NCBI GenBank assembly: GCA_964430845.1
Contig: CAYSHS010000001.1
Location: forward strand, 20,475 to 54,825
Length of the DNA: 34,351 nt
Direction: 5' to 3'
Origin: an uncultured Pirellulales bacterium
GTDB taxonomy: Bacteria > Planctomycetota > Phycisphaerae > Sedimentisphaerales > Anaerobacaceae
Under the pieces are notes generated by a model. That model had not been told where the DNA came from, did not search any database, and saw only the letters and a list, made by a program, of their open reading frames with translations. Below, one piece after another: positions 1 through 34,351 of this stretch; the first letter of the stretch is position 1, and the number at the start of each line of letters is the position of its first letter. Position numbers and translations under genes: made by a program.

Positions 1-108
1 ATTTTACATTCTATTCTATTAATGATTAGTATTTTGATAGCTTATATAATAACCGGCCTGATTTTTGCCTGGCGGGCAAAATGCCGCTTTAGAAAAGGAA
101 TTTTGTAA
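1..108 (+). CDS. C-terminal fragment of a further double-ABC-2 permease paralog (5' end lies outside the window)
   Basis: Frame 1 is open from base 1 to TAA at 106-108. The translated tail ...ITGLIFAWRAKCRFRKGIL matches the conserved C-terminal tail of the 1884..3674 paralog (...GLVFAWRAKCRFRKNIF). Confidence 0.6.
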   Translation: MLHSILLMISILIAYIITGLIFAWRAKCRFRKGIL

Positions 109-128
109 ATTACATAAAGATAAACTGA

Positions 129-1880
129 ATGATTAATAATATTTTGACACGGCTTATAGACTATTTATGGCTGGGCGGGCCTATTTTTATGAAGGAGCTT
201 CTCGTATCCAGCAGAAGAAAGAGAAATTATTTTGTCCGGTTTGCATATCCTGTCGTTTTGGCCGTCTTCGTCGCTTTGATTTGGGCGACTGTCTATAATT
301 ATAAAAGTTCGATTTACCAGGTGTCACAGATGGCGCAGGTTGGAATTCATATTACTGTTGTTGTCGTCTGGTTTCAGTTTATTGTCGTTCAGATTCTCGC
401 TGTTATTATGTTAAGCACAGCCATCAGCGATGAAATTTATCACAAGACTCTCGGTGTTCTGATGACTACACCGATAGGCAGCTTCCAGATAGTTTTCTCG
501 AAGCTGCTGAGTAAATTATTTCAATTGCTTTTAATCGTGGCAATCAGCCTGCCTGTATTGGCTATAATTCGTGTATTCGGAGGTGTGCCATGGAATTATG
601 TTTTATCGAGCCTTTGTATAACATTGACGGCGGTGATTTTTGCAGGCTCTTTAAGTCTTTTATTTTCTATTTATAGTCGCCAGTCTCATTTTGTTATTGG
701 CCGGATGTTTTCTGTCTTATTCATTCTTTATGCTGTGCCATTGATTGCTAACATAGTTCTACAGGGCTTTTTTCCCCGTTATAATAATCCATACTGGCTC
801 ATTTCCAGGCATGTACTATTTTTTATAAATCCGTTTATACAAATGCAGACAATAACAAACAACATGCTTTCACCTTCGGGGATAACCGGTACTGGGGTAT
901 GGATATGGCATTGTGCCGTAATGCTGGGCTTGTCTGCGATTGTGCTGGTGTTGTCTGGTTTTTGTGTTCGAAAAGCCGGCTTGAGGCAGGTCACGGGACA
1001 GGCAGGCTTGTTTTTAACCGGGAGAGAAAGAAAAATCGCGGACAAGAAACGACAATTAAACTACAGCACGGCACCAGCTCAGGGAAAAATCAGGGACATC
1101 AAGTGGCCGCCTGTTATTTGGAGAGAAATAGCAAATCCCCTGATAAAATCGAGACGCATTACTGTTATATTGAGTTTTATATTATCGGCGGCAGTTTTGG
1201 TCGTTGTTTATGGATTGTGTTTTTATTTCGATGTTCTGGGTGACAGGGAAACCCAGATAGGTTTCGTACTGACATATTTCTTTATCGGGCTGCTTCGTAC
1301 AACAACATTTGCCTCGACCAGCATAACATCCGAAAAGGAAGCAAGAACATGGCCCATTCTTCTGGCCAGTCCATTAGCTGAAAAAGAAATAGCCTTTGGA
1401 AAAATCATCGGCTCCTGCCTTCGAGCCTGGTTATACTGGTTACTTTTTGCGGCTCACGTAGCAGTGTTTATCCTGGCGGGTATTATAAAAGCGGCGGTTC
1501 TTATTCCTTTAGTACTTTTAGTAGCAAGCAGTGCGTTGCTTGTTTCTGCTGTAGGTGTTATGTTCAGCTCTCTTTGCAAACGGAATTCGACATCAACATC
1601 CTTAAACGTTGTTGCATTTTTATTATTTATGATACCTGCATGTTGTACACCTTTATCGCTGGGAAGCCCGTTTTTTGCGGTATTATCGATTTTCGGTGTG
1701 TTTAGCGGATTTGGAGGAATGGCCAGTCCTTTTAGTAATTCGCCGTCTTCGCCTTTTTATCTTATAGTAATGTTGTTAATCTCACGATACTCGTTTATCA
1801 TATTTGTTTTTGTATATTTACTGGCGACTTATGCCGCGTATGCGATTTCCACAAGCCATATACGCTGGAGAATTTTGTAA
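129..1880 (+). CDS. Fused double ABC-2-type transporter permease, paralog 1 (most divergent copy)
   Basis: 583-aa polytopic ORF. The first half has GPIFMKELLVSSRRKRNY and ISDEIYHKTLGVLMTTPI. The second half has PPVIWREI and ITSEKEARTWPILLASPLAEKEIAFGK. Together these are two ABC-2 (NosY/NatB-like E-x-E..T...LL..P) modules in one chain. It starts 20 nt after the previous stop. Confidence 0.8.
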   Translation: MINNILTRLIDYLWLGGPIFMKELLVSSRRKRNYFVRFAYPVVLAVFVALIWATVYNYKSSIYQVSQMAQVGIHITVVVVWFQFIVVQILAVIMLSTAISDEIYHKTLGVLMTTPIGSFQIVFSKLLSKLFQLLLIVAISLPVLAIIRVFGGVPWNYVLSSLCITLTAVIFAGSLSLLFSIYSRQSHFVIGRMFSVLFILYAVPLIANIVLQGFFPRYNNPYWLISRHVLFFINPFIQMQTITNNMLSPSGITGTGVWIWHCAVMLGLSAIVLVLSGFCVRKAGLRQVTGQAGLFLTGRERKIADKKRQLNYSTAPAQGKIRDIKWPPVIWREIANPLIKSRRITVILSFILSAAVLVVVYGLCFYFDVLGDRETQIGFVLTYFFIGLLRTTTFASTSITSEKEARTWPILLASPLAEKEIAFGKIIGSCLRAWLYWLLFAAHVAVFILAGIIKAAVLIPLVLLVASSALLVSAVGVMFSSLCKRNSTSTSLNVVAFLLFMIPACCTPLSLGSPFFAVLSIFGVFSGFGGMASPFSNSPSSPFYLIVMLLISRYSFIIFVFVYLLATYAAYAISTSHIRWRIL

Positions 1881-1883
1881 AGA

Positions 1884-3674
1884 ATGGCAGAGGCTATAAT
1901 GAAATATGTCTGGCGAATACTAAGTCCCTTGTGGCTGCTGGGACCGATTTTCGACAAGGAGCTGAGAGTTTCCAGCCGCAGACGTAGAAATTATGTTCTG
2001 CGTTTCACATATATTGCATTGCTTTCGACTATTTTATTCTTTTTCTGGGCAAATGTCGTTAAAACAAGCGGCTACAGCCTGTATCAGGCTTCGAGGATGG
2101 CCCGTGCAGGGCAGTCCATAATTTCCTTTATCGTCTGGTTTCAATTTTGTGCCACCCAGATAATAGCTGTAATTATGCTCAGCACTTCGATAAGCGACGA
2201 GATATATAATAAAACGCTCGGCTTATTGATGACTACACCGATAAATAGTTTTCAGATTGTAATGGGCAAGCTGCTCAGCAAGCTGCTTCAATTGATTTTA
2301 CTTATGGTTATCAGTCTTCCCTTGTTAGCCGTTGTCCGTGTATTCGGCGGAGTTCCCTGGAATTACATTATCTCAAGTCTTTGTCTTACTCTTGTAACTG
2401 TCATTTTTATAGGCTCTCTTAGTCTGTTCTTTTCGATATTCTCTCAGAGGGCTTATGTTGTGATAATAGTGACGATTATCAATTTGATTGTAATTTTCGC
2501 AGTAATACCACTAATATCAATAGCAATTTTTGGACTGATGCACTGGAGTAAAGTAATAGTTGAAAAAACTTTTTTAGCTGTTATTCTCCAGCCGAATCCT
2601 TATGTGCAAATGTATATCAATATGGTTAAACTGTTGGAGCCGAATTCCGCAGGCCGCATTCCATTTTTTTCATGGCAGTTGAATTGCGGTATATTAGCAG
2701 CTGCTTCTTTATGTATTCTTTTATTTTCTACTATTCTTGTTCGCAGGATAGCATTGCGTCAGGCAACAGGGCAATTATTATTCTCACAACCAAAGAAAAG
2801 AAACAAGTGGGAGAAATATGGCGTTCCTTCCCGGGAGCCTTACATTAAAATAAGAACGGTCAAGGACCCGCCTGTAATTTGGAAAGAGTTGAGAATGCCT
2901 ATGTTAGGCAGGCATAAAATATTCGCGTCAATATGTATTTTTCTTGTTTTGAGCCTGCTGTTTTTTATTTATTGGATGTGCGCCAGGGAAAGGGCATTGG
3001 ATGACAGGGACATTCATACGCTGTTTGTCATTGCTTTTCTGATTTTGGGAATTATTTTTACTGTTATCCTTACTTCAACGGGAATTACTACCGAAAAGGA
3101 GGCCCGTTCCTGGCCTATACTGCTTACGACTACGCTGGATGACAGGCAGATTCTGTTTGGTAAATATGTCGGCACTCTAAGGCGATTGATGCCTGTCTGG
3201 ATTCTTTTGCTTGCGCATGTTGTCATCTTCAGTCTTGGCGGGATTATTAATCCTTTAGCCGTCATTCAAATTACTATTTTAATAGCATGGATAGTGACAT
3301 TTCTTTTTTGTACGGGAGTCTATTTCAGCTCACGCTTTAAGCATACTACGACTGCTGTTATTGTAAATTTTATTTTTGCCGCTGTGATCTGGATTTTCGT
3401 TCCATTGCTTCTTTTCGTATTGGACCAGTTTGTTCATATAACTGATTTAACAGGTTATGCAGAAGCTTATATGGATACTAATCCGTTTCTCCATGCAGTA
3501 GTGATAATCGGCGCCAACACCAATACATCAACCGGAAATTATGATTGGACCAGTTTTCATGCCAATCCCTTTATGTCAACAATTTGGATGCTTGCCTGCC
3601 TGGCAGGCTATACTTTACTGGGCCTGGTTTTTGCCTGGCGCGCTAAATGCAGGTTCAGGAAAAATATTTTTTAA
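1884..3674 (+). CDS. Fused double ABC-2-type transporter permease, paralog 2
   Basis: 596-aa polytopic ORF with the same motif set: GPIFDKELRVSSRRRRNY, ISDEIYNKTLGLLMTTPI, PPVIWKEL, ITTEKEARSWPILLTTTLDDRQILFGK and tail FAWRAKCRFRKNIF. It starts 3 nt after the previous stop. Confidence 0.85.
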   Translation: MAEAIMKYVWRILSPLWLLGPIFDKELRVSSRRRRNYVLRFTYIALLSTILFFFWANVVKTSGYSLYQASRMARAGQSIISFIVWFQFCATQIIAVIMLSTSISDEIYNKTLGLLMTTPINSFQIVMGKLLSKLLQLILLMVISLPLLAVVRVFGGVPWNYIISSLCLTLVTVIFIGSLSLFFSIFSQRAYVVIIVTIINLIVIFAVIPLISIAIFGLMHWSKVIVEKTFLAVILQPNPYVQMYINMVKLLEPNSAGRIPFFSWQLNCGILAAASLCILLFSTILVRRIALRQATGQLLFSQPKKRNKWEKYGVPSREPYIKIRTVKDPPVIWKELRMPMLGRHKIFASICIFLVLSLLFFIYWMCARERALDDRDIHTLFVIAFLILGIIFTVILTSTGITTEKEARSWPILLTTTLDDRQILFGKYVGTLRRLMPVWILLLAHVVIFSLGGIINPLAVIQITILIAWIVTFLFCTGVYFSSRFKHTTTAVIVNFIFAAVIWIFVPLLLFVLDQFVHITDLTGYAEAYMDTNPFLHAVVIIGANTNTSTGNYDWTSFHANPFMSTIWMLACLAGYTLLGLVFAWRAKCRFRKNIF

Positions 3675-3695
3675 CAATAGAATCAAACTGATTTT

Positions 3696-5492
3696 ATGAC
3701 TGCTTCAATAATTAATCATATACGATATTATCTTGGCTTTTCCTGGCTGACGGGACCTGTTTTCGATAAGGAGCTGCGTGTATCGAGCCGGAAACGAAGG
3801 AATTACGTTCTTCGCTTTCTTTATATTTCATTGTTACTGACTATTCTATTTTTTGTATGGATTCAGGTAATTGATTATCGAGGCGCGAATGTCGTTCAGG
3901 TCTCTCGAATGGCACAGGCCGGGAAATACATAGTCACTTTTATCGTATGGTTCCAGTTTTGTGCCGCCCAGGTTATCGCTGTTATTATGCTTAGTAATTC
4001 GATTAGTGATGAGATATATCACAAGACACTCGGTATGTTAATGACTACACCTATAACAAGCTTACAGATAGTTATGGGCAAACTATTCAGCAAATTGTTA
4101 CAACTGATTTTATTACTTGCTATCAGTATGCCTTTATTAGCAGTAGTCAGATTATTTGGAGGCGTTCCCTGGAAATTTGTTACATCAAGTTTATGTATCA
4201 CGCTTTCGATGGTTATTTTTGTCAGCTCATTGAGTCTTTTCTATTCGATTTTCAGCCGCAGAGCATACGTAGTTATTATTAAAACCGTTCTAACTCTTTT
4301 AGCACTTTTTGCATTGTTACCTTTTTTAATTGCTACTGTTGTTTATATTGGGAGATTTTATTCAAGACTTTCAGAACAATTAATATTGTTCATCATTTAT
4401 CAGCCAAATCCTTATATGACTTTATTTTTGAGCACTCTCTCTGCTGTGGAGCCAAGAGCCGGTGTTGGTATGGTGTACAATTCAGTTTATATTAATTGTG
4501 CTTTCCTTTTGGTTTTATCGTTAATACTTTTGATATTATCGATGATAATGGTTCGCCGGGTAGCACTTAGACAGGCAATAGGGCAATTGAATTTGTCACG
4601 GGAGAGAAAATCTATTATAAAATCATTGAAGAACTCTCAACAAGAAAGTAAATCTTCAATTATTAGAGTTTTTGGTTCACCTATTCTCTGGAAAGAGCTG
4701 ATATTGCCTATACGTAAACGAGTTAAGAAGCTTCGTATTTTAGCTGTACTAATATTTCTTGGTTTGATTGGATATTCATACTGGTTTTTCTATCGAGTTC
4801 ATGGCATAAATGAAGAAGTGGTTCATGTATTTTATACATTAATATTTATGGGATTAGGTACGCTTTTTACATTGGTTCTTTCGGCAACAACTATCACTTC
4901 AGAAAAGGAATCAAGCTCATGGCCTCTTCTATTGACATCAACTCTCGATGACAGGCAAATTATTTTTGGCAAATTCATAGGTGTTTTAAGCCGCTGTATG
5001 CCTGTTTGGATTCTTTTGCCTGGGCATGTTTTTTTCTTTTATTTTATGGGAATTATCCATCCTGCAGCTATACCACTGACTGTAATATTAGTAACATGGT
5101 ATGTAATTTTACTTTGCAGCTCAGGTTTGTATTTCAGCTCTCTTTTCAAACGCACAACGACTGCTGTTATTATGAATTTTGTTTTTGCCTTGTTTATATG
5201 GGGAATTAATCCTTTAATATTTGGCATTTTATGTGAAATCGTAAAAGATTACGAGTCTTTTAAAGTATATGTTTCGATAAATCCTTTTATACAGGTTATT
5301 GTCATAATGATAAGCACTGTTGGCCGTAATATAAACCAGGGATTCGGAGGACTCGATTTCGATTGGCCTGCGGGTTATTTTAAATTTAATACAACATTGT
5401 GTATATTTGTCTTTTCATTTTGTGGGTATATGACACTTGCAATGCTTTTTCTTTGGCGTGCCAAGAAACGTCTGCGCCGTAAAATCTTCTAA
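3696..5492 (+). CDS. Fused double ABC-2-type transporter permease, paralog 3
   Basis: 598-aa polytopic ORF, colinear with paralog 2: GPVFDKELRVSSRKRRNY, ISDEIYHKTLGMLMTTPI, ITSEKESSSWPLLLTSTLDDRQIIFGK and tail FLWRAKKRLRRKIF. It starts 21 nt after the previous stop. Confidence 0.85.
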   Translation: MTASIINHIRYYLGFSWLTGPVFDKELRVSSRKRRNYVLRFLYISLLLTILFFVWIQVIDYRGANVVQVSRMAQAGKYIVTFIVWFQFCAAQVIAVIMLSNSISDEIYHKTLGMLMTTPITSLQIVMGKLFSKLLQLILLLAISMPLLAVVRLFGGVPWKFVTSSLCITLSMVIFVSSLSLFYSIFSRRAYVVIIKTVLTLLALFALLPFLIATVVYIGRFYSRLSEQLILFIIYQPNPYMTLFLSTLSAVEPRAGVGMVYNSVYINCAFLLVLSLILLILSMIMVRRVALRQAIGQLNLSRERKSIIKSLKNSQQESKSSIIRVFGSPILWKELILPIRKRVKKLRILAVLIFLGLIGYSYWFFYRVHGINEEVVHVFYTLIFMGLGTLFTLVLSATTITSEKESSSWPLLLTSTLDDRQIIFGKFIGVLSRCMPVWILLPGHVFFFYFMGIIHPAAIPLTVILVTWYVILLCSSGLYFSSLFKRTTTAVIMNFVFALFIWGINPLIFGILCEIVKDYESFKVYVSINPFIQVIVIMISTVGRNINQGFGGLDFDWPAGYFKFNTTLCIFVFSFCGYMTLAMLFLWRAKKRLRRKIF

Positions 5493-5509
5493 AAATCCAT
5501 ATTATAATT

Positions 5510-6625
5510 ATGTCTCGAATTTTACTTGAAAACGTTACAAAAAGATTTGACAGCGAAATTATCGCAGTCTCGGATTTCAGTCTCGAAATACAGGAAGGGT
5601 GTTTCATGGTGATAGTAGGTCCGAGCGGCTGCGGAAAAACCACTACCCTGCGGCTGATTGCGGGTCTTGAGCAAGCTACTTCAGGCAATATTTATATCGG
5701 GGATACTTTAGCTAATGATATCTCTGCGAAAGAACGCGATGTTGCAATGGTTTTCCAGAATTATATTTTATATCCTCATATGACGGCTTTTCAGAATATG
5801 GCTTTTGCATTAAAAATGCGCAAGTTTCCCCGAAAGCAGATAAAAGAACGTGTCAAAGAGACCGCCAAACTCCTCCGTATCGAAGATTTATTACACCGCA
5901 AGCCTCATGCGTTATCGGGAGGCCAAAGGCAGCGTGTTGCTTTAGGCAAAGCTATCGTTCGCAAGCCGTGTGCTTTTTTATTTGACGAGCCTTTAAGCAA
6001 TCTTGATGCGAAAATGCGTTTGGTTATGCGGGCCGAGCTTAAAACGTTGCATCAGGAACTGAAAACTACAACTATTTACGTCACCCATGACCAGGTTGAA
6101 GCGATGACGCTTGGCGAGCAAATATGTGTTATGTATAACGGCGAAATTCAGCAAACCGGCAGACCAATGGAAATATATGAAAAGCCTGCAAATAAATTCG
6201 TAGCAGGTTTTTTCGGGACTCCCCCGATGAATTTTTTTAATGGCAAAATAGAAATAAACGGAGAAAAAATATGCTTTGTAATGCCTAATAATACTATCAC
6301 TCTGCCTGCGTCATTAAGAGTCCGCCTTAATCATTATCATAAACAAGAAATGATTTTGGGTGTAAGGCCGGAAAATATCTCACAAAGTTCGTACTCTAAT
6401 CAGCAGGAAAATGTAATCTCTGCAACGGTTGAGATTGTAGAGCCGTTGGGAAACAGGACTGATGTTTATCTTCGTAATTTAAGTGGTGAAAGGCTTATTC
6501 TCAGCACAGCTCCATATACTGAATTAAAAGCCGGTCATACTGTAAAAGTTCATATTGATATGAATAAGATTCACATATTCGAGCCTGGCCAAACAGGCAA
6601 AACTCTTGTAATAAGCAATAATTGA
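5510..6625 (+). CDS. ABC transporter ATP-binding protein of the MalK/UgpC/MsiK (CUT1 sugar-importer) type, with a C-terminal TOBE-like domain
   Basis: Walker A GPSGCGKTT, Q-loop VFQNYILYPHMT, signature LSGGQRQRVALGKAIV, Walker B FLFDEPLSNLD and H-loop YVTHD. The motif KPANKFVAGFFGTPPMNFF plus a ~130-aa C-terminal beta-rich extension is typical of MalK-like proteins. It starts 17 nt after the permease 3 stop. Confidence 0.9.
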   Translation: MSRILLENVTKRFDSEIIAVSDFSLEIQEGCFMVIVGPSGCGKTTTLRLIAGLEQATSGNIYIGDTLANDISAKERDVAMVFQNYILYPHMTAFQNMAFALKMRKFPRKQIKERVKETAKLLRIEDLLHRKPHALSGGQRQRVALGKAIVRKPCAFLFDEPLSNLDAKMRLVMRAELKTLHQELKTTTIYVTHDQVEAMTLGEQICVMYNGEIQQTGRPMEIYEKPANKFVAGFFGTPPMNFFNGKIEINGEKICFVMPNNTITLPASLRVRLNHYHKQEMILGVRPENISQSSYSNQQENVISATVEIVEPLGNRTDVYLRNLSGERLILSTAPYTELKAGHTVKVHIDMNKIHIFEPGQTGKTLVISNN

Positions 6626-6691
6626 CTCAAAAGCCGATATATTATAGAATTATACGACAAAGACAGTTAAATGGTGAAAATGAAAGGATGA

Positions 6692-7420
6692 ATGATGCTT
6701 TTAAGAGGTGTGGTTCTCGCAGGGGGTACTGGTTCGAGGCTTATGCCTCTCACCAAGGTTACAAATAAACATCTTCTGCCGGTAGGGAAAAAACCCATGA
6801 TTTATTATCCTATCGAGAAGCTGACTGCAATAGGTATCGAAGAGATCCTGATTGTGACCGGTATCGAGCACATGGGGGATGTTGTGAACCTTTTAGGCTC
6901 AGGCAAAAACTTCGGCTGCCGCTTTACATATAAAGTCCAGGACCAGGCAGGGGGTATCGCACAGGCGCTGGCTTTAGCGGAAAATTTCGCACGATGCCAG
7001 CCAATTGTGGTTATCCTCGGCGACAATATATTCGAGAATAACCTGAAAAGTTACGCTGACAAATTCGTCGCACAGGAAAAGGGCGCAAGAATCGTTTTAA
7101 AGCAGGTGGAAAGTCCCATGCGTTTTGGAGTTGCAGAAATAGTTGGTGACAAAGTTATAGGTATAGAAGAAAAACCGGAAAATCCGAAATCGGATTATGC
7201 CGTAACAGGTATATATTTCTATGATGGGTCTGTTTTCGATATTATACGAACGTTAAAACCATCCGACCGTGGTGAATATGAAATTACTCATGTTAATGAA
7301 GCATATATACAAAAAAACCAGCTTACCTTCGATATTCTCGATGGCTGGTGGACGGATGCAGGGACATTCGAGTCACTAAGTAAAGCAAATGAGCTGGTTA
7401 TGGAAAATCCGCCGCAATAA
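6692..7420 (+). CDS. rmlA: Glucose-1-phosphate thymidylyltransferase, short (~240 aa) form
   Basis: N-terminal GVVLAGGTGSRLMPLTKVTNKHLLPVGKKPMIYYPI nucleotidyltransferase signature. Adjacent to rmlD and rmlB. The start could be 6692 or 6695 (tandem ATGs). Confidence 0.8.
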   Translation: MMLLRGVVLAGGTGSRLMPLTKVTNKHLLPVGKKPMIYYPIEKLTAIGIEEILIVTGIEHMGDVVNLLGSGKNFGCRFTYKVQDQAGGIAQALALAENFARCQPIVVILGDNIFENNLKSYADKFVAQEKGARIVLKQVESPMRFGVAEIVGDKVIGIEEKPENPKSDYAVTGIYFYDGSVFDIIRTLKPSDRGEYEITHVNEAYIQKNQLTFDILDGWWTDAGTFESLSKANELVMENPPQ

Positions 7421-7489
7421 TACAGGAACAGGGACAGGAAGAGGAATAATGAATATTGCTGCGGAAACCGTATCTTTCGGGAGTGCTTA

Positions 7490-8338
7490 ATGACGTTAAA
7501 TGATTCAAAAATTGTAATTCTTGGCGGCAGGGGGATGCTCGGGACAGACCTGGCCAAAACATGCAGGCAGCGGAACCTTGATGTTCAGGCATTCGACCTG
7601 CCAGAATTTGATATTACGAATTTCAAGCAGCTTGAAAAAACAGTAAGCTCAGCGGATATAATAATAAATTGTGCTGCTTATACTAATGTTGACGGCGCTG
7701 AAAACGAAAAAGAATTAGCTTATAAGATTAATGCCGAGGCAGTTGGGAATCTGGGTGCAATTTCACGGGATAATGATATATGGATTTTGCATATCAGCAC
7801 GGATTTTGTTTTTGACGGCAGGCAGGAAAAACCTTATCTCGAAACTGACCCTGCGAATCCAATAAACGAGTACGGCAGAACGAAACTTGCCGGAGAGCAT
7901 CTGCTTGCTCAAAGCGGCTGTGATTATTGTATAATGCGTGTGGAATGGACTTACGGCTCAGCAGGCAATAATTTCGTATCGAAGCTAATCCGGCGCGCGA
8001 GAACTAATGAAATAGTTAAAGTAGTCGATGACCAAACAGGCTCACCAACTGCAACGACACAAGTCTCGAAAGCAATTTGCAAGCTGATTGAGAAAAAACC
8101 GGTCGGATTGTTTCATTTCGCGAATTCGGGCTATGTAAGCAGGTATGAAATGGCGGGATTTATATTTGACAATCTGCTGATGAATGTTAATCTTGTGCCA
8201 TGTAAAACGGGCGATTATGTCCTTCCGGCTGCGAGGCCGCTGAACAGCCGCTTTAATTGCAGTAAAATTGCAGAGCTGCTCGATGAGCAGATTGAGCCAT
8301 GGCAAACTGTTTTGGAAAGATATTTGAATAGTTTATGA
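7490..8338 (+). CDS. rmlD: dTDP-4-dehydrorhamnose reductase
   Basis: 282 aa with the Rossmann motif KIVILGGRGMLGTDL. Also has AAYTNVDGAENE, STDFVFDG and YGRTKLAGE motifs typical of RmlD. The stop overlaps the rmlB start (ATGA at 8335-8338). Confidence 0.85.
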   Translation: MTLNDSKIVILGGRGMLGTDLAKTCRQRNLDVQAFDLPEFDITNFKQLEKTVSSADIIINCAAYTNVDGAENEKELAYKINAEAVGNLGAISRDNDIWILHISTDFVFDGRQEKPYLETDPANPINEYGRTKLAGEHLLAQSGCDYCIMRVEWTYGSAGNNFVSKLIRRARTNEIVKVVDDQTGSPTATTQVSKAICKLIEKKPVGLFHFANSGYVSRYEMAGFIFDNLLMNVNLVPCKTGDYVLPAARPLNSRFNCSKIAELLDEQIEPWQTVLERYLNSL

Positions 8339-9348
8339 AGAAGATTCTTGTTACAGGCGGTGCGGGATTCATCGGAAGCAATTTTGTGCGAATGGTGCTT
8401 TCGGAATACCATGATTGTTTTATTGTTAATCTCGACAAACTTACTTATGCCGGAAATCTTGAAAATCTTTCAGGTTTTTTGGAAAACAAGAATCACAAAT
8501 TCATAAAAGGTGATATATGCGATGGAGAATTAATAGGGAAAGTAATCGATGAATACAAGATAGAAGCGATAATTAATTTCGCAGCGGAAACTCACGTTGA
8601 CCGTGCAATTACCGGGCCAAAGATTTTTATCGAGACAAATATCGCGGGTACCCTGACACTTCTTGAAGCTGCTCGCGATAAAAAGCTGGGACGTTTTATT
8701 CAAATATCGACCGATGAGGTGTATGGCGAGCTTGGTCCCGATGGAAAATTCACAGAGCAAACACCGCTCAGTCCGAATTCACCATATTCAGCCAGCAAGG
8801 CGGCGGCAGACCATCTGGTCGGGGCTTTCGGACATACCTGGGGAGTAAAATACAACATCACACGATGCTCGAACAATTATGGCGAATATCAGTTTCCTGA
8901 AAAAATGATTCCCTTGATGATAAATAACGCGCTCAATGACAAGCAGCTTCCTGTATATGGCGATGGTTTGAATGTAAGGGACTGGCTCTATGTCTATGAC
9001 CATTGTACTGCGATATGGCAGGTTCTTGAAAAAGCGTCACCTGGTGAGATTTATAATATCGGCGGCTGCAACGAAAAAACAAACCTGGAAGTGGTTGGGC
9101 TTATTCTCAATCGGCTGAACAAACCTGAATCGCTGATTAAACATGTTACAGACAGACCGGGACATGACAGGAGATATGCGATTGATGCGAGCAGGATTAT
9201 GAACGAGCTTGGCTGGAAACCATCTGTAAAATTCGAGGAGGGCATAAATAAAACCATCGACTGGTATATACAAAACCAGGACTGGCTTAAAAATGTTGTT
9301 TCCGGTGACTATCAGAGATATTACGAATCGATGTATAAGAACCGTTGA
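8335..9348 (+). CDS. rmlB: dTDP-glucose 4,6-dehydratase
   Basis: KILVTGGAGFIGSNFV, NLDKLTYAGNLENL, STDEVYG and YSASKAAADHLV (catalytic YxxxK). Full-length colinear resemblance to RmlB/RfbB. Confidence 0.95.
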   Translation: MKKILVTGGAGFIGSNFVRMVLSEYHDCFIVNLDKLTYAGNLENLSGFLENKNHKFIKGDICDGELIGKVIDEYKIEAIINFAAETHVDRAITGPKIFIETNIAGTLTLLEAARDKKLGRFIQISTDEVYGELGPDGKFTEQTPLSPNSPYSASKAAADHLVGAFGHTWGVKYNITRCSNNYGEYQFPEKMIPLMINNALNDKQLPVYGDGLNVRDWLYVYDHCTAIWQVLEKASPGEIYNIGGCNEKTNLEVVGLILNRLNKPESLIKHVTDRPGHDRRYAIDASRIMNELGWKPSVKFEEGINKTIDWYIQNQDWLKNVVSGDYQRYYESMYKNR

Positions 9349-9368
9349 TAATTGGGGAGATATAATAA

Positions 9369-10187
9369 ATGCCGAATCTGGTTAAAGGCAGGGTTACTAT
9401 ATGTGTTGTGAATTACAAAACGTTACTATTTACTATGCTGTGTTTGCGCTGTATTAGAAAATTTACTCGATACCCATCCGATGTCATTGTAATTGATAAT
9501 GATTCACGGGATGATTCTCTGAAATATTTGAAGTCTCTTGGCTGGATTAAATTAGTCGAGCGCAGTACTGAACCTGGCAAATCACAAGGAGGCTATAACC
9601 ACGCCGCAAGTCTCGATCTCGGTCTTCAAAATTGCTCGACTGAATTTTTTGTCACGTTGCACTCTGATACGCTTATACATAAAGACAACTGGCTCGGTGA
9701 TTTGGTCGGCTATTTTAATAATGATGAAAATATTGCATGTGTGGGATCCGGAAAAATAGAATTAAAGCCCGAATCATTAATATTACTGAAAAAAATACTG
9801 GATTACAGTACTTTAAAATATAAGTTATTTCCAAAAACGTATAGAACGGATAAATATCGTTATTATAATCGAACAATATGCTGTTTATACAGAACAGAGA
9901 TATTATTAAAAGAAAAACTTTCTTTTCTTATGGACTACTATAATGGATTGACAGTTGGTAAAAAGCTTTATTTCGAGCTTGTCGACCGCGGCTATAAAAC
10001 TGTCGAATTGCCTCCTTCGGTGATGGGAAAGTATGTTTATCATGTCGGACATGGTACACAAATAATCAATCCGGGGCAGTTTGCAATACGGGAGAAAACA
10101 ATAAGAAAGGGAAAACGAATTGCTTCAAAAATAACAGCTTCGGATTTATACCGGGATATTTACGCTGATAATTCACTTGATAAATGA
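9369..10187 (+). CDS. Glycosyltransferase, family 2-like
   Basis: N-terminal ICVVNYKT...VIVIDNDSRDDS and a later FFVTLHSDT (DxD-equivalent) pattern typical of the GT2 GT-A fold. Confidence 0.65.
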   Translation: MPNLVKGRVTICVVNYKTLLFTMLCLRCIRKFTRYPSDVIVIDNDSRDDSLKYLKSLGWIKLVERSTEPGKSQGGYNHAASLDLGLQNCSTEFFVTLHSDTLIHKDNWLGDLVGYFNNDENIACVGSGKIELKPESLILLKKILDYSTLKYKLFPKTYRTDKYRYYNRTICCLYRTEILLKEKLSFLMDYYNGLTVGKKLYFELVDRGYKTVELPPSVMGKYVYHVGHGTQIINPGQFAIREKTIRKGKRIASKITASDLYRDIYADNSLDK

Positions 10188-11115
10188 CATGAGTAATATG
10201 ATAAGCAATATTGTCTTCACAAAAAATCGACCCTTGCAGCTCGATGCGTATCTGGAGAGTTTATATAAATACTTTCCATCGAAAGTAATCCAAACGTATA
10301 TTATTTATAAGGAAGAGCTTTTCGCTAAAGAATACGAGCAGCTTTTCGGAAAATACAAAGAGTGTATCGTTATAAAAGAATCTGATTTCCACAGTGATTT
10401 TATGCGGACACTGGAACAAGCCGGCACAAAATACATCCTGTTTGGCATAGATGACGTTGTCTATTTCGATTCGGTTAATTTGGAAGTTATAGAAGATATT
10501 TTCGAGCAGCAAGGCGAAAATATATTTGGTTTTACCTTGAGATTCAGCCCTGAATCGCTAAAAGGGGGCGGGGACATAATTGAAGAACATTCTGCGGCGG
10601 GGGAGAAGGTCTTCAGCGTAAACTGGAAAAACGGTCGGATGCCGCTTACAAGATACCCTTTCGAGCTATGCTGCACAATTTATTCGACCAGGCTGGTAAA
10701 GAAAATAATCTATGGTTCGATGAATAATAATCCATTCGCAAAAAGGTTCTTTAGTCCGTCATCCGCTTTTATAAGGTTTTTGTCGATAATCGGCCGGAAA
10801 AGGTCGACATTAAAACGGTTTGGATATTTTTTCAGTCCCAACACCCTCGAGTCCTGGCCATGCCGCTGGTGTCGGAACAATAATAAACAGCTTCCGGATT
10901 ATATTTACTTCCAGAAGCTATGCGCCAGTGCTATACAGGTAAATATGGTTAATACCTCCACTGGTAATGAACATCATGGAGTTGATGAGCACACAGTCGA
11001 ATCTCTTAATAATAAATATAAAGAAGGTTACAGGCTTGATATAAATTATATTTCTGAGAATAAGCCAAACGCAACGCATTGCGGTAAGGAGCACGTAGTA
11101 TTCAGGAAACAATGA
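10177..11115 (+). CDS. Uncharacterised protein, possible GT-A-like glycosyltransferase
   Basis: 312-aa ORF inside a glycan cluster. It has NIVFTKNRPLQLDAYLESL and an ILFGIDDVVYFD (DD) motif. No family recognised with certainty. The start overlaps the upstream stop, and alternative ATGs lie at 10189 and 10198. Confidence 0.4.
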   Translation: MINDMSNMISNIVFTKNRPLQLDAYLESLYKYFPSKVIQTYIIYKEELFAKEYEQLFGKYKECIVIKESDFHSDFMRTLEQAGTKYILFGIDDVVYFDSVNLEVIEDIFEQQGENIFGFTLRFSPESLKGGGDIIEEHSAAGEKVFSVNWKNGRMPLTRYPFELCCTIYSTRLVKKIIYGSMNNNPFAKRFFSPSSAFIRFLSIIGRKRSTLKRFGYFFSPNTLESWPCRWCRNNNKQLPDYIYFQKLCASAIQVNMVNTSTGNEHHGVDEHTVESLNNKYKEGYRLDINYISENKPNATHCGKEHVVFRKQ

Positions 11116-11151
11116 TAAAGATTAACGATAACGTGTATTGATTGTATGAGG

Positions 11152-12120
11152 CTATATTGAAAATAAAAACTTCAATGAATATTTGTATAAAAAAATACCA
11201 GCCAATCGCAATTTATTAATAGCCTTTCTCTGTCTTTTTGGAGACATGAAAATCAATGAAATAAGAAGAATTATTAAAGAGGAAAATATATTTTCAATTT
11301 CTTTCAAAATCACCAAAGGTTTAAACAGAAGGCCGAATAACCCTGTTTGAAGCTTGCCCTTGTGTTTTTTCAGGAAAATAAATAGACTTTCATACATCAT
11401 CATATGTTTCGCCCAGGAAACCTGGTCTGAGGATTTTCCTCCTGAATGTATAATTTTAGCAGCCGGAACATATAATAGTTTCCATCCTGCTTCTCTTATC
11501 CGAAGAAATAAATCTATATCTTCATAATACATGAAAAATGCCTCATCCATCAGACCTATTTCCTTCATTACAGAGCTGCGCACCATAACGGCTGCCCCGG
11601 AAAGCTGCTCCATCTCTGCCTGTTTTTCATAATCAAAATCAATGTGTTTCAGGCTTTTGTAATGACCGCGAAAAATACCCAGTGACCTGAATATCGTTTT
11701 ACCATACAGCAAAGCCCTGAAGGTGGGAACTGAGCCTACGGCAATCTGGTTGGTTCCGTCCGGGTTAAATAATCTTGGGCCGCAGGCTCCTGCATCTTCG
11801 TATTTATCCAGTGCATCAGCAAGAGCATCTATGGAATTTTTACAAATTATTGTGTCAGGATTAAGAAGCAGAAGATATTGACCGCTCGCCTTTTTTATAC
11901 CTAAATTATTAGCCGCGGAGAATCCCGAGTTAGTTTTATTTTCAATAATTATGACATCTTTATAATTATTTTCGACAGTTGTAACTGTATCATCAGTGCT
12001 TGCATTATCTACGATAATGATCTCATATTTCCCGGAAGGCGGATTCTTATATATAGAATCGAGACATTTTACTAAATCATCTTTTACATTCCAGCTTACT
12101 ATGATTATTGATATTTTCAT
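11152..12120 (-). CDS. Glycosyltransferase family 2 (rhamnosyltransferase-like)
   Basis: MKISIIIVSWNVKDDLVKCLDSI...EIIIVDNASTDDTV, GFSAANNLG, LLLNPDT and FFMYYEDIDL motifs of GT2/WbbL-like enzymes. Confidence 0.85.
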   Translation of the reverse strand: MKISIIIVSWNVKDDLVKCLDSIYKNPPSGKYEIIIVDNASTDDTVTTVENNYKDVIIIENKTNSGFSAANNLGIKKASGQYLLLLNPDTIICKNSIDALADALDKYEDAGACGPRLFNPDGTNQIAVGSVPTFRALLYGKTIFRSLGIFRGHYKSLKHIDFDYEKQAEMEQLSGAAVMVRSSVMKEIGLMDEAFFMYYEDIDLFLRIREAGWKLLYVPAAKIIHSGGKSSDQVSWAKHMMMYESLFIFLKKHKGKLQTGLFGLLFKPLVILKEIENIFSSLIILLISLIFMSPKRQRKAINKLRLAGIFLYKYSLKFLFSI

Positions 12121-12136
12121 AATTTTTGATATTTAA

Positions 12137-12161
12137 CAAGAGTTTTACAAAAATTAAGTTC
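12137..12161 (-). repeat. Weaker motif copy E: plus strand CAAGAGTTTTACAAAAATTAAGTTC
   Basis: Its reverse complement is GAACTTAATTTTTGTAAAACTCTTG, the same as copy B with a small insertion. It fills the gap between the glf stop and the downstream GT2 start. Confidence 0.6.
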
Positions 12162-13252
12162 TAAATATATTTTTGACTATCATCCAATGCAGCTAATACT
12201 ACCTGGTCCATATCAAGATATTTGAATTGTGCCAATCGACCGCCTAAAATTAAGTTTTTCTCTTTACCGGCTTCCTGCTCATATTTATTGTACAATTTAT
12301 TATTAGAATCCGTATTGACGGGATAATACGGAATTTTGTTTTTATCATACGTGTCGGGGTATTCCCATGTCACGACAGTATTTTCGTTTTGGACTAGCTC
12401 AAAATGTTTGTGTTCGATAACACGTGTGTATGGAACAGCTTCATCCGTATAATTGATTACGGCATTTCCCTGGTAGTCGCCTTTTAGTATTTTATTTTCA
12501 AATCTTAAGCTTCGATACTCCAGCTCGCCATATTTATAATCGAAATATTCGTCCGGTTTACCTGTATATATAATATTATTTGCAAGAGAATCCCAATGGC
12601 TCTTTTTTTCAAAATAGTCTGTTTCCAACCTGATTTCTATTCCTTTGAGCATATTCTGAAACATTCTGGTATAGCCTCCGACAGGAATTCCCTGATACCT
12701 GTGTGAGTAGTAGTTGTCATCGAAAGTTAGTCGTATGGGCAGTCTTTTGATAATATTGGCAGGAAGCTCGTTCGGGGATTTACCCCATTGTTTTCTCGTG
12801 TATCCTTTTATGAAAATCTCGTATATTTGTTTTCCGACACGTGAAATTGCCCATTCCTCCATATTTTTAGGATTGCTGTTGGGAACAATTGAGTCTTTCA
12901 GTTTTTTTTCAGCCTGCCCTGGTGTTTGCACCTGCCATAGTTGATGTAAAGTCATTAAATTAATTGGAAAAGAATAGAGCTTGTCCTTATAAAATACCTT
13001 TGGCCTGTTTACAAAATTATTTAATTCGGCGAAACGATTCACGTAATCCCAGACTATTTTATTATCTGTGTGAAAAATATGAGGTCCGTACTTATGGATA
13101 TTTATATTTTGATATTCTTCTGTGTAGCAATTTCCCCCGATATGACTTCTTTTTTCAATAACCAGGACTTTTTTTTGTGCGTTGGCCAATTGTCTTGCAA
13201 ATACAATTCCGTATAAGCCGCAGCCAACTACCAAAAAGTCATAACGTTTCAT
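12161..13252 (-). CDS. glf: UDP-galactopyranose mutase
   Basis: YDFLVVGCGLYGIVFA FAD fold, HIGGNCYT, HKYGPHIFHT, YTRKQWG, RYQGIPVGGYT, PYTRVIEHKHF, YYPVN and GGRLAQFKYLDMDQV. Colinear with E. coli Glf. Confidence 0.95.
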   Translation of the reverse strand: MKRYDFLVVGCGLYGIVFARQLANAQKKVLVIEKRSHIGGNCYTEEYQNINIHKYGPHIFHTDNKIVWDYVNRFAELNNFVNRPKVFYKDKLYSFPINLMTLHQLWQVQTPGQAEKKLKDSIVPNSNPKNMEEWAISRVGKQIYEIFIKGYTRKQWGKSPNELPANIIKRLPIRLTFDDNYYSHRYQGIPVGGYTRMFQNMLKGIEIRLETDYFEKKSHWDSLANNIIYTGKPDEYFDYKYGELEYRSLRFENKILKGDYQGNAVINYTDEAVPYTRVIEHKHFELVQNENTVVTWEYPDTYDKNKIPYYPVNTDSNNKLYNKYEQEAGKEKNLILGGRLAQFKYLDMDQVVLAALDDSQKYI

Positions 13253-13286
13253 AATTGATAAGGTTCTTGTAAGGATGTGAGTATAT

Positions 13287-14180
13287 TTAAATAATATTTA
13301 TGACGATGAAAAATATTAACAATATTGCTATAAAGATTAATATTATAGAAAGGTTTTTTATTCGTTTTTGTAAAGACCGTATCTTTTTGTTCAGCCTGTT
13401 GACCTGGTATTCGGCGGGGTGCTCGATATTGTGGTTAAGTGCGACCAGCTCGTTATCAATGACATATTTATATTCCGATTCCTTTTTTATTCTTAAATCA
13501 ACGGGGTATTTTCCATGAGTATGAATAAGGTCAGGAATGATTACAGGCTTGAAATTTTTGTTTATTAAGTACGATAGCAGCCATTGCTGTTTGGCGTTTG
13601 ACATAAATATGTTTTTAAATTCAGCCCAGTGTTTATTATACAAATCATATAATTGTGCATAAGTTTTATATTTCGCGATAATCACACCGGTATTATAAGT
13701 AGGGAGAGCAGCAATTTCAGGGTATTTATTTTCTATTTCATCAATTGATAAGGCTGGTTTGAGTCTCCCTGCCTCTTCGATTAAAAAGTCCGAATCGCTT
13801 CTGTTATAATTTACACCTATTCCATTCTCACCTATACCCCGGAAAAAAAGGATTTCATCTGCACGAAATGGCCTTTGCAGCTTGATATCGGCATCAGTAA
13901 ATATTATTATGTCTTCTTCTGATATGAAATTTAAGACCGATAGAAAAGCCCCGTGCTGCAGGCAGTGATTGGGATTGGGTGATCTTACCTGCTCCGAGTT
14001 CAGGCGGACAAATTTAACAGCATTATATTTTTCGCGTTCTTTCTGATTAACATCGAAATCAAGGGAAACAAGAATATTCTGAACATTGGAGCCGGCATTG
14101 ATAGTCTTAATATACCTTTCCGCCTGCGGCCAGAAAGGTTCATTAGTTCCTGTTACTAAATATATTCCTTCTTCACGCAT
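13287..14180 (-). CDS. Uncharacterised protein, putative tail-anchored GT-A-like glycosyltransferase
   Basis: 297-aa ORF immediately upstream of glf in the same operon. It has an IIIFTDADI DxD-like motif and a single C-terminal hydrophobic helix (LSIILIFIAILLIFFIVINII). No confident family match. Confidence 0.4.
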   Translation of the reverse strand: MREEGIYLVTGTNEPFWPQAERYIKTINAGSNVQNILVSLDFDVNQKEREKYNAVKFVRLNSEQVRSPNPNHCLQHGAFLSVLNFISEEDIIIFTDADIKLQRPFRADEILFFRGIGENGIGVNYNRSDSDFLIEEAGRLKPALSIDEIENKYPEIAALPTYNTGVIIAKYKTYAQLYDLYNKHWAEFKNIFMSNAKQQWLLSYLINKNFKPVIIPDLIHTHGKYPVDLRIKKESEYKYVIDNELVALNHNIEHPAEYQVNRLNKKIRSLQKRIKNLSIILIFIAILLIFFIVINII

Positions 14181-14342
14181 TAAAAAATCCTTTTAGAAAA
14201 ACGCGGTAAGTGAGACATTTTTTTGTATCACCTTACAAATATATCCCAGTATAATACGATTTTTGCTTTAAGTCAAAATGTTATACGAAGGTATTTTTTT
14301 ACTTACGTTTGTTTATATTGATGTATTTTCAGAGACAAATCA

Positions 14343-15380
14343 ATGACAAAGGCTAAAAGGATTTTTGTAATAGGGGATTTTAAGGATGAATCCCCGAAGT
14401 CGGTTTTTATAGAGGAACGCAGATTAGCAAAATATCTCGTACGTATCGGTAATGATATTCAGGTTTTCAGCTATCGAAATATTATGATGCAGTGCAGTCC
14501 CTTTCCGGGCAAGCGTATAGCTATGTACCTTGCAAAATCCAAAGCTGATTTGCTGTTAGCCGAGCAAATAAGGTATTATTGTCCGAGTGTTGTGTTATTT
14601 CTGAGCATTAAATATATCAGTCCCAAGACAGTTCATCTGGCACGAGAAGCGGCACCAAAAGGAGCTGTTTTTATTGGTAAAGACGGCGACCCTTACCCGG
14701 AAACAAAACCTGAACGGGTAGCAGTCGGAAAAGAGATGGACATAATGATAATGCCGAGCGGGGGAAAATTTCTCAAAACGTATAAGGATGCCGGAGTTCC
14801 GTGCTGTGCATTTTTGCCTTTTACATGTGACCCGGACATACAGCACCCATACAAGGTTGATGATAAATGGAAAACTGATATTGTATTTCTTGGTTCGGCT
14901 TCACACAGCAAGCTCCAAATGGAAGAGGACAGGTATAATATTGTAAAAAGACTGTCAGAAATACCTAATGCCAGGATTTATGGATGCTTCGGGAATCCTA
15001 AAACTAAAGGGCTTGAAAGCTTTTTTGCCATAAGCGGTGCGAAAATCGGTTTAAGCATAAATATTGCAAACGATGTAAAGTTTTACCATTCGGACAGGTT
15101 TATAAACAATCCCGCCTGTGGTGCTTTTAATCTTGCGAAAAGAGCACCCGGCTATGAGCTGCTGTTTGAGGATGGCGTTGAAGTGAAGTATTTCGATTGT
15201 GCGGACGAATTTTTTGAGCTGACTGAATATTATCTAAAACACGATCGGGAACGTGAGATTATAGCTCAGGCCGGCATGGAAAAAGCTCATAGTGAATTTC
15301 ATACAGAGAAAATTGTTAAATATTTAGTTGATCTCATTGAAACAGGAACATATAAAGCCCCGTGGGCGGAAATTTTCTAA
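14343..15380 (+). CDS. CgeB-like glycosyltransferase (GT-B, Glyco_trans_1_2-type C-terminus)
   Basis: The C-terminal segment VKYFDCADEFFELTEYYLKHDREREIIAQAGMEKAHSEFHTEKIV resembles the CgeB/DUF3880 family. Divergently transcribed from the glf operon. Confidence 0.55.
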   Translation: MTKAKRIFVIGDFKDESPKSVFIEERRLAKYLVRIGNDIQVFSYRNIMMQCSPFPGKRIAMYLAKSKADLLLAEQIRYYCPSVVLFLSIKYISPKTVHLAREAAPKGAVFIGKDGDPYPETKPERVAVGKEMDIMIMPSGGKFLKTYKDAGVPCCAFLPFTCDPDIQHPYKVDDKWKTDIVFLGSASHSKLQMEEDRYNIVKRLSEIPNARIYGCFGNPKTKGLESFFAISGAKIGLSINIANDVKFYHSDRFINNPACGAFNLAKRAPGYELLFEDGVEVKYFDCADEFFELTEYYLKHDREREIIAQAGMEKAHSEFHTEKIVKYLVDLIETGTYKAPWAEIF

Positions 15381-15515
15381 AAAAGGAAATAATGAATATT
15401 ATTGCAATAATTAGTAATACGGAACGAGCCTCTTACACACAAAAAATAGTGGTAAATCCTGACTTTTTGCCTTTAAAGGATTTTTTACATTGCTCGTAAA
15501 GCTGCCTTTTCTCAA

Positions 15516-15535
15516 TTTTGCAAAAGTTCAATTAA
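15516..15535 (-). repeat. Intergenic motif copy C (inverted): plus strand reads TTTTGCAAAAGTTCAATTAA
   Basis: 18 of 20 identical to copy D. It is the reverse complement of the copy A/B orientation and lies upstream of the GT2 gene at 15577. Confidence 0.8.
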
Positions 15536-15546
15536 TAAAATATACT
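15518..15546 (+). promoter_or_regulatory. Candidate sigma-70-type promoter for the GT2 gene at 15577
   Basis: TTGCAA (15518-15523), 17-nt spacer, TATACT (15541-15546), about 30 nt upstream of the ATG with GAAGGA as SD. The -35 lies within a copy of the repeated TTTTGCAAAAGTTCAATTA motif. Confidence 0.4.
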
Positions 15547-15576
15547 AATACCTTTAAATGACAGAAGGAACAATTT

Positions 15577-16479
15577 ATGCCTAAAGTCAGCATTTGTATT
15601 CCAACTTACAATCGCAAGGATTTTCTTAAAGAAACAATAGATAGCATTTTCTCCCAGACTTATAAGGATTATGAAATAATTATAGTCGATGACGGCTCAA
15701 CAGACGGTACTGAAGAAATGATTAAGAATTATGATTTCCCGATTATTTATCAATGGCAATCCAACAGAGGCGATGCCTTTTCTCGCAATAAGTTAATTGA
15801 TCTTGCGAATGGAAAGTATATATCGTTTGTTGACTCGGATGATTTACTGGTACCTGATGCTCTCGAGAGAATGATTCAGGTTATGGACAAAGAAAAAGAA
15901 ACTGTGATAGTCTATGGCGCTTATTACAGGACAGATGAGAAGGGTAAGATATGCGGCAGATGTAAAAGGAAGCTTTACAGTGGAAACATTACAAAGTATT
16001 TATTTCAAACAATCCTTGTACATGTCACCGGCTCAATGTTTCCGGCACAAATATTAAAAGAATCACCTCGATTCGATAGCTCGCTGCATGTTTGCTCTGA
16101 CTATGCTCTTTGGCTGTATCTTTCGACAAAGTATAAATTTATTGCCCTGCCCGATCCTACGTACTTAAGACGCAGACACTCTACAAACCTTTCAAAGAAT
16201 ACTTTCGAGAATTGTCTCACTGAATATCAGGTTGTTAACAGGTTCTACAATGAAATGGGAGGCAGGGATTATATTCCTGAAAAAATTGCTAAAAAGGTAT
16301 TGAGCAAAAAAAAATACAGGGCCGGCCGTTACGCTTTGAAAGAAGGCCTGTACGAAAAGGCATACGAGTTGCTCGGGCAGTCTTTTCTTAAAAAACCGAA
16401 TCTGAAATCCCTGATGTATTTAGTAAAAGCAAAAATCCTCAAAAGTATGACAGGTAATGAAAAAAAGAAATGTTATTAA
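15577..16479 (+). CDS. Glycosyltransferase family 2
   Basis: VSICIPTYNRKDFLKETIDSIFSQTYKDYEIIIVDDGSTDGT plus the FVDSDD DxD motif. Confidence 0.85.
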   Translation: MPKVSICIPTYNRKDFLKETIDSIFSQTYKDYEIIIVDDGSTDGTEEMIKNYDFPIIYQWQSNRGDAFSRNKLIDLANGKYISFVDSDDLLVPDALERMIQVMDKEKETVIVYGAYYRTDEKGKICGRCKRKLYSGNITKYLFQTILVHVTGSMFPAQILKESPRFDSSLHVCSDYALWLYLSTKYKFIALPDPTYLRRRHSTNLSKNTFENCLTEYQVVNRFYNEMGGRDYIPEKIAKKVLSKKKYRAGRYALKEGLYEKAYELLGQSFLKKPNLKSLMYLVKAKILKSMTGNEKKKCY

Positions 16480-16787
16480 AGCAAAAACAAGTTACTTTTG
16501 GAATTATTTTACCCTATATTTGGATGTTTGTGTTTGTATGCCTGATTATGATATCATTTGTAAGCAGTAAAATCAGTTCGGTTATAGCCGCAGAAAATTT
16601 AATCATGCTTACTTATTTATTTTCACCGATTATTTTTATAATTGGTATTATCATTTCTTTGATAACATTATTTAAATCAGGTGTGAGCAAAAATATTTTG
16701 GTTTCTATTATTCTAAATTTAATATTGTTAATCATTTGGTTTATTTTCAGGAAATCCTTTTATATTGAATTGAATATAATTAGTTAG
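16470..16787 (+). CDS. Small hydrophobic membrane protein, unknown function
   Basis: 105-aa ORF with about 3 predicted TM helices. The start overlaps the GT2 stop by 10 nt, and it lies in an operon position. It is very AT-rich, so the coding status is not certain. Confidence 0.4.
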   Translation: MLLKQKQVTFGIILPYIWMFVFVCLIMISFVSSKISSVIAAENLIMLTYLFSPIIFIIGIIISLITLFKSGVSKNILVSIILNLILLIIWFIFRKSFYIELNIIS

Positions 16788-16798
16788 ATTTTGGCACG

Positions 16799-17635
16799 AT
16801 GAAAAAAACAAATAATAAACATTCAATACTTATTCAAAGACTGATTGTATTATTTATAATACTTTGCGGAGCGGGATATTACTATTTTCATTTTATAGTA
16901 AATGCAAATTTGAGGGCAGTGGTTCCCGGTAAAATATATCGTTCTGCTCAGCCTTCGGAGACTCAGTTAAGAAAATGGGTAAAAAAATACGGGATAAAAA
17001 CTGTCATAAACCTGCGTGCTAAAAAACCTAAAGATTTTGAAAAAGAAAAAATCATCGCAGATCAATTGGGAATGAAACTCATGTGCATTGATTTAAGCGG
17101 AAAAAGACTTATTACATGCCCTGAATTACTGGAGCTGGTTGAAGCATTGGAGACGGCACAAACACCTGTGCTTTTGCACTGTAAATCAGGTATCGATAGA
17201 GCAGGTTTTGCAAGTGCGCTTGCGGCTTTTGCTATCGGTCATGTGGATTTCGATATTGCTAAATGGCAGGCATATGTGCCTCCGGGACCATGGAAAAGAA
17301 AGGATTTCAGCAATACCAGGGGGGATTATATCCATGACTACGCTCATATCAGCGACGCATTGAAATTGTATGAAGATTATTGCAAGCGAGAGAATCTTGA
17401 TAGGAATGACTGGCAGCAATTTATAAAGTGGGCGATTGAGCTTCCACCGATGGAAGAAGCGAATATTGAGTATAAACCTGTTTATAGTTATTTCCCGTTC
17501 ATGGGTAATAATAAACATTTTTTCCCGATTTACACACTTCTTAAAAACACCTGTGTTCAGTTTTCGGCAGAGATTGTGATAATTGTTTTGCTGATTTATT
17601 ACACGAAGTTCTGTCTTAAAGCTGCGGGTAAATAG
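16799..17635 (+). CDS. Membrane-anchored CX5R (tyrosine/dual-specificity-like) phosphatase
   Basis: The active-site signature LLHCKSGIDRAGFASA (HCxxGxxR). N-terminal TM helix (LIVLFIILCGAGYYYF) and a hydrophobic C-terminus. Confidence 0.7.
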   Translation: MKKTNNKHSILIQRLIVLFIILCGAGYYYFHFIVNANLRAVVPGKIYRSAQPSETQLRKWVKKYGIKTVINLRAKKPKDFEKEKIIADQLGMKLMCIDLSGKRLITCPELLELVEALETAQTPVLLHCKSGIDRAGFASALAAFAIGHVDFDIAKWQAYVPPGPWKRKDFSNTRGDYIHDYAHISDALKLYEDYCKRENLDRNDWQQFIKWAIELPPMEEANIEYKPVYSYFPFMGNNKHFFPIYTLLKNTCVQFSAEIVIIVLLIYYTKFCLKAAGK

Positions 17636-17660
17636 TAATTGAACTTTTGTAAAACTCTTA
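17635..17660 (+). repeat. Intergenic motif copy A: GTAATTGAACTTTTGTAAAACTCTTA
   Basis: It starts at the last base of the phosphatase stop codon, in a convergent gap. It shares GTAATTGAACTTTT with copy D and AAAACTCTT with copies B and E. Confidence 0.8.
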
Positions 17661-17706
17661 TAGTAATTCAGAATAATATGCAGCATGGATTTTCCAGCCT
17701 GTGCAA

Positions 17707-17729
17707 AACACGGCCAGGATAGCCGTGTT
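17707..17729 (-). terminator. Hairpin terminator candidate in a convergent gap (kinase operon, possibly bidirectional)
   Basis: 8-bp stem AACACGGC/GCCGTGTT with a 7-nt loop, 5 nt after the kinase stop. On the minus strand it is followed by TTGCAC (short U tract). Confidence 0.45.
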
Positions 17730-17734
17730 GCTGT

Positions 17735-19093
17735 TTAATCCGGCTTATGGAAACGTTCGAGGTCTTTTGCCCTTTTAAGTGTATAAAACATTCTGAATTT
17801 ATGAGCTTTCATCGAGTCGAAGTCTGTCAGGACGGGACCATTTTTTGTAATCAGTATATTCGAGTGTTTTAAGTCGCCGTGTGTTATGAGAAAATCTCCC
17901 ATTTTATTAATAAGTTTTTCAACCTGGTTTTTAATTGAAATACGCTGGTTTTCGGAAATGCTTTTGTCGTTAAGAAAATTATAAAGATTTGGTCCATCAG
18001 CATACTCAGACACATAATACGAGCTCCATACGATAAATCCGCTGCGTTTTTCAATAAAAGCCAGGGGTTTCGGCGCAGGTATTCCCAGCATTATCAATCT
18101 TTGAGCGTGCAGCCATACACGAATTGCACGTGATTTTATTATAGTGTGTCGCAGTGAATGAATAAAACCCTTGTGATTATAGCGTTTAATCACTATATTT
18201 TTTTTATTCCATGTTAAATGAGAAACGAAGCAGGTATTGCCGTTTTTAAGAATGTGCCCCTTTGTCATTAAGCTGTCGATTTCGTTTATAAAGCCGGGAG
18301 CTTCAGCCTCTGTGCATAAAGATTTGTTAAATACGCCTGAAAAATTAGGAGTTTTAATTTGCAAAAAGCGTTTGCTTGTCCGCAGGCATTTTTTTAGTCC
18401 GTGCCTGATTCCTCTTTTTATCTGCAAACTAATTTGCTTTTGTATTAATCGCTCGTCAGGAGTTAGAAATTGCCGGCCGCGAGCCTGGAAATATTCTCTG
18501 CATAATATTTTTTTTGATTCGATATCATCATGGTTTAGGCACAGAAGCAGCATTGCTAAATTCGAAATGCTTTTCTTTTGAGGAACCGGATGTTTGAAAA
18601 ATTGCATTTGACCGGGATCAAGCGTGTATATTTTCCCTTCAGAAAGTATGAAATTTTCCAAATGGAAATCCTTCTGCAAAACACCTGATTTATGCTGTAA
18701 TGCCATCTCCCTGCAAATCATCGAGAGAAGATGGAGTTTCTTCTGTGAATCCTGGTAATTATTAAAAATTTCCAGTGCAGTTGACGAATATGTGATTTTT
18801 TTCTCAACAACGGCCCAATCGCCTTTTTCGGTTTGTCCGAAAAATAAAGGTTCAGGTATATTTATTTTCCTGTGAGAAAGCGCAGTCAGACCTTTCCATT
18901 CTCTTTTCACATGACGTTTGGCGCTTAATTTATGAGTAAATATTTTTACTATTACATTTCTATTGTTCCATGTGGCATCGAAGACTTCCCGCCTTCCGGG
19001 AACCGAGCGTAAAAGGGCACAGCATCTTATTGATTCGTTCCTTTTTTCCGGATAACTGCAATTTATTGAAAGTTGGAATGGCAACTCGCTCAT
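17735..19093 (-). CDS. Two-domain lipopolysaccharide kinase (Kdo/WaaP/RIO-like family), tandem duplication
   Basis: C-terminal half: IVIKRY, HGDLKHSNILI and LTDFD, the classic Kdo/WaaP-kinase catalytic motifs. N-terminal half: VIVKIF, QKDFHLENFIL and YTLDPG, a second more divergent kinase-like module. Confidence 0.7.
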   Translation of the reverse strand: MSELPFQLSINCSYPEKRNESIRCCALLRSVPGRREVFDATWNNRNVIVKIFTHKLSAKRHVKREWKGLTALSHRKINIPEPLFFGQTEKGDWAVVEKKITYSSTALEIFNNYQDSQKKLHLLSMICREMALQHKSGVLQKDFHLENFILSEGKIYTLDPGQMQFFKHPVPQKKSISNLAMLLLCLNHDDIESKKILCREYFQARGRQFLTPDERLIQKQISLQIKRGIRHGLKKCLRTSKRFLQIKTPNFSGVFNKSLCTEAEAPGFINEIDSLMTKGHILKNGNTCFVSHLTWNKKNIVIKRYNHKGFIHSLRHTIIKSRAIRVWLHAQRLIMLGIPAPKPLAFIEKRSGFIVWSSYYVSEYADGPNLYNFLNDKSISENQRISIKNQVEKLINKMGDFLITHGDLKHSNILITKNGPVLTDFDSMKAHKFRMFYTLKRAKDLERFHKPD

Positions 19094-19131
19094 ATTTCTC
19101 TTTTTTTGGTTACTGTTTTATTACGGTCTCT

Positions 19132-19995
19132 TTATGAACGATGCCCGATAATCGAAATACCCAGTTTATTGGCGAGCTTTATCGTATCAGGCTTGTCTAT
19201 TATGATGGTTTTTTCGGCTTCAATGACAAGGCATTTTGCCTTGTTTTGCGAGAGGCTGTTAATCGTGTCCGGCCCAACGCATGGCACGTCAAATCTCATA
19301 TCCTGCTGAGGTTTGGAGACCTTAAATAGCGTCCAGCCTCCTGATTTACAATATATGCCGGCTCGTTCAATCATAGCGGCTGTTCCTTCGATTGCCTCGA
19401 CTGCGATGACTTCTTTTTCTTTAACTGCGATTGCCTGCCCAATGTCCAACTCACCGAGCTTTTTAGCCATGTTCCAGCCGAATTCAATCTCACTTTGCGA
19501 CAATGGATTTTGTGATACATCCGTCATTATACCCAAAGTAGCCAAATGCTCCTTGCAATACATAGTCGAATCCTCCAGGATTATCCCTGCTGTTTCTAAC
19601 TCATCTGCCAAAGCTTTTAAAAGGGAATCGTTGAGTTTTGTTTTATCCCGCAGACGCCAGTAATATATTCGAAAAGCTCTCCAGTCAGGTAAATAGCGAA
19701 AGATTCGCCAGGGAGTAAAGAGCTTGCCCTTTTGAACTCTGCCAACCATGATAGTTTTTGTGACGCCATGTTTTTTTAGTTTTCTTATCCACGAGCCTGG
19801 CCTTGCAACAGCCGCGTTACGAAAAACATCAACTTGCTCGGCTAAACTGCTTTCGACTGCACCTGTCAGGCCGACACATATTACTTTTAAGCCTGCGTTT
19901 TTCGCTCCTTCGGCGATAAGAAAAGGTAATCTGCCTGAGCCGGCAATTAAGCCGAGAACTGCTTCTTTAACGAAGTTGCTGTCCTTTTTATCCAA
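19132..19995 (-). CDS. lpxI: UDP-2,3-diacylglucosamine pyrophosphatase LpxI (DUF1009)
   Basis: GLIAGSGRLPFLIAEGAKNAG at the N-terminus, LDIGQAIAVKEKEVIAVEAIEGTAAMIERAG and DVPCVGPDTI. Colinear with Caulobacter LpxI motifs. Confidence 0.85.
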   Translation of the reverse strand: MDKKDSNFVKEAVLGLIAGSGRLPFLIAEGAKNAGLKVICVGLTGAVESSLAEQVDVFRNAAVARPGSWIRKLKKHGVTKTIMVGRVQKGKLFTPWRIFRYLPDWRAFRIYYWRLRDKTKLNDSLLKALADELETAGIILEDSTMYCKEHLATLGIMTDVSQNPLSQSEIEFGWNMAKKLGELDIGQAIAVKEKEVIAVEAIEGTAAMIERAGIYCKSGGWTLFKVSKPQQDMRFDVPCVGPDTINSLSQNKAKCLVIEAEKTIIIDKPDTIKLANKLGISIIGHRS

Positions 19996-20021
19996 AGAAA
20001 TGCCTCGTTCGATATACTGAA

Positions 20022-21095
20022 TTACGGCTCATTATTTTGCTCGGTGTTCTGATCATAATCAGATTCCAGCAGCAGGGAAATTCGTTCAATCCGATTCTGC
20101 AGCTCCCGGATATGCTGCCGCATATCAGGAAGACTTTGAATCATGCTGTACGCACGACGAGCCGTTTCGGCTTCTATTGCAGGGGCGCCCATTACTACTT
20201 TATTGTCGGGGATATTGTTAATAACACCTGCCTGAGCTCCGATTGTAACATTATCCCCGATATTTATGTGACCGACTATACCGACCTGGCCTCCGATGAT
20301 GCAATTATTTCCAATTGTAGTGGAGCCGGCAACTCCAACCTGGGCGACAAGCAGGCAATATTGCCCGATTTTGGCGCCATGACCTATAGTAATAAGATCG
20401 CCTAACTTGCTGCCCTGACCTATGACAGTATCGCTCAGGGTTCCGCGTTCGATTCCGCAGCATACACCGATTTCAACGTCATCTTCAATAATAACGATAC
20501 CTTTCTGTGGGATTTTATAATGCATACCTTTATGAGTGGCGTAGCTGAATCCGTCCTCACCAATCGTTGTATTGGAATTGATAATAACTCGATTGCCAAT
20601 CTTACAGCCTTCGTATATTGTTACATTAGAATATATTATACTGTCATTACCGATTTGAACGTTCTGGCCTATGAATGTGCCCGGGTAAAGTATGCACCCA
20701 TCCTTGATTTTAGCTCCGTCAGATATTGTCACAAATTCGCTAATATGACAATCAGCGCCGATTTTGGCAGTATCAGCTATGGATGCTCGAGTGCTTATAC
20801 CTGCTTTTTTGTGTTTTCTATGACCGTGAAGCAATACCATTATCTGCATAAAGGCATAGTAAGGGTCATCAGCGATTAAAAATGATACGGAAGCGGTTGG
20901 AGTTTCCCTGCCCACAATCACTGCGCTTGCTTTTGTCGTCCATAACTGCTTTTCGTATTTGCGGTTGGCCAGGAAACTTATATCGCCGTTACCTGCTCGT
21001 CCAAGTGTCGAGGCGGACCTTATTATAACATCCGGATCGCCGCTTACTTTTCCACCAACATATTCTGCTAACTCACCCAGGGTTTTTTCCTGCAT
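20022..21095 (-). CDS. lpxD: UDP-3-O-acylglucosamine N-acyltransferase
   Basis: Typical N-terminal [42 protein letters not shown] followed by a left-handed beta-helix of hexapeptide repeats. I place the start at Met27 of the ORF (ATG at 21095). The longest ORF extends to 21173. Confidence 0.9.
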
Positions 21096-21228
21096 TGAAA
21101 TACCTTTATGAAAAAACTTCAAACCAAGCTCGACAGCTTTTCGGATAAGCTGCGAATACACATAAAACGGCATTATATCAGTAAATACTAACGCCGGTCA
21201 ACAATTCAATACGAGGTTCTTAAGTATT

Positions 21229-22302
21229 TCAGACGATGCAATGTAATATATCAGTTAATAAAACCTTCGTGATATCCTCTCGTAATTTTATAGAGGGTTT
21301 CTCTGAGAAATCTATATCGTTTTCAGTGAAAACTCTTACCTTTGGACCTACCGGCTTATACACGGCAGGATTTGTCGGCCCAAAAACAACAAATGTATTT
21401 ATTCCCATAGCTGCTGCTAAATGTGTGATTCCGCTGTCATTTCCTATAAAGGCGTCTGTACAGGTCAGGATTTTTAATACTTCTGTCAAAGGCAATTCCG
21501 CCAGGCATTTTGTTGCATTCGTCATGTTTTGGATAGTTTCGTTACTGAATCTTTCAAGCTCGGCCGGTCCCAGCAGGAATACTACCTGTGTATTTCTCGA
21601 ACGAAGCTCGCTCACAATGGATAAATAGTTTTCAACGTGCCAGCATTTGTTTAGCGCACCGCCGCCCGGCTGAATAACCACAAGTTTTTTTTGAGGCTCA
21701 AGGCCGAATTCCCATAACAGGTCTTTGCCTTTGGTAATATCTGTTTTTGTAGGTTTGATTTGACAGTCCATGTTCAAAATCCCCGGCGCTTCCAGCGATA
21801 TCCCGCATTGACTGCTAAATTGCCGTATAAAAGAGTCGGTAATATGTTCCGCAGGCTCTTCGCAGGATTGTGATGATAAAGTTATAACCTCCGAGTTATG
21901 ACTGCAGTTTGATGTAAATATAAGGTTTTTCTCGAAGTTGCCGTCCGGCTCACCTAAAAAAGTAATAATCCATGAATATTCAGAAAAAGTTTTTATAAGT
22001 GGATCTCTGTCGGCAAGAGTAAAATCTTTTGAGTCTATAAACAACCTGTGTAAATCAATCGAATCTATCGAGCTTATGCCGTCAATACATGTTCTGCCAG
22101 GGAAAATACCGATATACTCTGTATGCCCAAGAAAATCCAGACCGCCTAAATTAAGTGCGTTTTTCATAAAAGAAGCTAAAGGCAGAGTCAATATGCAATC
22201 GCCGATGGCTCCGGGCTGGATTATCAAAGCACGCTTTGTTTTAAGCTCGGCTTTAATGCTTTCAGCCATTAATAAATCCAAAATATTGCTTTCAGTCTGC
22301 AC
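21229..22302 (-). CDS. Glycosyltransferase family 9 (LPS heptosyltransferase-like)
   Basis: ALIIQPGAIGDCILTLP, VVIQPGGGALNKCW and IGNDSGITHLAAAMGINTFVVFGPTNP motifs of GT9. Confidence 0.85.
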   Translation of the reverse strand: MQTESNILDLLMAESIKAELKTKRALIIQPGAIGDCILTLPLASFMKNALNLGGLDFLGHTEYIGIFPGRTCIDGISSIDSIDLHRLFIDSKDFTLADRDPLIKTFSEYSWIITFLGEPDGNFEKNLIFTSNCSHNSEVITLSSQSCEEPAEHITDSFIRQFSSQCGISLEAPGILNMDCQIKPTKTDITKGKDLLWEFGLEPQKKLVVIQPGGGALNKCWHVENYLSIVSELRSRNTQVVFLLGPAELERFSNETIQNMTNATKCLAELPLTEVLKILTCTDAFIGNDSGITHLAAAMGINTFVVFGPTNPAVYKPVGPKVRVFTENDIDFSEKPSIKLREDITKVLLTDILHCIV

Positions 22303-22305
22303 TTT

Positions 22306-23910
22306 TTATAAACTTCTTTCTATAGCCTCAATTTGCTTCTGGCTTACCTCTACTCCTAATTCCTGGGCGATTTTTATGTGCTTCCATGCCTGGTCGTATT
22401 TCTTCAAATTATAAAAACAGACAGCCAGCCCGTAATGAGCATCTCCTATTTTCGGGTCAATTTCAATTGTTTTTTGATATGCGTCTGCCGCCTGCTTATA
22501 ATCTTTGAGGTTGGAGTAAGCTGCACCAAGATTATAGTAAATAGTTGCTTCATTGCCCTGTTTTTTAACAGCTTTTTTATACAATTCAATTGCTGCGGCA
22601 TATTTCTCCTGCTGAAAATACACGTTCCCCAAATTTACCATCGCGGCATAATTGTCAGGCTGGATGGATAAAAGCTTTTGATAAGCCGCAATTTCTTCGT
22701 CAACCTTATCCATTTTATTGTAACAAATAGCTATACCGTAATAGGATTCCGCAAGATTGGGTTTAATTTTCAAAGCCTTTTGATAAGAAGTTATAGCTTC
22801 GTTATAATTTTCCATCTTAAAATATACTTCGCCCATCTGGTTATAGGCATTTGTATTTTCAGGCTCGAGAAAAACTGCATCTTTTAATCTTAATATTGCA
22901 AGCGAGTACCTTTGTTGTGCACAATATGCGATAGCGAGATTGCGATAAGCATCCACGAAATTCGGGTCAAGCTTTATCGCTTCCAGATATTCCGAAACTG
23001 CAATGGTCGTTATTCCGTTATCAGAATATGCGTTTCCGAGATTATTATGTGTTTTAGCATCACTCGGATTGATTTTCAAAGCGGCCATGTACTCATTTAT
23101 AGCATTAGTAACCTGTCCTTTCCTGAGGTAAATATTTCCCAAATTTGCACGGGCTTCTGATAAAGTGGGATTAATCTCGATAGCTTTTTTTAAAACTGAA
23201 AAGGCGGATTCGAAATTACCTACATCGCTGTAGCTGTTGCCGAGATTATTTAAAAAACATCCCAAAGTTTGAAGCTTGTTCAAATTTTTCATATAGATAT
23301 TATTATTTTTATCCTTAGGAACCTTAAATCTTTCCATGTATTGCTCGTCCGTAGCGGTGCCGCCTTTGCTGGTGGTTTCAATATTGAATTTTGTTCTTCC
23401 GTCGTCGTACCTTACAAAAAAATGCCCGGGCACAACAACACCATATAAATCGATACCCAGGCGCTCTCCTATGGATAAATATAAAATAGATAAGCTGAGA
23501 CAATACCCGCGTTTTTTATCCAATACTGTATGAAGAAACAGGCTGTTAGGGTCGTTCGCTTCGGAAAGAGACTCGAATCCAAGCTCATCGAACAGATATT
23601 TGTTTATTTCAGGGATTGCCCTGTAATTTGCAGGAATTTTATCTTTGTTGAGCCTGTCGAGAATCTCCCTTGCCATATCATCCAGCATTGCGAGGTATTT
23701 CCGGCCATATACCATATCGCTCCAGTTCTCCGAAACTATCAAAGCGGCAGTCGCCAAATCAATTTCGTTTTCGCGGAGTCTAAGAACCTGGTCGAGCGAC
23801 CTTGCATACAGACCTGCTTTACCATCGTTGGCGAGAGACTTTTCGCGGCGTGCTGAAGCAGGCGAGGAAAATAAAAATATCAATATTATTATTGAAAAAC
23901 TCTTTTTCAT
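22306..23910 (-). CDS. Secreted transglutaminase-like (SirB1-type) domain protein with C-terminal TPR repeats
   Basis: Signal peptide MKKSFSIIILIFLFSSPASA and the core GYCLSLSILYLSIGERLGIDLYGVVVPGHFFVRY. About 9 TPR units follow (A..Y..AL.I.P). The stop lies 3 nt from the GT9 start. Confidence 0.75.
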   Translation of the reverse strand: MKKSFSIIILIFLFSSPASARREKSLANDGKAGLYARSLDQVLRLRENEIDLATAALIVSENWSDMVYGRKYLAMLDDMAREILDRLNKDKIPANYRAIPEINKYLFDELGFESLSEANDPNSLFLHTVLDKKRGYCLSLSILYLSIGERLGIDLYGVVVPGHFFVRYDDGRTKFNIETTSKGGTATDEQYMERFKVPKDKNNNIYMKNLNKLQTLGCFLNNLGNSYSDVGNFESAFSVLKKAIEINPTLSEARANLGNIYLRKGQVTNAINEYMAALKINPSDAKTHNNLGNAYSDNGITTIAVSEYLEAIKLDPNFVDAYRNLAIAYCAQQRYSLAILRLKDAVFLEPENTNAYNQMGEVYFKMENYNEAITSYQKALKIKPNLAESYYGIAICYNKMDKVDEEIAAYQKLLSIQPDNYAAMVNLGNVYFQQEKYAAAIELYKKAVKKQGNEATIYYNLGAAYSNLKDYKQAADAYQKTIEIDPKIGDAHYGLAVCFYNLKKYDQAWKHIKIAQELGVEVSQKQIEAIERSL

Positions 23911-24159
23911 CCGAATCTTTCAGATATATTTTATTTCTTTCTTATACTTTTGTAATAATATGATATAGAAAAACAATAAACATTTACAGCAATTAATAAT
24001 AACAATTTTCTGGCTGTCGGGCAAGCAAAGATTTATAAAATACTGCCTCATAGGAAGGAATTACTCTTCGTGCTACTATCCGTAAACTTTTTGTTTTTTT
24101 TTGAAAACGATGTTTATAACTTATTTGTGTTTGTGGTTTGTTTGGCCGGGTAAATTTTT

Positions 24160-24191
24160 AAAAATAGAAGGGCGGTTTTTACGCCGCCCTT
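24160..24191 (-). terminator. Rho-independent terminator of dnaK
   Basis: Minus-strand AAGGGCGG-CGTAAAAA-CCGCCCTT hairpin (24168-24175/24184-24191) followed by CTATTTTT. It lies about 45 nt after the dnaK stop. Confidence 0.7.
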
Positions 24192-24234
24192 TCACTTATG
24201 TTGGCAAAATACAACTTTCTAAACGACTTATTTT

Positions 24235-26166
24235 TTAATTGTCTTTGGCCTCGAATTCGGCGTCAATTACGTCGTCGCCGCCTTTTCTTTTAACGTCACT
24301 TTCCGGCGGCGGCGGTGGCGGAGTCTGCGATGCCTGTGCACCTGAAGCTGCCTGCTTTTTGGCTGCTTCCTCGTAAAGGACTTTTCCAAGCTCCTGGCTT
24401 ACAGTGCCAAGATTTTCGATTGCCTTCTTTATAGCATCTCCTTCATCGCCTTTTATCGCTTCCCTGAGGTTATTGACGGCGTTTTCTATCTTGCCTCGTA
24501 CGTCGGCTGAGACTTTCTCGCCATGCTCTTTGAGTGTTTTTTCAGTAGAGTAAATCAACTGGTCAGCCTGGTTCTTAAGGTCAACGACCTCGCGTTTCTT
24601 TTTATCTTCTGCGGCGTGACTTTCAGCTTCTTTTGTCATCCTGCCAATCTCGTCCTCGCTTAATCCTGAGCTGGATTTTATCTGGATTGACTGCTGTTTG
24701 CCTGTACCGAGGTCTTTGGCCGAGACATTCAGGATGCCGTTGGCATCAATATCGAAAGCGACCTCGATTTGCGGTATGCCGCGGGGAGCCGGTGGGATGT
24801 CTGCAAGCTGGAACCTGCCGAGCGTTCGATTATCACGCGCGAATTCTCTCTCACCCTGTAATACGTGAATATCGACCGTAGTCTGGCTGTCTGCTGCTGT
24901 CGAGAAGACTTCCTTCTTGCTTGTCGGAATCGTTGTGTTGCGGTCGATTAATCTTGTCATTACGCCTCCGAGCGTCTCTACACCAAGTGACAGGGGAGTG
25001 ACATCCAGCAGAAGTATGTCCTTTACACCTGCATCGCCTGCCAGGACTGCGCCCTGAACAGCGGCTCCTACTGCTACTACTTCGTCCGGATTTATGCTTT
25101 TATTCGGCTCTTTTTCGAAGATGTCCTTTGCAATCTGCTGGACTTTCGGAATACGTGTCGAGCCTCCCACGAGCAGAACTTCTGCAATGTCGTTTGGTCT
25201 TAATTTTGCATCTGCAAGAGCTTTTTTGCACGGCTCTTTAAGCCTGTCGAAAATCGGCTCGACAAGGGACTCGAATTTGCTGCGTGTTAGTGTAATCTGC
25301 AAGTGTTTCGGTCCTGTCGCATCTGCTGTAATAAACGGCAGGTTCACAGTGCTCTCGACCTGCGTGCTCAGCTCGCATTTTGCTTTTTCTGCCGCTTCTT
25401 TTAGACGCTGGTGAGCCATCGGGTCTTTACGCAGGTCAATACCTTCGGTTTTCTTGAACTCATCAGCCAGGTAATTAATCAAAACTGCATCGAGGTCATC
25501 TCCGCCCAGGTGAGTGTCACCATTGGTGCTTAGCACCTCGAATACGTTGTCGCCGATATCAAGAATTGAAATATCGAATGTGCCGCCGCCGAAATCGAAG
25601 ATAGCGACTTTTTCGTTCTTTTTCTTTTCGAGTCCATACGCAAGCGCAGCGGCCGTCGGCTCATTGATAATGCGCTCGACTTCAAGCCCCGAGATTTTGC
25701 CTGCGTCCTTTGTTGCCTGACGCTGTGAGTCGTTAAAATAAGCAGGCACGGTAATTACAGCTTTTGTTACTTTTTCGCCAAGATAATCTTCAGCAGTTTT
25801 TTTCAAATCCTGCAGAATCATTGCGGAAATCTCAGGCGGTGTATATTCCTTACCCCTGATATCGACCTTAACCAGCTCGTTTGCCGCTCCTGTAATTTTG
25901 TATGGAACGATTTTCTCCTCGGATGATACTTCGTTATGCCGGCGTCCCATGAAACGTTTAATCGAAAAAACCGTATTCTCAGGATTGGTCACCTGCTGGT
26001 GCCGGGCGATCTGTCCTACAAGCCTTTCGCCTTTATCAGTAAAGCCCACAACAGATGGTGTCAGTCTCGAGCCGGAAGAGTTGATAAGAACTTTCGGGGA
26101 AGAGCCTTCCATTACTGCTACCACTGAGTTTGTTGTTCCTAAATCTATTCCTATGATTTTAGCCAT
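24235..26166 (-). CDS. dnaK: Molecular chaperone DnaK (Hsp70)
   Basis: [34 protein letters not shown] and DFGGGTFD. Full-length colinearity with bacterial DnaK. Confidence 0.97.
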
Positions 26167-26211
26167 TTTTATATTCCTTTCTCTGAAATTTCATTCATAT
26201 TCATTCTCAAG

Positions 26212-26229
26212 TTGCAAAATACGTGCCAG
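26212..26229 (-). promoter_or_regulatory. Sigma-54 (RpoN) -24/-12 promoter element upstream of dnaK
   Basis: The minus strand reads CTGGCACGTATTTTGCAA, an exact match to YTGGCACG-N4-TTGCW with canonical GG-to-GC spacing. The GC sits about 48 nt upstream of the dnaK ATG, with AAAGGA as SD in between. Confidence 0.55.
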
Positions 26230-26403
26230 TTGGGAGTATGTAAGGAAATAATGACTTATCTATTGTATATAAAAGAACTTACGGAAAATATTGAGGATTT
26301 TATAAACTTAAAAACCTGTTTTTTGTGCCATTTTGGCAGGTTTCTTTAAGAAAAGCGAGCTGATTAGAGAATATCAATACAAACCTGAATTACCAACAGG
26401 ATT

Positions 26404-26423
26404 TTTTGTAAAAGTTCAATTAC
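26404..26423 (-). repeat. Intergenic motif copy D (inverted): plus strand reads TTTTGTAAAAGTTCAATTAC
   Basis: It lies between the GH27 stop (26519) and the dnaK promoter region. Its reverse complement GTAATTGAACTTTTACAAAA matches copy A at 18 of 20 positions. Confidence 0.8.
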
Positions 26424-26518
26424 AAACCCTGCTTTCGCCGTTATCCGGCTTCGTGTAAAACTATGCCGGACACGTTTGTTGTTAATTTCGCCTATTAGGG
26501 TATAAAATGAATTTTACG

Positions 26519-27853
26519 TTACTCGGCCGGGCTTAATCTGAATAGGGCTACATCGTGGGAGACGACGTTGCCTGTGTAATTGTCTTTCGTTGTGCCCAGG
26601 TCTTTTTTGGCCCAGATGTCGCGGACTTTATAAGTTTTGCCTTCAATCGCTTCAAGGTCGCTCCAGTTGAGTGACATTTGTGCATCGTTCGGACTGTCGT
26701 TTAACATGCAGACTGCCCAATTGCCATCTGAAAGCTCTTTTACCCAGACTTCTCTGCCTTCTTCATCTATAACGCGATAACCCTGCTTGCCGAGCGGGTC
26801 CTGGTCGAGTGCGATTACATCTTTGTCAGTAAGAACTTTAAGAATATCATCGGTCATAATTCTCAAGTCGTTGCCCATCATTAACGGGGCGGCTAACATG
26901 CACCAGAAGCTGAAATGAGCCTTTGATTCGGCATATGTTAAGCCGCGATTGCCGACTTCCAGCATATCCGGGTCGTTCCAGTGATCCGGTCCTGCGTATT
27001 GTTCGAGTTTTTGTTCTGTTTGCCTGTCGAGAATATCTTTCCATCCATTTCCATAACCTCCCCTTCCTCTGCTATTAGTGGAGTATCTTGCCGAAATATC
27101 ACCTGTTGTTCGCCATAAATGTGCAATTGGAGCTGCCCATTCCCATGGCTTTGCGGTGCCCCATTCGCACATACTTAATACAATTGGCCTGTTTGCGGCC
27201 AATAGGGCGCTACCGAAAGTTCTATATGTTTCCTGCGCATTGGCAGAGCCTGTATTACACCAGTCGTATTTAACATAATCGACGCCCCATGAAGCATATA
27301 ATCTTGCATCTTCATATTCATGGCCGCGCCCGCCGGGATAACCTGCACATGTTCTTGTTCCTGCATCGTTATAAATGCCGAACTTAAGACCCAAGCCATG
27401 AATAAAATCTCCGAGAGCTTTCATGCCGCTCGGAAATTTTTGAGGATCAGCTACAAGCTGTCCATTTGCATCTCTTTCTCTTGTCATCCAGCAGTCATCG
27501 AGAACTACATACACATAACCGGCTTCTTTCAGGCCTTTTGTAGCAATTATTGTTGCGGTCTCTTTTATCAAATCTTCACTGATATTTCCCTGGAAGGTAT
27601 TCCACGTATTGAATCCCATCGGGGGAGTTAATGCCAGACCCTGATATTTATAAACTTGCGTCTGTCCTCTTCTGCGACCGCCTCCGCCGAAACCTGCGAA
27701 GCTTCCACCACCAGGTGCGCCGGCGCCTCCGGGAGCTATTCCGCCGCGACTATTTCTGCGGACACCTGCGCCACCAGGTGCGGCAGCGCCTCCGTCCTGA
27801 GCCAGTGCGATAGTTGTTAAACAAAGAATTAATGCAATAATCAACTTTCTCAT
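26519..27853 (-). CDS. Secreted alpha-galactosidase, glycoside hydrolase family 27
   Basis: LTPPMGFNTWNTF...GYVYVVLDDCWM and YVKYDWC motifs of GH27. I place the start at ATG 27853 (MRKLIIALILCLTTIALAQ signal peptide). The ORF-track start at 27940 is a TTG upstream of a non-signal-like leader. Confidence 0.9.
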   Translation of the reverse strand: MRKLIIALILCLTTIALAQDGGAAAPGGAGVRRNSRGGIAPGGAGAPGGGSFAGFGGGGRRRGQTQVYKYQGLALTPPMGFNTWNTFQGNISEDLIKETATIIATKGLKEAGYVYVVLDDCWMTRERDANGQLVADPQKFPSGMKALGDFIHGLGLKFGIYNDAGTRTCAGYPGGRGHEYEDARLYASWGVDYVKYDWCNTGSANAQETYRTFGSALLAANRPIVLSMCEWGTAKPWEWAAPIAHLWRTTGDISARYSTNSRGRGGYGNGWKDILDRQTEQKLEQYAGPDHWNDPDMLEVGNRGLTYAESKAHFSFWCMLAAPLMMGNDLRIMTDDILKVLTDKDVIALDQDPLGKQGYRVIDEEGREVWVKELSDGNWAVCMLNDSPNDAQMSLNWSDLEAIEGKTYKVRDIWAKKDLGTTKDNYTGNVVSHDVALFRLSPAE

Positions 27854-28110
27854 GGTACTACTCCTAAAAAAATAACAATAATATTTTATTTTTTTTATCG
27901 GGTGTTCACAAAACAAATGAGGCCGCATTGTCTGAAGCAATTTCGTTAAATATGGATAAAAACCTCAAATACTGTAAACCCTGACTAATTTTATAATACG
28001 TTATGACATACGAAAAAGTAAAAGTTATTGTATTCCATCTTTTTCCTGATTGCAAATGCAATTCCATGCGGAGGCCAACAAATTTATATGGAAAAAAAGA
28101 GTTTTTTTTA

Positions 28111-28139
28111 TTGACATATTCGATTATTTAGGCTAATAT
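28111..28139 (+). promoter_or_regulatory. Near-consensus sigma-70 promoter of sRNA-like unit 1
   Basis: TTGACA (28111-28116), 17-nt spacer, TAATAT (28134-28139), preceded by an A/T-rich tract. No protein ORF lies downstream. Confidence 0.6.
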
Positions 28140-28145
28140 ACGACT

Positions 28146-28220
28146 ATTGAGATTCGATCCCACGCCCCTGTGGTTATCTCGCTTTTTCCTCTCTCCCTCC
28201 GCTACACAGGGGCTTTTTTT
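28146..28220 (+). ncRNA. sRNA-like unit 1 (~75 nt, ends approximate)
   Basis: It lies downstream of the promoter above. 9-bp stem GCCCCTGTG/CACAGGGGC (28164-28172/28205-28213), a 32-nt loop containing CCTCTCTCCCTCC, then T7 (28214-28220). Confidence 0.5.
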
Positions 28221-28229
28221 CTTTAGCCT

Positions 28230-28255
28230 GTCACCTGCCATAGTCACCTACCATA
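28230..28255 (+). repeat. Tandem 13-nt direct repeat GTCACCTRCCATA x2
   Basis: GTCACCTGCCATA (28230-28242) is immediately followed by GTCACCTACCATA (28243-28255), 12 of 13 identical. It starts 10 nt after the unit 1 T tract. Confidence 0.8.
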
Positions 28256-28399
28256 GGAGTTAAAACCAGAATAATCGTTACAATCAGTATCTCTGTTGGA
28301 ACTTAAATATAGAGAACTAAAAAACAATGTTGTTAATTGAAAGGTAAAAAACTCAGCAAAAAAAGAAATAATATATCTGCTTTAGGCTTATATAGCCTT

Positions 28400-28479
28400 T
28401 ACGATGCAGGGCGTTCCTGTATCGCCCAGGATGGGTCGGCGAAAAACCTTTTCCTTGGTGATTACGCTGACCCTTTTTT
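28400..28479 (+). ncRNA. sRNA-like unit 2 (~80 nt, ends approximate)
   Basis: The -10-like TTATAT (28388-28393) sits within TTTAGGCTTATATA, 13 of 14 identical to the unit 1 -10 region. The -35 is poor. 9-bp stem GGGTCGGCG/CGCTGACCC (28433-28441/28465-28473, one G-U), a 23-nt loop with CCTTTTCCTT, then T6. Confidence 0.3.
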
Positions 28480-28590
28480 CGTAAATTGCTGAAAAAATGA
28501 AAATATGGCCGAAAAATGCAGAATATTTCTTTAAAAATACGTAGTTACCACAATAGACAAAACTGCAGGATAAGTGTGTAATATCACCTG

Positions 28591-28654
28591 TGGTTTTTCA
28601 CATTTGTTTAAGCCCCTGCAATAGATGACTCCTTCTGGCAGGGGCTTAGTTTTT
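28591..28654 (+). ncRNA. sRNA-like unit 3 (~65 nt, ends approximate)
   Basis: TAATAT at 28579-28584, with TAGACA 19 nt upstream. 10-bp stem AAGCCCCTGC/GCAGGGGCTT (28610-28619/28638-28647), an 18-nt loop with CTCCTTCT, then AGTTTTT. The stem core is shared with unit 1. Confidence 0.4.
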
Positions 28655-28677
28655 ACTGAACTTTTGCAAAACTCTTG
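28655..28677 (+). repeat. Intergenic motif copy B: ACTGAACTTTTGCAAAACTCTTG
   Basis: It lies directly after the sRNA-like unit 3 T tract and contains the 12-bp perfect palindrome CTTTTGCAAAAG. Confidence 0.8.
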
Positions 28678-28921
28678 TTTTTAAATAGAAATACCGTTGT
28701 CATATTTCTATTGCAGATTATTGGCAGCCGGAGAATATAAACGAGATTATCAACGAATACTGCTTTGTGGGAAGATACATCGATATTTTCATCAAGATGA
28801 AATGAGGGCATTTGCTTTGAGGTATTCCTCTGCCCAGAGGTTTCTGACGGTATAAAATTCGCAAGGCTTCGGCTTGTGATTTATTTTTTCTAATTCTTCA
28901 AATATTTAGAATGGGGTTCCT

Positions 28922-29722
28922 TTAATTTAAATAATTCTCCATAAATTCATATAAACTTAATTCTCCGAGTCCCAGAATGCGCATAAGCTCGCCTGTATCT
29001 GAAAAATCGATTCTTTCATTTGGATTATAATATGCGAAAGCGGCCTTCCAAATGTTACTATATTCGGGATTTTCAATTGCGGCTTTTGCAAATACCTCAT
29101 TACCACCGCGAATATTCAGATAAGCATTTGCATCCCGTATTTTTATGTAATCCGTATTGCTTTTCGTGTATGCAAGTGCGGCTTCTGTGGTCTGGTCCTC
29201 GTTCCATGTGCTATGCTGAACAGCATGGATTCGCTTAGTTGTGTCAAATTTCGGCATTTGTTCCTTAATATTTTTAATAACCGCGGCTGTTATATCAGAT
29301 TGCCCGCCTTCCTTGATCCAGATGTCACCGCCTGCTTTCAGTGTTTTACTCCAGCGCTTCGTAAGCTCATTTATTGCCTCATCGCGAGAAGTATGAGCGG
29401 CAAGCCAGCCGCCGCATTCGTTCCACGCCGCATCCATGACCGCATCGGAATTTGGATTGAAACCCCCAGCGTTTTTTCCGTAGGCTCCCGATACCGCGAC
29501 GATATGTGCTTTTATCCATTTTTTGCCGTACATCGTTTGCAGAATAGTTCTGTCCGCTGCTGCACTGTGTCCATCATCTTTATCTGGTGCATGGTCGTAG
29601 TGCAATGACAACAGGTCTTTATTCGGATTGAATCCGGATTCCACGATACTTAGTTTTTGCTGTGGCATGCAGGAAACGCACATAACAACACACAAAAATA
29701 AGGGGAAAATTGTTTTTTTCAT
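28922..29722 (-). CDS. Lipoprotein of unknown function (weak nucleoside-hydrolase-like N-terminal motif)
   Basis: Signal/lipobox-like MKKTIFPLFLCVVMCVSC. The segment DHAPDKDDGHSAAAD vaguely recalls the DxDxxxDD motif of IU-nucleoside hydrolases. No confident family. Confidence 0.55.
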   Translation of the reverse strand: MKKTIFPLFLCVVMCVSCMPQQKLSIVESGFNPNKDLLSLHYDHAPDKDDGHSAAADRTILQTMYGKKWIKAHIVAVSGAYGKNAGGFNPNSDAVMDAAWNECGGWLAAHTSRDEAINELTKRWSKTLKAGGDIWIKEGGQSDITAAVIKNIKEQMPKFDTTKRIHAVQHSTWNEDQTTEAALAYTKSNTDYIKIRDANAYLNIRGGNEVFAKAAIENPEYSNIWKAAFAYYNPNERIDFSDTGELMRILGLGELSLYEFMENYLN

Positions 29723-29757
29723 TTTTCACATTCCTTTTCTTTTTTGATTAAATAATT

Positions 29758-29904
29758 TCAAAGCCCGGTTTTTACAAAAATTAACCAGAACACGAATGTA
29801 ATGATACTGATAATTAATCCGGCTCTCGCCTGTGTGCACTTCCTGTCAATAATCATCGCAATCACCCCGAAAAAGAGCGCCAATGGTGCGCTGGCAGATT
29901 TCAT
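29758..29904 (-). CDS. Candidate 48-aa two-TM small protein
   Basis: Not in the ORF track because it is under 60 aa. ATG at 29904 is preceded by GGAGG (29909-29913) at 4-nt spacing. It translates to MKSASAPLALFFGVIAMIIDRKCTQARAGLIISIITFVFWLIFVKTGL and ends 35 nt before the lipoprotein gene start. Confidence 0.3.
   Translation of the reverse strand: MKSASAPLALFFGVIAMIIDRKCTQARAGLIISIITFVFWLIFVKTGL
29770..29784 (-). repeat. Weaker motif copy F: plus strand TTTTACAAAAATTAA
   Basis: The 15-mer is identical to part of copy E (12143-12157). It ends 48 nt upstream of the lipoprotein gene start (29722) and overlaps the 3' end of the candidate small ORF. Confidence 0.5.
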
Positions 29905-30356
29905 GAATCCTCCAAGGATTCCGAGTGATCCGCCTCACCCAAAGCCTAAACATCCAACAAATTCCTGCGCGATAATAATCCATGACAGAACTGACAATAC
30001 AATACTGATTTGTCCTAATTCACTCGATTTCACTGCATTTATATCCTTAAAATATATTTAAGAGTATAACTTTACTATCACAATAAAATCAAATAAGTTT
30101 TTTACTTATTATTTATTGTCCTGACACAATCATATTATTACCAGTTTAACTATTGTTCCGATAATAGTAGTGGAGCTCATCAATTTAACAGTTTTTTAAT
30201 TCCTCCGGCATTTGAGACGAGACATATAGTTTTTTCTAAAGCAGCGATTTATATCAGTCGATATTGTAGTCGGTGGGTATTTTTATTGAATGAATACGGT
30301 TCCTGATTAAAGAAAACAAAATAAAAAGGGCTTAATAATACCATGAAAGGATTTTA

Positions 30357-32453
30357 GTGATGAGATATATTCATTTTAAAGTTCTTATTTGTTTGGTGGT
30401 GCTTTTCATAACACCAGTACTTGGTGAATCAATTAATAGTATATCGTCAACTCCCAATAGTCCGGAAAGCGTTTCACAAGAGGAAAACATCAGCGAACCA
30501 AATTATTTCGATTTGAGCCTGGAAGATCTTTTGAATCTTAAGGTTTCAACTGTATCCCGTGTCGAGGAAGATTTGGATAGTGCTCCCGGCAGTGTCTATG
30601 TCATTACGCGTGAAATGATAAAAAGACGCGGTTACAGCAGTTTGAAAGATGCCTTGCAGGTTGTTCCCGGTTTTATTGTATTTCACAGAGATCTTGATTT
30701 TGTTGGTGCCGTTCGCGGCCTGGCTGCAAATGATAATGAAAAATTTACTTTGCTGATCAACGGAATTGAAACGAACCAGATGAACGAGCCGGATTTCCTG
30801 AACGGTCCGATTAACCTTGATAACGTAGAGCGTATTGAAGTCATAGTAGGTCCTTCTTCTATATTTCAGCCTGCCAATACCCTGGTAGCAACTGTAAATG
30901 TCATTACCAGAGAAGTAGATGGAATTGAATCGGTTTTTGGCACGGGAAATTACCTTGATTATGACATGACTGTCATGGGCGGGAAAAAATGGAGTGACAG
31001 GAAAAAATTTACCATTTCGGGGACACTTGAGCGAAGGAAAGGTTTTGATGCATGGGATACCAACAGGTCTGTTTCCCCCATGACGGCGTTTGCGGGAACG
31101 GATACCACAGGTGAATCAACTATGCCCAACCATTTTATCGTTGCCACAGGCCGATACGAGGATTGGTCACTGCAGCTCTTTTCATACCAGTCAAGTTTTG
31201 TGGAATTGCGTTTGGGCGGAAGCACGCATGAAAGCCTGGATACCGATTACAGTGATATCATGCGAGGCGGAACAATCAAAAACGAGCACGATGTCTCTGA
31301 AAACCTCTCAACCATAACAACATTTACGGCGGTACAAAAGCAAAGCGTCAGGTCAACATCAACCGATCCATGGCAGCATTTGGAGCAAATGGATTACAAT
31401 GGTGAGCTTGGATTGAAGTATAAAGGCTTTGCCAAACATGAAATACAGACGGGAATACAAGGCATTTTTGAAGATAATGGTGATTGCTATTTTGATATTG
31501 ACGGGCAAACGAAGCAAACCTTTTTTGATAAAAACACATGGGGTATTGGTTTTTATATTGACGATACCTACCAATACAGTGACAGGTGGAAATTCGTCGG
31601 CGGCGTACGAGCCGACCGTAATACCATTTTGGGTGAAGATAGTGATTTTTATTGGGGCGGACGTGCGGCAGCGATTCTCAAAGCTAATAAACAATGGACT
31701 ACAAAGTGGATATATAATAAAACGGTTCGCATGCCGTCTCCCTTGGCCGCACTGAATGAGATTTGGGGAAAAGATGCTCCAAGTGCTCCTTCGTGGGGTA
31801 GTGGATCACCCAATGCGGAAAACCCGGAAGAACTGAGCACTGTCGAATGGGCAAACATTTTCTATCTGGATAGAACGCGCCTGTCGGCAACTGTTTATTA
31901 TCAAAAGCTGAAGGAATTCATTACATGGGGAGCACCACATACGAATGTTGGAGACTACAGCGGCTGGGGTGTCGAATTGAATGTTCATCAAAAAGTCACG
32001 GATACGTTATCACTCTGGAGCAACGGTACATATATTAACTCGGAATTCAAGACGTATGACTCGTATGATGCCGTCGCTCAAGCCGGTGATGCCCATCGTG
32101 CGGTTGACAATGATAATCGTTTAATTGGCGCACCTTCGACAGTAATAAACGGTGGTTTTGATTGGGATATTACAAAAAACGCAGTTCTCACATCCGCGGT
32201 GCGTTACTTCACGGATCAGCCTGTTGAAAGGACATATGATACCGGAACAACGACCAAGTTTTCTCATGTCAATAATATGTTTTACCTGGATGCGACGTTA
32301 TTGTTTAAGGATGTTTTCCGAAAAGGATGGGACATCCAAATCGCAGGGAAAAACATCTTGGATAATGACAAGTATGTTGCAGGTCCATGGCTGACTGGTG
32401 AATACCGACCGCGCGGTGCAAGTATCGAGCTTAGGGCCTTTTGGAGATTCTAA
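30357..32453 (+). CDS. TonB-dependent outer-membrane receptor
   Basis: Signal peptide and plug-domain motifs (VSTVSRVEEDLDSAPGSVYVITREMIKRRGYSSLKDALQVVPG, IERIEVIVGPSS). A long beta-barrel region follows, with a terminal aromatic residue (...ELRAFWRF). The start is GTG 30357 or ATG 30360. Confidence 0.9.
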   Translation: MMRYIHFKVLICLVVLFITPVLGESINSISSTPNSPESVSQEENISEPNYFDLSLEDLLNLKVSTVSRVEEDLDSAPGSVYVITREMIKRRGYSSLKDALQVVPGFIVFHRDLDFVGAVRGLAANDNEKFTLLINGIETNQMNEPDFLNGPINLDNVERIEVIVGPSSIFQPANTLVATVNVITREVDGIESVFGTGNYLDYDMTVMGGKKWSDRKKFTISGTLERRKGFDAWDTNRSVSPMTAFAGTDTTGESTMPNHFIVATGRYEDWSLQLFSYQSSFVELRLGGSTHESLDTDYSDIMRGGTIKNEHDVSENLSTITTFTAVQKQSVRSTSTDPWQHLEQMDYNGELGLKYKGFAKHEIQTGIQGIFEDNGDCYFDIDGQTKQTFFDKNTWGIGFYIDDTYQYSDRWKFVGGVRADRNTILGEDSDFYWGGRAAAILKANKQWTTKWIYNKTVRMPSPLAALNEIWGKDAPSAPSWGSGSPNAENPEELSTVEWANIFYLDRTRLSATVYYQKLKEFITWGAPHTNVGDYSGWGVELNVHQKVTDTLSLWSNGTYINSEFKTYDSYDAVAQAGDAHRAVDNDNRLIGAPSTVINGGFDWDITKNAVLTSAVRYFTDQPVERTYDTGTTTKFSHVNNMFYLDATLLFKDVFRKGWDIQIAGKNILDNDKYVAGPWLTGEYRPRGASIELRAFWRF

Positions 32454-32706
32454 CGGCGCTAAATAAGGATGAGCCTCAGTTTTTCGATAGTTTAAAGATA
32501 TTCTGCATTTTTTCTGTATCAAAGTTATATATTATCATCGAAAAATGCCTGGGACATAACTATTGTATTCATCTTTAGGATGTTAGTTGAAATTCAATTG
32601 TTTTCTTCAGACATATTTCCTATTTTGGATTTTCTTTCGAAGCTTTAATTGTCATGTCAAATCTCCTTTTATTTATTGCCTGTGGATTCTGCAAAATTAC
32701 GTTTCG

Positions 32707-32766
32707 CGGGCATCTCCGCATGGAGCTTGAGGGACTTGCCCGTGAATGTGTGGGCAGGATGCCCAC
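32707..32766. other. GC-rich double-hairpin island in a convergent intergenic gap
   Basis: CGGGCA(32707-32712)...TGCCCG(32737-32742) encloses CTCC-GCAT-GGAG. A second hairpin is GTGGGCA-GGA-TGCCCAC (32750-32766). The island is markedly more GC-rich than its flanks, and no T tract follows on either strand. Confidence 0.5.
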
Positions 32767-32785
32767 GCCACAAAACAACCTGATT

Positions 32786-33247
32786 TTATTTCGGTCCCTG
32801 TGCGATTTTTGCGAGTACCCGGTCCTGTGTCGCGAAATTATTGATTTTATCAGCGATCAGTTTCGCTTCGGATAGCATATTTTTGTTAATGAATGGTGTC
32901 ACGCATTTCTCTGCGGTACTGTCCTGCGTCATGAAGTTGCTCATCATGGATATCGCTTTAAGAGTATGCTCGATATCAAGCCCGTTAGCCGCATCTATGG
33001 CAATTGACGAAAGAGCTGAATCCTGCTGCATAAAATTCGACATCGATTTTGCGGCTTCGAGACGAGCATCGAAATTGGGATTTCTCGGTTCAGGCGGATT
33101 TTCCGCAGAAGGTACGTCCGGAGGATACTCTTGAGAAGGAACCGGCGGCGGATAATTCCTATGCTCCGGCGGAGATACGACACGATAATAACACCCAGCA
33201 CTCATAAGTGCAAAAAAGACTAAAAAAACAAATAAGTTAGATTTCAT
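32786..33247 (-). CDS. Lipoprotein with Pro-rich linker and three internal NF(M/A)xQD repeats
   Basis: Lipobox FALMSAGC and a Pro-rich segment PPEHRNYPPPVPSQEYPPDVPSAENPPEP. Three repeats follow: SMSNFMQQDSALSSIA, MMSNFMTQDSTAEKCV and KINNFATQDRVLAKIA. Confidence 0.6.
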   Translation of the reverse strand: MKSNLFVFLVFFALMSAGCYYRVVSPPEHRNYPPPVPSQEYPPDVPSAENPPEPRNPNFDARLEAAKSMSNFMQQDSALSSIAIDAANGLDIEHTLKAISMMSNFMTQDSTAEKCVTPFINKNMLSEAKLIADKINNFATQDRVLAKIAQGPK

Positions 33248-33279
33248 AAATTGTCCTTTCTAAAAAGCTGTTGCTCCTG

Positions 33280-34351
33280 TTAGTTTCCACTTTTATTGGT
33301 GGTGATATTATCAAGTTCATTTATCATATCTTCGTATTTTTTTAGCAATTCGTTAAGTTTATCAGATAAGCCGGTTGATGTATTTGTATGAATGTGAAAC
33401 CATCCAACTATGCCCAGAGACGGCCATCTATATAAAGGTAACTGCATTTCTTGTGTTTTGACATCAATATTGAATTGAGGTATAGACATAACTTCTATAC
33501 CTATTGCCACAGGATTCGGGCCGGTATCTTCATATCCGCGTTTACCCCAAGATTTACAATTAAAATAGTATTGAAAACCCTGTTGACTTATTGGGATATC
33601 TTTAATCCCCTCTAACTCCGGATATTCATTACCCAAAATTATTAGTTCAGCTTTGAGAGAAGAAAACACGTCTTCAATCGTTCGAATACTATTTATGCCA
33701 AATTTCTTATTTTCAATTATTATGGTTTTACTATCTATGACATCGAAAGCTGAAAGATTACTGAATACACATTTTTCCTCATGTACTCCGCCGCTATAGC
33801 CGCAGAGGAATTCGTATTCTCCGTCAGGTAAGTCAAATTGTATATCAATTTGCTTTTCCTTTCCTGTTTCGAGTGTAAAATCATGAGGCAGAGCGTTTTC
33901 TTTTCCAATTGTCCAGCTATAAAGTTCGCCATTAGCGGCGTATCCGCTTCCTTCCCAGCGAGGCTCCAAAGATCCTATTTCGAAATCCTGTCGAGTAATA
34001 AGGGCGTATGAAGGGCCGTCGGAGATGAACCAATTATTCTTTGAAATGTCTCTTTTTGTTAAAAGAGTTAACCCAAGCTCCTGGCTAAACATTTTAACTG
34101 ATTCTTTATTTTCATTAGTAATGATAATCGAGGCAATAGGTTTTCCATTTTCATTTATTTTGATACTTGAAGCAAGGCTGATTCCTTTCGTTTTAACCCA
34201 ATTGCGTTTTTCTTCAGGTGCATCTCCTATATATTGCAGTTTGCGTATGAGTCCATCTCCGGGATTTTTAGGCTGGTAAACATCTTCTGCTTCGATTTGT
34301 ACCGCTTGTCCAGCATATTTGCGAAGCTCATCTTTTACTTTTTCTGAAATA
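33280..34351 (-). CDS. Hypothetical protein, probably 5'-truncated by the window edge
   Basis: The ORF track starts at Met 34092. The same frame stays open with no stop up to base 34350 (ISEKVKDELRKYAGQAVQIEAEDVYQPKNPGDG...SVKMFSQE), so the gene likely begins beyond the window. No recognisable domain. Confidence 0.55.
   Translation of the reverse strand, partial: ISEKVKDELRKYAGQAVQIEAEDVYQPKNPGDGLIRKLQYIGDAPEEKRNWVKTKGISLASSIKINENGKPIASIIITNENKESVKMFSQELGLTLLTKRDISKNNWFISDGPSYALITRQDFEIGSLEPRWEGSGYAANGELYSWTIGKENALPHDFTLETGKEKQIDIQFDLPDGEYEFLCGYSGGVHEEKCVFSNLSAFDVIDSKTIIIENKKFGINSIRTIEDVFSSLKAELIILGNEYPELEGIKDIPISQQGFQYYFNCKSWGKRGYEDTGPNPVAIGIEVMSIPQFNIDVKTQEMQLPLYRWPSLGIVGWFHIHTNTSTGLSDKLNELLKKYEDMINELDNITTNKSGN

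What the first reader, a model, noticed from the sequence alone, without database searches (positions are those of the whole stretch)
28111..28655. Tandem trio of sRNA-like units whose oversized hairpin loops display CU-rich anti-Shine-Dalgarno-like tracts
Seen in sequence: the ~1 kb gene-free gap between the GH27 gene and the next lipoprotein gene holds three plus-strand units built alike. Each has a -10-like hexamer (TAATAT 28134, TTATAT 28388, TAATAT 28579) followed by 25-40 nt. A 9-10 bp GC-rich stem comes next (GCCCCTGTG/CACAGGGGC; GGGTCGGCG/CGCTGACCC; AAGCCCCTGC/GCAGGGGCTT), then a T run (T7, T6, AGT5). Unit 1 has a near-consensus TTGACA-17-TAATAT promoter. Units 1 and 2 share TTTAGGCT(A/T)ATATA over the -10, and units 1 and 3 share the stem core GCCCCTG...AGGGGCTT, so they look like diverged paralogs. 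Ordinary intrinsic terminators have 3-8 nt loops. These loops are 18-32 nt, and each exposes a pyrimidine tract complementary to GGAGG/AAGGAG-type ribosome-binding sites: CCTCTCTCCCTCC, CCTTTTCCTT and CTCCTTCT. Inference: a family of ~65-80 nt trans-acting RNAs that pair with SD regions, comparable in logic to C-rich-loop sRNAs such as RsaE/RoxS, or that mimic the 16S anti-SD. I recognise no known RNA family here.
Basis: partly seen in the sequence, partly recalled or inferred. Interest (0 to 1): 0.7.

Follow-up and report, generated by a model that had tools for sequence, protein, structure and literature searches.

The report
Conserved small RNAs with pyrimidine loops
Three small non-coding RNA genes sit in a row in a gene-free gap of this planctomycete genome. 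The first belongs to an undescribed RNA family whose 25-base pyrimidine-rich hairpin loop is identical in more than a hundred environmental contigs, and it most likely silences messenger RNAs by pairing with purine-rich ribosome-binding regions.

Summary
The three plus-strand hairpin-plus-T-run units at 28146-28220, ~28400-28479 and ~28589-28654 are the three strongest terminator-like hairpins in the 34-kb window. Each sits in a sharp island of conservation in Sedimentisphaerales relatives: 87-99% identity against 35-57% in the flanks and ~77% in the neighbouring GH27 gene. Conservation starts near the predicted start sites and ends at the T-runs, so these are independent small-RNA genes. Rfam 15 has no match.

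Unit 1 belongs to a large family. Its loop, CUCGCUUUUUCC(UC)UCUCCCUCCGC, is identical in more than 120 metagenome contigs, while the closing stem covaries (11 of 12 pairs change on both sides, 96% of cells paired). Relatives carry tandem paralogs on the same strand. These have the same stem and other CCUCC-containing loops, and 28 of 31 follow an ECF-sigma-like promoter.

In unit 3 the CU tract is the conserved part of the loop. In unit 2 the CU tract is not conserved; the 5' hairpin and linker are.

The best reading is trans-acting sRNAs whose seed lies in an oversized terminator loop, like RepG, the cuckoo/CcsR RNAs and RsaE. No target was found. This is a new family of a known kind.

The parts
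28111..28139 (+). Unit 1 promoter: TTGACA (28111-28116), 17 nt, TAATAT (28134-28139)
   Evidence: Best sigma-70-like match in 27000-30500. TTGACA and TAnnAT are kept in L001-L004 while the surrounding sequence diverges.
28146..28220 (+). Unit 1 sRNA, about 75 nt: 5' leader, 9-bp stem (28164-28172 / 28205-28213), 32-nt loop (28173-28204) and U7 (28214-28220)
   Evidence: Mean identity 99% across the window and L001-L004, against 57%, 69% and 42% for the upstream, promoter and downstream segments. Model R1 scores it 71 bits. The fold shows a fully open loop.
28178..28202 (+). Invariant loop core CTCGCTTTTTCCTCTCTCCCTCCGC, containing the CU tract at 28188-28200 and a CCUCC motif
   Evidence: Unique in the window. 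Exact matches, with or without the extra TC, occur in more than 120 metagenome contigs, in 2 viral contigs and in 5 of 5 cysK-selected contigs.
28262..28335 (.). Conserved block between units 1 and 2, role unknown (possibly a regulatory site)
   Evidence: 67% identity against 38-53% in its flanks, window compared with L003 and L004. No match elsewhere.
28388..28393 (+). Unit 2 -10-like hexamer TTATAT (TTAAAT in relatives). No convincing -35 element.
   Evidence: The segment 28388-28399 is 89% identical to relatives.
28400..28479 (+). Unit 2 sRNA candidate, about 80 nt: 9-bp 5' hairpin (28402-28410 / 28416-28424), linker CCCAGGAU, terminator stem (28433-28441 / 28465-28473) with a 23-nt interior, then U6
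   Evidence: Fold z-score -5.1. 87% identity in L003 and L004, with G-U to A-U changes that keep both stems. The CU tract in the apical loop is not conserved. Model R2 finds it only in the window, L003 and L004.
28534..28582 (+). Unit 3 promoter region: upstream element AAAATACGTAGTTACCACAA, then TAGACA (28554-28559), 17 nt, TGTAAT (28577-28582)
   Evidence: 81% identity in L003 and L004. The same upstream element directly follows unit-1-type hairpins in L094, L106, L118, L138 and L147.
28589..28654 (+). Unit 3 sRNA, about 66 nt: small 5' hairpin (28589-28602), 12-bp stem (28608-28619 / 28638-28649), 18-nt loop, then U5
   Evidence: Fold z-score -5.1. 89% identity in L003 and L004. The stem is the same as in window-type unit-1 family members (R1 16 bits through the stem only; reciprocal weak R3 hits).
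28626..28638 (+). Unit 3 conserved CU tract, TGACTCCTTCTGG
   Evidence: Invariant in three genomes while the 5' half of the loop varies in sequence and length. Found only in L003 and L004 among 200 loci.

Best explanation
The gap holds three independently transcribed small non-coding RNA genes on the plus strand. Units 1 and 3 are minimal one-hairpin riboregulators. Each has a sigma-70-type promoter, a short 5' leader and a G+C-rich hairpin that terminates transcription. The oversized, unstructured loop of that hairpin presents a pyrimidine-rich seed: a U-rich half followed by a CCUCC- or CUCCUU-type half. The seed is proposed to pair in trans with purine-rich RNA, most plausibly Shine-Dalgarno or translation-initiation regions, blocking ribosome binding. 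The closing stem protects the RNA and keeps the seed exposed.

Unit 1 belongs to a family spread across Sedimentisphaerales (Planctomycetota) with an invariant loop. In other members of the order, paralogs with the same stem and different CCUCC loops sit in tandem behind ECF-sigma-type promoters. This suggests a stress-inducible battery next to a constitutively promoted founder. Unit 2 is a separate, lineage-restricted sRNA whose functional part is probably its 5' hairpin and linker, not the CU tract.

Shown: the genes exist as conserved promoter-to-terminator units, the stem covaries, and the loop is under sequence selection. Inferred: transcription itself, action in trans, and pairing with SD-like targets.
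For: 1. Conservation islands coincide with the predicted transcripts. Unit 1 is 99% identical, unit 2 87% and unit 3 89%, against 35-57% in the spacers. The adjacent GH27 coding sequence is ~77% identical at the nucleotide level.
2. The -35 and -10 elements are kept upstream and the T-runs are kept downstream.
3. There is no plus-strand gene upstream or downstream. Both flanking genes are on the minus strand.
4. In 114 distinct unit-1-family sequences the 12-bp stem is paired in 96% of cells. 11 of 12 pairs change on both sides, 0 of 500 shuffles reach this, and slid controls collapse to 21-57%. RNAalifold independently predicts the same stem and an unpaired loop.
5. The loop is also identical in samples not chosen by loop sequence. 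These are five GH27-syntenic genomes and five of five cysK-selected contigs with enough flank.
6. Paralogs: about 38 extra R1 hits of 16-52 bits lie on the same strand within 0.3-1.5 kb in 0.6 Mb of Sedimentisphaerales loci. A control of 0.87 Mb from other phyla gave one hit at 15.8 bits.
7. All paralog loops carry CCUCC, and 28 of 31 are preceded by GAACYT-N14-19-CGTA.
8. In unit 3, selection falls on the CU tract specifically.
9. Genes in the window mostly use AAAGGA or AGGAG-type SD motifs, which are complementary to UCCUU and CUCCU.
10. There is precedent for seeds in C/U-rich terminator loops (RepG, PMC8295292). There is also precedent for a conserved anti-SD loop motif with freely covarying stems (cuckoo family, PMC4615179).
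Against: - No expression data are available, so transcription is inferred.
- No target was identified. Translation-initiation regions of the 27 window genes do not pair better with the loops than coding background does. The best hits (-20.3, -14.0 and -16.4 kcal/mol) are unremarkable for units 1 and 2 and only marginal for unit 3.
- There is no perfect complement of 12 nt or more to the unit-1 loop in 0.82 Mb of related DNA, apart from remnants of the gene itself.
- The divergent cysK leader is not complementary.
- An invariant stretch of ~25 nt is longer than typical sRNA seeds (my knowledge). It could instead point to a protein or RNP partner.
- The count of more than 120 identical loops comes from an exact-pattern search, so it says nothing about how often the loop varies.
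- The CU tract of unit 2 is not conserved.
- The unit-1 fold z-score is only -2.3, because the loop is open.
Confidence: 0.55

Rival explanations
1. Unit 1, and perhaps its paralogs, is a protein-binding or decoy RNA rather than a base-pairing regulator. The invariant pyrimidine loop would be a high-affinity site that titrates or recruits a protein that binds single-stranded pyrimidines, such as ribosomal protein S1, a cold-shock-domain protein, Rho or an Sm-like/Hfq protein. Alternatively it is part of a housekeeping RNP.
For: About 25 consecutive loop nucleotides are invariant across lineages whose stems have flipped. That is more than typical sRNA seeds need (my knowledge). Unit 1 has a near-consensus, apparently constitutive sigma-70 promoter. 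The gene appears to be used as an integration site, as tRNA and tmRNA genes are. No mRNA target was found. The loop is bipartite, with a U5 half followed by a CU half, and could hold a U-binding chaperone site.
Against: No candidate protein is linked in the neighbourhoods, and the neighbours vary. Paralog loops differ freely apart from CCUCC and U-rich stretches, which fits diversified seeds better than one protein site. The closest analogues with CU-rich loops act by base pairing.
Confidence: 0.2
2. The conservation reflects DNA-level function or mobile-element traffic. On this reading the unit-1 hairpin is mainly an attachment site for integrases, or a phage-borne module spread horizontally, not a functional host RNA.
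For: Partial 3' copies of the gene exist in L120, L155 and L131. Gene content downstream of the gene is variable and phage-like, including a terminase-like ORF with a weak Terminase_6C Pfam hit. Two IMG/VR viral contigs carry the hairpin next to a tRNA-Met.
Against: Integration sites are usually chosen because the host gene is already conserved (my knowledge: tRNA and tmRNA genes). Host promoters are conserved at the right distance, and conservation starts at the predicted start site. Both stem arms covary, which is an RNA-level constraint. The window lineage shows vertical inheritance in synteny with GH27, with a lineage-specific UC insertion. Units 2 and 3 and the ECF-driven paralogs have no such association.
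Confidence: 0.08
3. They are cis-acting elements such as attenuators, riboswitch-like leaders or plain terminators that serve neighbouring genes.
For: Each unit ends in a hairpin plus T-run. Unit 1 keeps synteny with GH27 in five genomes.
Against: No plus-strand ORF lies upstream or downstream in the gap. On the minus strand the hairpins lack a T-run. GH27 promoter-like sites lie between 27883 and 28056, so its mRNA should not overlap unit 1. Family members sit in unrelated contexts, next to cysK, tRNAs or phage-like genes. There is no Rfam cis-regulatory hit.
Confidence: 0.04
4. The units encode small proteins.
For: Mechanical ORFs overlap them: 28147-28263 (+, 38 aa), 28128-28247 (-, 39 aa) and 28337-28492 (+, 51 aa).
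Against: Conservation stops at the T-runs while the ORFs run on into unconserved sequence. Relatives have indels that are not multiples of three upstream of unit 2. Variation follows base pairing, not codon position.
Confidence: 0.02

Closest known systems
RepG sRNA of Helicobacter pylori
   Same: It is a small, conserved, abundant sRNA whose C/U-rich terminator loop is the seed that pairs with a purine (G-repeat) tract in an mRNA leader (PMC8295292). The design logic is the same: the terminator hairpin doubles as the display for a pyrimidine seed.
   Different: There is no sequence relation, and no Rfam match here. RepG is restricted to Helicobacter. Here the loops are 18-32 nt, the family spans a planctomycete order, it occurs in tandem paralog arrays, and the target is unknown.
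Cuckoo RNA family (RSs0680/CcsR1-4, alpha-r14, NfeR1) of Alphaproteobacteria
   Same: Hairpin loops carry a conserved anti-SD-like motif (CCUCCUCCC) while the stems vary through compensatory changes. The family is multi-copy (PMC4615179). The pattern of conserved loop and covarying stem is exactly what one search shows here.
   Different: Cuckoo RNAs have 2-4 adjacent hairpins within one RNA, each with a 9-nt motif. Here each RNA has one hairpin, with its own promoter and terminator. The conserved unit-1 loop is ~25 nt and does not contain CCUCCUCCC. The phylum differs, and there is no Rfam hit.
RsaE/RoxS and other C-rich-loop sRNAs of Firmicutes
   Different: Those carry several CCCC motifs in a multi-hairpin RNA of about 100 nt, in Firmicutes. 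No Rfam match to RsaE here. The motifs here are CU-mixed.
ECF sigma(E)-dependent sRNAs (MicA, RybB, MicL) of enterobacteria
   Same: In related Sedimentisphaerales, 28 of 31 paralog hairpins follow GAACYT-N14-19-CGTA. This resembles the ECF promoter consensus of an AAC-type -35 and a CGT-type -10 (my knowledge; MicL background in PMC4102768, listed).
   Different: No such promoter occurs in this window. Units 1 and 3 have sigma-70-like promoters. There is no sequence relation, and a link to envelope stress is inferred only.
Canonical intrinsic terminators
   Same: A G+C-rich stem followed by a T-run.
   Different: The loops are 18-32 nt rather than 3-8 nt. There is no upstream gene to terminate. 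The loop sequence itself is conserved.

Membership tests
Any Rfam 15 family | Covariance-model score at or above the family's gathering threshold | tested here: not met
   No match in the whole window at gathering thresholds. In 27800-29000 at E<=10 there are only chance-level hits of 15-26 bits against gathering scores of 39-100. In 20 related loci at E<=1, nothing covers the hairpin.
Cuckoo / CcsR / alpha-r14 sRNAs | 2-4 adjacent hairpins in one RNA, each loop carrying CCUCCUCCC | tested here: not met
   Each unit has one terminator hairpin with its own promoter. The loops read CCUCUCUCCCUCC, CCUUUUCCUU and CUCCUUCU, and none contains CCUCCUCCC. Feature definition taken from PMC4615179.
Cuckoo / CcsR / alpha-r14 sRNAs | Conserved loop motif with stems varying through compensatory changes | tested here: met
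   The unit-1 family has an identical loop, and 11 of 12 stem pairs change on both sides. This is a shared behaviour, not membership.
RepG-like terminator-loop sRNAs | The C/U-rich loop of the terminator hairpin is the target-binding site | not testable with these tools
   The anatomy fits: a CU-rich, predicted-unpaired terminator loop that is under selection. Binding cannot be tested, and no target was found.
RsaE/RoxS | Match to the Rfam RsaE model, with multiple CCCC motifs | tested here: not met
   No RsaE hit. No unit contains a CCCC motif outside its stem.
Trans-encoded base-pairing sRNA (general kind) | Independent transcription unit (own promoter and intrinsic terminator) in an intergenic region, conserved as a unit | tested here: met
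   Promoter and terminator are kept in relatives, and conservation is confined to the region between them. Transcription itself was not observed.
Trans-encoded base-pairing sRNA (general kind) | A conserved single-stranded seed complementary to conserved sites in target mRNAs | tested here: inconclusive
   A conserved unpaired seed candidate is present. Target complementarity was not found in the limited sequence available.
ECF-sigma-dependent sRNAs | ECF-type promoter (AAC-type -35, CGT-type -10) directly upstream | tested here: not met
   GAACYT-N14-19-CGTA has 0 matches in the window. It is met for 28 of 31 paralogs in other loci.
Ordinary intrinsic terminator of a protein gene | Lies just downstream of a same-strand gene and has a short loop | tested here: not met
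   There is no plus-strand gene in 27854-28921. The loops are 18-32 nt.

The most novel reading that the evidence does not exclude
Unit 1 is not a gene-specific riboregulator. It would be an order-wide, constitutively made housekeeping RNA whose invariant ~25-nt pyrimidine loop acts globally on translation, either as a competitor or mimic of the 16S anti-SD tail or as a decoy for a pyrimidine-binding translation factor. In many relatives a second UCCUCCUUU element follows the hairpin, and by my recollection of the usual 16S 3' tail sequence it resembles that tail. The ECF-driven paralogs would then form an inducible global brake on strong-SD mRNAs under envelope stress. Phages of these bacteria would carry their own copy, as seen in L201 and L202, to tap into the system or to integrate into it.
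Probability: 0.12. Interest if true: 0.8.

Novelty: new member of a known kind. Interest (0 to 1): 0.6.

Why it matters
My searches of the held literature found no sRNA work on Sedimentisphaerales or Phycisphaerae. Sedimentisphaerales MAGs and contigs in this analysis come largely from sediment metagenomes and are poorly studied.

This locus gives a concrete, well-bounded sRNA family. It has a covariance model (R1), clear promoters, strong covariation and an invariant loop that can be used directly as a probe or for target capture. The family shows a very compact sRNA design, in which a single terminator hairpin carries the seed in its loop. It also points to an ECF-sigma-controlled battery of anti-SD-like paralogs, which would link extracytoplasmic stress sensing to translational control in a phylum with very large ECF repertoires (my knowledge). 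Finally, the gene seems to be an integration hot spot and is copied on phage-like contigs, which makes it useful as a marker for mobile elements in these genomes.

Tried and rejected
- **Rfam.** The whole window at gathering thresholds, the gap at E<=10, and 20 related loci at E<=1 gave nothing for the hairpins.
- **tRNA/tmRNA.** None in the window.
- **Source contig.** Exact look-ups with the window's GH27 and DnaK proteins found nothing on record.
- **Coding potential.** Rejected, because conservation stops at the T-runs, relatives have indels, and variation follows base pairing.
- **Targets in the window.** Duplex energies of the three loops against 27 translation-initiation regions are no better than coding background.
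- **Targets in related DNA.** A k-mer search for complements of the unit-1 loop in 0.82 Mb found only remnants of the gene itself.
- **cysK leader as a cis-linked target.** Not complementary.
- **ECF-type promoter in the window.** Absent.
- **Homologues of units 2 and 3 beyond L003 and L004.** BLAST, pattern search, models R2 and R3, and one viral scan found none in the sequence held.
- **Pseudoknot in unit 1.** The 5' leader (UUGAGAU) could pair with the loop (AUCUCG) in the window lineage. Leaders in other lineages lack the complement, so I did not adopt it.
- **Literature.** No paper mentions the loop sequence, and none was found on sRNAs in these organisms.
- **Limits.** I therefore could not map the phylogenetic limits of the family or the distribution of units 2 and 3.
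Full report
**1. What is in the sequence**

The 1068-nt gap at 27854-28921 lies between two minus-strand genes. One is a GH27 alpha-galactosidase gene (26519-27853; Pfam Melibiase_2, E = 2e-69), whose start faces the gap. The other is a 266-aa ORF with a lipoprotein-like N-terminus (28922-29722), whose end faces the gap.

TTGACA-17-TAATAT at 28111-28139 is the best sigma-70-like match in 27000-30500. I scanned the whole window on both strands for hairpins with loops up to 44 nt followed by a T-rich tail. The three units are the only ones with at least 9 bp and 7 G-C pairs, and all three lie within 500 nt on the plus strand. The ordinary bidirectional terminator after dnaK (24168-24191) has a 6-8 nt loop.

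As RNA, unit 1 folds into a 9-bp stem with a completely open 32-nt loop (z = -2.3). Units 2 and 3 each have a 5' hairpin plus the terminator hairpin (z = -5.1 each, 0 of 200 shuffles as good). Rfam 15 finds nothing at gathering thresholds, and only chance-level hits at E<=10. There are no tRNA genes in the window.

**2. Who it belongs to, and the unbiased conservation test**

The GH27 protein finds its closest relatives (73-83% amino-acid identity) in MAGs labelled Sedimentisphaerales, Phycisphaerae or "uncultured Pirellulales" (L001-L007). BLASTN of the gap against these loci, which were selected through the protein and not the RNA, gave a clear result. The unit-1 segment matches at ~88% in L002-L004, counting promoter and flanks (76% over a longer stretch in L001). 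The GH27 coding sequence is only ~77% identical at the nucleotide level.

In the alignment the -35 and -10 hexamers are kept. From the predicted start (A28146) to the end of the T-run the sequence is 99% identical in five genomes. The neighbouring segments are 57% (upstream), 69% (promoter) and 42% (downstream) identical.

Units 2 and 3 are found in L003 and L004, displaced by 0.8 and 3.4 kb from unit 1. They show the same island pattern:
- Unit 2: 87% identity.
- Unit 3: 89% identity.
- Unit 3 promoter: 81% identity.
- Spacers: 35-53% identity.

The few substitutions inside stems keep pairing (G-U to A-U in both unit-2 stems, U-A to U-G in unit 3). For unit 3 the conserved promoter is TAGACA(28554)-17-TGTAAT(28577), preceded by a conserved element, AAAATACGTAGTTACCACAA.

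These patterns are what independent small-RNA genes look like. They are not expected for terminators, spacers or small ORFs. The mechanical ORFs overlapping the units run on into unconserved sequence, and relatives have frame-breaking indels.

**3. Unit 1 belongs to a large family**

I scanned public metagenome contigs with the loop pattern CTCGCTTTTTC-N0-2-CTCTCCCTCCGC. With the earlier loci this gives 114 distinct sequences.

The loop is by construction identical in these hits. The enclosing stem is not:
- GCCCCUG(U/C)GG / CC(A/G)CAGGGGC in the window type.
- CAGGGCUGAGG / CCUCAGCCCUG in the most common type.
- GGGGCUCCUAGG / CCUAGGAGCUCC in a third type.

On the 12-pair stem, 96% of cells are standard pairs. 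11 of 12 pairs show changes on both sides, 0 of 500 column shuffles reach the observed values, and sliding the 3' partner by 1-3 columns drops pairing to 21-57%. RNAalifold independently predicts the same stem and leaves the loop unpaired.

Most members have a strong promoter of their own, for example TTGCTT-17-TATACT with an upstream TG.

The count of 120 is ascertained by loop sequence, so I took a second independent sample. In the common type the gene is divergent from cysK (16 loci). I fetched contigs through cysK proteins at 89-91% identity. All five with enough flank carry the RNA with the identical loop. The names attached to these cysK proteins place this type in Planctomycetota too: Sedimentisphaerales, Phycisphaerales, and Planctomycetes bacterium RBG_13_50_24. 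Twenty of the loci scanned against Rfam at E<=1 gave no family for the hairpin.

**4.

A covariance model of the family (R1) scores window unit 1 at 71 bits. It scores unit 3 at 16 bits through the stem alone, and unit 2 not significantly.

In 0.6 Mb of Sedimentisphaerales loci, R1 finds the primary copies plus about 38 weaker hits (16-52 bits). Nearly all are on the same strand and within 0.3-1.5 kb of a primary copy, often two or three in a row. A control of 0.87 Mb from other phyla gives a single 15.8-bit hit.

The weaker hits are hairpin-plus-U-run units that share the lineage's stem (GGGCUGAGG / CCUCAGCCC). Their loops are 24-29 nt, U-rich at the 5' side and CU-rich at the 3' side, and always contain CCUCC. 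Examples are UUUUUAAACCCUCCUUUCCUCCUUG and UAUUAAACUUCACUCCCCUCCUCCUGA.

28 of 31 are directly preceded by GAACYT-N14-19-CGTA. This matches the general ECF-sigma promoter pattern of an AAC-type -35 and a CGT-type -10 (my knowledge). Further examples with other stems follow unit-1-type genes in L131 and L186. The window itself has no such promoter. Its units 1 and 3 look sigma-70-dependent.

The upstream element of the unit-3 promoter directly follows unit-1-type hairpins in several other contigs. So the adjacency of a unit-1-type gene to that promoter is also conserved.

**5. Which parts are under selection**

- **Unit 1:** the whole RNA, above all the loop CUCGCUUUUUCC(UC)UCUCCCUCCGC.
- **Unit 3:** the 3' half of the loop, UGACUCCUUCUGG, is invariant. 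The 5' half varies in sequence and length.
- **Unit 2:** The 41 nt comprising the 5' hairpin and linker are invariant apart from one pair-preserving change.

Models of units 2 and 3 find no further homologues in the sequence I hold.

**6. Mechanism**

The anatomy has four elements: a promoter, a short leader, a strong hairpin that must act as terminator, and an unstructured, sequence-constrained pyrimidine loop. Together these match a trans-acting sRNA whose seed sits in the terminator loop.

Two precedents come from the literature. [quoted passage not shown] The cuckoo/CcsR family has a conserved anti-SD-like loop motif over freely covarying stems (PMC4615179).

Window genes mostly carry AAAGGA or AGGAG upstream of their start codons, and these are complementary to UCCUU and CUCCU.

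The target step is inferred, not shown:
- Translation-initiation regions in the window do not pair better than coding background.
- No complement of 12 nt or more to the unit-1 loop exists in 0.82 Mb of related DNA, other than remnants of the gene.
- The cysK leader is not complementary.

An invariant 25-nt loop is longer than typical sRNA seeds (my knowledge). I therefore keep a protein-binding or decoy function as the main rival (0.2).

**7. Mobile elements**

Downstream of the common-type gene the neighbours vary. They include a terminase-like ORF in 20 loci (weak Terminase_6C hit) and paired small ORFs in 10 loci, while cysK upstream is constant.

Truncated 3' copies of the gene occur in L120, L155 and L131. 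Two IMG/VR contigs carry the hairpin right before a tRNA-Met. This looks like use of the sRNA gene as an integration site, as happens with tRNA and tmRNA genes (my knowledge).

It cannot explain the conservation by itself. The promoters, the exact start of conservation and the covariation of both stem arms are RNA-gene features. The window lineage also shows vertical inheritance with a lineage-specific UC insertion.

**8. Verdict**

Unit 2 is a different sRNA, and SD pairing remains untested.

The kind, sRNAs with pyrimidine-loop seeds, is known. The family, its order-wide invariant loop, its one-hairpin design and its ECF-promoted paralog arrays are new.

One feature remains unexplained. Paralogs within a lineage share the stem sequence, while across lineages the stem of the unit-1 type flips but the loop stays the same.

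Noticed in passing
L120 801-883; L155 around 3532-3546; L131 about 150 nt after 1299-1379; neighbourhoods of L081-L200: The unit-1-type sRNA gene looks like an integration hot spot. cysK upstream is constant, but downstream genes vary: a terminase-like ORF in 20 loci and paired small ORFs in 10. Truncated copies of the 3' half of the gene, from mid-loop to tail, occur nearby.
   Followed up: partly
L201 1501-1580 and L202 10487-10566 (IMG/VR contigs): Two predicted viral contigs carry a full unit-1-type hairpin with the identical loop. It sits directly after the first ~34 codons of a C5-methyltransferase-like ORF and directly before a tRNA-Met, among phage-like genes. It could be attP or a phage copy of the host sRNA.
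   Followed up: partly
L081, L085, L099, L110, L126, L150, L156 and others (positions): An ECF-sigma-like promoter, GAACYT-N14-19-CGTA, sits immediately upstream of 28 of 31 paralogous CU-loop hairpin RNAs in related genomes. It is absent from the window.
   Followed up: yes
window 28262-28335: A conserved block between units 1 and 2 (67% identity against 38-53% in its flanks, in L003 and L004). It contains GAATAATCGTTA and TGGAACT...ATATAGA. I recognised no promoter or RNA structure in it.
   Followed up: no
window 28534-28559; L094, L106, L118, L138, L147: The element AAAAATACGTAGTnnCCACAATAGACA upstream of unit 3 recurs right after unit-1-type terminators in other contigs, but the sequence transcribed downstream differs there. 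It may be a shared regulator-binding site plus -35 element.
   Followed up: partly
window 28660-28921, including 28859-28890: The rest of the gap is not conserved in L003 or L004. It holds a fourth plus-strand terminator-like hairpin, TCGCAAG-GCTTCGG-CTTGTGA followed by TTTATTTTTT, 30-60 nt beyond the stop of the minus-strand 266-aa ORF. There are also only short mechanical ORFs of 48-52 aa.
   Followed up: no
L003 8202-8282 and L004 10549-10629: A second unit-1-type copy, of the loop type lacking the extra UC, lies in L003 54 nt downstream of a tRNA-Glu. In both loci it lies just upstream of an ORF that I read by eye as crcB-like, and no obvious promoter of its own is visible. It may be co-transcribed with the tRNA.
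   Followed up: partly
A3 alignment; Paralogs within one lineage share the same stem sequence, while the stem differs between lineages, with four consecutive G-C to C-G flips. This may reflect concerted evolution or a lineage-specific factor that recognises the stem.
   Followed up: no
common-type loci, e.g. L089 8702-8782, L127 2021-2101, L203 3698-3778: In the common type the hairpin is followed by U(U/A)UCCUCCUUU(U)AUC, a second CCUCC element, rather than a clean U-run. By my recollection of the usual 16S rRNA 3' tail sequence (...GAUCACCUCCUUUCU, not checked here), it resembles that tail.
   Followed up: no
window gene starts; window 27640-27800: SD-like motifs in this organism are mostly AAAGGA or AAGGA at -8 to -14. 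The GH27 protein has a long G/A/P-rich low-complexity stretch after its signal peptide.
   Followed up: no
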